A stretch of DNA of 64,000 nucleotides from positions 2,528,001 through 2,592,000 of the forward strand of contig OZ244999.1 of NCBI GenBank assembly GCA_965223265.1, written 5' to 3'. This DNA comes from Planctomycetota bacterium (lineage in GTDB: Bacteria > Planctomycetota > UBA8108 > SXIK01). A program made the translations under genes and the position numbers. The notes beneath the pieces were generated by a model. It saw only the letters and a program-made list of their open reading frames with translations. It had not been told where the DNA came from and searched no databases. Positions 1 through 64,000 of the stretch are shown here, piece by piece. Position 1 is the stretch's first letter. Every line of letters begins with the position of its first letter.

Positions 1-484
1 CATGCGAGATGATGGAGCCGAACGACGGCCGCTCGTTGTTCGGATTCAAAGCACGGTTGAACGACGCCGTTGGGTGGTAGCCGGTCAGCATGTAGTGATC
101 GGCGAGACCGTGACCTGAGTTCGTGTGCGTCAGCGAGCGGATGAACGAGACCTTGTCCATCTGCGTCGCCAGCTTCGGCATGTGCTCGCAAACTTGGATG
201 CCCGGAACGTTCGTCGAGATCGGTTGGAACTCACCCCGAAACTCGCTCGGCGCGTCCGGCTTCAAATCCCACGAATCGATCGTGCTCAAACCGCCGCGCA
301 AGAAGACGTAGATGAGCGACATCTCGCTATCGACAGGTCTTTTCCCCTCGGAGGCTGTCGCAGCGTGCGCCTGCGCCTCGAGCAGGTAGGGAAGCGAGAG
401 TCCCATGCCGAACAGATTTGCGCTGCCGATGCGAAGGAACTCACGCCGTTCGACTCCGTCGCACTGTTTCCGACTGATCTTCAT
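1..484 (-). CDS. DUF1501 domain protein (planctomycete sulfatase-fold family), 5' part; runs off the window edge
   Basis: Manual translation from ATG at 484: MKISRKQCDGVERREFLRIGSANLFGMGLSL...IYVFLRGGLSTIDSWDLKPDAPSEFRGEFQPISTNVPGIQVCEH...; lies directly downstream of a DUF1549/1553 gene. Not in the ORF track because it is open-ended. Confidence 0.85.
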   Translation of the reverse strand, partial: MKISRKQCDGVERREFLRIGSANLFGMGLSLPYLLEAQAHAATASEGKRPVDSEMSLIYVFLRGGLSTIDSWDLKPDAPSEFRGEFQPISTNVPGIQVCEHMPKLATQMDKVSFIRSLTHTNSGHGLADHYMLTGYHPTASFNRALNPNNERPSFGSIISH

Positions 485-549
485 ATCGTATGACCCTTGC
501 AGTGAACCGTTTCGATTTTGAGTCTTGTGATCAGATTTCGATCGTGTTC

Positions 550-3051
550 CTAGTGATTGAGCGCGAACTCAAGCGAGTTGAGTAGGCTCCACGCTAAATC
601 CACCGCGGCTTGCCGTCGCCGCGAGCGATGAGAGCTGAGATGCTTCGCGGCGAACTCCTGCTCTTCCGCGGTGGGATATCGATTGTAGAAACTGAGATAA
701 ACTTCAGTCACGAGTTTGGCGTCGTCCCGGATCTCGCGTTCGAGGCGAGCTACGGTGCCGCCGTCGTGGACGAGCTTGTTGTGGATGAGTGGCGAGTTCA
801 TCAGGTGAAGGACCTGCGCAACGTTGGGCTCGCTCACCCGTTCGCATTCGCAAGCGCTCTTGCGAATGGGGCGCCCGAAGAGATCCAAAAAGTCGTGTTC
901 GACCTGACTGTCCCAGAGGGCGATGGCTCGCTGGCCGTACGGCACGCCGCCGAATTTTTCGGGCACGCCGGTGACCTGGCACACCGCATCGAGGAGAACT
1001 TCCGCTTCGAGCGGTTTGAGAAGGGCGCGAGAGTAGTTTTGCTCGTCGTTTTGGTTCGTCGCGTTTGGTGTTGATGAAAGACCGTAGACGCGTGACGCGG
1101 TGATGGTACGAATCAGTGCCCGCAGATCGAAGCCGCTCTCAACGAAGTAAGCTGCGAGCGCATCATGCAGCTCGGCGTTACTGGGTGGGTTCGTGGCGCG
1201 AAAGTCGTCGACTGGCTCGACAAGACCGCGGCCCATGAAGTGCGCCCAGACGCGATTCGTCAGGTTGTGCGCAAACCACGGATTTTTTGCCGCGGTCAGC
1301 CAGTCGGCAAGAACGAGCCGACGGTCGCCGCTCGGCGCTGCGCTCGGCATGCTCGTACCGAGCGCGTGGGCGTAAACGACCTTGCCACTGCGTGGGTGCT
1401 TGGTCTCGGGATTGCCAGCGGCCATGAGAAACTCGCCGCGTGGCGACTTCTTCGTCTCGAGCTGCGTGAAGAAATCCACCATGCCATAGTAGTCAGTCTG
1501 ACTCCAACGATCGTAGGGATGATGGTGGCACTCAGCGCAGTCGATCCGTAGTCCCAGGAACACCTGGGAAACCGTGGTGGCGCGCGCGCCTGGTTTTTCG
1601 ACGACGCGAAAGAGGCTTCCCTGGGGCGCCTCGTCGAGAGGGCCTTCTGCCGTCAGGATTTCGTAGACGAATCGATCCAGCGGCTTGTTCTCGGCGAGAC
1701 TGTCGCGGATCCAGCGGTAGTATTCGTAGGCGCCTTTATGTCCGAGGACGTCACGATCAACGCGCAGGCGGTCGGCCCACTTGAGAGCCCAATACGTCGC
1801 ATATTCCGGGCGCTCGAAGAGAGCCTCCACCAAGCGCGCTCGCTTGTCGGACGCCTTGTCGGCGATGAAGCGCCGGGTCTCGTCCACCGTCGGCAGAGTG
1901 CCAATCACATCGAGAAAGACGCGGCGGAGAAAATCAGCGTCGCTGGCTGGCCCTGACGGGACGACATTCAGCTTGCGCAGTTTCGCGTAGACCAGCTCGT
2001 CGATGAAATTGTTGGCGACAAGCTGCGGGTAGTCGTCAATCGTTTCCGCACGGGGTATCAGGGCGCGAAAAGTATTCACCGCGCCATGAAAGTTCGCCAT
2101 GATGGCGACCTGGCCGGGGATGCTCCCGACGGTCACAAGACCGAACTCGTCGACCGAAGCCAGCCCTTCATTGTTCGATTGATACTTGGCGAGCGGCGTC
2201 ACGTCGACCTCATGCCCGTCGCTGTAGGTGGCGACGACGCGCAGCTGCTGCGTGCTCTTCATGCGCAAACGGCGTTCACCCGGCGTCACGACGATGCCGC
2301 GGACCGTCGGCGCGTCGTCGCGTCCATACGGGACGCCTGCACGCATCCAACCGCGCAGCGTCTGGTATGCCCACGAGTCGACCTCAAAGCGCCGCCCGCC
2401 ACCGTGAGGAATCTGGTTCGTGGCTTTGCGCAGAAGGAGGCTAAGGTCCGGGGCGGCGAACGAGACGCGTCGGCCCCGGGCGTCAGCGACGAGCTCGTCG
2501 TAGTCGGCGGCGGCGTCAAAGCCAAACACCGAGAGCTGAAAGCCGTTCTGGCCGCCGTTGGCCTTGGCGTGGCAACCGGAGCCGTTGCAGCCGAAGCGCG
2601 TCATGATCGGCAGAACGTCATTCTCAAAATGAAACTCCCTGGGGCGGTCGAAATCTCTCACCTCAACGGCAACCTCGACGCTGCGTCCAGCAGCTTCGAC
2701 TTCGATGGCGGCGGACCCGGCAGCGACCGCGCTCACGACCCCGCGCTCGGAGACGAGCGCGATCTCAGGGTGTCGTGAGCGGAACCGAGCCTCGTGGGTG
2801 AGATCAAACTCGGGCAATAACTCCTCGGGCAATAACTCACCGCCGTCGGGGGCCTTCGCGGCTCGGCCGTGGACGAGAATCGAGTAGGTTTCGGTGGCGC
2901 CGCGCAGAATGATCGACCGCGGCGAGACTCGGATTTCGGTTTCTCCGGCTGCGGCCGTGACCTCGGAACCGTGGACACTGCGGTCGGCTGGGGTGCTCAG
3001 GGCCCCGAGAAGCGACAGGCAGAGAATCGCTAGAAACAGCAAACAGCTCAT
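550..3051 (-). CDS. DUF1549/DUF1553 (PSD1/PSCyt2) protein with Ig-like (Big_2) domains
   Basis: Signal peptide; GCNGSGCH; DADFLRRVFLDVIGTLPT; IDCAECHHHPYDRW; NRVWAHFMGRGLVEPVDD; C-terminal DLAWSLLNSLEFALNH. Confidence 0.9.
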   Translation of the reverse strand: MSCLLFLAILCLSLLGALSTPADRSVHGSEVTAAAGETEIRVSPRSIILRGATETYSILVHGRAAKAPDGGELLPEELLPEFDLTHEARFRSRHPEIALVSERGVVSAVAAGSAAIEVEAAGRSVEVAVEVRDFDRPREFHFENDVLPIMTRFGCNGSGCHAKANGGQNGFQLSVFGFDAAADYDELVADARGRRVSFAAPDLSLLLRKATNQIPHGGGRRFEVDSWAYQTLRGWMRAGVPYGRDDAPTVRGIVVTPGERRLRMKSTQQLRVVATYSDGHEVDVTPLAKYQSNNEGLASVDEFGLVTVGSIPGQVAIMANFHGAVNTFRALIPRAETIDDYPQLVANNFIDELVYAKLRKLNVVPSGPASDADFLRRVFLDVIGTLPTVDETRRFIADKASDKRARLVEALFERPEYATYWALKWADRLRVDRDVLGHKGAYEYYRWIRDSLAENKPLDRFVYEILTAEGPLDEAPQGSLFRVVEKPGARATTVSQVFLGLRIDCAECHHHPYDRWSQTDYYGMVDFFTQLETKKSPRGEFLMAAGNPETKHPRSGKVVYAHALGTSMPSAAPSGDRRLVLADWLTAAKNPWFAHNLTNRVWAHFMGRGLVEPVDDFRATNPPSNAELHDALAAYFVESGFDLRALIRTITASRVYGLSSTPNATNQNDEQNYSRALLKPLEAEVLLDAVCQVTGVPEKFGGVPYGQRAIALWDSQVEHDFLDLFGRPIRKSACECERVSEPNVAQVLHLMNSPLIHNKLVHDGGTVARLEREIRDDAKLVTEVYLSFYNRYPTAEEQEFAAKHLSSHRSRRRQAAVDLAWSLLNSLEFALNH

Positions 3052-3334
3052 ACGGCCCGCACCTGTTGACTGGAGGAGGAACTTGCTCGTTTGAATCGAA
3101 GCCGTTGTCGTGGCTTGGGTTACACCACGCGCCGGCTACGACCGGCATAGCCTAACGGAAACACCGAAGACTGTTCAACAACCTTCGCCTCAGCGTTCAG
3201 GATTCGCGGCTGCTCGCGGTCGACGAGTCGCGCCTCGTCCGGAGAACGTGCGAGGTGGTGTCGGCTTCGTAAGTTATTTGATCGAAGTGCTTTGTGAGCT
3301 TTCGGGGCCGCCATCCGTGGCCTGTCAGATGCCC

Positions 3335-4930
3335 TCAGCCCTCCGTCAACTGGCGAACGAGTTCCATTGCGTGGTCTTCGTAAAGGCGCTGCCAACCAGC
3401 CCCTAAAAGGCAGTCGCTGTCCTCCTGCGCGCCGCCGACGTTTCGTAGCTGCTCTTCGGTGGGGGCGTAGTAGATGTAGCCGTTCGTGTATCCGGCGACG
3501 AATGTGAACGCGTGTTCAGAGGCGCGTTTGATATTGAGCCCGATGCGAACGGTCAACTCGCCTGGGAATGTCGTCAGGACGAAGTCACCGATCCGCAGCC
3601 CCATGAGTTCGACTTCGATGGTGTCTCGGCCGCTGGCAACGCGGCGTGATTCGTGTTTGCGCAGCAGTTTGAGGTTGGTTTGGAGGCGCGTCAGCTCCTC
3701 CATGGTCTGCACGTTGCGCACGTACTGCGTCATGTTGCGGCGGTTTTCTGCGTCGAGCCTGCTGAGGTGTTCTCGGCCAACCGCCTTGTCGTGCAGATAG
3801 CGGTGAGAGTAGTAGGAGGGGAAGTCTCTCGAGAGGTTGTACTTCACAGCGAGGTGAAGGAACGTTTTCAGGTTGAGGCTTGTGCCGGTGAGCGCCGCAA
3901 GTAGGCGCTGCTGCTCGGCTTCCATGGCGGCGATGCGCGTCGCGAGCTTTGCCCTCGGGAGCTCGATCACGCGGCGCACGACGCGGAGTCGAGAGTCCGC
4001 TTTGGTCTGGACCCGGCGAAGTGCTCGCAGGGTGCTGAGCCCAAGCAGGTTGCCGAGTGGCTCCGCGTCTCGCGGGTGGTCGACATCTTTGTACCAGACC
4101 GGATTGATGTCGCCCGCGCACCCCTGCACGAACAGCGCGACTGTCCCGGCGCTCAAGTTGTCCTCAATCACCTGCGAGGCAAACCCCGTCACGTCTGCCG
4201 TGTTACCGCCGCTCGGAACGCCTTGGATCGGGTGGCAAGCGAAATTGTAGACGACCGCCAGAGTACGGCCGTCGGTTCGGTCGAGCCGCAGCACCCCGAT
4301 CTCCGGGTCGACCGGACCGACTGCGACGACGGCATCGTCGGGCGGCAGGGAGTACGCGTGACGCACATCGGCCTCCCTGCCGCTCTTGAGTTTAAGCCGA
4401 CGGTTTTCCATGATCCGGTCTTCATGCCCGGTGCCGGTGCCGACTTTCACCGGCACAACACGCTGAGCAGCGTCTCTCACCGCTTGGACCGTTCGCGCCT
4501 CGATGTCGGAACAAACGACTCCGTGGCAGTGACTGGCGTTGATGAGGACGTTTTCCGGCGCGATCCCGAGTTCTTCCTTCAGACGCGAGCGAACTCGTGC
4601 CAAGTAGTCGTTGCCGATGGAGCCGATCTCGGCAATGGCGACCGCGTCGACCGTGATCAGCACGACGCTGGCCGATTCGGCGCGCAGCACGAGCGCTTTG
4701 ACGTAGAGACGGTCATTGATCGGACCCGCTTCGACGTTCGTGATGTCGACTTTCGCAGCCCCGGCCTGGATCTCGGCGCCGACGATGTGAGGCGGCAGCG
4801 CTGCGGCGGCGCAGAGCCACGCGGTGAGCGTCAGAAGTCGGTAGCGATCCACTCGTCGAGATTTCATGCGCCCGACGAATCTGCCGAGAGAGTTACCCGC
4901 GAGTCCGCCAGTGATCGTGTTCCACTTCAT
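3335..4930 (-). CDS. Neutral/alkaline ceramidase-like secreted hydrolase
   Basis: AGAAKVDIT, DRLYVKALVL, INASHCH, YNFACHP, FVQGCAGDINP, FPGELTV, GYTNGYIYYAPT motifs; start uncertain (4930 or 4867). Confidence 0.7.
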   Translation of the reverse strand: MKWNTITGGLAGNSLGRFVGRMKSRRVDRYRLLTLTAWLCAAAALPPHIVGAEIQAGAAKVDITNVEAGPINDRLYVKALVLRAESASVVLITVDAVAIAEIGSIGNDYLARVRSRLKEELGIAPENVLINASHCHGVVCSDIEARTVQAVRDAAQRVVPVKVGTGTGHEDRIMENRRLKLKSGREADVRHAYSLPPDDAVVAVGPVDPEIGVLRLDRTDGRTLAVVYNFACHPIQGVPSGGNTADVTGFASQVIEDNLSAGTVALFVQGCAGDINPVWYKDVDHPRDAEPLGNLLGLSTLRALRRVQTKADSRLRVVRRVIELPRAKLATRIAAMEAEQQRLLAALTGTSLNLKTFLHLAVKYNLSRDFPSYYSHRYLHDKAVGREHLSRLDAENRRNMTQYVRNVQTMEELTRLQTNLKLLRKHESRRVASGRDTIEVELMGLRIGDFVLTTFPGELTVRIGLNIKRASEHAFTFVAGYTNGYIYYAPTEEQLRNVGGAQEDSDCLLGAGWQRLYEDHAMELVRQLTEG

Positions 4931-5036
4931 GGTGAGCAGCTCCAAGAAGAATACCGAGCGTTGTCAGTGTCATTCGGATGCGTGGTAGGATATCGGCGCA
5001 GAGGGTTCGCGGACGATACCAGAGCTGGAGTATGCC

Positions 5037-5528
5037 GTGGAAAAAGTCGCACTGTTCGTCGACGTGCAAAACATCTACTACACGACGAAAGAGGCTCACG
5101 GCTGCCACTTCGACTACCGATCGTTTTGGCAGGCGGCGACCTCTGGACGGCAGGTCGTCGGCGCGAACGCTTACGCGATCGACCGTGGCGATGGAACGCA
5201 GAGGCGCTTTCAGGAGATCCTCAAGCAGATTGGCTTCGAGGTCAAGCTGAAGCCGTTCATTCGACGCCGCGACGGCTCCGCCAAGGGCGATTGGGATGTC
5301 GGGATCGCCCTCGACATGATGGAGTATGCCGAAGTTGCCGACGTGCTCGTCTTGGCCTCGGGCGACGGAGACTTCGATCTCGCTCTCCGGCGTGCGAAAG
5401 ACAAGTTCGACGCCGCCACGGAGGTGTATGGCGTCGCCGGACTGACGGCTGCCTCCCTGATCAGTGCGGCGTCGCGCTACATACCGGTTCAGGGCGAGCT
5501 GCTTCTGGATCCAGGCGAGAAGAAATAG
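5037..5528 (+). CDS. NYN domain protein (LabA/DUF88 family)
   Basis: VALFVDVQNIYY, KGDWDVGIALD and LASGDGDF acidic PIN-fold motifs. Confidence 0.9.
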   Translation: MEKVALFVDVQNIYYTTKEAHGCHFDYRSFWQAATSGRQVVGANAYAIDRGDGTQRRFQEILKQIGFEVKLKPFIRRRDGSAKGDWDVGIALDMMEYAEVADVLVLASGDGDFDLALRRAKDKFDAATEVYGVAGLTAASLISAASRYIPVQGELLLDPGEKK

Positions 5529-5684
5529 ACCGTTGCCGCAGAAACCAGGTGAACCGCTGGCAAGCTCACAGAGCGCTGACGTCCATACGCTCGCACATCG
5601 CCCCGGCGCGGCGCGCGTCTAATGAGCCGCAGGCTGCTAACGCTCCACTCGAGGCGAGTGCGGGTTTCAACCAGTGACTGGCTG

Positions 5685-6164
5685 CTAGCCAGAAACAGGA
5701 ATTTTTTTGCGAGCCTTCTTTGCCTTCTCCGTCTTGGGCAGCGTCACCGTAAGGACGCCCCTTTTGAACTTTGCGTCGACCCGCTCCGATTCGATTTCCG
5801 TTGGTAGAGGGATGATCCGCTCGAATCTGCCGAAAGAACTTTCCTTGATTTGAATACCCTCTTCGGTGCGTTCCGACTCGTCTTTCTTCTCCCCTCGGAT
5901 GGTCAATGAGTTCTCGTCGAGCAGGAGCTCTACGTTCTTTTCGTCCATGCCTGGAAGTTCCGCCTTCACTTTGATGTTCGCGTCAGTTTCCGAGATGTCG
6001 ACTGTCGGCGAAAACGAACCATCATCGTCGCTAAAACGCAGCGGCTGCGTGAAGAAGTTGTCGAAGAGACGATTCACTTCCCGGCGGAAAGCTGTGACCG
6101 AGTCATCTCCGCTCTGACGTGCGGCAGCGCGCGTTTTCCATGGCACGAGGTCGGTGAATTTCAT
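5685..6164 (-). CDS. Hsp20/alpha-crystallin small heat-shock protein
   Basis: PTVDISET, AELPGM, LTIRGEKK, FGRFERIIPLP, AKFKRGVLTVTLPK, KIPV; AAGGAG RBS upstream. Confidence 0.95.
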   Translation of the reverse strand: MKFTDLVPWKTRAAARQSGDDSVTAFRREVNRLFDNFFTQPLRFSDDDGSFSPTVDISETDANIKVKAELPGMDEKNVELLLDENSLTIRGEKKDESERTEEGIQIKESSFGRFERIIPLPTEIESERVDAKFKRGVLTVTLPKTEKAKKARKKIPVSG

Positions 6165-6263
6165 GGCCTATACTCCTTTCTTGAGCAGGGGCCGCACCGC
6201 GGCCGCTGCGGCGCTCGAATTACGACGCGGAATGTTGCCGGACCGGCATCACTCAAAAGCGAA

Positions 6264-6279
6264 AGCAAAACATGTGCCG
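6264..6279 (-). promoter_or_regulatory. Putative sigma54 (-24/-12) promoter for hsp20
   Basis: Minus strand CGGCACATGTTTTGCT: GG-N10-GC spacing with GGCAC and TTGC boxes, about 100 bp upstream of the hsp20 ATG. Confidence 0.5.
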
Positions 6280-6506
6280 CTGGCACACCACTTTTTGTGC
6301 GCTGCTCGATCCGCTGCTGGACGCCGAAACGGGGAGGGGGCACGTGCACGAGCGCGGATTTTTCTTCAGAGCTCGGAAAATGACGCATCCTCGGTCGGCG
6401 GATTTTTCCACGGAGCGTGTACACACGCGTCACGTTGCGCGTGGAACGAAATGTGCGCTTTTTCTCCGCGAAAGTTCCGTCAGTTGAATCCTCTCGCGAG
6501 AAAATC

Positions 6507-7511
6507 ATGGCCTCGATTCAGTTCGGAGTGTCGGCCTTGGTGATCGTCACCTGCGGCGTCGCGCTGACGCGTTTTGCTGACGCGATGGCGAGCCACACCC
6601 GGCTGGGACGACTCTGGATCGGAACACTGTTTCTCGCTGCTGCTACGTCGCTGCCAGAGCTTTCAGTCGACATCGCGGCTGCGCGGCGTGGTCTCCCGGA
6701 TGTCGCCGTGGGAGATCTGCTGGGGAGCAGCCTCTTCAATCTCCTGATTCTCGCAGTGCTCGATCTCTCTCGTCTGGCGCGCGGTCACCTGCTGTCGCGA
6801 GCGGCGTCGGCGCACGCTCTCGCCGGAGTCGTGGGGATTGTCCTGATCGCATTGGCCGCCGGCTCGATCCTCCTTGGGTCACTCGCAAATGTCGGGTCGA
6901 TTGGCTGGGGCAGCTTGGCGATCGCTGCTGCGTACATGCTGTGTGTGCGTCTCGTCTACTGCGACCAGATATGGACTGCTGGTGCCAACGGTGGGGCGCT
7001 TGAGGCTAAACGGCCATCGCCGAGCCGGCTCTCACTTCGACAGGCGGTGCTTGGATTCTCGTTGACAGCCGGTGGGATCCTCGTCGCCGGGCCTGTTCTC
7101 GCCTCCTCGGCTGGGGAGTTGGCAGAACAAACGGGATTGGGCGACACGTTCGTAGGTACGACCCTCGTCGCTCTCGCAACGTCGCTCCCCGAACTCGTCA
7201 CGACGCTCACCGCGTTGCGCATTGGTGCGATCGATTTGGCCGTTGGTAATATCTATGGCAGCAACGCCCTAAATGTGTTTCTTCTCGCCGTGGTCGACTT
7301 TGCCTATGAAAAGCCTCTGCTATCTGTGGTTTCCTCGCTCCACGTTTTCACTTGCCTGGCCACAGTCATTATGACGGGTATCGCTGTCCTCTCGCAGCTT
7401 GCGCATATGGATGGACGTGGACGCGCCGTGAAGCCAGGTGCATGGCTGATCATCGCGCTCGCTCTCGGTGCCCTTGGCGTGATCTATTCTCTACGTGACG
7501 GGCTCTCATGA
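6507..7511 (+). CDS. Sodium:calcium antiporter (CaCA/YrbG family)
   Basis: Two alpha repeats, AAATSLPEL...GDLLGSSLFN and ALATSLPEL...GNIYGSNALN; about 10 TM segments. Confidence 0.9.
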   Translation: MASIQFGVSALVIVTCGVALTRFADAMASHTRLGRLWIGTLFLAAATSLPELSVDIAAARRGLPDVAVGDLLGSSLFNLLILAVLDLSRLARGHLLSRAASAHALAGVVGIVLIALAAGSILLGSLANVGSIGWGSLAIAAAYMLCVRLVYCDQIWTAGANGGALEAKRPSPSRLSLRQAVLGFSLTAGGILVAGPVLASSAGELAEQTGLGDTFVGTTLVALATSLPELVTTLTALRIGAIDLAVGNIYGSNALNVFLLAVVDFAYEKPLLSVVSSLHVFTCLATVIMTGIAVLSQLAHMDGRGRAVKPGAWLIIALALGALGVIYSLRDGLS

Positions 7512-8326
7512 CGACACCCCGCTCTACCGCACTGAAGCTCCGCTCAACGATCGTCGAGCCTCACAGGTTGAGTCGCGAGGACGTGCTGGGAGTTCTCGGA
7601 AGTGATCAACAAGTAGGCTTAACAGTCGCCGAAGCACAGCAGCGTGTCAAAGAGTGCGGCTGGAACGAGATCGCTACCGCGCCGCCGATCCCATTGTGGC
7701 GGAAGTTCGCTGCACAGTTCCGAGAGTTGGTGATCTGGATTCTCATCGTCGCGGCCCTTCTCTTCGGTGTTCTCGGTGATTGGCCCGATGCGCTCGCCAT
7801 TCTGACGATCGTCGTCCTGAACGCGTTTCTCGGTTTTCTTCAGCAGGAACGGGCAGAGCGTTCTCTCAACGCTCTGAGGAAACTCTCGGCGCCGCAAGCC
7901 AAGTCAATTCGCGGTGGTTTGCTGCAGGTCGTGCCGACTAGAGAGTTGGTGCCTGGGGATGTGATCGAGCTCGAGGCTGGCGATCACATTCCCGCCAACG
8001 CTCGAATTCTTGAGTCGTATGAACTCAAGGCGCAGGAGGCATCGCTGACAGGCGAATCCGTGGCAGCGAGCAAAGACCATCGAGCTCTCCTAGCCGGCGA
8101 CGCGGCAATAGGAGACCGCGTCAACATGGTGCACTTCGGCACGATCGTCGCAGCAGGCAAGGCAAGAGCGGTCGTTGTCCGCACGGGCATGGAAATCGAG
8201 CTCGGGCAGATTGCCGGGATGCTTCAAAGCTACGACCGTGAGCCAACTCCCCTGCAGCGTCGACTGCGGCAACTCGGAAGGCTCTCGTTTGGGACGGCGA
8301 CAGCGACTGTGGCATCGATCGGATGA
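7508..8326 (+). pseudogene. Truncated cation-transporting P-type ATPase (N-terminal and actuator domains only)
   Basis: GLTVAEAQQR, ELVPGDVIELEAGDHIPAN, EASLTGES, TGMEIELGQIA, TPLQRRL are present; ORF stops before TM3/TM4 and the DKTGT phosphorylation site, with ppsA 80 bp later. Confidence 0.8.
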
Positions 8327-8408
8327 GAACGCGCGTGGTAGAGGTCCAGGCGCTGATGAGTGAACGTAGCGATAGCGACGAACGAAAAGCCAACCAGACT
8401 ACGCGGAG

Positions 8409-10853
8409 GTGACCATGGCGACTACACGCGGGAGCGCTCGTTATATCCGTTTTTTTGATGAGCTGAGTAGTGACGACGTTGCGCTGGTCGGGGGAAAGAA
8501 TGCCTCGCTCGGCGAGCTGTATCGCGAAATGACCGAAGAAGGCGTGCTTGTGCCGAACGGATTCGCTGTGACTTCACACGCTTATGTCGACATACTCGAG
8601 CGTGCGGGGGCGTGGCCGAAACTCCATAAGGCACTCGACGCACTCGACCCTGACGACACCGACGATCTTGTCCGGCGCGGACGAGAGGCCCGAGAGATTG
8701 TTCTGGCAGCCGAGTTTCCCGCGGAACTTCGTCGAGAAATCCGGGCTGCCTACGGCCAGTTGATGGAGGCGATCGGGCCGCAGGCGTCAGTTGCCGTGCG
8801 CAGCTCCGCCACGGCAGAGGATCTCCCGACGGCGAGTTTCGCCGGCCAGCAGGATACGTACCTCAATGTCAGCGGCGAGGCGGCACTCCTCGACGCATGC
8901 CGGAGATGCTTCGCGAGCCTTTTCACTGATCGCGCGATTCACTACCGCATCGATCAAGGTTTTGACCACTTCCAAGTCGCGTTGTCGATCGCCGTGCAGC
9001 AGATGGTCCGCTCTGATCTCGCTGCCAGCGGCGTCATGTTTTCTCTCGATACCGAGTCGGGCTTTCGTGACGTCGTGTTCATCACGAGCGCGTTCGGGCT
9101 CGGCGAGAACGTCGTGCAGGGCAGTGTCGACCCCGATGAGTTCTATGTTCACAAACCCACGTTCCAGAAAGGGCACCGCTGCGTCCTGCGAAGAACTCTT
9201 GGGGAAAAGAAGATCAAGATGATTTACGCGGACGGTCGCACGCGTGAGGCGACGCGCAACATTCCTACCTCGCGTCAGGACCGTGCCCGATTTTCGATCA
9301 GCGACGATGAAGTAATTATGCTCGCCGACTACGCGATTAAGGTCGAGAGGCACTACAGTCGGCGCGCAGGTGTGGATCGGCCGATGGACATGGAGTGGGC
9401 TAAGGACGGGCTGGACGGCAAGCTCTATCTGGTGCAAGCACGGCCGGAAACCGTGGTGTCGCAGTCGCGTGCGGACGTCCTCGAGACCTACGAACTGAGT
9501 GGGAGTGGGACTGTCGTCGCTCGCGGGCGTGCTGTCGGGACGAAAATAGCAACGGGGCCGGTGCGATTGATTCAAAGTGGGGGGCGCCTTGGCGAGCTCA
9601 AAGACGGGGAGGTGTTGGTTGCTGATACGACAACTCCCGACTGGGAGCCGCTGATGAAGACCGCCGCGGCGATCGTGACCAATCGCGGCGGCCGTACTTG
9701 TCACGCTGCGATCGTTGCACGCGAGCTGGGAATTCCGGCCGTGGTGGGGGCCACAAACGCAACGCAAGTCATGCGAAACGGTCAGATCGTGACGGTCTCC
9801 TGCGCCGAGGGCGAGATCGGAAAAGTCTACGACGACAAGTTGCCGTTCGAGATCAAAACGATCGATCTAGGTGGGCACGCGCGTCCCGCCACACATATCA
9901 TGGTCAATCTTGGAAACCCGGAGCTGGCCTTCAAGACGGGCCGCCTGCCAAGTGACGGCGTTGGCCTTGCACGTCTCGAGTTCATTATCAGCGAGTCGAT
10001 CAAAGCACATCCGATGGCTGTCGTTCACCCCGAGCGTGTGGAGGATGCAGCCGAGCGCCAGGCGCTACAGGAGCTAACACAGAATTACGATAGGCCAGCG
10101 GACTTTTTCGTCGAGCGACTGGCGGAAGGTGTCGGCACAATCGCCGCCGCCTTCTATCCCAGGCCCGTCGTGGTCAGGCTCTCTGACTTCAAGACGAATG
10201 AGTACGCCCAGCTTCTCGGCGGTCGGTGGTTTGAACCTGAGGAGAGCAATCCGATGCTCGGGTTTCGTGGTGCGTCACGCTACGCCCATCCAGCGTATGA
10301 GGAAGGGTTTGCCCTTGAGTGCGCCGCGATGCGTCGTGTGCGCGACGTGATGGGGCTCACTAACGTGAAGTTGATGATTCCTTTTTGTCGTCGTGTCGAC
10401 GAGGGCCGGAAGGTTCTTGACGTCATGGCTTCGCATGGGCTGCGACGGGGTGAGAATGGTCTGGAAGTTTTCGTCATGTGCGAGATCCCAAACAACGTCG
10501 TGCAGGTGGATGCTTTTGCTGAGATCTTCGACGGATTCTCCATCGGCTCGAACGACCTCACCCAACTGACGCTAGGTGTGGATCGTGACTCGGAACTCGT
10601 CGCGTTCGATTTCGACGAGCGTGATCCCGGGGTGCTCGATCTGATCAGCCAGGCGATCGCCGGCGCGAAACGAAGTGGGCGTCACTGCGGCATCTGTGGG
10701 CAAGCGCCGTCCGACTACCCTGAAGTAGCAGAGTTCCTCGTCCGGCATGGGATTGACTCGATCAGTCTCAACCCTGACAGCGTGCTAGCGACGTCGATGC
10801 GCATTCTAGAGGTCGAGAAAGAGCTCGGACGTAAACCTCGCAGCGCACCGTGA
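8409..10853 (+). CDS. ppsA: Phosphoenolpyruvate synthase
   Basis: VGGKNASLGE, AVRSSATAEDLPTASFAGQQDTYLN, GGRTCHAAIVARELGIP, MCEIPNN, FSIGSNDLTQLTLGVDRDS, GICGQAPSDYPE. Confidence 0.97.
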   Translation: MTMATTRGSARYIRFFDELSSDDVALVGGKNASLGELYREMTEEGVLVPNGFAVTSHAYVDILERAGAWPKLHKALDALDPDDTDDLVRRGREAREIVLAAEFPAELRREIRAAYGQLMEAIGPQASVAVRSSATAEDLPTASFAGQQDTYLNVSGEAALLDACRRCFASLFTDRAIHYRIDQGFDHFQVALSIAVQQMVRSDLAASGVMFSLDTESGFRDVVFITSAFGLGENVVQGSVDPDEFYVHKPTFQKGHRCVLRRTLGEKKIKMIYADGRTREATRNIPTSRQDRARFSISDDEVIMLADYAIKVERHYSRRAGVDRPMDMEWAKDGLDGKLYLVQARPETVVSQSRADVLETYELSGSGTVVARGRAVGTKIATGPVRLIQSGGRLGELKDGEVLVADTTTPDWEPLMKTAAAIVTNRGGRTCHAAIVARELGIPAVVGATNATQVMRNGQIVTVSCAEGEIGKVYDDKLPFEIKTIDLGGHARPATHIMVNLGNPELAFKTGRLPSDGVGLARLEFIISESIKAHPMAVVHPERVEDAAERQALQELTQNYDRPADFFVERLAEGVGTIAAAFYPRPVVVRLSDFKTNEYAQLLGGRWFEPEESNPMLGFRGASRYAHPAYEEGFALECAAMRRVRDVMGLTNVKLMIPFCRRVDEGRKVLDVMASHGLRRGENGLEVFVMCEIPNNVVQVDAFAEIFDGFSIGSNDLTQLTLGVDRDSELVAFDFDERDPGVLDLISQAIAGAKRSGRHCGICGQAPSDYPEVAEFLVRHGIDSISLNPDSVLATSMRILEVEKELGRKPRSAP

Positions 10854-11079
10854 CGGCTGTACATCGTTGATGCGTTCTCGCGCCTGGCTTGCGCAGGCGA
10901 TTTGTACCTGCGCCCGATCGGGCGCAGAGACGCTGTCCGGAAACGCGTTCGATCGAACCTGCTGCAAAGCTGAACGCTGGATTTTAGGGACAGGCATTCC
11001 TCTTCGTTTCCTCGTCCTTCAGACGTACAATCCATCGCTGGAGAAGGTCGATGACGCGATCAGCCCCGGAGGGTGGCAC

Positions 11080-14000
11080 ATGCCTTTAATTGCACGTTTT
11101 TTCGGCGCAATCTTGACCGTTTGGCTCCTGTTCTGCTCGTCGCTAGTCGGACAGGACTGTAACGGCAACGGCGTCGAGGACCGAGAGGACGTTCGTACTG
11201 GGACGAGCGAGGACTGTAACGGCGACGAAGTTCCCGATGAGTGCGAGTTCGCTCCACTACCTTTCGACGCCAGCGACAGCTTTCATATCCCAGGATCAGT
11301 CGTTGATCTGATCGCACGGGATTTCGACGGCGACTCCGAGCTTGACTTTGCCTTGAGCTACTCCGGCGGTGTGATGATGCATCTAAACCGCGGCGGCGGC
11401 GAATTCGACACTGTCAACCACCCCCTTGCCGGGACGAGTAGCCGCTGGGGTGCGGGTGACCTCGATGCCGACGGCGACGTCGATCTCGTCGCGCTCTTCG
11501 AGGATGGTGTTCGGGTGTTGGTCAATCGCGGCGATGGTCAGTTTGATGCGGGCGAGACGGTAGCGCTCCCGAACCTTCTCGGTATTGACGTCGGTGATCT
11601 CAACGGCGACGGAGCCGACGACATTGTCGTGGCGAACGGCGAGGAGGACCTGATTTCCGTGCTCATGGGGGCGCCCGACGGGGCGCTCTCTCCGAAAGTC
11701 GACTATCAGGTCGGCGACGAGCCGATTGGCGTCGCCCTCGGCGATATCGATGCGGACGGTGACCTTGATGTTGCCGCAGCGAACCAGACAGCGAACACGT
11801 TTAGTCTGTTGATCAACGACGGCGACGGGACCCTTCAGACGGCTGCTACAGTGCAGGTTGGAGGGGTACATCCAGAGTCGATCGGCATGGCTGACATGAA
11901 TGGCGACGGGCGAGCTGACGTCGTCGTGGGCGATGATTTCGTGCGCGTTTTCGTGCAGCAGGGCGACCTTGAGTTCACGCCTTCGCCGCCTTTTTTTGTC
12001 GGCTCGAGGTGGGTTGCCGATCTCGGATTCGGTGACCTTGATGAAGACGGCGACGTCGATGTCATTGCCGGTACGCGGACGCCTGGGGCGACGTACGGTC
12101 TCCTCAACGACGGGCAGGGTGTCCTGCGCTCAGGGACGAGCGTTGGCACCGGCACGGGCGCATTGGGGTCGGCGCATGGCGATTTCGACGGCGACGGAGA
12201 CCCCGACCTGGCGATCGGCGGCCGGCGTGACGACTCCGCGACGATTGAATGGAACAACGACGCGGCCCGAGCACATTTTGTTAAGGTCCTTGTCGAAGAT
12301 ACCGTACCGGTGTTCTTTGAGCCGCATGCTGGAGCACTCGCTGATGTCGACAAAGATGGCGATCTCGACCTACTCTTTGTCGACGGTGGTGCGAGTCTCT
12401 ATCTCATGCCAAACGATGGGCAAGGAACGTTCGCGCCTCGCTCTCCTGAACGTCAGTTTTCCATGCGCGCCAACGCTCTTTTTTCTCTGGTGGTGAAAGA
12501 CCTGAACGGAGACGGCAACCTTGACGCGGCCGCGATGAGTGACGTTCAGTGGCTGGTCCACGTGCTCCATGGCGACGGTCGGGGGGCGTTTGAGTACGAC
12601 ACTGCGTACACGATCGGCGCTGGGAGACCGTTTTTCATGAAGGACGTCGACTTGAACGGCGACGGACTCCCGGAGCTGCTGACAACGAATCAAGGCGACA
12701 ATTCACTCTCGATTCTTCGCAACTTGGGGCCGGACGGATTCGCGGATGCGGAGCTTCTCGATGTTGGCAGTGGGCCGACCTCAATCGCCGGTGCCGATCT
12801 TGATTCTGACGGCGATCAGGACGTGATCATCGCATCATCTCCGCTGATGATTTTCTTCAACGATGGCGAAGGGAATCTCTCGCGACGAGTTGATTTCGAG
12901 GGCGCCGGTGCGGCGTTTGTCGTCACCGATGACATGGACAGCGATGGCGATCTTGACATCATCACTGGCGGGGGATCTCCTTCGGTCGCTCTCTTTGAGA
13001 ACGACGGACGTGGTGGATTCCGTTTTCTCTCCGGCGTCAATACGCAGACCTCCGTCCACTCGCTCGCGACGGGTGATCTGAACGGCGACACGCGCGTGGA
13101 TGTGATTACCTCGAACAGTGTGAACGGCACCATTTCGTTGGTGATCAATCTCGGCGGCGGTGAACTCGAAGTCGTGCGCGAGCTCGTCGTCGGCGAAGGA
13201 ACACGATTCGCTCCGGTCGGTGACATCGACGGCGACAACGATCTAGACATCGTCGCCCTGAACCACGACACGAAGGACTACACGGTCGTCCGGAATCGCT
13301 TTGTCGGGGAAGTTGGAAGGCCATTCCTCGAGGGCGTCTGTACGGAGGGGGATTTCTTCTCGATCTCGGCGCCGTCAACGGTGAGTAGCGAGGTGCGGCG
13401 AGTGACGAAGTATCTCCTGCCGGCCGATCCGAGCGATCCCGAGCTGCTGCCGCCTCTCTTTCACAACGTGCGGCGTTACCCTCTGCACCAACAGTTCCTG
13501 GCGGCCGAGTTTGCGGACCGGTTCGCCGTCGAGTTTTACAGTCAGCTCGTCGGTGATCGCGCCACGCGTAAGTACTTCAGCGGCGCGGTGTTTTTTCTCC
13601 AGACCGAAGAAGGCCGGCGCTATGGGTACAACGTTCTCACGAACTTTGACTCTGACGCGAGCGAGCTGCCAACGTTCGAGGAGGTGCGCGGGGTTCACGA
13701 GCAGATGTTGGAAGCTTTCACTCTCAGACCTCTCTTTTACTTTCCGAATTCGCGCATAACACGCGAGGACGCTGCCACCTGGCCGGACACTAGCTTCGTT
13801 CACTTCGGCGAAGCTGACCCGGAGCTGTCGTTCCAGGCGTACACGCAGGGCGTCGGATTCGGCCGCGTGCGGCTGCACACACGCGCTAGCTTCGACGCCG
13901 CCAACGAGAGCGGGCTCATCAGTTTTCAAGACATCATCGTGCTTGACCACGCTCCCCGCGATATCGAGGGCGTGGTGAGCGGCGTAGTGACGGCGGAGCC

Positions 14001-16467
14001 GCAGAGCGACCTTAGCCACGTTGCTGTGCGGACTGCTCGCCGCGGGACGCCGAACGCGTTCGTTCAGGATGCATTCCAGGCGTTTCAACAGCACGAAGGC
14101 AATCTCGTGCGGTTTGAAGTGACCGCAGCAGACTTCACGATCACGCCGGCGACGAGTGAGGAAGCGGAAGCGTTCTGGGATGAGAATCGTCCTCAGCTGT
14201 CAGTTCTGCCCGGCATCGATCCGGAGTATCAATCGTTCGATCGTTTGACCGAGTTCGACCTGAACAACGACAGCATCGTTCTGGAAAACAGATTCGGCGG
14301 TAAGGCGAGCAACTTCGCTCGCCTGCAGAGCGTCCTCGACGGGCCGATGGCGCAGTACCGAGAGGTTGGATTCGGAATTCCAATGCACTACTACGTGGAA
14401 TTCCTGAACGCTGGGAGAATCCCATCGGCTCGCGATCCAGCCAACGACGTCAGCTATGCCGAGTACATTGCGGAGCTCGAGAATTGGCCAGAGTTCGAGA
14501 GTGATTCACAGCTTCGTTTCTCTGTTCTTGAGAACCTGCGAGACCACATGCGCGAGAACGGAGTCATCGATCCTGAGCTCGTGTCGACGCTCGCCGCACG
14601 CATCGAAGAGGTCTTTGGGTCGCAGCGAACAGTGGTGCGGTTTCGTTCCTCGTCGAATGCTGAAGACGCGCTTGAGTTCAACGGCGCCGGTCTCTATGAC
14701 TCGACTTCCGTGTGTGCGCTGGACGACTTCGATGCGAACAACTCCGGTCCGTCGATCTGTGACCCGACGAAGAACAACGAGCGTACGATTGTGCGGGCAC
14801 TGAAGAAGGTATGGGCGAGCAATTGGAACTTTCGTGCTTATGAAGAACGCGCGTTTTTCGGCATGCCTCAAGACTTGACGGCCATGGGGCTGCTCGTGAG
14901 CCGTGCGTTCCTCGACGAGACGGCGAATGGTGTTGTCTTTACAGGTAACCCAGATCAAGCACTCGACAACAGGTATATCGTCACGGCGCAGGTCGGTGAG
15001 GAGAGCGTCGTCAGTCCCGAACCTGGCGTCGTCGCCGAGAAGAACGTGCTGCGAGTCGAGGAGGGGCGTGTCGTCGAGATCTTTCGCGCTTCGCCATCGA
15101 CCTTGACGGCACCAGGGGAGGTCGTGCTCACCGACGATCAGCTGCGAGAGCTTGGCGCCCTGATCTGGCACATCGATCAGAACTTTTCGATCGACACGGG
15201 TGAGTATTCACGCCGTCAAGTTCTCCTCGACCTTGAGTTCAAGGTCGAGCCGAACGGCGATTTGGCCGTGAAGCAGGTGCGTCCGTTTCTGCGCACGGCC
15301 GAAGCACCGCCGGCTCCTACGTTCGAGCTTCAGATCCCGTCGGGGGCGGCTAGCTGTGGGGTGTTCGTGCATTCGCGTGGCCAGCGGGAAGCACTGTCGC
15401 TGAAGAGCCGGTTGGAGTTCATCGACGGGATCCATCAGCTACCGACAGATGTCGAAAGTTTTACGGGCGAACTCTTTGCCGAGGTTCGGTTCGGCGATGA
15501 GAACGAAATCGCGGTGCCAGACGGTCCCGGTGTCTTTCGCTGGACGGCTTTTTCCGGCGGCGGTACGACGCAGTACAACTTTCGCTTCGAGCAAACGTTT
15601 CGCTTGTCGGATGGTGAACCCCTCACGCTGCGACTACAAGACCTTCAGTTCCGCGGCGAAGGCGAGTTGAGCCTCGACCCTCCGAGGCTCTTTGACGAGG
15701 AGTTTTTGACGAGGAGCTTGAGTCTCGAGGGAGAGCGCGGGCTCACGGTCCGCTACTCGTCGTGCACCTACGAAGTGTTGCCGCTTTGGGAGGTCGGCGT
15801 CACAGCCGCGTCTGGTGAGAGCTTCCGTCTACTGGAACGCTTTGAGCCGGCAGCCGATCCAACCCAAACTGGCCCTGCGAGCTTGGTGTTCGCCGAACTC
15901 GACTTCGGCGGCGGTGTTCAGAGGCAAGTGATCCGCTACTGGGACCTCCTCTACGGCTCTATTCGGCACAACCGCAACGTCAAGTATTGGGTCGTCCTGT
16001 CGCCACCGGTCGCCGTCGACGGACTTGCCGAGAGCGTCCACGTCGTTGAAGTCGTCGCCGAGGAACCAGATCTGGCCATCAAGGCCGAGGTCAACTATCT
16101 CAACGCGAACTTCGCCCAGATCGCGACGCTGAGCGGTCTGACCTTCGAGAAGAGTATCGTCTCCTCGGGCGTCGGCGAGGACGTTCCATTCTCGCGCGGT
16201 GACGTCAACGGAGATGGTCGTGTGCATCTGAGCGATGCCGTCGACTTGGTCAGTCAGCTCTTCCGCGGCACGCCGAACACATCGTGCTGGAAGATCGCCG
16301 ATGCGGATGATGACGGCCTCGTTGATCTCTCGGACGCTGTCGGCATCTTGCTTCATCTCTATGGTGGAGCCGGACCGCTGGCGGCGCCGTTCGGCGCCTG
16401 TGGCGTCGATCCGACGCCCGACAGTGTGCCTTGTCGCGAAGACGCAAATTGCGTGAGCGATGGGTGA
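11080..16467 (+). CDS. Large secreted FG-GAP repeat protein with phospho-His-like and PEP/pyruvate-binding (ATP-grasp) dikinase domains and a C-terminal dockerin-like domain
   Basis: Signal peptide from ATG 11080 (GGAG upstream); DCNGNG..DECE repeats; more than 10 DxDxDGDxD FG-GAP repeats; LSHVAVRTARRGTPN; FGGKASNFARL, RFRSSSNAED..NGAGLYDS, KKVWASNWNFRA, DLEFK..VKQVRP; FSRGDVNGDG tail. Confidence 0.85.
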   Translation: MPLIARFFGAILTVWLLFCSSLVGQDCNGNGVEDREDVRTGTSEDCNGDEVPDECEFAPLPFDASDSFHIPGSVVDLIARDFDGDSELDFALSYSGGVMMHLNRGGGEFDTVNHPLAGTSSRWGAGDLDADGDVDLVALFEDGVRVLVNRGDGQFDAGETVALPNLLGIDVGDLNGDGADDIVVANGEEDLISVLMGAPDGALSPKVDYQVGDEPIGVALGDIDADGDLDVAAANQTANTFSLLINDGDGTLQTAATVQVGGVHPESIGMADMNGDGRADVVVGDDFVRVFVQQGDLEFTPSPPFFVGSRWVADLGFGDLDEDGDVDVIAGTRTPGATYGLLNDGQGVLRSGTSVGTGTGALGSAHGDFDGDGDPDLAIGGRRDDSATIEWNNDAARAHFVKVLVEDTVPVFFEPHAGALADVDKDGDLDLLFVDGGASLYLMPNDGQGTFAPRSPERQFSMRANALFSLVVKDLNGDGNLDAAAMSDVQWLVHVLHGDGRGAFEYDTAYTIGAGRPFFMKDVDLNGDGLPELLTTNQGDNSLSILRNLGPDGFADAELLDVGSGPTSIAGADLDSDGDQDVIIASSPLMIFFNDGEGNLSRRVDFEGAGAAFVVTDDMDSDGDLDIITGGGSPSVALFENDGRGGFRFLSGVNTQTSVHSLATGDLNGDTRVDVITSNSVNGTISLVINLGGGELEVVRELVVGEGTRFAPVGDIDGDNDLDIVALNHDTKDYTVVRNRFVGEVGRPFLEGVCTEGDFFSISAPSTVSSEVRRVTKYLLPADPSDPELLPPLFHNVRRYPLHQQFLAAEFADRFAVEFYSQLVGDRATRKYFSGAVFFLQTEEGRRYGYNVLTNFDSDASELPTFEEVRGVHEQMLEAFTLRPLFYFPNSRITREDAATWPDTSFVHFGEADPELSFQAYTQGVGFGRVRLHTRASFDAANESGLISFQDIIVLDHAPRDIEGVVSGVVTAEPQSDLSHVAVRTARRGTPNAFVQDAFQAFQQHEGNLVRFEVTAADFTITPATSEEAEAFWDENRPQLSVLPGIDPEYQSFDRLTEFDLNNDSIVLENRFGGKASNFARLQSVLDGPMAQYREVGFGIPMHYYVEFLNAGRIPSARDPANDVSYAEYIAELENWPEFESDSQLRFSVLENLRDHMRENGVIDPELVSTLAARIEEVFGSQRTVVRFRSSSNAEDALEFNGAGLYDSTSVCALDDFDANNSGPSICDPTKNNERTIVRALKKVWASNWNFRAYEERAFFGMPQDLTAMGLLVSRAFLDETANGVVFTGNPDQALDNRYIVTAQVGEESVVSPEPGVVAEKNVLRVEEGRVVEIFRASPSTLTAPGEVVLTDDQLRELGALIWHIDQNFSIDTGEYSRRQVLLDLEFKVEPNGDLAVKQVRPFLRTAEAPPAPTFELQIPSGAASCGVFVHSRGQREALSLKSRLEFIDGIHQLPTDVESFTGELFAEVRFGDENEIAVPDGPGVFRWTAFSGGGTTQYNFRFEQTFRLSDGEPLTLRLQDLQFRGEGELSLDPPRLFDEEFLTRSLSLEGERGLTVRYSSCTYEVLPLWEVGVTAASGESFRLLERFEPAADPTQTGPASLVFAELDFGGGVQRQVIRYWDLLYGSIRHNRNVKYWVVLSPPVAVDGLAESVHVVEVVAEEPDLAIKAEVNYLNANFAQIATLSGLTFEKSIVSSGVGEDVPFSRGDVNGDGRVHLSDAVDLVSQLFRGTPNTSCWKIADADDDGLVDLSDAVGILLHLYGGAGPLAAPFGACGVDPTPDSVPCREDANCVSDG

Positions 16468-16501
16468 GATCTTCCCGGCGACCAGCCAACGACGTTGAGA
16501 T

Positions 16502-17845
16502 TTAGTCGACGAGACTCCACCGAATCACGGCGAACTCGGTTTGCCCGGTGAAATCCTTCCACCCGATCTTCTCGCCAGAGTATGTTCCGGTGAGCGTGAG
16601 CATCTCTTCGCCGTCGAGGGTGAGCGTGCGTGCAAAGCCGGCGATCAAACCGTTCGATAGGTAGTAAACCTCGTCTCGCCAGGTCTCGCCGTCGTCGTCG
16701 CTGACTACGGCGCGTGCGCCGCTCATCGGTCGAGGGTAACGGTGATCGTACGCGACGACGACGCGGTTGTCTGTGAGGCCGACGGCCTGTCCATGGCACT
16801 GCCCAACCTCGGTCGTCACCTGCCGCAGGCGTGACCACGTTTGACCGCTGTCATCCGAATGGCTGACAAAGACGTGCTTGTACGGGAACGTGTGGCTATG
16901 ACGTTTTGCTCCGGTGACGACGAGAATGTTCGGAGGATCGGACGGCAGCGTGTGCCGCTGGTACCGGATCACGGCAAGCAGTCTGCCGCTGGGGAGTTCT
17001 GTCAGGTTGATCTCGTGTCCCCATTCACCGATGAGCGTTGGCGCGGCAAAGCTTTTGCCGCCATCGCTCGAGCGGAAGAAGAGAGACTTGCCCTCTTTCC
17101 AGGCGCTCTCTCCAGTCGCCGACTGCTCCCAGTAGATAGCGGTGACCGCAGCGACGACGCTGCCATCGCGGAGGACCTCGATGCAGCCGAGGCGAACATC
17201 GTCTGTTTCGAGCGCCGCACCGATCGTCTGCAAGTGGCGCCAAGATTTGCCGTCGTCTTGCGAAATCGAAAGAGTGATCCTGCCCGGCTCGTTCTTCGCC
17301 TGAACCCAGGCGCCATCGGCGAGGACGCGAAGATCCATGAAGTGTTTTTCAGGCTCGCCGATGTCCTCGATTTCATACGACGTGTGGTTCCACGTTTTGC
17401 CACCGTCGCTCGAGCGCGACAGCACGGAGCATTGCGCCGCGTAGAGCGTCCCATCCAGACCTTTAAAGAAGGAGAGGCGCTGCACGTGACCGCACGGGTC
17501 GAGTGGCAGAGCCGTCTTTTCGGCAGGTGTCGCCGAGATCTTGCTGTCGTGAGATCGCAGGACGTAGTCGCCGGCCTGCATCTCGCGCAACGCTTCGACG
17601 GTCGGGAGAATGCCTCCAAGAGCAACCGTCGACCAGCCGCGGGCGGCATAGTCAGGGGGCGGTGCGACGCTTCGATGTGCTGGCACATCGCCAGCCAATG
17701 TGTGCGCCACACAGACACAGAGGAACGCTGCAGCGATGCAGTCCTGATGCCACCGCCGACACCTGCGAGACGTGCGACCACAACACAAGAAAGATTGAGT
17801 TCGAGGCATCGGTCGACTCATTTCGCTAGCTCCAACTTCGTTCAC
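16502..17845 (-). CDS. Sialidase-family (BNR/Asp-box) secreted protein
   Basis: Asp-boxes SSDGGKTW, SQDDGKSW, SSDGGKSF, SDDSGQTW, SDDDGETW; start uncertain. Confidence 0.8.
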   Translation of the reverse strand: MNEVGASEMSRPMPRTQSFLCCGRTSRRCRRWHQDCIAAAFLCVCVAHTLAGDVPAHRSVAPPPDYAARGWSTVALGGILPTVEALREMQAGDYVLRSHDSKISATPAEKTALPLDPCGHVQRLSFFKGLDGTLYAAQCSVLSRSSDGGKTWNHTSYEIEDIGEPEKHFMDLRVLADGAWVQAKNEPGRITLSISQDDGKSWRHLQTIGAALETDDVRLGCIEVLRDGSVVAAVTAIYWEQSATGESAWKEGKSLFFRSSDGGKSFAAPTLIGEWGHEINLTELPSGRLLAVIRYQRHTLPSDPPNILVVTGAKRHSHTFPYKHVFVSHSDDSGQTWSRLRQVTTEVGQCHGQAVGLTDNRVVVAYDHRYPRPMSGARAVVSDDDGETWRDEVYYLSNGLIAGFARTLTLDGEEMLTLTGTYSGEKIGWKDFTGQTEFAVIRWSLVD

Positions 17846-19011
17846 GAGTCCTGCAGGCGCGCGTTGAGGGCGACCAGCGCGATGCGACTGATGCCAACGT
17901 CTTCCTTATTGATCGAATACGCAATGTAGAGGTGTTCTTTCCAGCTCGTCGACGACGGGTACTGGAACCCATCCAGCTTGTTCAGACCCTTGAAGCGTTT
18001 AGTGGTCGGTTCGCCGCGGACGACGAAGGCTCGATCGAACGTGACTCCGTCGCGACTGAAGGCGATCGTGAGTGGAGTTCGACGGCCAATCGATTTCACC
18101 TCGCCGGCGTTGTGGTTTGGGTTGTTGATGATGTACGCGGTCAGGTCGCTGAGGTTGCCAGCGTGCGTCCGCGCTGTCGCGCAGGGAAAGTTAGTCGGTG
18201 CGGGGCGTGTCCAGCTGCTGCCGCCGTCGCGGCTGATGCTGGCGTACAGAGTGGCTTCGGGCCGCGGCCTTGTTCGCGTCCGAAACAGCATGACAACGGA
18301 GCCGTCGCGGCGCTCAAACCATGTCGGCTCGGGCCAGCCAAAAAGGTCGGCGAAGGGAATCGAGGCATCCTTCCACCCTGAGGTGCCGTCGGGGGAGTCA
18401 GAATAGAGAAGACGCGGCTGACGATGGGGGAACTGGCCATTCATGAGGAGTCGGCCCGACCGCAAGCGTCGTGGGCTCTCGATGAAGAAACCGGCGACGA
18501 GATCCTTCTTCTGCTTCCACGTCGTTCCGTCCCGCGACGACATGGCAACGAGTCGGTCGCGCACGTGCGTTGTGTGATTGTCGACGATCGTGCTGTAGTA
18601 GGCTACGAGCTCGTCTGTGGCGACGTAAAACCCAGCTGCTACGCAGCCGAGTTCGCCGCCGGCCCCATCAGGGTCGGCGGCAAGGACCATGGGCGTCGAC
18701 CAATGATCGCCATCGTCACTGAAAGAAAAGACGACAACCTGGCCGTCGCGATCTTCCTCACGAATCCCGCTCGACCAAGAGGCGTAGAGACGATCGTTGA
18801 AAACGGCGAGGTTGGAATGGTGGCAGAATTTGTAGCCGCTCGGTGAGGCGCGGTAGAGCGTCGTGTGCGTCGCCGGGATCGTTTCTAGACCGAGCGCGCG
18901 GGGGTCGCTCTGATCGAACAGACCCTTCGCAGCCTGGATGGGGGGCGGATCTTCGCGTGGCGTGCCATGAAGCGCCGCGGCACTCCAGGCGATGAGCGCC
19001 AGACAGCGCAT
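17842..19011 (-). CDS. Exo-alpha-sialidase-like BNR repeat protein
   Basis: Signal peptide MRCLALIAWSAAALHG; HHSNLAVF, SDDGDHWS, SRDGTTW, SRDGGSSW, RTPLTIAFSRDG, FQYP; stop overlaps the next start. The longer 19356 start is unlikely. Confidence 0.8.
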   Translation of the reverse strand: MRCLALIAWSAAALHGTPREDPPPIQAAKGLFDQSDPRALGLETIPATHTTLYRASPSGYKFCHHSNLAVFNDRLYASWSSGIREEDRDGQVVVFSFSDDGDHWSTPMVLAADPDGAGGELGCVAAGFYVATDELVAYYSTIVDNHTTHVRDRLVAMSSRDGTTWKQKKDLVAGFFIESPRRLRSGRLLMNGQFPHRQPRLLYSDSPDGTSGWKDASIPFADLFGWPEPTWFERRDGSVVMLFRTRTRPRPEATLYASISRDGGSSWTRPAPTNFPCATARTHAGNLSDLTAYIINNPNHNAGEVKSIGRRTPLTIAFSRDGVTFDRAFVVRGEPTTKRFKGLNKLDGFQYPSSTSWKEHLYIAYSINKEDVGISRIALVALNARLQDS

Positions 19012-19448
19012 CAGCGTGATCGATCCAAACGCCCTACCGCGTCTCGCCGCGCGATGGCCGCAAGGCGCGCTACGAAGAACCTTTGCACGCGCGTAGAATG
19101 AGTTGTTTGTGCTCGCCATCTCTTTTGGAGCGACGGAGTCCACTAAAGCGAGAGGGAGTGAGGCAGTATTCGTGTTCGACCGCCGCATCGTACTGGATGA
19201 GGCTCTCTCATTCCCCATCTGATCTCTCGCCCCGCCTTGTTGACGCCTCTCTTTGGTGTTGCGATCGGAGCTGCCTTCGAGGCGTACAGCCGATCCTGAT
19301 CGAGAACCGTTGCGCTCGTGTCGGTGCACCTTGACGGCGACTCCATCTTTCGCCAAACTCGAGCGTCAAGCGCGAGTGCTCTCAATGTTCTGTTTTTTGT
19401 GTTCATGGTGTCAGTAACACTCTCGGTCGAGGATTCAGAGGCGGTGTT

Positions 19449-20153
19449 GTGTCGCTCTTGAGTGCTCGCGGCGTCGGTCGACGTCAGGCGAGCGACCAGC
19501 CCTGGCTCTTGGACGACGTCTCGCTCGAGATCTCACGCGGTGGGCGTCGAACGATCGTCGGTCCAACCGGCGCGGGAAAGACGCTTCTCCTCAGGGCGTT
19601 AGCCTGCCTCGATCCGTTGGACCGTGGCGAGATCCTATGGCGCGGCGACGCGGTTCGTGGCCGCGATGTGCCACGCTTTCGGCGCCAGGTGATCTATTTG
19701 CACCAACGCCCTGCACTCATTGAGGGCACGGTGGAAGAGAATCTGCGTCTGCCGTTCAGTTTTCGCAGTGGCCTCGCTCGGGGACACACTCAGTTCGATT
19801 TGGGTGCAGCACTTTCCCTTCTCGAACGGGCAAATCGGACGAGAGACTTTCTCGATCGGCTCACCCGAGATCTTTCCGGCGGAGAATCTCAAATCGTCGC
19901 CCTCGTTCGGGCCGTTCAGCTTGACCCGGTAGTGCTCTTACTTGACGAACCGACCGCCTCGCTGGATGGCGAGACGGCTGGACTGCTCGAAAGTCTCGTC
20001 ATGAGCTGGTATGACGCTGCGCCCGGCGAACGCGCCTTCGTCTGGGTGAGTCACGACGCAGAGCAGGTTGCCCGCATCGGAGCCGAAACTCTCACGATGC
20101 GAGCCGGGCGTATCGTCGCAGGCGGCGACCAGAGAGCGGAGGATCGGACGTGA
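19449..20153 (+). CDS. fetA: ABC transporter ATP-binding subunit (FetA/YbbL-like)
   Basis: Walker A GPTGAGKT, LSGGE, LLLDEPTASLD, WVSHD; overlaps the fetB-like gene. Confidence 0.8.
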   Translation: MSLLSARGVGRRQASDQPWLLDDVSLEISRGGRRTIVGPTGAGKTLLLRALACLDPLDRGEILWRGDAVRGRDVPRFRRQVIYLHQRPALIEGTVEENLRLPFSFRSGLARGHTQFDLGAALSLLERANRTRDFLDRLTRDLSGGESQIVALVRAVQLDPVVLLLDEPTASLDGETAGLLESLVMSWYDAAPGERAFVWVSHDAEQVARIGAETLTMRAGRIVAGGDQRAEDRT

Positions 20154-20950
20154 AGTACCTCGAACTGACGTCCATCGATGTCGCGCTGGCCGCAGCGCTG
20201 ATCGTGATCAACGGCGTCATCTCGCTGCTGCTAGGGCTGCGGATGGAACGTTCGCTGATTCTTGCGTCTCTGCGCACGGTCCTACAGCTGCTATTGATCG
20301 GACTAGTTCTCCAGTCAGTGTTTGAAATGAAACACTGGCTTGCGATTGCAGGCCTCTTGATCCTTATGACGTCGATCGCCGGGGTTGCTGCGGTCGGTCG
20401 CGTGCAGCATCGATATCGCGGCATCTACGTCGACAGCGTCATTGCCGTCTGGTCGAGCTCCTGGTTGGTGGCCGCCTACGGGCTCCTGGTCATCTTGCGC
20501 CAGAACGAGCCTTGGTATCAGCCTCAGTACGTGATCCCACTGGTCGGAATGATTCTTGGGAATTCCCTCAACGGCATTTCCTTGGGGCTTAATCGACTCA
20601 ACGGGCAGTTGATTGCGGATCGCGATCGCGTCGAAGCTCAACTGGCGCTCGGTGCCTCGCGCTGGGAGGCGGCGCGCGGGAGTGTGCGGCAAGCCGTGCA
20701 CGCCGGTTTGACACCGATCATCAATTCGATGATGATCGTCGGCATTGTCAGTTTGCCCGGCATGATGACGGGCCAGTTGCTCTCCGGTGTGTCGCCTCTT
20801 CAAGCCGTGCGCTATCAGATCGTCATCATGTTTCTGATCGCCGCGGCGACTGCACTGGGGACGGTGGCCGTTGTGCTGCTCAGCTATCGGCGGCTCTTCA
20901 ACAGCGACCATCAGTTCTGCTACTACCGACTGCGCGGTGAAGGTCGTTAG
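20150..20950 (+). CDS. fetB: Iron export ABC permease FetB (UPF0014)
   Basis: LRTVLQLLLIG, PWYQPQYVIPLVGMILGN, GIVSLPGMMTGQLLSG..PLQAVRYQIVIMF. Confidence 0.9.
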   Translation: MKYLELTSIDVALAAALIVINGVISLLLGLRMERSLILASLRTVLQLLLIGLVLQSVFEMKHWLAIAGLLILMTSIAGVAAVGRVQHRYRGIYVDSVIAVWSSSWLVAAYGLLVILRQNEPWYQPQYVIPLVGMILGNSLNGISLGLNRLNGQLIADRDRVEAQLALGASRWEAARGSVRQAVHAGLTPIINSMMIVGIVSLPGMMTGQLLSGVSPLQAVRYQIVIMFLIAAATALGTVAVVLLSYRRLFNSDHQFCYYRLRGEGR

Positions 20951-21059
20951 AAGCGCTAAGTTCGACGCTGGCGAACGCCGTTTCGTGTCTTTTGGAAAAG
21001 AGGAACTGCGGGATGGACTACCACGAGCGCGGGTAACCTCCGACAGTCTTTGAGTCGTG

Positions 21060-21123
21060 ACGCGGCCGCGCTTGGCGGGAAGAGGTTAGCTTCTCGGCCG
21101 AATGACTTTTTCAGCGGGCTGTT
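21060..21123 (-). mobile_element. Partial copy of the MITE-like hairpin element also present at 60044-60223
   Basis: Minus strand AACAGCCCGCTGAAAAAGTCATTCGGCCGAGAAGCTAACCTCTTCCCGCC aligns with AGCAGCCCGTTGAAAAAGTCATTCGGCTGAGAAACCGGCCTCTTCACGCC at 60044. Confidence 0.65.
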
Positions 21124-22433
21124 AACCCGGGGTAGTCGAGCGTGTACGGCCGACGATACTCCTTGGTCAACAGCGCGTTGGCCTTCTGCAGATCGGCGCT
21201 CGAGCGCGTAATGCGCTGGGCAGCAGGATCGTACGTGAGTGTGGCGTTTCCGAGTCGCGTGCCGATGTTGCCGAGGTTGCACAGGTTCGTCGACACGGCG
21301 GCGATTTCGATCGGCGCATGGAGCCGTGAAGGATCGTTGTGGCGTGCCGCGTCGATGAAGTTCTCGAAGTTCCCGCCTGTTGACTCGATCCCGTAGTCCT
21401 CGGCACGGATCTGAATCTTCTCACGACCCTTGTCGCGGACCGCCGTTGAGCCGGTCACGAAGCCATCGGTGCCGTAGAACACGGTGTGGTTGCCGCCGCC
21501 TTCGAGTCCGTAAGGCGTCCACAGACGCATCTCATAGATCACCTGAACGTCAGGATAAACGTACACCACGTTCTGCGTGTCCGGCGTCTCGTGGTCGTCG
21601 TCGTACCAGAGCTGCCCGCCCGAGGTGACGATCTCGGTTGGATACTCCCGGTCTTTTCCCATGCCCCAGATCGCCAAATCAACGTGGTGGATGCCGTCGT
21701 TGACAAGGTCTCCGCCACCATAGTCCCAGAACCAGTGCCAGTTGTAGTGCCACCGATTCTCCGTGAACGCATGCTTTGGCGCGGGACCCTGCCAAAGATC
21801 GTAGTTGACGCCTGCGGGTGGGGCGGTCGGTTTCGCGCGCCCGATCTCTCGCCGTCGCTGGTGGTTGATCGCCTTGGCCATCAAAACCTTGCCGACGATA
21901 CCCGCGCGCAGCGCTTTGGCGACCGCCATGAAGCTGGCGACACTACGCCTTTGCGTGCCGTGTTGAACGCACTTGTTGTTTTCGGCCGCTGCCCGCACGA
22001 GAAGGTTCGCTTCGTGGACCGTGTGACTCGCTGGCTTTTCGACGTAGACGTGTTTGCCCGCGAGAATTGCCGCGAGCGCCACTGGTGCGTGCCAGTGATC
22101 ACAGGTGGCGATACTGATCGTGTCGATGTCTTTGTCGTCGAGGAGTCTGCGGAAGTCATCGTACTTCTTCGGTTGGGCCGCGTCGCCGACGCGTTCGGCG
22201 GTCTTGTCAAGGCGCGCCGGGTCGACGTCACAGATCGCGACGAGCCGGCAGTTCTCCGTCTTGGCGAACCCTTCCGCGTGTCTGGATCCCTGTCCACCGA
22301 CGCCGACCACCGCATGGTTGATCGTCTCATTGGCGCTCGCCCCGCGGGCCGAGGAATAGACTGCAGGGGCCGCTGCCGCCAGAATTCCCGCCCCGGTCGT
22401 CTTGACAAACTTGCGACGCGTCCAGTTCGTCAT
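21111..22433 (-). CDS. Tat-exported Gfo/Idh/MocA family oxidoreductase
   Basis: MTNWTRRKFVK Tat motif; VGVGGQG, ATCDHWH, HVYVEKP, QHGTQRRS, WHYNWHWFWDYGGGDLVNDGIH. Confidence 0.92.
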   Translation of the reverse strand: MTNWTRRKFVKTTGAGILAAAAPAVYSSARGASANETINHAVVGVGGQGSRHAEGFAKTENCRLVAICDVDPARLDKTAERVGDAAQPKKYDDFRRLLDDKDIDTISIATCDHWHAPVALAAILAGKHVYVEKPASHTVHEANLLVRAAAENNKCVQHGTQRRSVASFMAVAKALRAGIVGKVLMAKAINHQRRREIGRAKPTAPPAGVNYDLWQGPAPKHAFTENRWHYNWHWFWDYGGGDLVNDGIHHVDLAIWGMGKDREYPTEIVTSGGQLWYDDDHETPDTQNVVYVYPDVQVIYEMRLWTPYGLEGGGNHTVFYGTDGFVTGSTAVRDKGREKIQIRAEDYGIESTGGNFENFIDAARHNDPSRLHAPIEIAAVSTNLCNLGNIGTRLGNATLTYDPAAQRITRSSADLQKANALLTKEYRRPYTLDYPGLTAR

Positions 22434-22633
22434 CTGTTCTCTCCTGATCCAGTTTGTGTCGGCCTGAGAGCAGCTTGCCAGAGTCGCCCGCTGTCTCGAA
22501 TCAAAAATTCGTGTCATTTTCGCACGCAGCCCTGATGGCCGCAGTTTTTACCCGCCGAAAGGGTGGCACGCTGGACACAGGCTTGCCGGCCTGGACCTTA
22601 CGGGCTAACGTCATGAGAGGAGAAACGAGCTCA

Positions 22634-25627
22634 ATGATACGAGGTCTCTGGTTCGAACGATTGAAAGGACTGCCGTTTCAGCTTCGGTCGGCGTGCGTTC
22701 TCTTCGCCGTCGTGTTGGTCTTTCACGCGACGCGCACGGGCGCGGCCGCGTCTGACGGCCCCACCTCGTCTGGCGCAGCTGCTCTGCCGCCGGTGCCGGA
22801 TCAACGCGTCGAATTCGAGCGCGATATCCGACCTCTTCTGAAGAAGCGTTGCCTACGCTGCCACGGTCCGAAGCGTCGCCAGAGCGAGTATCGGCTGGAC
22901 AGAAGACATGACGCCCTTCGGGGTGGCCTGACCGGCGTCGCGATCATCCCCGGGGACAGCGCCCGCAGCCCTCTGATCCACTACGTCGCGGGACTTAACC
23001 CCGATCTTGTGATGCCTCCAAAGGGAAAGCCACTGAGCTCCAATCAGGTCGGTCTTCTACGCGCTTGGATCGACCAAGGTGCGGATTTCGGGAGTGCTCT
23101 CGAAGGCGAGGGGGCTGCAGCTGCTTCGCAGGAAAACGTTCATTGGGCATTTCGGCAGCTGTCGCGCCCTGCTGTTCCCGCACGCCTGGAGGGCAGCGAG
23201 CGTGCAGGAGAGACCCCCATCGATGCGTTCGTGCGTGCGCGGTTAGAGACGGCCGGGCTGAAGCCGTCGCCGACAGCCGATCGCGTCACGCTGATCCGTC
23301 GACTCGCGCTGAGTGTTTTGGGATTGCCCCCCTCACCCGAAGAAGTCGACGCGTTCGTGAACGATCCCGATGCAGGCGCATATGAAAAACTCGTCGATCG
23401 CTTCCTCGCCTCGCCGCGTTACGGAGAACGCTGGGCGCGTCACTGGCTCGACGTCGTCCGCTTCGCCGAGACGTTCGGCTTCGAGCCGAACAAGCCGCGT
23501 GAGACCGCCTGGCCCTATCGCGATTACGTGATCGATGTGTTCAACCGAGATAGGCCCTACGGGGAATTCTGTCGCGATCAGATTGCCGGCGACGCGTACG
23601 GCGAGCATCGCGGTACCGGCTTTCTTGTCGCTGGACCGCAGGACAAAGTCGAGAGCCCAAACCTCGAGTTGACTCTGAACAAGCGTGCCAATGAGCTTCA
23701 CGATATCGTCTCGACAACAGGTTCTGCTTTTTTGGGGCTCACGGTTGGTTGTGCACGTTGTCACAACCACAAGTTCGATCCGGTGTCGCAGCGCGATTAC
23801 TACGCCTTGACGGCGGTTTTTGCGGGGGTCCATCACGGCGAGCGTCATTGGCCGGCGTCGTCCTCGATGGAGGCGGGGCGCCAGCGCCAGCTACGAGACG
23901 CGGAGACTGAGCTGCTCAGCATTTTGGGCGAGCTAACAGCCGCCGCACCCATCGCCGGACAGTCGGCTGGCAGTGGCGGCGGGCGCAAGAGCGTTCGCCC
24001 ACCGCTTGACGCACGCTTCAATCTTGACCGATTTGTGCCGACGGTCGCGACGGCGCTCCGCTTCACGGTACTCGATTCTGGCCAGTCCGAGCCGGCGCTG
24101 GATGAGATCGAGGTGCTGTCGACCGAATCTCCACGTCGTAACGTCGCGGCAGCAGCTCACGGCGCGGTAGCACGGGTGTCGGGAACGCTCATCGGATTCA
24201 GTCGCCACAAGCTGCGCCACATCAACGACGGATGGTATGGCAATGGACGCAGCTGGGCCTCGGACGAGCTGCGGCGCGGCTGGGTGGAGATCCGGCTCGC
24301 CGCGGCGACTGAGATCGACTCGGTCGTCTGGGCGCGCAGTCGCCTGCGAGAGCGCACTGACCGCGTGCCGACCGCTTACCGCATCGAGGTGCAGGTCGAC
24401 TCAGGGGAGTGGGTCACGGTCGCTGACTCGACGGATCGGCAGCCGCAGCCGGAGAGAGACAACTCTCCTGCGCGTGCGAGCGCGAATTCACCCGAGTCCG
24501 CAGCGGCGGCGGTCAATGCGTCGTTAGACAGCGCAAGTGGTCTCGGAGAGCTCTACCGGCGTCGCGAGGAGCTGGAGACACAACTGAATGAGCTGCGCCG
24601 CGGTCGTGCAGCGTACTTCGGCCAGTTTTACCCGCCGCCGCCGACGCATCGTCTGCATCGCGGCGACCCACTGACGCCGCGAGAGGAGGTCTCGCCGGGG
24701 GCGATCGAGCGCGTCGGTCCGCGACTCGAGCTGGCAGCCGATGCCTCCGAGCAGGAGCGTCGAGTCGCCCTGGCGCGGTGGTTGAATCATCCCGAAAATC
24801 CATTGCCCGCTCGCGTCCTGGTCAACCGCCTCTGGCTGCATCACTTTGGCGCTGGCATCGTCAACACTCCCAGCGACTTTGGCGCTGGCGGTGATCGACC
24901 ATCGCATCCTGCCCTTCTCGATTGGCTTGCGAGCGAGCTCGTCGACAGCGGCGGCAGCATCAAGCATGTGCAGAGGCTGATTTTGCTTTCATACACTTAT
25001 CGCCAGGCGAGTCGGCCGAACGACCAGGCGCGTTCCATCGACGCGCAGAACCGTCTTCTCTGGCGTTTTCCGCCGCAGCGACTGGCCGCCGAACCCATTC
25101 GCGATTCGGTTCTTGCAGTGAGTGGTCGCCTACGGCTGACCATGGGCGGGGAGGGGTACCACGTCTTCGAGCCAAACCAGGACTACGTGCGTGTCTACAC
25201 GCCGAAGAAGGTCTACGGGCCAGCTGAATGGCGACGCATGGTCTATCAGTTCAAGCCGCGCATGGAACAGGATGCCGTGTTCGGCATCTTCGATTGTCCT
25301 GACGCCGCCCAGGTGGCGCCGAAACGAACTCGATCGACAACCCCCCTGCAAGCGTTCAATCTGTTCAACAGCGGGTTCATGCTGCAGCAAGCCGAGGCTT
25401 TTGCCGCTCGCGTGGAGGACGGTGCTCGCCGCGAGGGCCATGGTGACGCTGAATCGAGGGACGGCGAGGTGGTCGCCCGCGCGATTCGGCGCGCGTTTCG
25501 TTTGGCGCTCTGTCGCACGCCCGATGCTGTTGAGCTGCGCGCTGCAGTCAATCTGGCGACGCAGCACGGTTTGGTTGCGGTCTGTCGTGCTCTCTTCAAC
25601 TCGAACGAATTCCTTCATGTGTACTGA
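22634..25627 (+). CDS. Planctomycete cytochrome c + DUF1549/DUF1553 (PSCyt1/PSCyt2/PSD1) protein with an internal discoidin-like insert
   Basis: CLRCH heme motif, [65 protein letters not shown]; start uncertain. Confidence 0.9.
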
Positions 25628-27138
25628 TGGACGAACCTAGCCCTTCACCAACCGGACTTCGGCTCCTGGATCGTCGTCGTTTCTTGCAGGCCTCCGGTCT
25701 TGGGCTGGGTTCCATGGCCCTCGTCGAGTTGCTGGGGCGCGACCGACGGCTACGTGCGGCGGATGAGTCGAGCGGGAGTGAGCCTCCCGACGCACCGTGG
25801 CGTCCGGACGTCGACCCGGCGCGTCCCTATGCGCCGCGCGCTGGACATTTTCCGCCACGCGCACAGCGAGTGCTCGTCATCTTTTGCTCTGGCGCTTGCA
25901 GCCAGCTCGACACCTTCGACTACAAGCCCGAACTCTTTCGCCTGCACGGCAGGCCGCTTCCCGGATCTGATCAGATCATCACGTTTCAGGGGAGACAGGG
26001 GCGCCTGACCAGGAGCCCTTATTCATTCGCACCGCGGGGCCAGTGCGGCAAATACACATCGGATTTGCTGCCGCACCTCTCTGAGCTCGTCGATGAGATG
26101 TGTTTCATCCATTCGATGACCGCGAAGACGAACACGCATGGACCTGCCGAAAACCAGATGAGCACGGGATACGTTGCTGAGGGGTTTCCGAGCATGGGGT
26201 CTTGGGTTTCGTACGCTCTGGGCACCGATGCCGACGACCTCCCCGCATTCGTCGCCATCCCGGATCCGCGCGGGGTGCCGCAGTCCGGTCCGAATAACTG
26301 GGCGTCCGGATTCCTGCCCGCGCTCTTCCAAGGTACGCCGTTTGGTGCCGATCGCCCGATCCCTCATATCGATCGGCCGGCTTCGGTCTCTCGTGTCACA
26401 GATGTCGCCACGCGCGACTTTCTTCGACTGCTCAACGATCGCCACCTGGAGAAGTTTCCCGGTGACAGTCAACTCAGCGCTCGCATCGCCAGTTATGAGC
26501 TCGCCGCGAAGATGCAGCTGCGCGCCGCTGCGGTCGGCGACTTGTCGACGGAAAGCCCGTCGACGCTCAAGAGCTATGGCGCCGACGACACGCAGAACAA
26601 ACTCAAAGCGCGGTTTGCGCAGAACTGTATTTTGGCGCGTCGCCTGCTCGAGAGAGGAGTGCGCTTCGTGCAGCTCTTCAACGGTGCGTATGCGATGGGC
26701 GAAGGGGTGGGCAATTGGGACGGTCACAAGGAGCTAAAAAAGCAGTACGACGTTCATGGGCCGATCTTGGACCAACCGGCGGCTGCCCTGCTACGTGACC
26801 TCAAGGAGCGCGGTCTACTCGACGACACGCTCGTCGTATGGACGACGGAGTTCGGGCGCATGCCCACCTTTCAGTTCGGGGCGCAAGGCCGGGATCATAA
26901 CCCGAAAGGGTTTACGGTTTGGCTCGCCGGCGCCGGCGTCAAGCGTGGTCACTCCTACGGCGCCACCGACGAGTTCGGCTACCGCGCTGTCAAAGATGTC
27001 ACAACAGTCTACGACCTTCATGCCACGATCCTGCATCTGTTGGGCATGGATCATGAACGCCTCACCTTTTACCACAATGGGCTTGAGAGACGACTCACCG
27101 ACGTCCATGGCCATGTGGTGGAAGACGTTCTCGCTTGA
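25627..27138 (+). CDS. DUF1501 domain protein
   Basis: DRRRFL Tat-like motif, [59 protein letters not shown]. Confidence 0.92.
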
Positions 27139-27378
27139 CGCGCGTTGCAGGCCGGAGATCTGCCGCTCCACGGATTCAGCAACTGCTGAATGGCTATCCG
27201 CACAGCGCGACTTTTGAGTCGCGTTAGGTCGATCGTCGTCCTGCGACACTTGGACTGGCGACAAGCCCGTTAGCTGCGCATTGGGAATGCGGTTATCTGT
27301 TTGAGGCAGCGCGACGCCGTGCTTGGTGTGGGCGCCGTGGGTTACTCCTCTCCGCGTCGACGACAGACGAAAGTTGAC

Positions 27379-27876
27379 ATGAATTCGCTACCGCATCGCA
27401 GCTGGCATCGCTCCACGTTCATCTGCGCGGGTCTCTACAACCTCGCTTGGGGAGCCTACTCTCTACTCGATCCGCAGTGGTTCTTTCGCTTCGCGGGTTT
27501 GCCGCTGTCGAATCATCCGGAGATCTTCGCCTGCCTGGGAATGGTCATCGGACTCTACGGAGCCCTCTACCTGCGAGTCGCCTACGCTCCCGAGAGTGGC
27601 GGCTGTATCGCTTTGATCGGACTCGTCGGCAAGGTGCTCGGTCCGATCGGCGCCGTCGCTCTCATCTGCCGCGGCGATTGGCCAGTCAAGGCGATCGCGC
27701 TCTGCGTCGCGAACGACTTCGTCTGGTGGTTTCCGTTCGCGCTTTATCTGCGAGACTACCGGATCGTTCTCTTCAGACTGACCGCAGATCCGCGTTTGGC
27801 GTCAGAATCGGAGGACGGGCGTGGACAGTGCGCCAACGCCGAGACGGGTCCGAAAACGTTGGATCTTGGCATCTGA
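27379..27876 (+). CDS. Small 4-TM membrane protein (family often annotated alkyl hydroperoxide reductase-associated)
   Basis: AGLYNLAWG, CLGMVIGLYG, GKVLGPIG, NDFVWWFPF. Confidence 0.65.
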   Translation: MNSLPHRSWHRSTFICAGLYNLAWGAYSLLDPQWFFRFAGLPLSNHPEIFACLGMVIGLYGALYLRVAYAPESGGCIALIGLVGKVLGPIGAVALICRGDWPVKAIALCVANDFVWWFPFALYLRDYRIVLFRLTADPRLASESEDGRGQCANAETGPKTLDLGI

Positions 27877-27970
27877 TACCTCGTTCGGGTGACGTGTCGT
27901 AATCTTGAGCAAGGCTTTTTCACGAGCGGGAATCACCCGTGCTAGTCCGGTCCAACCAGCACTCGAACCG

Positions 27971-28426
27971 ATGTTCAAACCCCGAATCGTTCACCGGCGC
28001 TCGTTCGGCTTCACGCTGATCGAGCTGATGATCGTGGTCGCGATCATCGCTATTGTCCTTGCCATGGCAATCCCGAGCATTCGTAACGCGCGTTTGGCGG
28101 CGAACGAGAGCTCGGCTGTGTCGTCGCTTCGCTCGCTTTATACCGCTGAACAAATGCATCGCACGCGCTTCGGAAATTTCACGAACGTTGCCGATCTCAA
28201 GACACTTGGATTCGCCGAGGCGTTCGACTTCTACCAGAGTGTCAATCTGAGCAAGGCTGGTTATGGATTCTTCTTTCATACCCTCTCCGCGGGGCGCTGG
28301 CGCATCCGAGCCAATCCTCTGCGGGCAGGATCGACTGGAACTCGGTGGTTCGTGATCTACGACGACGGGGTGATTCGCTACTCAACAACGCGCGCCGCGG
28401 GCATCAGCGACCCGCCGATTGACTGA
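27971..28426 (+). CDS. Type IV pilin-like protein (prepilin N-terminal cleavage/methylation motif)
   Basis: GFTLIELMIVVAIIAIVLAMAIP followed by ANESSAVSSLR. Confidence 0.9.
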   Translation: MFKPRIVHRRSFGFTLIELMIVVAIIAIVLAMAIPSIRNARLAANESSAVSSLRSLYTAEQMHRTRFGNFTNVADLKTLGFAEAFDFYQSVNLSKAGYGFFFHTLSAGRWRIRANPLRAGSTGTRWFVIYDDGVIRYSTTRAAGISDPPID

Positions 28427-28454
28427 CGGTCAGCTGCGCGCAAGATTTCCCTCC

Positions 28455-29126
28455 TCACCGTGCGCGGCGCGATCGTTTCGCCTTCACGCGCGCGATGCGG
28501 TAAGCGCAGCGGCGATGCCCGGAGAGCAGGTGTTCCGTCCGTTCAACGACGACCTGCGGACCGAGCAAGCGCTGAAACACTTCGAGCTCAGAGCGGCACA
28601 GTCCGGTACAGCTTTCGGCTGCCTCGCACACTGGACAGTGATTTTCGACCAACAGATAAGTCCCCGCGCGTTCCCGCTCGACCTCAGCCATGTAGCCTTC
28701 GCGAGTGCGCAGGGCGGCTAGTGCTTCGACACGAGATTTGAGCGACGACTTAGCCCCCGGCATCCGGGATCGATAGCGCCGTAGCTGTTCGCTCGCGCGT
28801 GTGTCGATCACGCGATCCAGGCCCTTGTCGCCAAGCGTTTTGCGCACGGCATCGATCAATTCCACGGTCAGGGCGCCATGATGATCGGGGAACAGCTGCG
28901 CTGCCGCATCGGTCAACGACCACAAAAGCGCCGGGCGGCCGCGACCGACGGCGTCGCTGCGTCGCTGGACGACAAGTCCTGAACTTTCCAGAGAGGCGAG
29001 GTGTTGCCGCGCGGCGACGTTCGTGATCTCGAGTGCTGAGGCCAACTGCGAAGCAGTCGAGGGGCCGTGAGTCTTCAAGAACTCGACCAATCGTCGTTTG
29101 GCGCCCTGCACGGCTTTCGTTTCCAT
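28455..29126 (-). CDS. SufR-like HTH transcriptional regulator with C-terminal Cys cluster
   Basis: N-terminal HTH (LASALEITNVAARQHL..GRGRP); C-terminal ENHCPVCEAAESCTGLCRSELE...HLLSGHRRCAY. Confidence 0.85.
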   Translation of the reverse strand: METKAVQGAKRRLVEFLKTHGPSTASQLASALEITNVAARQHLASLESSGLVVQRRSDAVGRGRPALLWSLTDAAAQLFPDHHGALTVELIDAVRKTLGDKGLDRVIDTRASEQLRRYRSRMPGAKSSLKSRVEALAALRTREGYMAEVERERAGTYLLVENHCPVCEAAESCTGLCRSELEVFQRLLGPQVVVERTEHLLSGHRRCAYRIARVKAKRSRRAR

Positions 29127-29166
29127 ACCTCAACAATACCGCAAGAGTGCCGTGCGCCACCACGAT

Positions 29167-29229
29167 TTTAGAAAGATAATGCTTGTTAAATTGGGCTCCG
29201 GATATATAAGAAAGTGTAGACTTTCTAAA
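29167..29229. promoter_or_regulatory. Two palindromic operators (consensus TTTAGAAAG-N6-CTTTCTAAA) in a divergent promoter
   Basis: TTTAGAAAG-ATAATG-CTTGTTAAA (29167-29190) and ATAAGAAAG-TGTAGA-CTTTCTAAA (29206-29229) in an AT-rich island between the regulator and the VOC gene. Confidence 0.65.
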
Positions 29230-29250
29230 TTCACTCCAAAAGGAGGACGC

Positions 29251-29622
29251 ATGTTTATCGAGCATGTCAATCTGACGGTGTCTGATCTCGAACGCTCGAT
29301 CGACTTTTACTCCGAGTTGTTCGACTTCCGCCTGCGCTGGCGAAATCGTCGCGACACTGGCGAGCAGCCAGCGGCTCACGTCGGCGACGATCGCTCTTAC
29401 CTGGCGTTCTTCGAAGCGCCGAAGCCAGGGCAGGTCGATGTCGACTATGACAAGGTCGGACTCAATCACTTCGGTCTTGTCGTCCCCGACCTCGCGCCGT
29501 ATCGATCCCGACTCCACACCCTTGGCGTCGAACCTCACCTAGAAAGGACGTACGACCCCGGAGAGCGCCTCTACTTTTTCGATCCCGACGGTATCGAAGT
29601 CGAACTGGTTGCGTACTCCTGA
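29251..29622 (+). CDS. VOC/glyoxalase family protein
   Basis: IEHVNLTVSDLERSIDFY, LNHFGLVV, LYFFDPDGIEVELV; GGAGG RBS. Confidence 0.92.
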   Translation: MFIEHVNLTVSDLERSIDFYSELFDFRLRWRNRRDTGEQPAAHVGDDRSYLAFFEAPKPGQVDVDYDKVGLNHFGLVVPDLAPYRSRLHTLGVEPHLERTYDPGERLYFFDPDGIEVELVAYS

Positions 29623-29800
29623 AGGTGGTCGTGGTCGCTAGCGATCGTAGAGCCGGAAGTATTTCTGTCTCGTCTCAGCTTCGTCTCAGCTTCGTCTCGG
29701 CGAATGAGAACTCGAGTCGAGTGCAGCTGCGTCGGCGGCGCGTGTTTGTCGCGAGCTCCCCGAGTTGCGAGCCCAGTGGTTTCGCGATAGAATCCCCGAC

Positions 29801-30196
29801 ATGCGAAACGTCGCTGCTGCTCTAAGCTCTCTTTGGCTGTTCTTTGCGCCCACACTCTGCGGTTCGGGCCTGTTGACGCACACATGCGACTGCGCACGAG
29901 AGGCAGAGAGCGTAGCGTGCTGCGCAAACAACGAACGTGCCGAGGCAGGCGGCGCCGTCGAGGCGGGATGCCAGCATGGTAACTGCGCGAATGACCCTTG
30001 CCGCACAATGGTCGCGGTCAAGCGGCTCTGCGAGACCACAGTTGTTCCACCGGCGGATGATGCGTTCTCGGCTTTCGTTACGTATCCGCCGCTGGACCAG
30101 CTGCGGCCCTGCGGCGCGCTGGTCGGCCGGGCGAATCCACCGCTGGACCGGCGCCGCCTTCCGTGTCACGCCGCGGATATTCCGCTGCGCCTCTGA
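29801..30196 (+). CDS. Cys/His-rich hypothetical secreted protein leading the metal-efflux operon (CzcI-like position)
   Basis: Hydrophobic N-terminus, HTCDC, CC, CQHGNCANDPC; immediately upstream of the TolC gene. Confidence 0.55.
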   Translation: MRNVAAALSSLWLFFAPTLCGSGLLTHTCDCAREAESVACCANNERAEAGGAVEAGCQHGNCANDPCRTMVAVKRLCETTVVPPADDAFSAFVTYPPLDQLRPCGALVGRANPPLDRRRLPCHAADIPLRL

Positions 30197-30293
30197 TCCA
30201 GACCCTGTCATTGACACTCCAGAGCGTTCGCGGTGCAGGCAGACTCAGCCTGAACTGCATCGCGATCTGTGTTTCGCAGGGATCAGAGGTCTC

Positions 30294-31715
30294 ATGACAA
30301 GGTTAGATTTTGCGTCTCACCAGGGGATTGCCGCGAGCTGCTGGAAGTCCCTTGTCGTCGTCTTGAGTTGTGTTGCCGGGTGCTCGCAGTCACCGACCAG
30401 CCGCGCGGAAGTTGTCGCCTTACCCCTTGGCCGTGAGTTCGCGACTTTCGCCGCGCCGGCACATGCGCCGGCGTCCCCACCGTCGCCCGGGCTGCAGCCG
30501 CACACGGACGCTCCAGTGGAAGGAGTCCTGGCTCTGCGAGACGTTCTCGCACGGGCGCTGCTCGGCAATCCGGAACTGGCGACTTTTTCCTGGGCGCTCC
30601 GAGCCAGTGAGGCGCGTACGCTGCAGGCGAGGTTGCTGCCGAACCCCGAGTTTGAGGCAGAGGTCGAAGACTTTGGCGGCAGCGGAGAGTTCAGCGACTT
30701 CGACGCGGCCGAGTCGACTCTTGCGATCAGCCAACTAGTGGAGCTTGGCGGCAAACGAGCCAAGCGCGTCCGATTGGCCGAGCTCGGACGCACCCTGGCT
30801 GCGTGGGACTACGAGGCCGCCCGCCTGGATGTCCTCACCGCGACGGCGGAAGCGTTCGTCGACGTTCTCGCGGGTCAGCAGCGAGCAGAGCTTCGCGCTG
30901 GCAGTCTCGCGCTGGCGCGGACGGCACTGCGAACCGTTTCCGAACGAGTTGAAGCTGGTAAGAGCTCACCTCTCGAGCAGACGCGCGCGGAACTCATCGC
31001 TTCGCAGGCTGAGATTTCACTCGAGCGCGCGCTGCGCACGCTGACCGCGGCGCGGACGCGACTTGCCGCTATGTGGGGGCAGCGACAACCAACTTTCGAG
31101 TCCGTCTCCGGCGCATTCGACGAGACCCCTGAGCCGCCGAACGTTGTGACGCTTGAGGCTTGGGTGAACGAGACGCCTGACATCGCGCGCTGGGCCGTCG
31201 AAGTCGCGGAGCGGAAAGGGCGCGTCAAGTTGGCTAGCGCGAACGGCGTCACGGACGTCACCGTCAGGGCTGGCGCTCGATTGCTCGAAGGATCCGACGA
31301 AACAGCGTTCGTGATCGGTCTATCGGTTCCGCTGCCACTTTTCGACAGAAACCAGGGCGAGAGGCGGGAAGCGGAATTCAGCTTGGCTAAGGCGAGGGAG
31401 GAAAGCAGAGCAGCCGAGGTGCGCGTTCGCACGGCATTGAGCGAAGCGTATCAGTCGCTCCTCTCGACATTTCGCGAAGTCGCGACGCTCCGTGACGTGG
31501 TGGTCCCCGCTGCTCGGTCGTCGTTAGAGGGTATCAGCGAGTCCTACCGTCAAGGAAAGTTGACCCAACTGGACGTTTTGGACGCCCAACGCACCCTTTT
31601 CGCCGTGCGTGAGCAGTACACCGAAGCGCTGTCTTCGTTTCACCACGCTCGAGTCCGCGTCGAGGGACTCGTAGGACGACCGATCATTCAACCGGACGGG
31701 GAAGAGAAGCCATGA
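30294..31715 (+). CDS. czcC: CzcC-like TolC outer-membrane efflux protein
   Basis: Lipobox VAGC, LLPNPE, QLVELGGKRAKR, LSVPLPLFDRNQG, LDVLDAQRTL. Confidence 0.85.
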   Translation: MTRLDFASHQGIAASCWKSLVVVLSCVAGCSQSPTSRAEVVALPLGREFATFAAPAHAPASPPSPGLQPHTDAPVEGVLALRDVLARALLGNPELATFSWALRASEARTLQARLLPNPEFEAEVEDFGGSGEFSDFDAAESTLAISQLVELGGKRAKRVRLAELGRTLAAWDYEAARLDVLTATAEAFVDVLAGQQRAELRAGSLALARTALRTVSERVEAGKSSPLEQTRAELIASQAEISLERALRTLTAARTRLAAMWGQRQPTFESVSGAFDETPEPPNVVTLEAWVNETPDIARWAVEVAERKGRVKLASANGVTDVTVRAGARLLEGSDETAFVIGLSVPLPLFDRNQGERREAEFSLAKAREESRAAEVRVRTALSEAYQSLLSTFREVATLRDVVVPAARSSLEGISESYRQGKLTQLDVLDAQRTLFAVREQYTEALSSFHHARVRVEGLVGRPIIQPDGEEKP

Positions 31716-32872
31716 ATGCCATGTCGAAGTTGACGATCCTGGCGTCTGTCGTAGCGTCTGCGTTCGGCTGTACGCCTGATCACCCTGTCGACACTCATGA
31801 GCAAGATCACGACCACGAAGAACTTGTCCTTTTGAGTGACGAACAACTTGAAGAGTTCGGCATCGTGGTCGACGTCGCGGGCCCTGCCACTCTCGAGCTC
31901 GAAGTGAAGCTCGCTGGAGAGATCGTCGCCAATGCCGATCAGGTCGCACACATCGTTCCGCGTGTCCCGGGTGTGGTGCGTGAGGTGAAGAAACGGATCG
32001 GAGACCATGTACAGCCTGATGAAGTCATGGCCGTTCTCGACAGCCGAGATTTGGCCACGGTGAAAGCCAGGTTTCTTGCTGCGCACGCACGCCACACGCT
32101 AGCTCGCGCAACCCTTGAACGCGAAGAGAGCCTGTGGAAGAAGAAAGTTGGCTCAGAACAGGAGTATCTGGAGGCGAAGAGTCTCTTCGAAGAAGCGAAG
32201 ATCGCGCTACGCGAGGGGAAACAAGCGCTCCACGCCCTTGGATTGTCGGAGGAGGACGTGCTGAGGCTCTTGGAAGCGCCTGACACGACATTGACGCGCT
32301 ACGAGATCAGAGCTCCGTTTGGCGGCGAGGTGATCGAACGGCACGTCGTTCGTGGCGAGCTTCTCAAGGAGGACTCCCAGGCGTTTGTTGTAGCTGATCT
32401 CGGCAGCGTGTGGGTCAACCTCACGGTCCATCAAAAGGACCTCCCGTTCATTCGCGTCGGGCAGATCGTCCGCGTCTCCCCTGGAAGGGAGTTGGGAGAC
32501 GTGGTCGGGACGATTTCATACTTCAGCCCACTCGTCGACGAGGCGACCCGTACCGCGACCGCACGCGTCGTGCTCGCCAACGAAGCCGGTGAGCTTCGCC
32601 CGGGGCTGTTCGTGAGCGCAGCGATTGTTGCGGAGAAGCTCGAGGCTGGCATCGCTGTGCCGAAGAGTGCACTTGTAGAGAGCGACACTGCCGTCTTTGT
32701 TCAGACGGACAAAGGTTTCGCGCGACGCAGTGTCGACATCGGGCGTTCTGACGCATCACACGTTGAGATCGTCGCAGGGCTCTCAGCGGGCGAGCGCTAC
32801 GCGGCTCAGGGGGCGTTCGCGCTCAAGTCAGAGTTGGAGAAGGGGTCCTTTGGTGACGGCCACGGTCATTGA
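31712..32872 (+). CDS. czcB: CzcB-like RND periplasmic adaptor
   Basis: Lipoprotein with His-rich N-terminus (HEQDHDHE), IRAPFGGEVIER, VADLGSVWV, LRPGLFV, C-terminal GHGH. Confidence 0.85.
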   Translation: MNAMSKLTILASVVASAFGCTPDHPVDTHEQDHDHEELVLLSDEQLEEFGIVVDVAGPATLELEVKLAGEIVANADQVAHIVPRVPGVVREVKKRIGDHVQPDEVMAVLDSRDLATVKARFLAAHARHTLARATLEREESLWKKKVGSEQEYLEAKSLFEEAKIALREGKQALHALGLSEEDVLRLLEAPDTTLTRYEIRAPFGGEVIERHVVRGELLKEDSQAFVVADLGSVWVNLTVHQKDLPFIRVGQIVRVSPGRELGDVVGTISYFSPLVDEATRTATARVVLANEAGELRPGLFVSAAIVAEKLEAGIAVPKSALVESDTAVFVQTDKGFARRSVDIGRSDASHVEIVAGLSAGERYAAQGAFALKSELEKGSFGDGHGH

Positions 32873-32880
32873 CGGGAAAC

Positions 32881-35800
32881 ATGATCGCTAAACTCATCGC
32901 AGCGAGCTTGCGCTCCTCTCTGCTTGTCCTCGTCCTCGCCGTCGTCGTCATGGCCGCCGGATACTTCAGCTACCGGCAACTTCCGGTGGACGCGTTTCCC
33001 GATGTCTCGCCGAACCTCGTCCAGGTCTTCACCGTCACTGAAGGCTTGGCACCCGAGGAGATCGAGACGTATGTGACGTATCCGATCGAAGCATCGATGA
33101 GCGGTCTACCCGGAATCGAGAAGATCCGTTCCGTTTCGAATTTCGGCTTGTCGGTCGTGAGCGTCTACTTCGACGACGGCGTGGATGTGTATTTCGCCAG
33201 ACGTCTCGTAGGCGAACGTCTGCAACAAGCGCGCGAAGAGATTCCGGAAGGCTTTGGGGAACCGCAGATGGGCCCCATCTCGACAGGGATGGGGCTGGTG
33301 CTCTTCTATTACCTTGACGACACCACCGGCCGCTCTTCGCTTGAAGATTTGCGTACCATCCAGGACTGGCTGGTGAAGCGGCATCTACAGACTGTTCCGG
33401 GTGTCACCGAGGTGCTTGGTATCGGCGGCTATGAGAAGCAGTACCAGGTCCACGTCATCCCGGAAGCCCTGCTGCGCTATGAAGTGACTCTGCCTGACCT
33501 CATCGAGCGCGTTGAGGCGAACAATCTAAACGTCGGTGCGCAGTTCATCGAAAAGAACGCCGAGGAGTTCGTCGTTCGCTCGGTCGGACTTGCTGCGTCG
33601 ATCGACGACCTGCAGCGCATCGTGGTGAAGTCTGTGGACGGCCGACCGATCTACCTGCGCGATCTCGCCGACGTCCGCATCGGCGGAGCGACCAGGCGCG
33701 GCGTTCAAACTCGCAACGGCGAGGGCGAGGTCGTCGCGGGGATGGTCGTGAAGCTGTACGGGACCAACTCGTCGACCGTCATTCGGCGCGTCGAGGCGAA
33801 GTTGAAGGAAATCGCGAACATTCTTCCCGACGGTGTTCGCATCGTTCCCTATTACGAGCAAAAGAGTCTCGTGGAGTCATGTGTGCGCACCGTCCGTGCG
33901 GCATTGATTCAAGGCATCGGTCTAGTGGTCTTGGTCTTGCTGGTTTTCATGGGGGGAGTGCGGCCGAGCGTCATCGTCGCGCTGTCGCTACCGTTCTCTG
34001 TGCTCTTCGCGTTTCTTCTCATGGGGTACTTGAAGATTTCCGCCAACCTTATGTCGCTCGGTGGATTGGCGATCGCCATCGGGATGATCGTCGACGGCGC
34101 GATTGTCATGGTGGACAACGTGGACCGCTCGCTTGCGCAAGGCGGGCGGTCGAGAGCTGAAGCGGTGAAATTTGCGTCCTGCGAGGTCGGGCGTCCTCTG
34201 GCGTTTTCCATCATCATCATCGTGCTCGTGTTCGTTCCTCTCTTTGCGCTTCAAGGCGTTGAGGGGAAGACCTTTCGACCGCTTGCTTACAGTATCTCAC
34301 TCGCGATGGTGGGATCACTCGCCTTTGCGTTGACGCTCGCTCCCGCGCTCAGCGTTCTCCTGATGCGCGGCTCGCGGGCCTCATCTGACAAGAGTGAGAA
34401 CATCATCGTCCGCAAACTTCTGGTCTTCTATGTGCCGCTCTTGAGATTCTTCATCAGGCGTCGTGCGCTTGCGGCGATGTTCGCCTTAGTGCTCCTCGCC
34501 CTTGGCGCCGTCGTGTTTCCGCGTCTCGGTTCTGAGTTTGCGCCTGAGCTCAACGAGGGGACGGTGGTCGCACGGCTGACGATGGCTCCTTCGATTTCCC
34601 TCCAAGAGAGTCGACAGGTGACGCTGCGGGCTGAGAGGCGACTCATGCAACTCGCGGACGTCGACGAGGTCGTCAGCCGCATCGGCCGAGGCGAGGTAGG
34701 GGCCCACACTGACCCGATCAATAGCGCGGAGATGTACATCATCCTGAAGTCTGAGGCGTCGAAACCAGCCGAAGATCTCGAGGCGTCCATGCGCGAGACC
34801 TTGGAAGGAATTCCGGGTGTAGTCGTGAGTTTCACGCAGCCGATTGAGATGACGGTTGACGAGCTCCTCGAGGGCGTGCGCGCAGAACTCGCGATCAAAC
34901 TCTTCGGCGAAGACCTCGACGTGCTTCGGCGCGAAGCCGAACGCGTTGCCTCAATCGTGGGTGGCGTGCGTGGTGCCGTCGACGTTCAGATCGATCAGGT
35001 AGGTGGAGCTCCGCAGCTACTTGTCCGGGTGAATCGCGACGCGATCGCTCGCTATGGAGTCAACGTCTCGCAGGTCCAAGAAGTGATTCGTGCAGCTGTT
35101 GGCGGGCATGTCGCAGGACAAATCCTCGAGGGCGTACGCCGGTTCGACATTCTGGTTCGCTATGCCGAATCGTATCGCGACACCAGGGAAGCGATCGCTT
35201 CGATCTTGGTCGAAGCGCCGAACGGGGTGAAGGTGCCGCTATCTGAGCTGGCGACGATCGAAGAGGTCATTGGGCCACGCCAGATCACACGCGAAGACGC
35301 CCAAAGGTTTATTACGATTCAGTGCAATGTCCAGCGCCGCGACATTGGCTCGTTTGTAGCCGCGGCACAGGCCGCGATCGACGAGCGTGTTGATCTTCCC
35401 TCGGGCTATTTGCTGACGTGGGGTGGTCAGTTTCGGCTGCAGCAGGAAGCCAATCGTCGTCTTCTGGTCGTTGTGCCGATGACGCTTTTGGGGGTGTTTC
35501 TTCTCCTCTACGGCAGCTTTGGTTCTCTCGCCAACACGCTATTGATCCTCTTGAACATTCCGCTCGCTCTGGTCGGAGGCGTGGTTGCGCTCTGGCTCAG
35601 CGGTCAGAATCTCTCCGTGCCGGCGTCGGTCGGATTCATCGCGTTGTTTGGGATCGCGCTTGAGAACGCCATGGTTCTCATCACCTACTTGAATCAGCTG
35701 CGTCGCGACGGTGTTTCGGTCGACGACGCGTCGGTGCGCGGCGCCGCGCGGCGTTTGCGGCCGGTCCTCATGACGGCGCTGACCACCGGCCTTGGCCTCC

Positions 35801-35967
35801 TGCCGCTTCTCTTCGCGCAAGGTACTGGAAGCGAGGTGCAGCGGCCGCTCGCGACCGTCGTTGTCGGCGGACTGGTCACTTGCACGACACTGACTCTGCT
35901 TGTGCTCCCTGCGCTCTACAAGTGGTTCTCGACAGGCGGCGTCTACCCTGGCGCGGCTGCGGAGTGA
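32881..35967 (+). CDS. czcA: CusA/CzcA family heavy-metal RND efflux transporter
   Basis: LPVDAFPDVS, GLAPEEIE, ANLMSLGGLAIAIGMIVDGAIV, EGKTFRPLA, GFIALFGIA, RLRPVLMTA, GSEVQRPLATVVVGG. Metal specificity cannot be read from sequence. Confidence 0.9.
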   Translation: MIAKLIAASLRSSLLVLVLAVVVMAAGYFSYRQLPVDAFPDVSPNLVQVFTVTEGLAPEEIETYVTYPIEASMSGLPGIEKIRSVSNFGLSVVSVYFDDGVDVYFARRLVGERLQQAREEIPEGFGEPQMGPISTGMGLVLFYYLDDTTGRSSLEDLRTIQDWLVKRHLQTVPGVTEVLGIGGYEKQYQVHVIPEALLRYEVTLPDLIERVEANNLNVGAQFIEKNAEEFVVRSVGLAASIDDLQRIVVKSVDGRPIYLRDLADVRIGGATRRGVQTRNGEGEVVAGMVVKLYGTNSSTVIRRVEAKLKEIANILPDGVRIVPYYEQKSLVESCVRTVRAALIQGIGLVVLVLLVFMGGVRPSVIVALSLPFSVLFAFLLMGYLKISANLMSLGGLAIAIGMIVDGAIVMVDNVDRSLAQGGRSRAEAVKFASCEVGRPLAFSIIIIVLVFVPLFALQGVEGKTFRPLAYSISLAMVGSLAFALTLAPALSVLLMRGSRASSDKSENIIVRKLLVFYVPLLRFFIRRRALAAMFALVLLALGAVVFPRLGSEFAPELNEGTVVARLTMAPSISLQESRQVTLRAERRLMQLADVDEVVSRIGRGEVGAHTDPINSAEMYIILKSEASKPAEDLEASMRETLEGIPGVVVSFTQPIEMTVDELLEGVRAELAIKLFGEDLDVLRREAERVASIVGGVRGAVDVQIDQVGGAPQLLVRVNRDAIARYGVNVSQVQEVIRAAVGGHVAGQILEGVRRFDILVRYAESYRDTREAIASILVEAPNGVKVPLSELATIEEVIGPRQITREDAQRFITIQCNVQRRDIGSFVAAAQAAIDERVDLPSGYLLTWGGQFRLQQEANRRLLVVVPMTLLGVFLLLYGSFGSLANTLLILLNIPLALVGGVVALWLSGQNLSVPASVGFIALFGIALENAMVLITYLNQLRRDGVSVDDASVRGAARRLRPVLMTALTTGLGLLPLLFAQGTGSEVQRPLATVVVGGLVTCTTLTLLVLPALYKWFSTGGVYPGAAAE

Positions 35968-36188
35968 CCGTCCGCTGATTCCGGTGAGCGCCTCTTTCTC
36001 CGAGGCTTGCCCCATTCCGCCTCGCACGAGCATGTCGATCGCCTGAAGGGATTCCTGTGCCACCGTCGAGATCTCTTGGCGTTGTCGTCAGGCATGGTCG
36101 AGGAATTCCCGCAGGAATTCACGGTGGCGATCGTCGTATAGGAAAAGTGGGAGTTCTCAAATCGGGATGGTCAAAAGGAGATTCCGTC

Positions 36189-37037
36189 GTGCATATAGCG
36201 AGGCGTACCTGCCGACTAGCGATCTTTGGGGGGATGATTTTTCTGGTCGGCGGGTCTTCCTTGCTATGTGATCATACAAGTTTTCGTCGCGGCGATGTGG
36301 ACCGCAGCGGCTCACTCACTGTGGGAGATGCAATCGACATCCTTGGCGTTCTCTTTCGACGTTCAAATGTCCGTCGAACGTGTTTGGATGCCGCCGATGT
36401 CGACGACAACGGCTTCGTCGATGTTGCCGACGCGGTGCGCCTCCTTACCTTCCTATTCGCGCGCGGTGATCCACCTGCGGCCCCATATCCTTACTGCTGG
36501 GTCGATCCAACGCCTGATTTCGTCTCGTGCAATCAGCCCAGTTGTCTCTCCGACGCCAGCGCCCCGGCGATCTTTGGTGAGGCGGATGGAATGGTCGTCG
36601 TGGTCGAGAAGTCCGGTGCCTTCGCTTCGAGCGGCGAACTTGAGATCTCCAAGCGACACCTCGTTCGTAGTCTCAGGAGCCTACCGGCTGAAGCCTTGTT
36701 CGGTTTCGTTTTTTTTGACCGATTCGCGACGGTCTACCCGCCGACAGAGCAGCTCGAAGTCGCCAACTCGCAGACAGTCGCCCGCTCTATCGATTTCGTC
36801 GAGTCGACGGTCGCCGGCTCTGGATCTTGCCTTCAAGGTGCGCTCGAAAAGGCATTGACTCTAGTGGCGAGTCGCGATGGCAAAAGAATCTCTGTGTTTC
36901 TCCGTGGTGGGAATCCCGCCGTGGTCAACGGTGGAGATCTCAACCGAGACGGGACTCTCAATGGGCAAGACGCCAACATCCTTTTGCGCCGACTCCTGCC
37001 GGAGCAACATGATCGCATTTGGCCGTGCGTTCCGTGA
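36189..37037 (+). CDS. Secreted dockerin-like plus partial vWA-like protein, possibly chimeric or degenerate
   Basis: GTG after AAAGGAG; FRRGDVDRSG...CLDAADVDDNG...CWVDPTPD; degenerate vWA-like VVVVEKSG..FGFVFFD; ends in a half dockerin GDLNRDGTLNGQD. Confidence 0.55.
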   Translation: MHIARRTCRLAIFGGMIFLVGGSSLLCDHTSFRRGDVDRSGSLTVGDAIDILGVLFRRSNVRRTCLDAADVDDNGFVDVADAVRLLTFLFARGDPPAAPYPYCWVDPTPDFVSCNQPSCLSDASAPAIFGEADGMVVVVEKSGAFASSGELEISKRHLVRSLRSLPAEALFGFVFFDRFATVYPPTEQLEVANSQTVARSIDFVESTVAGSGSCLQGALEKALTLVASRDGKRISVFLRGGNPAVVNGGDLNRDGTLNGQDANILLRRLLPEQHDRIWPCVP

Positions 37038-37293
37038 CCCAGACGTCTCTCCAGACGAAAGAAGGCTTCACTTCGCTCATCCTGTCATCCAAGTGATTAG
37101 TCGCTCTGTCTTCCGGCGGATCGTCGCGTTTGAAGAAACCGCTCTGTTCTGCCGGCGGGATCCTTGAGAGTCGTTGACTTTGAAGCCAACCGACGTACCA
37201 TCATCACCCGGGGGTGAGAGGGTAGGCCGCTCAGGGAGAGGGCACCGAACAAAACGTGGGACTCGCAGTCTCGCGGGCTAGTAAGGAGAACGC

Positions 37294-37674
37294 ATGGGCG
37301 CAGTGGACGCGGGCGATATCGGGCGGGAGCACCAGGAGCGGCTGGACGAACTGCTGCGTCGAGTGGTGAAGGCGGCTTCTGAAGGGCCTGCTGAAGAGAA
37401 GCCAAATAAGAACGGACTTCAGGTCATCGCCAAGGAAGAGAGCGGTGACTCGATGTTCTTTGTGATTCGACTGAAAGCTCAGGCGCTCGCAGACCTGAGC
37501 CCGCGGGAGCGCGAAATTGTCGACCTGGTTGGCGACGGGTTGTCGAACAAGGAGATCGCGAAGCGGTTAGGGATCAGTACGGCGACCGTAGCGGCACACA
37601 TCCGTCGTATCTTTACCAAACTGCACGTCAAGTCGCGGATCGAGCTCGTGCGGTTGAAGATTCTGCTAAGCTGA
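37294..37674 (+). CDS. LuxR C-terminal HTH transcriptional regulator
   Basis: LSPREREIVDLVGDGLSNKEIAKRLGISTATVAAHIRRIFTKLHVKSR; GGAG RBS. Confidence 0.9.
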   Translation: MGAVDAGDIGREHQERLDELLRRVVKAASEGPAEEKPNKNGLQVIAKEESGDSMFFVIRLKAQALADLSPREREIVDLVGDGLSNKEIAKRLGISTATVAAHIRRIFTKLHVKSRIELVRLKILLS

Positions 37675-37759
37675 GAGATCGCGCGCCATCCGTTACTTTC
37701 GAAGGGAACGCTCCTGCGAGTCTTTGGAATTGCGGGCAGCTTCCGAACAGGGCGCTCGA

Positions 37760-39103
37760 TTATTTCCCTAGCACCTCGACGACCGATGCCGCGAGCACGT
37801 CGACGATCTGGTCGAGTTGTTCGTACGTCGTCACCATGGGCGGCGCGAGGCAGAACACATCGCCGCGCAGGCGACTGAAGAGCCCTCGCTTCTGAGCCGC
37901 GGTGTGGACTCGGATCCCGACTTTTTTTGCGGGTGAGAACTCGGCTTTCGTGGCCTTATTCTCGACGAGCTCGACGCCACACATGAGTCCCATGCCCCGC
38001 ACGTCGCCGACATGAGGGTGGTCTGCGAGTGCTGCGGAGAGTTTCTCGAGCAAATACCTACCCTTTTCGTCTGCCAGTTGCGGGCAGTCTTCGCGCTCCA
38101 GGAGGTCTAGATTTGCGAGCGCGACGGCGCAGCCCACCGGATGGGCACTGTAGGTGTACGCGTGCATCCACACGGCCTCGCCGCTGTCGAGGGTAGCGCC
38201 GATTTGATCGCTGACGCCGACTCCGCCGAGCGGGAAGTAGCCGGAGGTGAGCGCCTTCGCGAACTGTACGATGTCAGGCTCCACGCCCCAATGCTCGAGC
38301 GCAAACCATCTTCCCGTGCGCCCGAAGCCGGTGATCACCTCGTCGGCCACCAGAAGGACGTCGTAGTGATCGCAGATTTCTCGAATGCGGCGGAAGTATT
38401 CCTCCTGCGGTGGAATCACGCCGCCGGCACCTTGCACCGGCTCCGCCAAAAACATAGCGACCGTGTCGGGCCCTTCGCGGAGGATCGCGCTTTCCAGTTC
38501 ATTGGCTGCAGCGATTCCTTGGCTGACTCCTGCGGGTGCTTCGTAGCGGTAGGGGTATGGGGAGGGAATGTGGACGAACCCGTCAACACGCGGTTCGAAC
38601 ATGGGCCAGTAGCTTTGGATTCCGGTAGCGCTCATGGCTGCGAGCGTGACGCCGTGGTATCCCCACTGACGCGAAATCACTTTCGTCTTTTGCGGTTTGT
38701 CCCGCATTTTCCAGTAGTATCGAGCCAGCTTGAAGCTGGTGTCACTTGCCTCACCGCCACCTGACGTGAAGAAGAAGCGGTTGATGGATGGGTAGGTCAT
38801 CGAGGCCAAGCGCTCTGCGAGCTCGATCGCGCGTGGGTTTGAACTCCCCGCGTATCCTGAGCAGTAGGCAAGTGTCGACATCTGTTCCGCCGCCGCCTCG
38901 ACGAGCTCCCTGCGTCCGTGGCCTGCCAGCACGTTCCATAGGCCGGAGAGTCCGTCGATGAACTCCTTGCCGTCGGCATCGATCAGTACCGCTCCGTCGC
39001 CTCTGACCCACACGTGTCCACTCGCATGCAGCGCACGATCGTGGAGTGGGTGGATCAGGTGTTTCTGATCACGACGCAGGAGTTCAGCGTTGTCGGCGTT
39101 CAT
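37760..39103 (-). CDS. Class III PLP aminotransferase (omega-amine/putrescine-pyruvate type)
   Basis: DGLSGLW, FFTSGGGEA, YHGVT, EPVQGAGG, LLVADEVITGFGRTG, FAKALTSGYFPLG, HAYTYSAHP. Confidence 0.92.
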   Translation of the reverse strand: MNADNAELLRRDQKHLIHPLHDRALHASGHVWVRGDGAVLIDADGKEFIDGLSGLWNVLAGHGRRELVEAAAEQMSTLAYCSGYAGSSNPRAIELAERLASMTYPSINRFFFTSGGGEASDTSFKLARYYWKMRDKPQKTKVISRQWGYHGVTLAAMSATGIQSYWPMFEPRVDGFVHIPSPYPYRYEAPAGVSQGIAAANELESAILREGPDTVAMFLAEPVQGAGGVIPPQEEYFRRIREICDHYDVLLVADEVITGFGRTGRWFALEHWGVEPDIVQFAKALTSGYFPLGGVGVSDQIGATLDSGEAVWMHAYTYSAHPVGCAVALANLDLLEREDCPQLADEKGRYLLEKLSAALADHPHVGDVRGMGLMCGVELVENKATKAEFSPAKKVGIRVHTAAQKRGLFSRLRGDVFCLAPPMVTTYEQLDQIVDVLAASVVEVLGK

Positions 39104-39194
39104 GGAGCCTCCGTTTCGCAGCTGGTATTGTGTGCAAACGTAAGACGGCGAGTCGTCCTTTCGCGCAGGTCGTATCGGCCCGCGTCATGATTGT

Positions 39195-40571
39195 TCATGT
39201 TGACGGCGTACGCGCGTCGATCGGCCGGTTCGGGTTGATGAGAATCCAAGCGGCCGCTGCGGTGAAGTAAAACGCGGCGTGCAGGTAGATCACGCCATCC
39301 CAGTCGCCTCCTGAACTGCGGATCGTGTCGAACCAGCGTCCCAGAAGCCATGGAAGCACGACCCCGGCGAGACATGCTGCCATGTTCATGGTTCCCATGA
39401 CCAGTGCGGTGTTTTTCCCGCCGAGGTCCATCGTTGTCGCCCACGAGGCCGGCGAGCCAAACCCAGCGAAGAACGCCCCGATGGCGATCACAACCGAAAG
39501 CTGCGTTGCCGACGACGTCAGCGTCGACGATGCGGTCAGACTACCACTCAGAGCGAGAGCCAGGGCTGCGACCCCACTACGACTGAGCTTGTGATTCCCT
39601 GTCCGTCGCAAGAGAACATCAACGAGGAAGCCGCCCGTCAGCGTACCGCAAACGACGGCAATCAGGGGCAAGCTAGTGAGGAAGCCGGCCGCGGCTTTGT
39701 CGATCCCGTAGGCGTACTCGAGGAAGGCGAAGAACCAGGTGGCAAAGAATGCGTATCCTGCGGAGCGAAAAAACGCTTGGACGCAGAGAAACCACATGCT
39801 TGGACTGGCGAGCATTGCAATCGCCATCGAGTTTGCCGGAGTGGACCGTGTCGCCGCATCGGGTTCGATTCTCTGTGTGCGACGATGGTCGTCGTCACCT
39901 GCTGCCGAGATCAGCTTCAACTCCGCTTCGTTCACGCGCGGATGATTCTCCGGGCGCGTGCGAAAGAACCACGCGAAACCGACTGCCCACACGATTCCGA
40001 CCATGGAGTAGGCGGAGAAGATTCCCCGCCAGTCGTACTCGGCGCGCAGCAGCCTCCCCGTGAGCCAGAGAGTCAGTGCTCCGCCGACGGACATGAACGC
40101 GCCGATCGCGGCGCTGCTGACTCCGCGGGACTTCGCGGGGATCCAGTCGTTGAGAATCTTTGCGGAAATCGGCGCGAGGCCGGCCTGAAAGAGTCCTAAG
40201 CCGAACCGCGAAGCGTAAAGCGCCCCGAAAGCTGAGGCAAGGCCGGACCACAGATTGCACATCGACCAGAGGACGCTGAGTGCAGCGAAGGCGGCGCGGG
40301 TACCGAACCGAGTTCCAGCCCAGCCGGCCGGTACTTGAAAGAGGAAGTAGCCGAGGAAGAAGGCGCTCATGATGGAGCCCATCTGCTCGTCATCCAGACC
40401 GAGCTCCCCTTGGATCGTCGTGTTCGCCGCCGCGATGCAGTTGCGCGTCAGATAGGCGCTCGCCGCCGCGAACGCCACAAGCGCCAGCACGCCGCTGCGG
40501 ACGTTCGTCGCGCCAAATCTGGGAGGCGGCACTGACGCGGGGGTAATGCCGCGTGGCTGCGGTGGGTCCAT
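39195..40571 (-). CDS. MFS transporter (ACS/glucarate-type)
   Basis: YLTRNCI, SAFFLGYFLFQVPAG, RFGLGLFQAG, PENHPRVNEAELKLI, GTMNMA; about 12 TM segments. Confidence 0.88.
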   Translation of the reverse strand: MDPPQPRGITPASVPPPRFGATNVRSGVLALVAFAAASAYLTRNCIAAANTTIQGELGLDDEQMGSIMSAFFLGYFLFQVPAGWAGTRFGTRAAFAALSVLWSMCNLWSGLASAFGALYASRFGLGLFQAGLAPISAKILNDWIPAKSRGVSSAAIGAFMSVGGALTLWLTGRLLRAEYDWRGIFSAYSMVGIVWAVGFAWFFRTRPENHPRVNEAELKLISAAGDDDHRRTQRIEPDAATRSTPANSMAIAMLASPSMWFLCVQAFFRSAGYAFFATWFFAFLEYAYGIDKAAAGFLTSLPLIAVVCGTLTGGFLVDVLLRRTGNHKLSRSGVAALALALSGSLTASSTLTSSATQLSVVIAIGAFFAGFGSPASWATTMDLGGKNTALVMGTMNMAACLAGVVLPWLLGRWFDTIRSSGGDWDGVIYLHAAFYFTAAAAWILINPNRPIDARTPST

Positions 40572-40759
40572 CGGTCTACCGCTCGATTGGGTCGCCGGCA
40601 GAGCGTGCCACGACCGCTTCTCGAAATCCTGACGACCAACTCTTTGGTTGCGATGAGCGGCGCCTTGCGATGAAATTGAGGTGATGGGGCGGAGTACCAC
40701 TGCCTGTGGAGGAGGCAAACGCAATGGTTGGACGACGCGTGTCACCTCGCGGCCTCGCC

Positions 40760-40924
40760 ATGAGCGAAGCTGCGAAAAAACATCTGAAGAACCGTAAGCG
40801 GCGAAAGCAGCGCGGTGTTGCGGAAACGGAACCGGAGACAAGTCGGCAGGGTTTAGGGATCCTCATCGCCATCGCTGTCCTCGTCTTCGTTCTCTTCATG
40901 GCGTGGGTCATCGCGACGCACTGA
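40760..40924 (+). CDS. Small single-pass membrane protein, hypothetical
   Basis: Basic stretch KKHLKNRKRRK followed by one C-terminal TM helix; fills an intergenic gap. Confidence 0.5.
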   Translation: MSEAAKKHLKNRKRRKQRGVAETEPETSRQGLGILIAIAVLVFVLFMAWVIATH

Positions 40925-40961
40925 GCGCGACTCCCGATCTGCCTCGCGCCGCGCCCTGCGC

Positions 40962-41735
40962 TCAAATGCGGTTGTACTCGTTGATCGCCTGCTGCAGCGA
41001 TTTCGACTGGTTCAGAAGCGGGATCATCTTTTTCTCCTTCGCCTCGAACTCCAGCGCCCGCTCGATCACAGCCTCGACGTGCTCGGAGGGAATACGAACG
41101 ACGCCGTCCCGATCGCCGACAAGATAGTCTCCAGGGCGCACCGTGATGCCGCCGCATTCAATTGGGGTGTCGCGTGCGATGCTCGTCCACCTACCGACGA
41201 TCGTCGACGGTGCGACGCTGCGCGAAAACGCCGTGAACCCGAGGTCATTCATCTCTTCGACATCGCGCACCGCGCCGTCGATGATGGCGCCTTCGATGCC
41301 GCGCAGCTTCGCGGTGCGTGACATGAGCCCACCGAAGCCGGTGATATCGAGACTTCCTGTCGAGGCCACGAAAACCTCTCCAGGACCGGAGGAATCGAGG
41401 ATCTCCACTCCGTACTTTAGGCCGAGGTCCTTCTTGTCGGGGTTTTCGCTGATGGGGCCGAGAAGAAGCGTCCGAGCACGACCGGCGAGGCGCTGACCTT
41501 GGGGCAGGCTCACTGGGCGCATATCATGCGACATGAAGCCGCGTGCGCCGACCACGGTGTCGACTGCGTCGGAGAGGGTGGAAGCGGGGATCGATCGAAG
41601 CCTGGAGAGAACGTCTTCACCGTCCGCGCGGTGTGAGCGCGAGAGACAACCCGTGGCACCGATGAGAGTCACCACGGCGATGAGGCCAGCAGACCGGCGG
41701 TTGCAGATGCAAGAATCGTGCGCTGAGTTGTTCAA
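40962..41735 (-). CDS. RraA/HMG aldolase family protein with lipoprotein-like signal
   Basis: TLSDAVD, LAGRART, FGGLMS, GAIIDGAVRDV, VRPGDYLVGDRDGVVRIP; LIGATGC lipobox-like; start uncertain. Confidence 0.85.
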   Translation of the reverse strand: MNNSAHDSCICNRRSAGLIAVVTLIGATGCLSRSHRADGEDVLSRLRSIPASTLSDAVDTVVGARGFMSHDMRPVSLPQGQRLAGRARTLLLGPISENPDKKDLGLKYGVEILDSSGPGEVFVASTGSLDITGFGGLMSRTAKLRGIEGAIIDGAVRDVEEMNDLGFTAFSRSVAPSTIVGRWTSIARDTPIECGGITVRPGDYLVGDRDGVVRIPSEHVEAVIERALEFEAKEKKMIPLLNQSKSLQQAINEYNRI

Positions 41736-42127
41736 GTCTCGGATTCCCTTTGAGGACGGTTACTGTTTTCGCGGCCCGACAGGCGAGTCGCGGGCTGTCA
41801 ACGAAGTGATCGAGAGATCGAGACGGATCCGTTGTCGGACCGAACGACGCCGCAATTCGCTGGCGCTCAGCATACTCCGCCGGGCTGGGCCTGAGAAGGC
41901 GAGAACTGCGGTGCAGCGTTCGTTGTCCTTCGTCCTCAGGCCTGTGCGCGCAATCGACTCGGTCACGTCTTTGAGCGCGAGGTGCAACCTCGCGTCGATG
42001 AAGAGCGGCCCGGCAGCTCCAGAAAGCGGCTACCGGGCCGAACAGTGGGACTCTCTTCCTTTTCACCTCAGATACGCGTGAAGGCAGACGGCCGCTGCAC
42101 GACCTCGCCCTCGAGTCGCGGATCAAC

Positions 42128-42913
42128 TCACTCTTCGAGTTCGAAAATTGGTTCCTCGGTGATCGTTTTGTTACCGCTGGCCTCCTCAGCGATGACTTCT
42201 ACCTTGAGCTCCAGCAGTGCACCGGCCGCCGCGAATTCGTCGGCCAGGTTCGCGAATTCCGGGGAGACCGTCATCGACGTGATATCCGCGGGGAAATCCG
42301 TCGCTTGAACGAACACTCGCTCCTCGCCGTCCTCCTCGGCGACCATCTCGGCAACCGCGTGGTAGCGCACGACCTCGGGGCCACCGTCCCCTGGTTCCCA
42401 GGCGATGAGCGGAAAGTCGTCGACGATCAGATCGACCATCGCTGGAAGCGCGTGCGTCAGTTCCGCCGTGCCTTCGAGCTCTGCACCATCGATGGTCTCG
42501 CCTTCAAACTCGTAGGTGCCGGCGGGAAACTTGGCCAGGAATGCGGCGATGTCCGCCTCAAGGTTGTTCTCGTCGAGGGGCGGCTCGGCGCTCTCAGTGA
42601 AAACCTCCGTGCTGCCGATGCGCTTGAGGCCACCGCCGTTTTCCACTTCGAAGATGCTACGACCGCCAGGGCCGGACACTTCGACTTCCTCCCAACCAGG
42701 ACCGTCGAAGAAGAGCTGAATGCCGAGGTCGTTGTCTGTGGCGTTGAATTCAAAGAAGATTTTTGTGTCCGCGAATTGTTCAACTCTGTCGTCCCGGTGC
42801 TTGTTCCGTTTGCTCCGTTTCTTGCCCGCGAATGATTCCGTAACTGCGGGGCCGATGCTGAGGACTGCTATCGCAGCCAACGAAAGGGCGATGATCGAAA
42901 GTTGTTTCCTCAT
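42128..42913 (-). CDS. Secreted acidic hypothetical protein
   Basis: Signal peptide, GGAG RBS, beta-rich sequence (IFFEFNATDNDLGIQLFFDG, FTESAEP, FPAGTYEFEG). Confidence 0.75.
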   Translation of the reverse strand: MRKQLSIIALSLAAIAVLSIGPAVTESFAGKKRSKRNKHRDDRVEQFADTKIFFEFNATDNDLGIQLFFDGPGWEEVEVSGPGGRSIFEVENGGGLKRIGSTEVFTESAEPPLDENNLEADIAAFLAKFPAGTYEFEGETIDGAELEGTAELTHALPAMVDLIVDDFPLIAWEPGDGGPEVVRYHAVAEMVAEEDGEERVFVQATDFPADITSMTVSPEFANLADEFAAAGALLELKVEVIAEEASGNKTITEEPIFELEE

Positions 42914-43211
42914 GCGACTCTCCTATGTGAGTTGCAGGTAGTGGGATTGGTTCAGACCCGACACGAACTCAACGATACCGCTCGGCGGTTAGAGCAGGAT
43001 TAGGGCAGCGTTAAACGGCACTAATCGGTCGACAGCGCGCCGGGGAGTCGTTGTCAGGCGTTCTTTACGAAACTCGCCACCGCTTCTTCGACAGCGCCGA
43101 AGTCGGACAGTTTGAGTCCTACGTTCCCAGCCGGCCGAAATCTTCGAAGATTGGGGGCGACCGCGTATACTGTCCGAGTCCGCAAAAACGGACGCACGAT
43201 CGGACTGAGGA

Positions 43212-44825
43212 ATGAAAATGAGCCAAGAGACGAGTCCAGCTGTATCCTTCGACAACACGTTGACGAGTGAACTGCCCGAGGATCCGGAGACGTCGAACCA
43301 CCGGCGACAAGTAGAACGAGCGTGCTTCTCGCGCGTCCTACCGAAGAGTGCTGCGCGTCCTCGGCTCGTCGCTTACTCACCGGAGGTCGCCGAACTCCTC
43401 GACTTCTCGAGTTTCTTCTGCGATTCCGAGGAGTTCGTGCAAGTCTTTTCAGGGAACCAGCTGATGCCAGGAATGGACCCGTACGCCGCATGTTACGGCG
43501 GCCATCAGTTTGGAGCCTGGGCGGGGCAACTCGGCGATGGCCGTGCCATCAACCTTGGGGAAATCGTGAACAAGCGAGAAGAGCGCTGGACGCTGCAGCT
43601 CAAGGGTGCCGGTCCGACGCCCTATTCGCGCGGCGCCGACGGACTCGCCGTCCTGCGATCGTCGCTCCGCGAGTTTCTTTGCAGTGAGGCCATGCACCAT
43701 CTGGGAGTGCCGACAACGCGGGCGCTCAGTCTGATCCTCACGGGCGAAAACGTCGTGCGGGATATGTTCTACGACGGAAACCCCAAGCCGGAGCCCGGCG
43801 CTGTGGTTTGCCGGGTGGCTCCATCCTTCACCCGTTTCGGCAACTTCCAGATTCATACGGCGCGCCGCGAGTTCGACGTGCTCCGACAACTCGTCGATTA
43901 CACGATCCGCACCGATTTTCCGCACCTCGGTGCGCCTGAGGCGGACGTCTACGTGGCCTGGTTTGAAGAGGTGTGTCGACGAACTGTCGACATGATCAAT
44001 CATTGGCTACGCGTCGGGTTTGTGCATGGGGTGATGAACACCGACAACATGTCGATCCTCGGTCTGACGATCGACTACGGACCCTACGGCTGGCTCGAGG
44101 ATTTCGACGTCAACTGGACGCCGAACACCACCGACGCCAGCGGTCGGCGGTATCGTTTCGGAAACCAGTCTCAGATCGCGCTGTGGAACTTGGTGCAGCT
44201 GGCCCAGGCGATCAGCCCACTCTTCGAAGACATCGAACCACTCAAGAACGTCTTGGAGGAGGTCCCCGACCGCTTCCAAAGCGGCTGGCGCTCGATGATG
44301 GCCGCGAAGCTTGGGCTCGAAGGGTTCATTCCCGATCTCGACGACGCGCTCATGTCCGACCTGATCTCCGTCCTGCAGCTGGTCGAAACCGACATGACGA
44401 TTTTTTTTCGCGCCCTGGCAGCGATCGACTGCTCGCCAGGCGCGGCGGACAGCGCGAATGACGAGGAGCTGTTTGCGCCGCTGACCGACGCCTACTACGA
44501 GCCGGCGAAGATCACGGTGGAGCACCGTGCACGCATCGCCGATTGGCTGCGGCGCTACCGGCGTCGTGCGCAGGCGAGCGGTATCCCTGAAGCAGAGCGC
44601 CGCGAGAGGATGAACGCTGTGAATCCAAAGTACGTCCTGCGCAACTACCTCGCCCAACTCGCGATCGACAAGGTAGAGGAGGGCGACATGACCATGGTGC
44701 ATGAGCTACTCGACGTTCTCCGCCATCCATACGACGAGCAGCCGAAGAGTGAGCACTTGGCGGCGAAACGACCAGAATGGGCGCGTCACCGCCCCGGATG
44801 CTCGATGCTTTCCTGCAGTTCCTGA
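43212..44825 (+). CDS. selO: Protein adenylyltransferase SelO (YdiU family)
   Basis: YGGHQFG..AGQLGDGRA, QLKGAGPTPYSRGADG, GFVHGVMNTDNMSI..TIDYGPY, NPKYVLRNY, C-terminal GCSMLSCSS. Confidence 0.96.
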   Translation: MKMSQETSPAVSFDNTLTSELPEDPETSNHRRQVERACFSRVLPKSAARPRLVAYSPEVAELLDFSSFFCDSEEFVQVFSGNQLMPGMDPYAACYGGHQFGAWAGQLGDGRAINLGEIVNKREERWTLQLKGAGPTPYSRGADGLAVLRSSLREFLCSEAMHHLGVPTTRALSLILTGENVVRDMFYDGNPKPEPGAVVCRVAPSFTRFGNFQIHTARREFDVLRQLVDYTIRTDFPHLGAPEADVYVAWFEEVCRRTVDMINHWLRVGFVHGVMNTDNMSILGLTIDYGPYGWLEDFDVNWTPNTTDASGRRYRFGNQSQIALWNLVQLAQAISPLFEDIEPLKNVLEEVPDRFQSGWRSMMAAKLGLEGFIPDLDDALMSDLISVLQLVETDMTIFFRALAAIDCSPGAADSANDEELFAPLTDAYYEPAKITVEHRARIADWLRRYRRRAQASGIPEAERRERMNAVNPKYVLRNYLAQLAIDKVEEGDMTMVHELLDVLRHPYDEQPKSEHLAAKRPEWARHRPGCSMLSCSS

Positions 44826-44844
44826 AACCATCGGAAGACGAACC

Positions 44845-47800
44845 ATGACCCGTAGATCGATGATTGGGCTAACGCTTGCGGCTCTTGTCGCCGTCAGCTT
44901 GTTCTTCTCGGCGCAGGTGCACGAGACTCTCGCCGGCGAAACCGCGAGCACTGCAGCGGCTTCGGCAGAGGCTCTCGCGACCGACTACGCGACTGAAGTG
45001 CAGCCCCTGCTTGAGAAGTACTGTCATCGATGCCACGCCGGCGATCGCACCGAAGCTGAAATCGATCTCGGTGCCGTCGCGTCATTCGTTGACGTAAGAA
45101 AGGACCCGCGCACATGGCAGAAGGTGCGCGGCATGCTCGTGAGTGCGCAGATGCCCCCGAAAAAGTCGGCGCAGCCGTCAGATGCCGAGCGAGCTCGGTT
45201 GACCGCTTGGGTGCGTGACTATCTCCGCCTCGAAGCAGAGGCGCACGCCGGAGATCCGGGTCGTGTCGTCCTGAGGCGGCTCAGCAACACCGAGTACACG
45301 TACACTGTGCGTGACCTCACAGGCGTGACGACGCTCGACCCTGTACGTGAATTCCCAGTAGATGGTGCGGCTGGCGAAGGATTCACGAATACCGGCGACG
45401 CGCTCGTGATGTCGCCGTCGCTCGTCACCAAGTATTTGGATGCCGCGAAAGACATCGCGTCTCACGCAGTACTCTTACCAGACGGCATGCGTTTCTCGGC
45501 CGGCGCGACGCGTCGAGACTGGAGTGATGAGCTCTTGGGAGAGGTTCGCGAGTTTTATCGCCAATTCACCGACCGCGGTGGCGGGGCGCTGGAAAGCGTC
45601 ACGGACGAATCGCAGCGCTTGCCGCTCGAGGAGTACCTTAGGGCGACGCTCACGGAACGTCGAGTCCTGCAGCGGCAGAAGCAGTCGATCGAAGAAATCG
45701 CGCGTGCGCGACGATTGAACGCTAAGTATCTGCGTGCCCTTTGGACCACGCTCACGGCCGATGACGAGACCACGGCATCCTCGCTACTCCTCGACCGCGT
45801 GCGGCAGCGCTGGCGCGATGCAAGCGAAGACGACGCTACGGAACTGGCGGATGATATTGCCGCCTGGCAATCAGTGCTCTGGAAGTTCAACAAGATCGGG
45901 CAGATCGGTCGCGAGGGCGGCCCGGAGTCATGGCAGGAAGCGGTCGACCCGCTCGTCGAGCGGCAAGAGTTTCGCGTGCAGGTGCCCAAAGATACGCGTG
46001 AAGGGCTTGTGACGGTCTATCTCGCCGCAGGCGATGCGGGCGACGGGAACAGCGGCGACTACGTCGTTTGGAAGAATCCACGCCTCGAAGGTGGCGGTCA
46101 GGTGACGGTGCCGCTGCGGACAGCGGCTGGATTGGCGCAGCGCCTGGAAGTCTTCCGCCGCACAGCGGTGGCGAAAACCGCGAAGTATCTGGCCGCGGTT
46201 TCCGACTTCGATGCAGCGTCGAGCGCAGAGACGCTCGCGACCCGCTATGGCATCGATGCTTCGGTTCTGAGCGCGTGGCTGAACTATCTCGACGTCGGCG
46301 ACCCGGGCCCCGTCGAAGTGAAAGGGCACCTCACGAACAAACTGGAGAAAACGGGAAACTACGATTTTGTTCGCGGCTTCGGGAGTGAAGGAGCTCCATC
46401 GATCGTCGCGAACGCCTCCGACGACGAAGTACGCGTTCCTGGCGTCGCGAAGCCGCGTTCGGTCTTGGCGCATCCGTCTGCGACGCACTACGCGGCTGCC
46501 GGATGGCAGAGCCCCATCGCGGGTGAGGTCCACGTCGCTGCTTACCTCAGCGATGCCCATCCTGAATGCGGCAACGGCGTTGAGTGGGTACTGGAGCACC
46601 GAACGGGTCGAAAGACGACGCACCTCGCCGAAGGTAACATCAACTACCGCGACTCGGCACAGCCGGCAGTTGAGAGCGTCAAGGTCACCAAGGGCGCCCT
46701 GGTCTCCCTCCTCACCGGTTCGAAGGGGCATCACGGATGCGATCTCACGAACATCAATCTGATCGTGACCGAGGTCGGTGGGGAGGGGCGCGTGTGGAAC
46801 TTGGCAGGGGACGTCGCGAGCCGCGGCCTCGACAGCAACCCGCACGGCGATGCCTACGGCAATGCTGCGGCTTGGCATTTCTTTCAGGGCGAAATGGCCG
46901 CCGTGCACGCCCGCGGCAAGACTCCCGTCGTTCCGCCCGGTTCACTGCTTGCGAGTTGGCGTTCCGCGGCTGACGCCGGTGAGAGGCAGGCGCTTGCGGC
47001 GCGTATCCAATCCATGGCGGCGGGGGAGCCTCCGCAAGAAAGCGAATCTCCGGATGCCGTTCTCTATCGCCATGTGCAGATCCTTTCGGCTCCGAAGGAT
47101 CATACGAAGCTGCTTTCAGGAGCTGACGTCGATGCACGGTTCGGTCGCCACCCGCTGGGCCACGCCGTGGACGCCGGCGATCTTGTCGTTCAGGCGCCGT
47201 CGGTTGTCAAGTTCCGCTTGCCAGCAGAGCTCGCTCACGGCGAGGGGCGAGAACTTGTTGTGACCGGGGGGCTCGATGCGGAGAGCGCCGAGGGCAGCGT
47301 GCAGCTGCGCGTCGAATTCGCCGCGAGCGAGGCAGCTGATCTCTCTGCGTCGGAGCCCGTGGTGGTTCGTAATAACGGAGCGGCCCGCGCGCGCTTCGAA
47401 GCGGCCTTCGATGCGTTTCGGGAACTCTTTCCCGCGGCCGTTTGTTATCCGCGCATCGTGCCGATCGATGAGGTCGTGACCCTGACGCTCTTCTATCGCG
47501 AGGACGACGTCCTCCAGCGACTCTTTCTCGACAGTGAGCAAGTGGCGGATCTAAACCACCTTTGGGACGAGCTGCTGTTCGTCAGCCATGAACCGCTCGG
47601 GCTCGTCGTTGCATTTGAGCAGATTTCCGAGTTCGCGACCCAGGATCGCCCTGATCTGGTGGTGGCGTTGAAACCACTCGAGAAGCCGATCCGTGACCGA
47701 GCGGAGCGTTTCCGTGAGCGACTTGTTGACGCGGAGACGGTCCATCTCGAAGCAATCCTTGAGTTTGCGAACCGTGCGTGGCGGCGTGCTTTGAGCGAGG

Positions 47801-48981
47801 CTGAAGCGATGAGTCTGCGCGACTTGTACGCGGACCTACGCGTGAGCGAAATTTCACACGAGGAGGCTATACGGCTGACACTGGCGCGTGTGCTGACATC
47901 ACCGGCTTTCCTTTACCGCCTTGAAGAACCCGGCGCCGGGGCTGAGCCCGCAGCAGTGTCGAGCGTCGAGCTGGCCAGTCGTCTCAGCTACTTTCTTTGG
48001 GCTTCCATGCCGGACGCACGACTGAGTCAGTTGGCCGCGGCAGGTCGATTGCACGAGACGTACACGCTCGTCACGCAGGCACGTCGCATGCTTGACGACG
48101 ATCGTACTCGACGGCTTGCCGTCGAATTTGGCTGCCAATGGCTTCACCTGCGAGGCTTCGATCAAAACGACGAAAAGAACGAGAAGCTCTATCCAGAATT
48201 CGCGGCGCTGCGCGGTGACATGTACGAGGAAACGATTCGCTTTTTTATGGACCTCTTCCGTCGCGACGGCTCGATTCTCGAGGTTCTGAACGCCGACTAC
48301 GTGTTCGTTAGCGACGCTTTGGCCGAGCACTACCGGATCGGGAGTCGTGTCCGCACTGGTGGGGACGGCTGGAGTCGCGTCGACGGCGTGCACGCCTCGG
48401 GGCGCGGCGGAGTCCTGGGTATGGCGTCCGTGCTTGCCAGTCAATCCGGCGCCTCGCGCACGAGCCCGATTCTGCGCGGCAACTGGGTGTTCGAGACGCT
48501 ACTAGGAGAGCGGCTGCCGCGGCCTCCTGCGAACGTGCCGCAGCTTCCAGACGCCGTACCGAGCGGGTTGACCGCGCGTCAGCTGATCGAGAGCCACAGC
48601 TCGGTTCCCGAGTGCGCCAAGTGTCATGCCAAGATCGATCCTTACGGCTTCGCGCTCGAGCAGTACGACGCACTCGGTCGGCTCCGACCGAGCGCGGTCG
48701 ACACGAAGACGAAGCTTCCAGATGGCAAGTCCATCGATGGCCTCGAGGGCCTGCGCGATTATCTCGCGCAGGATCGTCGCGAGGACTTCGTACGGCAGTT
48801 TTGCCGGAAGCTTCTAGGCTACGCGCTCGGGCGTGCCGTCCAGCTTTCGGATGAACCTTTGCTCGAGGAGATGGCACACCAACTGAAGGGGAACGGCTAT
48901 CGCTTCAGTGTCGCGGTCGAGGCCATCGTCACCAGTCCCCAATTTCGCCGCATTCGGGGCGCTGAGAGGGCTCACGAGTGA
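44845..48981 (+). CDS. DUF1587/1592/1588/1585 (PSD/PSCyt3) planctomycete cytochrome protein
   Basis: CHRCH, LRRLSNTEYTYTVRDL, ELASRLSYFLWASMPD, RTSPILRGNWV, CAKCHAKIDPYGFALE, KLLGYALGR. Confidence 0.9.
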   Translation: MTRRSMIGLTLAALVAVSLFFSAQVHETLAGETASTAAASAEALATDYATEVQPLLEKYCHRCHAGDRTEAEIDLGAVASFVDVRKDPRTWQKVRGMLVSAQMPPKKSAQPSDAERARLTAWVRDYLRLEAEAHAGDPGRVVLRRLSNTEYTYTVRDLTGVTTLDPVREFPVDGAAGEGFTNTGDALVMSPSLVTKYLDAAKDIASHAVLLPDGMRFSAGATRRDWSDELLGEVREFYRQFTDRGGGALESVTDESQRLPLEEYLRATLTERRVLQRQKQSIEEIARARRLNAKYLRALWTTLTADDETTASSLLLDRVRQRWRDASEDDATELADDIAAWQSVLWKFNKIGQIGREGGPESWQEAVDPLVERQEFRVQVPKDTREGLVTVYLAAGDAGDGNSGDYVVWKNPRLEGGGQVTVPLRTAAGLAQRLEVFRRTAVAKTAKYLAAVSDFDAASSAETLATRYGIDASVLSAWLNYLDVGDPGPVEVKGHLTNKLEKTGNYDFVRGFGSEGAPSIVANASDDEVRVPGVAKPRSVLAHPSATHYAAAGWQSPIAGEVHVAAYLSDAHPECGNGVEWVLEHRTGRKTTHLAEGNINYRDSAQPAVESVKVTKGALVSLLTGSKGHHGCDLTNINLIVTEVGGEGRVWNLAGDVASRGLDSNPHGDAYGNAAAWHFFQGEMAAVHARGKTPVVPPGSLLASWRSAADAGERQALAARIQSMAAGEPPQESESPDAVLYRHVQILSAPKDHTKLLSGADVDARFGRHPLGHAVDAGDLVVQAPSVVKFRLPAELAHGEGRELVVTGGLDAESAEGSVQLRVEFAASEAADLSASEPVVVRNNGAARARFEAAFDAFRELFPAAVCYPRIVPIDEVVTLTLFYREDDVLQRLFLDSEQVADLNHLWDELLFVSHEPLGLVVAFEQISEFATQDRPDLVVALKPLEKPIRDRAERFRERLVDAETVHLEAILEFANRAWRRALSEAEAMSLRDLYADLRVSEISHEEAIRLTLARVLTSPAFLYRLEEPGAGAEPAAVSSVELASRLSYFLWASMPDARLSQLAAAGRLHETYTLVTQARRMLDDDRTRRLAVEFGCQWLHLRGFDQNDEKNEKLYPEFAALRGDMYEETIRFFMDLFRRDGSILEVLNADYVFVSDALAEHYRIGSRVRTGGDGWSRVDGVHASGRGGVLGMASVLASQSGASRTSPILRGNWVFETLLGERLPRPPANVPQLPDAVPSGLTARQLIESHSSVPECAKCHAKIDPYGFALEQYDALGRLRPSAVDTKTKLPDGKSIDGLEGLRDYLAQDRREDFVRQFCRKLLGYALGRAVQLSDEPLLEEMAHQLKGNGYRFSVAVEAIVTSPQFRRIRGAERAHE

Positions 48982-49105
48982 CGAGCACACACGATCGCGT
49001 GGATCCTCCGACCAGCAGATTCGTAGCCGCACGACCAAAGACATCGGGCGCCGTTTTGTGTCTAATAGAGGAGCATCGAAAACACCGGTCCATGGACGAA
49101 GAATC

Positions 49106-50416
49106 ATGACGACGACGAACTACCAGTTCTCACGACGTGCGCTCTTGCGCGGTCTTGGCGTCAGCATGGCGCTCCCTTGGATGGAATCGCTGCGCGTGTG
49201 GGGAGACGAGCCCAAGGCGAACGCCCCGGCGAGCGAAGCGCCGACGCGCATGGCGATCCTCTTTGCCGGCTGCGGCTTTCACAAGCACGAATGGTGGGCG
49301 AAGGGCGAAGGTGCGTCGATGGAGCTCGGTAAGGTGCTGGCGCCGCTGAGCGATTTCCGTGACCGCATGGTTTTCATCAAGGGCCTCTACAACGCGGAGG
49401 CGCTCAAGGGAAACATCCATAGTTCGCAGACGGGCAATCTGCTCTCAGGCGCTCCGCTCGCGGCGGGCGGCACGATTCGTTCCGGCACAAGTGTCGATCA
49501 GGTCGTAGCACAGCAGGTCGGGCGGCAGACGAAGGTGCCGAGTCTGGTGCTCGGCTGTGAGAAATCCAATCCATCGGTGCACAAGAACTACTCGATGCTC
49601 TACAGCTCGCACATCTCGTGGTCGAGCCCGACGACGCCAACGCCGCTGGAGGTTTACCCAGCGCTGGCGTTCGACCGTCTCTTCAAGGATAGCGTCGAGC
49701 GCGGTGATCGGAGCGTTCTCGATGCTGTGCTTGCCGATGCAAAGAATCTCAGGCGGCGTATCAGTCGACTCGACCAAAGGAAACTTGATGAGTACTTGAA
49801 TTCGGTACGTGAGGTCGAGCGACGCGTCGACGATGCCGGCAAGCGTGGTGAGCTGCAGGGATGGAGGCCGACGCTGACGCAGCCGGACATGCAGCGTCCG
49901 AAGGACGGCTACCCGCAGGACATCGTCGAGCACATGCGCCTCATGTGCGACATTCTCGTGCTCGCATTTCAGACGGACTCGACGCGGGTCTGCACACTGA
50001 AGCTGAACAACGACCACGGCACGCTGCGTTTTCCCCACCTGGGCGTCGACTACATGATTCACCACCTGCTTTCACACAGCGACACCGACGACTGGCTGAA
50101 GGTGAATCAGTTCTTCCTTGAGCAGATGGCGTACATTGCCCGCCGTCTCGACTCCATTCAAGAGGGTGAGCGCACGGCACTCGACAACTCTATGGTCATG
50201 CTTTGCTCCAGCATGCTCACCGGGCACCACGACGCGAAGAAGCTGCCAGTCGTGATGGTCGGCGGCGCAGGCGGCCGGCTTCAGGGTGGGCGCAACCTCG
50301 ACTATAGCGACAACCCTAACCGGCAGATGTGCCGACTCTATCTCACCATGATGGAGAAGATGGGCGTGCGCTTGACGAGCTTCGGTGACGCCACGGAGCC
50401 GCTGGCGGAGGTTTGA
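49106..50416 (+). CDS. DUF1552 (HXXSHH) domain protein
   Basis: SRRALLRGLGVSMALPWMESL, SVDQVVAQ, LAFQTDSTRV, HHLLSH, LDNSMV; usual partner of DUF1592 genes. Confidence 0.92.
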   Translation: MTTTNYQFSRRALLRGLGVSMALPWMESLRVWGDEPKANAPASEAPTRMAILFAGCGFHKHEWWAKGEGASMELGKVLAPLSDFRDRMVFIKGLYNAEALKGNIHSSQTGNLLSGAPLAAGGTIRSGTSVDQVVAQQVGRQTKVPSLVLGCEKSNPSVHKNYSMLYSSHISWSSPTTPTPLEVYPALAFDRLFKDSVERGDRSVLDAVLADAKNLRRRISRLDQRKLDEYLNSVREVERRVDDAGKRGELQGWRPTLTQPDMQRPKDGYPQDIVEHMRLMCDILVLAFQTDSTRVCTLKLNNDHGTLRFPHLGVDYMIHHLLSHSDTDDWLKVNQFFLEQMAYIARRLDSIQEGERTALDNSMVMLCSSMLTGHHDAKKLPVVMVGGAGGRLQGGRNLDYSDNPNRQMCRLYLTMMEKMGVRLTSFGDATEPLAEV

Positions 50417-50678
50417 GAGTCGGTGTTTTCGAGGCCACGGCGGATGGCGTGCGTGCTTGGAGCGAGGGAGCCAACGGCGTCGACGACGCGGGGCACGAGC
50501 GGAAGGATATCGTAATGACCTGCCGTGACTGATCCCGGCTTGCGGCCACAGAAGCCGCTTGCATACGGGCTCTCGTTTCGCTTTGCTGTTTGCCGAGAAG
50601 CGCTATACGCGGCGCCGGAGCATGGCGTTCTTCTCGCTCGCTGTCAGATTTCGACTCACGAAAAGCAAGAGAATCTAC

Positions 50679-51026
50679 ATGCCCAAGATCGACTGGCTCT
50701 ACCACCGCCCCGGCTGAACCTCCTGCACCAGATCGCAAGGGTTCCTTGCCGACACCCCACTCGAAGTCGTCACGCAGGTCAACGCGCGACAGAATACGCT
50801 AGGACGTGCCGACGCTCTCAAGCTGGCGAAACAAGTCTCAGAGATCTATGCCATCAAGGGCAAGAAGGTCACGCACGTGCGGATGCGGGATAAGCCGAGC
50901 AGCGACACACTCGCCGCGCTTCTCCTTGGCCCGACCGGCAACCTGCGTGCGCCAACTCTTCGCAAAGGGAAGACCTTGATCGTCGGCTTCAATGCGGACA
51001 CCTACAGCGAGGTCCTCGGAGTCTAG
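50679..51026 (+). CDS. ArsC-family thioredoxin-fold selenoprotein (UxxC); TGA at 50715 read as Sec
   Basis: Manual translation MPKIDWLYHRPG-U-TSCTRSQGFL...LLLGPTGNLRAPTLRKGKTLIVGFNADTYSEVLGV* (115 aa); TGA sits at the first Cys position of the CxxC motif. Confidence 0.85.
50718..50753 (+). promoter_or_regulatory. Putative bacterial SECIS hairpin
   Basis: TCGCAAGG-GTT-CCTTGCCGA stem-loop with a G-led apical loop about 23 nt after the TGA. Confidence 0.6.
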
Positions 51027-51069
51027 CCGGTGTGTCGGCTCGTTCGGCGTGCGGCGCGCTGCTGCTATG

Positions 51070-52416
51070 CTACTTCGATGGCGTGGATTTCCTCGCCTGC
51101 CGTAGGCAGTAGAACTTCGTCAACGTGCGGATCAAGAGCCGGTCTCCTGCAATCGCGGGCGTTGCCATGCACATCTCCTCGAGAGGATTGGTGCGCACGA
51201 GTTCAAACTCAGGTCCTGCACGAACCACCAGTGTGTCGCCGTCCTCGTTCAGGCAGAAGATTTTGCCGTCGTAAGCCCACGGCGAAGCCGTGTACCCGGA
51301 ACCGGAGCCTAGCCGCTTCTTGCCGTAGACGAGCTTCCCTGTCTTCGCTTCATAGCAAGCGAGAAAGCCGCGGTCGAGAAGTGTGTAGAGATAGTCGCCG
51401 TAGACGATCGAACTCGGATTGTACGGGGCCGCCTTCGGCTGACTCCACGCGATCGAACGGTTAGCCGTCTCGCCGCTCCGAAGCGAGATGTCGCCTTGAC
51501 CGCCATGGCGGATCGCGTAAAGGGGGCGGTTATCATCGAGCACATATCCAGAGCTCACGAAGAGGAAGCCGTGTGCCGAGTAGGGCGTCGCGATCGTGAT
51601 GCTCGACATGCCCTTGAGCTCCCAGAGAAGCTGACCGGCGAGATCGTAAGATCGAACACGCCCTGAGCCTGCCGTGACGATTTCGACACCACCTTCGTGC
51701 TGCCAAACGTATGGTGTCGACCAGTTGCTCTTCTCGTTACGCGGAGTTTTCCATTTGATGTCACCGCTGCCAGCGTCGAGGGCGAGCAAGTACGACGCCT
51801 CCTCGTTGTCGTTGACGAGAATCAGCTGATCGTCGTGGATCACAGGCGAGGCCGCCGTGCCCCAGCCGTAGCGCAGGGGCATGGGGTCCAAACGATGGCT
51901 CCAAACGAGGTTGCCATCGAGATCGTAGGCAAACACGCCGACGTTGCCAAAGTAGGCGTAGATCCGTTTGCCATCCGTCACCGGAGTTTCCGACGCGTAC
52001 GTGTTTTTGATGTGGATCGGCGTTTCAGGCTTGGCCGCATGCGCCACCTTGTGCCATAGAGTTTGCCCGGACTCGAGATCGAAGCAGTAGACGACGTAGC
52101 GGTGTTCGTCCTGGAGCGGGTCCTTGCGATTGCCGCCGAAGTAGAGGCCTTTCTTTGGATCATGATTCTTGCCGGCGCTCACGGCGCTCAGGAGGAACGC
52201 CTTCTGTCCCCAAACGACGGGGCTGGACCAGCTGCGACCTGGCACGTCCACGGCCCATGCGACGTTCGTCTGAGTGTCCCAAACGTGCGGAAGTCCGGCG
52301 TTCGTGGCGACACCTCGCGACTGTGGGCCACGGAATTGGGGCCAGTGATCTTCCGCAGCGGACCCATGGTTAGCACAGCAGAAGAAGCACACGAAGAGCA
52401 GCGAACGGCGGTTCAT
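51070..52416 (-). CDS. PQQ-binding-like beta-propeller (BamB-like) secreted protein
   Basis: Signal peptide, WPQFRGP, WSSPVVWG, NTYASETPVTDG, WGTAASP, YTASPW, MATPAIA. Confidence 0.9.
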   Translation of the reverse strand: MNRRSLLFVCFFCCANHGSAAEDHWPQFRGPQSRGVATNAGLPHVWDTQTNVAWAVDVPGRSWSSPVVWGQKAFLLSAVSAGKNHDPKKGLYFGGNRKDPLQDEHRYVVYCFDLESGQTLWHKVAHAAKPETPIHIKNTYASETPVTDGKRIYAYFGNVGVFAYDLDGNLVWSHRLDPMPLRYGWGTAASPVIHDDQLILVNDNEEASYLLALDAGSGDIKWKTPRNEKSNWSTPYVWQHEGGVEIVTAGSGRVRSYDLAGQLLWELKGMSSITIATPYSAHGFLFVSSGYVLDDNRPLYAIRHGGQGDISLRSGETANRSIAWSQPKAAPYNPSSIVYGDYLYTLLDRGFLACYEAKTGKLVYGKKRLGSGSGYTASPWAYDGKIFCLNEDGDTLVVRAGPEFELVRTNPLEEMCMATPAIAGDRLLIRTLTKFYCLRQARKSTPSK

Positions 52417-52618
52417 GACGCCTCCAAGTCGTTATCTGGGTTGGCCACTTGTCGTATCACACCTTATCGAGGTGCCGCGCGGTCGTCCACTCGAGTCCAT
52501 GGCGGTCAGCGGCGTCGGCGAGTTCGACGGGTCCCGTCGGTGCAGAAAAAAGAGCGCTTCATGCGAAGATTTCACCATTCCCGTCGAGAGGGGGCGTGCC
52601 GTGGGGCCCTTGCGTGAG

Positions 52619-53187
52619 TGCGTGTGCGTGTGCGTCTCCCAAAGTAGCAGGCACACTCCGTGTGCCGTCCGGTCTCGTGTGCGTGTGCGTGTGCGTCTCC
52701 CAAAGTAGCAGGCACACTCCGTGTGCCGTCCGGTCTCGTGTGCGTGTGCGTGTGCGTCTCCCAAAGTAGCAGGCACACTCCGTGTGCCGTCCGGTCTCGT
52801 GTGCGTGTGCGTGTGCGTCTCCCAAAGTAGCAGGCACACTCCGTGTGCCGTCCGGTCTCGTGTGCGTGTGCGTGTGCGTCTCCCAAAGTAGCAGGCACAC
52901 TCCGTGTGCCGTCCGGTCTCGTGTGCGTGTGCGTGTGCGTCTCCCAAAGTAGCAGGCACACTCCGTGTGCCGTCCGGTCTCGTGTGCGTGTGCGTGTGCG
53001 TCTCCCAAAGTAGCAGGCACACTCCGTGTGCCGTCCGGTCTCGTGTGCGTGTGCGTGTGCGTCTCCCAAAGTAGCAGGCACACTCCGTGTGCCGTCCGGT
53101 CTCGTGTGCGTGTGCGTGTGCGTCTCCCAAAGTAGCAGGCACACTCCGTGTGCCGTCCGGTCTCGTGTGCGTGTGCGTGTGCGTGCG
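52619..53187. repeat. Tandem array 1: nine identical 61-bp units with a GTAG-led REP-like hairpin
   Basis: Unit TGCGTGTGCGTGTGCGTCTCCCAAAGTAGCAGGCACACTCCGTGTGCCGTCCGGTCTCGTG; AAAGTAG at 52641, 52702, ... 53129 (61-bp period). Confidence 0.97.
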
Positions 53188-53355
53188 AGCTATGACACGG
53201 GTCACCGTACGGCGGCGGTTGAGTCGATGGTACGCCGTGCTCGAGCTTGTGAAGTCGAGCACACAATGCACCTCCAACCTTCCGCTGTCGTAAGTCCTTT
53301 CGGTGTAAGCCGACGTAATCTGACGAATCTTTGATACAACCCGGTCGATTTACCT

Positions 53356-55446
53356 TCATAGGTCGTCGAAGAGCGTCATCTGGTTCTTCGCGCAGCCCTC
53401 CTTAGGCGGGAATCGACCCGTCGCCTTGAGCGTCGCCACGAGGCTCCGGACTCCTGGGGAGTCCAGCTCGTGGCGAGAGACGCGCCAGGGGGCGAACTCG
53501 GCGACTTGGTTTTTCCTGATCAATCCTCGTTCGACAAGCGTACGTAATGCTATCGAGGAAACTCCTAGGTACTTGCTGGCGCCGTTCATCGACAACGCAT
53601 CATCGGAGGACTGCGCTGAATTGATACCGTTGTGTTTGCGAAATTCGGTCACCTTGTCTTTGGTCCACCGTGTGGTCGTGAGCCTTCGTCTGTTAAGCAC
53701 TAAGGCAATCTCGCTGTCACTATGCGCCGCGGCGCTGAGCCGCTTGATCAGCTCGAGCACCGAAACTTCCCTTGATGCCTTCGGAGAGGGGAATCGCAAC
53801 AGCTCGGAGGTAGAGTGTACGCCGCCCTTCCAGTGAATCGTCAATTCCAGGCGGCGACTTTGCCGATTGGATCCAACGAGCTCGCCGCTCTCCTTGATCA
53901 TGATCTCGTGAATCGCTGCTCGCAGCAGAGTCTTCTTCAGCCTGACATCAATCGTCGATCGCCAGACCAACTGGAAGTTCCGTGCGAGAGTCTCGAGACG
54001 TTTTCGCTCTGCGACAGTCAACGTCAATCTCGACGACTGCTGCTTGTGGAGTGTCTCCTTTGCCTCGGCAAGCCGCTGAAGCTTGTCGTTGAGACGTTTC
54101 TCGAGGTTGTCCGCAACAAGGCGATTCCTCGGATCGCACGCGTCGAACTGTTCGAATGCATGACTGGCGGCGTACTGCGCAGCCTCGATCTGCTGCTTCG
54201 CGTAGTTCAACTCGTCGGCTCGGCTCTTCTCGATCTGCTCGAACGCCCTGGTCGCAGCCTCGATCCCCGAGGAGTCAAGCGCTCGACACAACTGCTGCGC
54301 GACGATCGGGTCAACGCGACATGCCCCAACAGAGAGACAAATGCGTGAGTTCCCCTTTCGTGTGCCGTCGCAGTAATAGAAGGCCTTCTCGTATCGGTAC
54401 CGGACCTTCAGCTGATCGCCACAGTGACCACAACGCAACATCCCCGCCAGGAGAGCCTGGCCTTCCCGCGCGGCTCCTCGGTTGCCGTCGAGCCCTCTTC
54501 GCGGTCGATTCTGCGATAGCTTCTTCAAGTTCGCTTCGTACTCTGACCAATCGATGTAGGCTGGGTGATGGTCACGGATCATCACCCGAGCTTCACCAGG
54601 ATCTTGCCGACGTTCACGCTGTTTGACCAGCCTCCCATCGGCGATCTTGCTTGTCGTCCTTGAACGACCCCAAGCGTAGGCTCCAGCATAGGTCGGATTG
54701 ACCAGGAGGTTGTGTAGCGACTTGGCCGACGGCACCGCCCACCTGACCGTCTTGTTGCCCAAGCCCCGACTCGGAAACTCGATCCCCGCGTCTCGGTAAT
54801 GCAATGCGAGCTGTCGGGCACTACTGGAGCCACGGAAGTCCTGAAAGACACGGCGGATCGCGGTACGGATTCTCTCGTCGGGATCGAAGACAATCTCAGT
54901 GTCGTCGTAGACGTAGCCGATCGGTAACTGAATCCACAGCTCACCTCGCTTCGCTTTCGCCTGCTGACCTAGGCGCAATCGCAAGCGAATCGTCGCAAGC
55001 TCGGCTTCTGAGATCGAGCCACGGATGCCGATCAACAGTCTGTCGTTAGAGAGCGACAGATCGTAGACCTGCTCGGTGTCCGCGATCAGCGTATTGAAGT
55101 GCTGACAAAGCTCCATCAGTCGCGCCCAGTCCACCGAATTCCTCGACAATCGGGAAATCTCGAGACAGAAGATAATCCCGACTTCCCCGGCAATGACCCA
55201 GCTCTTCAGTTTCTCGAAGCCGGGGCGATCGACGAATCCAGAAGCCGACTCGCCGAGATCGTCCTCGATGAGAATCGGCTCGCGCCAGCCAAGATCGACC
55301 GCCTTGTGCCTCAGTTCGCGTTGCAGGCGCGTGCTCTCTTCGTTGTTCTTCACCTGTGTTGGCGACGATTGACGAATGTATACTACTGCCGCGCGCCTGA
55401 GGTGCTCGGTAGTGACGCCACCTGGATGATTGCTATCGATCCTCAT
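53356..55446 (-). CDS. Large serine recombinase (resolvase + recombinase + Zn ribbon + coiled coil + C-terminal HTH)
   Basis: AVVYIRQSS catalytic Ser, EDDLGESASG, EISRLSRN, LVNPTYAGAY, DHHPAYI, LLAGMLRCGHCG, YYC, IHWKGG. Confidence 0.93.
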   Translation of the reverse strand: MRIDSNHPGGVTTEHLRRAAVVYIRQSSPTQVKNNEESTRLQRELRHKAVDLGWREPILIEDDLGESASGFVDRPGFEKLKSWVIAGEVGIIFCLEISRLSRNSVDWARLMELCQHFNTLIADTEQVYDLSLSNDRLLIGIRGSISEAELATIRLRLRLGQQAKAKRGELWIQLPIGYVYDDTEIVFDPDERIRTAIRRVFQDFRGSSSARQLALHYRDAGIEFPSRGLGNKTVRWAVPSAKSLHNLLVNPTYAGAYAWGRSRTTSKIADGRLVKQRERRQDPGEARVMIRDHHPAYIDWSEYEANLKKLSQNRPRRGLDGNRGAAREGQALLAGMLRCGHCGDQLKVRYRYEKAFYYCDGTRKGNSRICLSVGACRVDPIVAQQLCRALDSSGIEAATRAFEQIEKSRADELNYAKQQIEAAQYAASHAFEQFDACDPRNRLVADNLEKRLNDKLQRLAEAKETLHKQQSSRLTLTVAERKRLETLARNFQLVWRSTIDVRLKKTLLRAAIHEIMIKESGELVGSNRQSRRLELTIHWKGGVHSTSELLRFPSPKASREVSVLELIKRLSAAAHSDSEIALVLNRRRLTTTRWTKDKVTEFRKHNGINSAQSSDDALSMNGASKYLGVSSIALRTLVERGLIRKNQVAEFAPWRVSRHELDSPGVRSLVATLKATGRFPPKEGCAKNQMTLFDDL

Positions 55447-55600
55447 CGTTCTCGCCCTCCACACCGTGGTTCTCGATGATCGCCTGCAGGAGAATCGCCA
55501 CTGCCCGAGCGATTTCCTCCCGCTCCTTCGCGCTCAGCACTGCGAGCACGCTTTGATCTTCCGGCGGCAAGAACGGTAGAGTAAGCTGCGTCCACACCAT
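55433..55600 (-). CDS. Small hypothetical protein of the LSR element
   Basis: GAGGAGG RBS; MVWTQLTLPF...EIARAVAILLQAII; end overlaps the LSR start. Confidence 0.6.
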   Translation of the reverse strand: MVWTQLTLPFLPPEDQSVLAVLSAKEREEIARAVAILLQAIIENHGVEGENDEDR

Positions 55601-55892
55601 CGTCCTCCTCCTTGGTTCGAGTTGGTTCTGAGTCAAGGATGGACGATGGTGCTTCTTGGAGTCGAGACTCTACGATCGCCGCAATGACGAGGAGCTCCTC
55701 CACGTCGATGTGGGGCGATCTACACAGCTCCACCCACATAGCGCTCTCCTCGGTCATCCAGCACGGCACCAAGAGCTGGCGCTTCTCGATTTGAACCAAG
55801 TAGCAGGGCGGTTCTCTCGAGGTCCGCCGAACGACCGGCAGAGAGCGTCCCGCAAGGGGGTGGTAGGGATAGAAGACCGTTACGGTCGTCAA
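55443..55892 (-). CDS. DUF5372/Y4bD-like accessory protein of the LSR element
   Basis: TVTVFYPYHPLAGRSLPV...LVPCWMT motif; true start uncertain and close to the element end. Confidence 0.6.
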   Translation of the reverse strand: MTTVTVFYPYHPLAGRSLPVVRRTSREPPCYLVQIEKRQLLVPCWMTEESAMWVELCRSPHIDVEELLVIAAIVESRLQEAPSSILDSEPTRTKEEDDGVDAAYSTVLAAGRSKRARSAEREGAGGNRSGSGDSPAGDHREPRCGGRER

Positions 55893-56046
55893 ACCAACAT
55901 CAGTGTGGGCTACCCGTGGTCAAGAGTCCCCTCGCTGCGCTCGGCGCTGCGCGCCCTTGACACCCACTCCGCTCCGCGTTGGGGGGTGGAGTACCGCCGC
56001 CCGGATGCGGTGGGCTCTTGAGTCACCTTCTCTTCGGAGGCTTCAC

Positions 56047-56370
56047 ATGCGTTTTATCGCTCTCGACGTCAGTCTCGGTTTGATCGGCGACTTGCGAGTC
56101 CCTTTAGCTCGACTTCGGCGTCTCGATCCGGACCTGCACCGGCAGATTCGGCGCGCTGCTTCTTCGGTGGCGCTCAATCTCTCAGAGGGAGCTGAACGCG
56201 CCGGCAAAAATCGCCAGCACCTCTTTCGCGTAGCGCGCGGTAGTGCGCGCGAGGTCGAAACGGCGCTTCGCGTCGCCCAGTCCTGGGGCGACCTGAAGCA
56301 CGACGACGTCGCGCGCGCTCTCAAGACGCTCGATCGACTGCTGGCGCTTCTTGGCGGGCTGACTCGCTGA
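56047..56370 (+). CDS. Four-helix-bundle protein (23S rRNA IVP / bAvd-like, TIGR02436-type)
   Basis: GGAGG RBS; DLHRQIRRAASSVALNLSEG...LFRVARGSAREVETAL signature; 107 aa. Confidence 0.9.
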   Translation: MRFIALDVSLGLIGDLRVPLARLRRLDPDLHRQIRRAASSVALNLSEGAERAGKNRQHLFRVARGSAREVETALRVAQSWGDLKHDDVARALKTLDRLLALLGGLTR

Positions 56371-56385
56371 GCATCACGTCCTGTG

Positions 56386-56409
56386 CGCCCGCCGCCTCCG
56401 TGGCGGGCG
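56386..56409 (+). terminator. GC-rich hairpin after the four-helix-bundle gene
   Basis: CGCCCGCC-GCCTCCGT-GGCGGGCG; no strong U-tract. Confidence 0.4.
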
Positions 56410-56442
56410 CAATCTCCTGCGTTCGAACGAAGCGAGAGCGCC

Positions 56443-57594
56443 TTCCAAAGTAGCAGGCACATGCCATGTGCCGTCCGTCTTGTGTGCGAGTGCGAGTGCG
56501 TGGGCCGACCAGCACTCTGTCTCTGGCTCCGTTTCCAAAGTAGCAGGCACATGCCATGTGCCGTCCGTCTTGTGTGCGAGTGCGTGGGCGAGTGCGAGTG
56601 CGTGGGCCGACCAGCACTCTGTCTCTGGCTCCGTTTCCAAAGTAGCAGGCACATGCCATGTGCCGTCCGTCTTGTGTGCGTGGGCGAGTGTAAGTGCGTG
56701 GGCCGACCAGCACTCTGTCTCTGGCTCCGTTTCCAAAGTAGCAGGCACATGCCATGTGCCGTCCGTCTTGTGTGCGTGGGCGAGTGTAAGTGCGTGGGCC
56801 GACCAGCACTCTGTCTCTGGCTCCGTTTCCAAAGTAGCAGGCACATGCCATGTGCCGTCCGTCTTGTGTGCGAGTGCGTGGGCGAGTGTAAGTGCGTGGG
56901 CCGACCAGCACTCTGTCTCTGGCTCCGTTTCCAAAGTAGCAGGCACATGCCATGTGCCGTCCGTCTTGTGTGCGAGTGCGTGGGCGAGTGTAAGTGCGTG
57001 GGCCGACCAGCACTCTGTCTCTGGCTCCGTTTCCAAAGTAGCAGGCACATGCCATGTGCCGTCCGTCTTGTGTGCGAGTGCGTGGGCGAGTGTAAGTGCG
57101 TGGGCCGACCAGCACTCTGTCTCTGGCTCCGTTTCCAAAGTAGCAGGCACATGCCATGTGCCGTCCGTCTTGTGTGCGAGTGCGAGTGCGTGGGCCGACC
57201 AGCACTCTGTCTCTGGCTCCGTTTCCAAAGTAGCAGGCACATGGCATGTGCCGTCCGTCTTGTGTGCGAGTGCGAGTGCGTGGGCCGACCAGCACTCTGT
57301 CTCTGGCTCCGTTTCCAAAGTAGCAGGCACATGCCATGTGCCGTCCGTCTTGTGTGCGAGTGCGAGTGCGTGGGCCGACCAGCACTCTGTCTCTGGCTCC
57401 GTTTCCAAAGTAGCAGGCACATGGCATGTGCCGTCCGTCTTGTGTGCGAGTGCGAGTGCGTGGGCTGACTAGCACTCTGTCTCTGGCTCCGTTTCCAAAG
57501 TAGCAGGCACATGGCATGTGCCGTCCGTCTTGTGTGCGAGTGCGTGGGCGAGTGTAAGTGCGTGGGCCGACCAGCACTCTGTCTCTGGCTCCGT
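56443..57594. repeat. Tandem array 2: twelve 90/96/102-bp units with the related GTAG-led hairpin
   Basis: AAAGTAGCAGGCACATG(C/G)CATGTGCCGTCCG at 56447, 56537, 56639, 56735, 56831, 56933, 57035, 57137, 57227, 57317, 57407, 57497; lengths differ by GTGCGA-like hexamers. Confidence 0.97.
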
Positions 57595-57667
57595 ATCTGC
57601 CTCTCGTTCTGTCTCTGGCTCTGTATCTGCCTCTGCCTCTGCTTCTGCTTCTGACTCTGCCTCTGAT
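57578..57667. repeat. Degenerate TCTGNN hexamer tract ending array 2
   Basis: tctgtc tctggc tccgta tctgcc ... tctgcc tctgct tctgct tctgac tctgcc tctgat. Confidence 0.75.
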
Positions 57668-57836
57668 CCGCGTGTCCCGAGAGCGTTCGAAATTTCTCGC
57701 AACCCATACCGAGCGTCGGGGTTTCAAGGAGTGGCCTGTGGTCGTCCTGACACTCTTCGTGCGCGACCAGGAGCGGGTTTGGGGCGCCCAGCGACTGCGG
57801 ACGCACAGGCATCTTCGGCGAAAGGAGAGACGGGAT

Positions 57837-58652
57837 ATGAAGAAGGGATTCAGTAAGCGGTGGGTCGTGTCCTTCGTTGCCGTGTTCACACTGCTCGGGG
57901 TGTTGGCTGAAATTCAGGAGGCCTTTGGGCATGATCGCGAGCGTCGACATCGCCATCGACTTCACTCTTGCCTCGTGATGGAGTTCGACGCCAACGGCGA
58001 CGGTGTGCTCTCCGAAGAAGAGAAAGCTGCCGCAATCGCTGCACGCGAGCAGGAACTCATCGAAACGTACGATACCGATGGTGACGGCGCCCTCTCCGAC
58101 GAGGAGAAAGCCGCCGCACGGGAGGACTTGGCTGCTCAGCGTGCAGCGCGCCGCGCAGCCCGTCTTGCCGAGATCGACACCGATGGCGACGGGACAGTAA
58201 GTGAAGAAGAGCTCGCCGCCGCACGTGCCGCGCGCCTCGCCGAGATTGACACTGACGGCGACGGGGAGATCAGCGACGAAGAGCGGGCGGCGGCACTTGC
58301 AGCGCGCTGCGAGGCGCGCCGCATGAGCGAGGATGACGAACAGGAAATGGTCGTGATCGAAGCCCTGACGCTCAGTCGCGATTTCGTGCGCGGTGATGCG
58401 AATAGCGACGGCGAGACGGATCTCTCCGACAGCGTGTTCGTGCTCAACTTCCTGTTTGTCTCTGGTGAATCACCCGTGTGCCTCGATGCCGCCGACGCGA
58501 ACGACGACGGTACCATCGACGTCGCGGATCCGATCCGGACGCTCAACGCACTCTTTATCAGTGGCGCTGAGCCGTTGCCGCCGCCAACCGTAGCCGCCGG
58601 TGCTGATCCGACGCTGGACGAGATCGATTGCGATGGCGGATTGAACAGCTGA
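57837..58652 (+). CDS. Secreted EF-hand protein with C-terminal dockerin-like domain
   Basis: AAGGAG RBS, signal peptide, four EF-hands (DANGDGVLSEEE, DTDGDGALSDEE, DTDGDGTVSEEE, DTDGDGEISDEE), FVRGDANSDG...CLDAADANDDG...DPTLD tail. Confidence 0.85.
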   Translation: MKKGFSKRWVVSFVAVFTLLGVLAEIQEAFGHDRERRHRHRLHSCLVMEFDANGDGVLSEEEKAAAIAAREQELIETYDTDGDGALSDEEKAAAREDLAAQRAARRAARLAEIDTDGDGTVSEEELAAARAARLAEIDTDGDGEISDEERAAALAARCEARRMSEDDEQEMVVIEALTLSRDFVRGDANSDGETDLSDSVFVLNFLFVSGESPVCLDAADANDDGTIDVADPIRTLNALFISGAEPLPPPTVAAGADPTLDEIDCDGGLNS

Positions 58653-58672
58653 TCCACCCTCGACGTTAGACC

Positions 58673-58714
58673 GCGGGGCGTCCGACAAGCTTTTTTAGGC
58701 GGCGGGCGCCCCGC
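58673..58714. terminator. Hairpin between convergent genes
   Basis: GCGGGGCGTCCG ... CGGGCGCCCCGC followed by TCTGTTT. Confidence 0.5.
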
Positions 58715-58828
58715 TCTGTTTCACTGAACGTTGAGCGTGAGCGCGAGGGCTATGCCGCTCAGTCGCGCCGTTTGAAGTGGGGAGGGTAGCGGTTTGCCGG
58801 CGTGTCTATTTTCAGCTTCGTCGCTCCG

Positions 58829-59992
58829 TCACTCGCCGGCGGCGGGTGGCTGCCAAATCGTCGCCGCAATGTAGCGCTCTGACTCCTTGCCGTCGGTGAT
58901 GTAGTAGACCGTCACGATGCGTCCGTCAGGTCTCTGCACCGAGCGCGGATAACCGAGATCCCAGTAGCCGCCATCATCGCGCAGAAAAATCTCTTCGCTC
59001 CAAGTCGCGCCGTCGTCGGCGCTCAGGCGCGCGCGTATGCTGTAGGGTGGAGAGCGGTAGCCGTAGACGAGGAGCAGGCGACCATCGTGCAGCTTGAGCA
59101 GATCCGGCGGATTGCCGTTCTTCCCGGTGTCGCGAACCGGATAGCCGAACGGCTGCCACGTTTGACCGTTGTCGTCGCTGCGGTAGAGGTCGATGCCCGC
59201 GACGCGCCGCCGCGCGGTCAAGATCGTCTGCGGTGACAGGCGCACGCTCGCGGGCATGTTCGCCTTGTCGCCGACTCCTGGCTCCTCGCCGATGTACCCG
59301 TGCAGCTGCCACGACGCGGCGCCGTCGGTCGTGCGTGCGCAGATGATCCGTCCTTGGCGGCGGTTTGACTTCGCGGCGGTCAAAAAGGCGAACATTTCGT
59401 TCTCGCCTTCGATCATGTAATCGGTACGCGCAGCGATGCCAGGCAGGCCAAAGTCAGGCAGCTTGAACGGGCCACGCCAAGTGCGACCGCGGTCAAGCGT
59501 GTAGAGAAAGCGCGATGGTCCCACGTGGTAGCTGAGCATGCGCAGCGTCATGGCGAAGTCAGGGTGAGAGAAGTTGATGCCGCCGGGGCAATCGACTGGT
59601 TGCTGACCACCTTCGCCAGTGGGGACGCGCGCGACCTTCTCGCCAGCCGGTGGTTTGAGTTCCGGTGGGCGCTCGACGCTCCACGTTTCGCCGCCGTCGA
59701 GGCTGCGCGCGAGAACGTGTTCGGCTGGGCGTGTGTAGTCGATCGCGTGGGTGTCTTTCGTTTGACTCAGGGGGTTGACTGCGGGTTGAGTTCCCTTGTG
59801 GTAGCCGATCTCGAAGCCGACCAAGATTTCGTCGCCCCATGACCAAATGCCGTGATTGGCTGGCCAACCGCCGTAACGTCCTTTTTCTTTGTAGACAATC
59901 ACGTGCTCTCGGGCGTCAGGCTTGGGGCGAGCTGGTGAAGCACAGCCGACTACCGTGACGAGGACGAGCACAACGAGACGGGAAACTTGCAT
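58829..59992 (-). CDS. Sialidase-family (BNR) lipoprotein
   Basis: Lipobox VVGC; GWPANHGIWSWG; Asp-boxes SLDGGETW, TLDRGRTW, SDDNGQTW, SADDGATW; DLGYP. Confidence 0.85.
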   Translation of the reverse strand: MQVSRLVVLVLVTVVGCASPARPKPDAREHVIVYKEKGRYGGWPANHGIWSWGDEILVGFEIGYHKGTQPAVNPLSQTKDTHAIDYTRPAEHVLARSLDGGETWSVERPPELKPPAGEKVARVPTGEGGQQPVDCPGGINFSHPDFAMTLRMLSYHVGPSRFLYTLDRGRTWRGPFKLPDFGLPGIAARTDYMIEGENEMFAFLTAAKSNRRQGRIICARTTDGAASWQLHGYIGEEPGVGDKANMPASVRLSPQTILTARRRVAGIDLYRSDDNGQTWQPFGYPVRDTGKNGNPPDLLKLHDGRLLLVYGYRSPPYSIRARLSADDGATWSEEIFLRDDGGYWDLGYPRSVQRPDGRIVTVYYITDGKESERYIAATIWQPPAAGE

Positions 59993-60043
59993 GTAGATCT
60001 CCGGAGGTTGCGATCCATCGAAGGCCACTCAGACGCTGAGGAC

Positions 60044-60223
60044 AGCAGCCCGTTGAAAAAGTCATTCGGCTGAGAAACCGGCCTCTTCACGCCCAGATCA
60101 GCCGCGGCGAGCCTCGCCGTAGTATCCATAGAAGAGGGCTCGGAGATGACCTGCGTTCGCCGCGGCTGATCTGGACGCGGAGCGATCAGTTTTCAGCTCG
60201 AAGCACTTCTTCGACAGACTGCT
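60044..60223. mobile_element. MITE-like 180-bp long-hairpin element
   Basis: Terminal inverted repeats AGCAGCCCGTTGAAAAAGT / ACTTCTTCGACAGACTGCT and an internal 18-bp stem CCAGATCAGCCGCGGCGA / TCGCCGCGGCTGATCTGG; no ORF. Confidence 0.7.
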
Positions 60224-60441
60224 TGGGGGCGTAAAGTCTCGCATTTTCCACATGTCGGGCGCTGGAGTCTATGCCGTCTCGTGAGTTTGAGTCGCCGACC
60301 ATTGAAATCGGGTGGGCCAGCCCGGTCAGGCTTGAATTTTCCTGCGCGTGCGGCAGATACTGACTCCTCTAGCGAGAGACTTTGCCACTCAATCGATCCA
60401 CTTGCCGGCACTGAGCATCTTCACCGAGGGAGGAATGACTC

Positions 60442-62025
60442 ATGGGAATGACGCGTCGAAAGTTTATCCAGGGCGCTGCGGCAGCCGGCGCGGGAATCGG
60501 GCTTGGCGCTGCCGGTCAGGCGGCCGGAGCGCCGGGCGAGTCGACAACGGCAACGCCAAAGAATAGCAGGAAGCGTCGTACGATCTACTTCAACGACGCA
60601 CGGCACTACTACCTTTATGTGTTCGAGCCGCCGATGCGGCTGGAGGACGCGTGGGTTCCAATCGACGAAGTCGCGGGAACGACGGTGGATACGTTCAGCT
60701 ACGGGGTGGCGCGCGGCGATGGCCTTTTCTACCCGTCGAAGATCGGACTTCTCTTTGGCGACGACAAACGGCCGTTCGAAATGGCTGCTTACTGGCGTGC
60801 ATGGGAGTGTATGCAGAGTCTGATCGCCCGCGGGCTCGATCCGCTCAAGGTGCTCATCGATCGCGCCCACGCCAAGGGGATGGATTTCATCGCGAGTCTG
60901 CGCATGGCCGGTCATGGCGGTATGAATCCGAAACACCGCGCGCCGGAAGGTCGCGGTATGGCCCATCAGGAAGTCCGCGATCATCAGTTCAAGATTCTGA
61001 ATGAGCTAGTGACCGACTACGAGGTTGAGGGCGTCGAGCTCGACTTCGCAGCCTCTCCGGGCGGTGCGCCGCCAATCCTGCGCCCCGACGACGTCAAAGA
61101 GTACACGCCGGTGCTCACGGAATATGTCCGCGGCATTGCCAAGATGGTGCGCGATCGACCCGGGCCGACGAAAGAGATCGGCGTACGGGTGTACCCGACG
61201 GAGGTGATCAATCTGGCGCAGGGGCTTGACGTACGTACGTGGCTCAAGGAAGGCCTGGTCGACTACGTCATGCCGATGCTCTACATCGACTTCACGCTCG
61301 ACACCAGCATTCCCATCGATTGGCTCATTGAGGCGTCGCATGAGCACGACGTCGCGGTCTACGGCATGCTGCAGCCGTACACAGCGAGCGAGTCGGCCAC
61401 GTCGCGCCAGCGCTTTCACTTGACGCCGGAGACCATGCGGGCCGGAGCGGCGAACTATTGGCAGCGAGGGGTCGACGGCGTCTGCGCCTGGTTCTTGACC
61501 TGGCCGCTGGGCGACGCCGAGAAGCGGGCTCTCACAGAGATTGGCGATCCAGATCGTTTGAAGGAGTCGACGAAACGTTATGTGGTGCGGCGCCGCTCGG
61601 AGCAGGCCGTCGAGATGGGCTACGATGCCGCACTACCGATCAAGATCGAGGCGGCCGACCCGGCGAAACGTTACTCCGTGCCGTTTTACATCGCCGACGA
61701 CATCGAGGCTTCGCCGGACCGTTTGCGCCATGTGCGGCTGAAGGTCCACATCGCGAACGTCGTCAGTGCTGACCAGCTCACGGTCCTACTCAATGGCAAG
61801 TCCCTCGCCGGCGAGGCGTGCCGGCGGCGCTTTAGTTGGCACGTGGCGCCGTATCAGGGACAGATCCTCGAGTTCGAGCTCGAGAAAGTTCGCCCACGCC
61901 AGGGAGAGAACACACTCGAGATTTCACTCGATCAGAGACCGAAGCGCTTGGCGGGCGGTGTCACGATCGAGGAGGTCGAGGTGTTCGTGGAGTACGGGAT
62001 TTACCCGCCGGGGCTGGAGGCGTAG
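60442..62025 (+). CDS. Tat-exported glycoside hydrolase-like (GHL10-type TIM barrel) protein
   Basis: MTRRKFIQ Tat motif; IYFND, GLDPLKVLIDRAH, ASLRM, EGVELDF, GLDVRTWLKEGLVDY. Confidence 0.75.
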   Translation: MGMTRRKFIQGAAAAGAGIGLGAAGQAAGAPGESTTATPKNSRKRRTIYFNDARHYYLYVFEPPMRLEDAWVPIDEVAGTTVDTFSYGVARGDGLFYPSKIGLLFGDDKRPFEMAAYWRAWECMQSLIARGLDPLKVLIDRAHAKGMDFIASLRMAGHGGMNPKHRAPEGRGMAHQEVRDHQFKILNELVTDYEVEGVELDFAASPGGAPPILRPDDVKEYTPVLTEYVRGIAKMVRDRPGPTKEIGVRVYPTEVINLAQGLDVRTWLKEGLVDYVMPMLYIDFTLDTSIPIDWLIEASHEHDVAVYGMLQPYTASESATSRQRFHLTPETMRAGAANYWQRGVDGVCAWFLTWPLGDAEKRALTEIGDPDRLKESTKRYVVRRRSEQAVEMGYDAALPIKIEAADPAKRYSVPFYIADDIEASPDRLRHVRLKVHIANVVSADQLTVLLNGKSLAGEACRRRFSWHVAPYQGQILEFELEKVRPRQGENTLEISLDQRPKRLAGGVTIEEVEVFVEYGIYPPGLEA

Positions 62026-62082
62026 GCAGGGCAGAGGTCAGAGACGCGAGAATGGACCCGTCACGTGAGAACAATCGGCCGC

Positions 62083-64000
62083 ATGAACATTTTAACGCAC
62101 ACAGTTTCGCGAGTTCGTCGCGTAGCCCTAGCGACGCTGCTGTTTGTTGTTTCTATCGTACCCATTCAGGCGTTTCCTGGGCGCCAACCGCCGCCGCGCG
62201 AAGGGGCATCCTCGTACCGTACGATCCCGCCCCATCGTGCTGTGGCGCTTGACGGGATTCATGCCTACGCACAAAAGAGCATCGCGGCGGGAGAAACCGT
62301 TCAGTTTCGCGTTAGCTCGACGATCCCCTACACGCTCACCGTGTGCAAGCTCGGCACCGTCGACGCTCCAGAGACTGATCAGATACTGCGCTCGTTTCCG
62401 CTGTCCGCACCGCGCGTGCAGCCGATTCACCCTGGGTCCTATGTGCATGTTGGTGGAGCATTCCCCAGCAACGTTCAGTCCGAGGGCAAGTTCGACGCGC
62501 TCACGCTCGAAGTGTGGATACGCCCGTGGCAGGCGGCGCGCGTTCAAGGGCTCTTGACGCAAACCGACGATCTGGAACGCTCTGGCTTCGCGCTCATCCT
62601 TGATGCTGACGCGCGCGCTGGATTTGTCCTTGGTGGTGTGAGGAAGGTCGGCGGAGGCATGCCCCTCGAACCGCGGCAGTGGCATCATGTCGCGGCGACA
62701 TGGGACGGCGCGCGGGCAACACTGTGGTTGAACGGAGCTCGCGTCGCGAGTGGGCTTGCGGATTCACTGCTCCCGAGCGCCGCGCCGTTTCGCCTCGGTG
62801 CCTTCGGCGCGGAGGGCGTTGCGGAAGGGTTTTTGGATGGCGACATCGCGTTGCCGGCCGTTTATCGCCGTGCTCTCAGGGCTGAGGAGATCGAAGCACA
62901 TGTCGTCCAGGGGCGCAGCGAGCGTTACGACGGCGCCCAACCTGGCGGAGCAGCGGGTGATTTGATCGCTTTTTGGCCACTCGACGAAGAGGCCGGCGAT
63001 GTCGTACGCGATATGAGCGGGAATGGCCATGACGGTCGGATCATCCATCGCGGCACATGGATGATCGGCGGCCCCGCGTTTCGGGGCGAGGCCGTACCGC
63101 GCTTCGGCGACTACGATCCGCGCCATGACGCGCAGCGCGGACACGGCCTGCGGTTAGCATCGGATGACCTTTACGACTGCAGCTGGGAGGTGACGGAGGA
63201 GTTCACGATTCCCGTAGATGCGACGCCGGGATTCTATGCCGGTCGTCTCAACTATTCGTGGGAGGGGGAGGCGCAGACTTACGATGTCACGTTCATCGTT
63301 CGTGCGGCTCGGAGTCAACCAGCGCCGCCAATCGCCGTTCTCTGTTCGAGCAGCACCTGGCTTGCGTACAGCGCGACGCCGTTTGCAGCGACTCCGGTGA
63401 CCGATCCACGCTGGTCGACGAACGGCAAGAAAAACAGTCACCCACTGGCACCGGCGTATTCGTGTTACCGGGATCACGCTGCCGGACAGCCAACGTATCA
63501 GATGGGACTCAACATGCCGTGGCCGGTCGCGGGGCCCGAAGTCCTCTACAGTCCCAAGAGCATCGGATACAGTCACTTGGCGCGGGCAGAACGCTTTGCC
63601 CACAACTGGCTGACGGCTGCCGGCTACGCCTACGACGTCGTCACCGACCTCGATCTCCACCGCGACCCGGACCTGCTCCTGCGCCACAAAGTGCTCGTGA
63701 TCAACGGCCACAGCGAGTACTGGTCGATCGCCGCCTACGAAGGTGTGGATCGTTTCCTGCGACAGGGCGGCGCGGCCGTTGTGTTCTCGGGGAATACTCT
63801 GTTTTGGCGCGTCAGCTTTGACTCGCAGGGCGAGGTGATGGAGTGCCGCAAATTCGACCCAGCGATCGGCGGGCGCAAGTACGCGACGGTCGGCGAGCTC
63901 TATCACAGTCACGACGGTCGCCGCGGCAGCCTGCTGCGCGAGTGCGGCTATCCAGCGTGGAAACTCGTCGGCCTTGAATGTATCGGTTGGTGGGGGACCA
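62083..64000 (+). CDS. Secreted LamG + N,N-dimethylformamidase beta-subunit-like protein, 3' end outside the window
   Basis: Manual translation MNILTHTVSR...HAYAQKSIAAGETVQFRVSS...WHHVAATWDG (LamG)...ASDDLYDCSW...STWLAY...INGHSEYWS...FSGNTLFWRV; absent from the ORF track because it is open-ended. Confidence 0.8.
   Translation, partial: MNILTHTVSRVRRVALATLLFVVSIVPIQAFPGRQPPPREGASSYRTIPPHRAVALDGIHAYAQKSIAAGETVQFRVSSTIPYTLTVCKLGTVDAPETDQILRSFPLSAPRVQPIHPGSYVHVGGAFPSNVQSEGKFDALTLEVWIRPWQAARVQGLLTQTDDLERSGFALILDADARAGFVLGGVRKVGGGMPLEPRQWHHVAATWDGARATLWLNGARVASGLADSLLPSAAPFRLGAFGAEGVAEGFLDGDIALPAVYRRALRAEEIEAHVVQGRSERYDGAQPGGAAGDLIAFWPLDEEAGDVVRDMSGNGHDGRIIHRGTWMIGGPAFRGEAVPRFGDYDPRHDAQRGHGLRLASDDLYDCSWEVTEEFTIPVDATPGFYAGRLNYSWEGEAQTYDVTFIVRAARSQPAPPIAVLCSSSTWLAYSATPFAATPVTDPRWSTNGKKNSHPLAPAYSCYRDHAAGQPTYQMGLNMPWPVAGPEVLYSPKSIGYSHLARAERFAHNWLTAAGYAYDVVTDLDLHRDPDLLLRHKVLVINGHSEYWSIAAYEGVDRFLRQGGAAVVFSGNTLFWRVSFDSQGEVMECRKFDPAIGGRKYATVGELYHSHDGRRGSLLRECGYPAWKLVGLECIGWWGT

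Follow-up and report, generated by a model that had tools for sequence, protein, structure and literature searches.

Three kinds of described DNA come closest to what we found in a 64,000-nucleotide stretch of a planctomycetotal genome, hereafter the window. In the relevant sections of Nunvar et al. 2010 (PMC2817692) and Di Nocera et al. 2013 (PMC3733652), GTAG-headed REPs consist of a short GC-rich palindrome preceded 5' by a GT(A/G)G head, occur as hundreds of dispersed copies with compensatory stem changes and have a cognate Y1 transposase gene placed between inverted REPs, traits that recur here, the transposase gene in our case being RAYT-like. Small integrative elements of large serine recombinases (LSRs), including the multi-targeting ones, share with the element found here, within the part of Durrant et al. 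2022 (PMC10083194) that treats them, a three-domain LSR and a conservative, site-specific insertion with no visible target duplication and a short core, which at our locus would be GT. The ORFs of 23S rRNA intervening sequences and the bAvd proteins of DGRs, in the portion of PMC10053308 devoted to them, belong to the same protein family as the four-helix-bundle (4HB) product of our locus, and their genes are likewise tied to a strong hairpin. An earlier note had put forward two hairpin arrays, a 4HB gene and a serine-recombinase element as a candidate new system. We found no evidence for a single multi-part system, and what had been proposed resolves into repeat DNA of known kinds: three separate selfish or multicopy kinds, namely REPs, a 4HB cassette and an LSR element, have piled up at the locus. 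With a probability of about three in four, the interval represents a single intergenic island of repeats built up in nested layers, each propagating independently. Within the window, the genes flanking the arrays encode a PQQ-propeller protein on one side and an EF-hand/dockerin protein on the other.

Array 1 (52618..53184, + strand) consists of nine head-to-tail 61-bp units (Tandem Repeats Finder: period 61, 9.3 copies, 100% matches, 52618-53184), in each of which a GTAG-headed member of the REP family with the stem GGCACAC/GTGTGCC is combined with (GTGCGT)3-type hexamers. Array 2 (56443..57594, + strand) comprises twelve head-to-tail units of 90, 96 or 102 bp (period 102, 12.0 copies, 94% matches, 56443-57594, the tail reading also as period 90), built from a REP with the stem GGCACATG/CATGTGCC, a variable number of GTGCGA/GTGGGC-type hexamers and a CTCTGTCTCTGGCTCCGT segment, the loop base being C in nine units and G in three. 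The motif CCAAAGTAGCAGGCACA-N5-TGTGCCGTCCG occurs 21 times in the window, in all 9 + 12 units and always on the + strand, and is absent from 100/100 dinucleotide-preserving shuffles; GTGCGT/GTGCGA-type hexamers link the units. The picture of two like-oriented arrays of 9 x 61 bp and 12 x 90-102 bp that share a hairpin motif and hexamer linkers was therefore borne out. Two other layouts were considered and rejected: an inverted-doublet REPIN arrangement, since all 21 units in the window lie on the + strand (inverted REP pairs about 39 bp apart are present elsewhere in the genome), and a CRISPR array, since the segments between hairpins are identical in array 1 and differ only in hexamer number in array 2. 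Short-read contigs from four public runs of one study bear on the assembly of the locus: in the three runs listing it, the 61-64 bp unitig of array 1 reached 4-9x the depth of the flanking contigs, crude values that nevertheless speak against array 1 being an assembly artefact. One contig join, from 57462 to 53164, falls in shared hexamers and is uninformative on joints between array 1 and array 2.

The hairpins belong to a large dispersed family. A genome-wide nhmmer profile search (E<=0.01) recovered about 382 copies, which group into 146 clusters; at least five copies are present in 20 of these, and the longest head-to-tail arrays reach 19-21 units. Simple word counts agree, a 17-mer with up to 2 mismatches occurring 177+138 times against 0+3 for the reversed control, and a 13-mer with up to 1 mismatch 351 times against 24. 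A perfect hairpin of at least 6 bp is present in 285/382 matches, with stems of 7-8 bp, and a GTAGCA head precedes the stem in 266 of these 285, which supports the assignment to the GTAG-headed REP class. The five main stem types are each perfectly complementary and differ by compensatory changes (ACAC/GTGT, 175 copies, plus 63 with one extra C:G pair; ACGC/GCGT, 22; ACTC/GAGT, 7; ACATG/CATGT, 16), and the stem covariation noticed between the two arrays is supported. It had also been stated that no RAYT, RT or cas gene is visible; this is correct for the interval 52619..57667, but a single intact RAYT-like tyrosine transposase gene is present 1.6 Mb away (G000 4206500-4207144). Its 215-aa ORF carries HVH and YIRDNP motifs and is the sole match to Y1_Tnp (PF01797) in the genome, with 27.3 bits against a cut-off of 23, while its best NCBIfam model is REP_Tyr_transpos (NF047646; E 3.6e-15, 56.1 bits, the equivalog cut-off being 80); by sequence it matched no PDB entry. 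Two + strand REPs lie about 75 and about 180 bp upstream of the gene, and eight − strand REPs follow downstream, starting about 45 bp away.

Between the arrays lies the 4HB gene (56047..56370, + strand), of the B1 subtype and one of 38 PF05635 matches in the genome, whose 107-aa product scores above both curated cut-offs of PF05635/TIGR02436 (51.8 bits against 33.8 and 52.3 against 24). Its closest solved relative is 2GSC (E 4e-6), an entry that holds five chains. The B-type cassette follows a plan of a structured leader of about 180 nt, the 107-aa 4HB gene and a terminal hairpin. In the window the leader is in two parts, the left one (53185..53249, + strand) being target DNA up to attL and the right one (55920..56046, + strand) comprising the hairpin apex and the 3' arm (...CAAGAGTCCCCTCGCTGCGCTCGGCGCTGCGCGCCCTTGAC...) to the start codon; GGCGGCGG in the left part pairs with CCGCCGCC beyond the LSR insertion. 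Intact paralogous leaders fold at -92 and -95 kcal/mol, and the 38 cassettes have a common leader hairpin apex, with stem changes that are compensatory. After the stop codon comes a GC-rich hairpin (GCGCCCGCC / GGCGGGCGC; 56385..56410, + strand), conserved in position in all B-type cassettes, and the locus ends in a (TCYGNN)n hexamer tract of class 2 (57577..57665, + strand), the usual downstream arm of these cassettes.

All 38 genes are found within hexamer microsatellite islands, whose tracts fall into the classes c1, (GCGWKD)n, and c2, (TCYGNH)n. Tracts flanking a cassette share the same strand, and in 108/121 islands with at least two tracts all lie on a single strand; mutually complementary, mirror-image arms were accordingly rejected. 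PF05635 genes are missing from about 60 islands with both hexamer classes and from many more with one class. The relative G007, which belongs to a different family within the order, shares the hairpin, the gene and the 6-7-nt arms but lacks the REP motif, and 6-7-nt arrays adjoin the leader at 14/14 of its loci. The conserved brackets of the gene family, both here and in G007, are 6-7 nt tandem tracts and not REP hairpins.

The third constituent is an LSR element of 2,670 bp (53250..55919, − strand), inserted in the 5' arm of the leader hairpin and one of six near-identical copies. It contains a large serine recombinase gene (53356..55464, − strand; 702 aa as listed, GTG start) with the Pfam domains Resolvase (71 bits), Recombinase (51) and Zn_ribbon_recom (26.4); XisF and Ccr models match it weakly, none reaching its cut-off. 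A 67-aa ORF (55433..55636, − strand), also within the element, immediately upstream of the LSR start and overlapping it, matched nothing in Pfam or NCBIfam and might, at a guess, encode a directionality factor. All six copies are 2,670 bp long and have the same two junctions, in the leader hairpin of a B-type cassette. A GT dinucleotide is shared by attL, attR and the empty paralogous sites, which are contiguous, and may represent the crossover core of the insertion. The six copies are about 100% identical over 2,670 bp, whereas the DNA outside is 70-90% identical; the left leader part of the window aligns at 70-90% identity with uninterrupted B-type leaders as well as with the DNA left of the other LSR copies. 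Because flanks that match uninterrupted paralogues are this much more diverged than the element they enclose, the element is, as judged from these alignments, a later and independent hit on the cassette. Its short-read depth was 4.6-7.6x that of the flank. Homing to a hairpin in a multicopy host cassette makes it behave like an insertion sequence.

Taken together, these data suggest an order in which a B-type PF05635 cassette, lying like all 38 copies between tracts of classes c1 and c2, forms the base layer. GTAG-headed REPs sit in the c1 tracts to the left and right of the cassette, sharing the strand of these tracts, and are probably served in trans by the sole intact RAYT-like gene; each REP would then have been amplified head to tail with adjacent arm DNA, possibly by slippage or unequal exchange between units, until 9 and 12 units were reached. 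Later the 2,670-bp IS-like element integrated, probably at a GT, within the 5' arm of the leader hairpin and divided the leader in two.

The first of two alternatives in the earlier note, a repeat-flanked 4HB cassette later hit by the LSR element, holds in outline, but not in taking the hairpin arrays as specific partners of the gene: the REP family numbers 382 copies spread over 146 clusters, and no 4HB gene lies within 1 kb of 14 of the 20 arrays of at least five copies. REPs and c1 tracts share a strand in 127/133 cases, and occupancy of hexamer tracts by REPs is equal near a cassette (16/42) and elsewhere (37/112; Fisher p=0.57, a rough value since paralogues are not independent samples). 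Against this independence stands a strong association of gene and REPs when hexamer tracts are not conditioned on: a REP cluster lies within 1 kb of 13/38 4HB genes against 1.4 expected (0/2000 random placements reach 13).

Among the other readings of the locus, the most far-reaching, which we regard as doubtful, takes the 4HB gene, its covarying leader hairpin and the short-period arms to be a self-propagating cassette without published precedent, whose protein would recognise the arms or the hairpin. REPs and the LSR would be secondary parasites, the former settling in the arms and the latter having evolved homing into the hairpin; the 38 loaded copies and dozens of empty arm islands could be read in this way. 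Less probable is that the B1 cassette is single-stranded cargo of the RAYT-like enzyme, with the upstream CACAC and downstream CACATG REPs as IS200/IS605-like ends, all on one strand, and the arrays as reiterated ends. REPs occur upstream in 14/20 B-type cassettes, nearly all in gene orientation, and all five B1 cassettes (that of the window and those at 4592970, 5649708, 5662765 and 6172976) have a REP on each side in gene orientation; measured from the Pfam match, these REPs keep to conserved positions near -320 and +82 to +125. Moreover, the CACATG stem variant occurs only 3' of B1 cassettes (16/16 genome sites), which indicates that REPs and cassette travel together, at least within B1, and the RAYT-like gene is intact. 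However, the remaining 33 cassettes, none of which is bracketed by REPs, multiplied all the same, REPs are missing from a B1-like cassette at 8820877, and G007 has the cassette family without this REP; likewise, similarity among B1 loci extends 23-60 bp beyond the downstream REP before it is lost in hypervariable hexamers, leaving no precise REP-defined end visible.

The main idea of the earlier note, which we consider decidedly unlikely, is that a pentamer-forming 4HB protein binds RNA or ssDNA of either the neighbouring repeats or the hairpin in its own leader, and thereby promotes repeat amplification or spread of the cassette. The five chains of 2GSC, the short-period repeat islands and the conserved, covarying leader hairpin at 38/38 genes, and the same design in G007 are consistent with such a nucleoprotein unit, but the many islands of one or two hexamer classes that are devoid of the gene, and a REP occupancy independent of it, argue against it. 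It is scarcely credible that the arrays serve the LSR as recombination sites, for example to invert or excise the segment between them or to control its copy number, as the sole support for this is the position of the element between two arrays at this one locus. Against it, the junctions of 6/6 copies lie inside the leader hairpin with no REP closer than 65 bp, REPs beside the other five copies number 0, 2, 2, 3 and 4 and in no case lie downstream of the gene, and distant relatives of the LSR sit on 2.6-2.9-kb contigs without an adjoining 4HB gene.

The nested repeat island brings together several features of more general interest. It provides a clean case, outside Proteobacteria, of REPs paired with a RAYT-like gene and arranged in head-to-tail arrays of great length, as well as an IS-like serine-recombinase element that homes to one hairpin and so offers a defined attB/attP pair. 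Likewise, a natural series of 38 copies of an uncharacterised PF05635 cassette becomes available, in which the leader hairpin and the hexamer arms suggest concrete candidate nucleic-acid ligands for PF05635 proteins.

In comparison with known RAYTs (NF047646, PF01797), the gene found here is alike in its HUH (HVH) and YIxxNP-type tyrosine motifs, its single intact copy and its inverted flanking REPs, but in its 215-aa product a long insert separates the N-terminal strand from the HUH motif, and the protein scores under the equivalog cut-off (56 against 80 bits). Relative to the REPs described in the sections cited above, long pure head-to-tail arrays are prominent here in place of alternating BIME or REPIN layouts, and the REPs are embedded in hexamer microsatellites and belong to a family confined to this genome among the 31 searched. 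Set against the LSR elements covered in that part of PMC10083194, ours measures just 2.67 kb (the LSR and one or two small ORFs), is present in six copies and homes to the hairpin of a multicopy host cassette. A 23S rRNA intervening sequence was rejected for the locus, which does not lie inside a 23S rRNA gene and has no Rfam match of any kind in 52400-57900, and a DGR bAvd role was rejected as well, each of the four RT (RVT_1) matches in the genome lying more than 100 kb from every 4HB gene. Compared with both, as the consulted portion of PMC10053308 presents them, the cassette differs in having its ORF after the hairpin, not in the loop, and in a copy number of 38.

The two hairpin arrays of the window are present as the earlier note had described them. 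Tandem Repeats Finder reported array 1 (52618–53184, + strand) with a period of 61, 9.3 copies and 100% matches, and array 2 (56443–57594, + strand) with a period of 102, 12 copies and 94% matches, its tail being also reported with period 90, while the motif common to both, which has a five-base variable centre, occurred 21 times in the window, on the + strand only, and in none of 100 dinucleotide-preserving shuffles. Between the arrays lie a gene for a three-domain large serine recombinase (LSR; 53356–55464, − strand) and a four-helix-bundle gene (56047–56370, + strand; PF05635/TIGR02436) coding for a protein of 107 aa, whose closest counterpart of solved structure is the five-chain entry 2GSC. 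Arrays, gene and recombinase are all real, yet they do not make up the single system that had been proposed. Rfam gave no match within 52400–57900 at E ≤ 1. To the right of this island, a gene for EF-hand repeats and a dockerin type I domain (57839–58652, + strand) contains a 72-bp tandem repeat at 58155–58307.

The arrays belong to a family of GTAG-headed hairpin repeats (REPs) found throughout the single 9.18-Mb contig of this genome (G000), of which the window covers 2528001–2592000. The 17-mer head of the repeat, with up to two mismatches, matched 177 + 138 times against 0 + 3 in the reversed control, and a 13-mer, one mismatch being allowed, gave 351 occurrences in 143 clusters, against 24 in the control. 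A profile built from these matches detected 382 REPs at E ≤ 0.01, distributed in 146 clusters that include 61 singletons, 42 pairs and 20 clusters of five or more copies. Pure head-to-tail arrays (period 53–160 bp) make up many of the clusters, the longest same-strand array having 19 units; another cluster of 19–21 units alternates in strand, and there are also inverted pairs with a spacing of about 39 bp. In 285 of the 382 matches the hairpin is perfect over 6 bp or more, and in 266 of these GTAGCA comes immediately before it. The stem covariation that had been pointed out between arrays 1 and 2 was borne out as a property of the entire family, since five complementary stem types are found across it: GGCACAC/GTGTGCC (175 cases), the same stem with an extra C:G pair (63), GGCACGC/GCGTGCC (22), GGCACATG/CATGTGCC (16) and GGCACTC/GAGTGCC (7). 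In none of 30 relatives did the REP motif rise above background.

Hexamer-based microsatellites are unusually frequent in this genome, periods 6, 12 and 18 accounting for 341, 408 and 209 of its 2,106 tandem-repeat rows. Two classes predominate, c1 (GCGWKD)n, with 251 tracts against 89 in the reversed genome, and c2 (TCYGNH)n, with 325 against 81. Grouping both classes with the REPs, the LSR elements and the cassettes (a leader hairpin plus the four-helix-bundle gene) defined 293 islands. These are strand-coherent, since all tracts share one strand in 108 of the 121 islands having two or more, so that the arms they provide are direct, and they contain 38 of the 38 cassettes, type B having the orientation of the hexamer strand and type A the opposite one; both hexamer classes occur without any cassette in at least 60 islands. 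In array 2 each unit consists of a REP, c1 and a c2-like segment, so that the entire arm was reiterated.

It is the MAG G007, a relative that belongs to the same order but to a different family, that indicates which of these repeats belong to the gene. The leader motif occurs there 6 + 12 times (control 0), arrays with a 6–7-nt period lie beside it at 14 of 14 fetched loci, and the four-helix-bundle gene then follows the leader wherever no contig end cuts the locus; the REP motif was not found in G007. Since arms and gene are present there and REPs are not, it is the short-period arms that form the conserved brackets of the four-helix-bundle gene, with the REPs as colonisers specific to G000. 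In G007 a contig end is no more than a few hundred bases away from many of the 18 leader motifs and 13 PF05635 matches. Short-read assemblies are evidently broken by the cassettes, and in MAGs the number of copies is probably underestimated.

An enrichment of REPs near four-helix-bundle genes, for which a test had been proposed, was observed in the raw counts, since a REP cluster lies within 1 kb of 13 of the 38 genes against 1.4 expected, a value that none of 2,000 random placements reached, and REPs occur upstream of 14 of the 20 B-type cassettes. No enrichment remained beyond that of the c1 tracts, with which REPs agree in strand (127 of 133 cases): near a cassette REPs occupy 16 of 42 tract regions, and away from one they occupy 37 of 112 (p = 0.57 by Fisher's test, the paralogues being non-independent samples). 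The raw association is thus real and is accounted for by the joint residence of genes and REPs in c1 tracts.

According to a minority reading, the REPs would act as IS200/IS605-like ends with the cassette as their cargo. In its favour is the B1 subfamily of type B, which comprises the window cassette and those at 4592970, 5649708, 5662765 and 6172976, all five with REPs on both sides in the gene orientation. The CACATG stem of array 2 has only 16 sites in the genome, all of them 3' of four B1 cassettes, so that the B1 REPs were duplicated along with the cassette. However, REPs are missing at one B1-like cassette (8820877), 33 cassettes multiplied without REPs on both sides, and the similarity among B1 members continues beyond the downstream REP into the hexamers.

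The genome has 38 PF05635 matches, 36 above the cut-off, which match length and alignment divided into 17 type A and 19 type B cassettes and two partial matches; one further type B copy, truncated at its 5' end, was missed by Pfam. Both types share a leader with an almost invariant apex. Its stem shows compensatory changes in type A (e.g. AACCGAAGCAGAG...CTCTGCTTCGGTT to AACCGAACGAGAG...CTCTCGTTCGGTT) and in type B (GGAACTGTCAAGGG...CCCTTGACAGTTCC to GGGGCAGTCAAGGG...CCCTTGACTGCCCC), and folding of intact leaders gave −92 and −95 kcal/mol. Rfam has no family for these leaders, the intact cassettes of G000 and G007 matching only RT-15 at chance level (19.6 bits versus a gathering score of 82). 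Seven convergent A/B pairs occur (G000:C1:9141161–9142969, 8302809–8304647, 7189138–7190907 and four further), three of which have a common 1.8-kb unit of about 92% identity, whose similarity stops in the hexamer tracts. Four sites (G000:C1:1008798, 5573714, 8664839 and 8743619) carry the leader apex without a Pfam-detectable gene and are probably cassette remnants. Among 300 other genomes of the phylum, a sample that did not include G007, the apex motif matched only G092 and G186, and the four-helix-bundle gene was absent at the matching loci of both. The genes are not accessories of diversity-generating retroelements, as the four RVT_1 matches of the genome all lie more than 100 kb from each listed four-helix-bundle gene.

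The suggestion that an LSR element struck the cassette later is well supported. The 2,670-bp element (53250–55919) is about 100% identical in DNA among its copies, whereas identity on both sides drops to 70–90% and the flanks align with uninterrupted B-type leaders, so that it is a later, independent insertion. Six copies encode identical proteins (100%), have the same junctions, and occupy six of the 20 B-type and none of the A-type cassettes; the five copies outside the window have 0–4 REPs nearby. GT, in the 5' arm of the leader hairpin, is the sole dinucleotide common to attL, attR and empty sites, from which we infer it to be the putative crossover core. Two LSR paralogues at 37% identity (G000:C1:6104550–6106112 and 2468728–2470290), with identical scores (E 4.3e-91), may mark a second multicopy element. 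A search of genome contigs found distant relatives at eight loci (32–46% identity), none with an adjacent four-helix-bundle gene, the profile matching the positive control only. Some lie on contigs of 2.6–2.9 kb, two of them (36–37% identity) taking up a whole contig each, of 2,893 bp in a Rhizobium genome and of 2,585 bp in a Geminicoccaceae MAG, which would fit a multicopy 2.7-kb element that breaks assemblies.

Among short-read contigs (four runs of one study), array 1 appears as a unitig of 61–64 bp, at 4–9 times the depth of the flanking contig in the three runs listing it; these crude figures fit a genuine multicopy array. A joint of 53219 to 55919 in DNA contigs is not an excision product of the window locus, because it includes 29 letters that match empty paralogous cassettes, and a CRISPR reading of the arrays was dropped for want of unique spacers.

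In the literature, supplements aside, no paper was found on planctomycete hexamer tracts, on repeat-armed PF05635 cassettes or on such an LSR element type; the element is an IS-like form of an already known kind. A whole-genome Pfam search gave one Y1_Tnp match above the cut-off, within a 215-aa ORF that has HVH and YIRDNP motifs and encodes a RAYT-like protein, the probable transposase of this REP family. Its top NCBIfam model was REP_Tyr_transpos (E 3.6e-15, 56 bits, under the equivalog cut-off of 80), a PDB sequence search returned no meaningful match, and two of the 30 relatives encode related proteins (51% and 31% identity). A second, fragmented copy (G000:C1:3515289–3520871), with a REP at 3520952, encodes residues 147–215 and 1–142 about 5 kb apart, an RVT_1 gene (3516453–3517118, one of four identical in the genome) sitting between the fragments. 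The intact ORF has + strand REPs just upstream and eight − strand REPs just downstream, the same inverted flanks that Nunvar et al. (PMC2817692) give as the mark of RAYT genes. Di Nocera et al. (PMC3733652) already describe GTAG repeats in the PVC superphylum, including head-tail dimers as well as large clusters that were tandemly reiterated along with the DNA flanking them. The arrays of the window are additional examples of REP clusters, a known kind of repeat.
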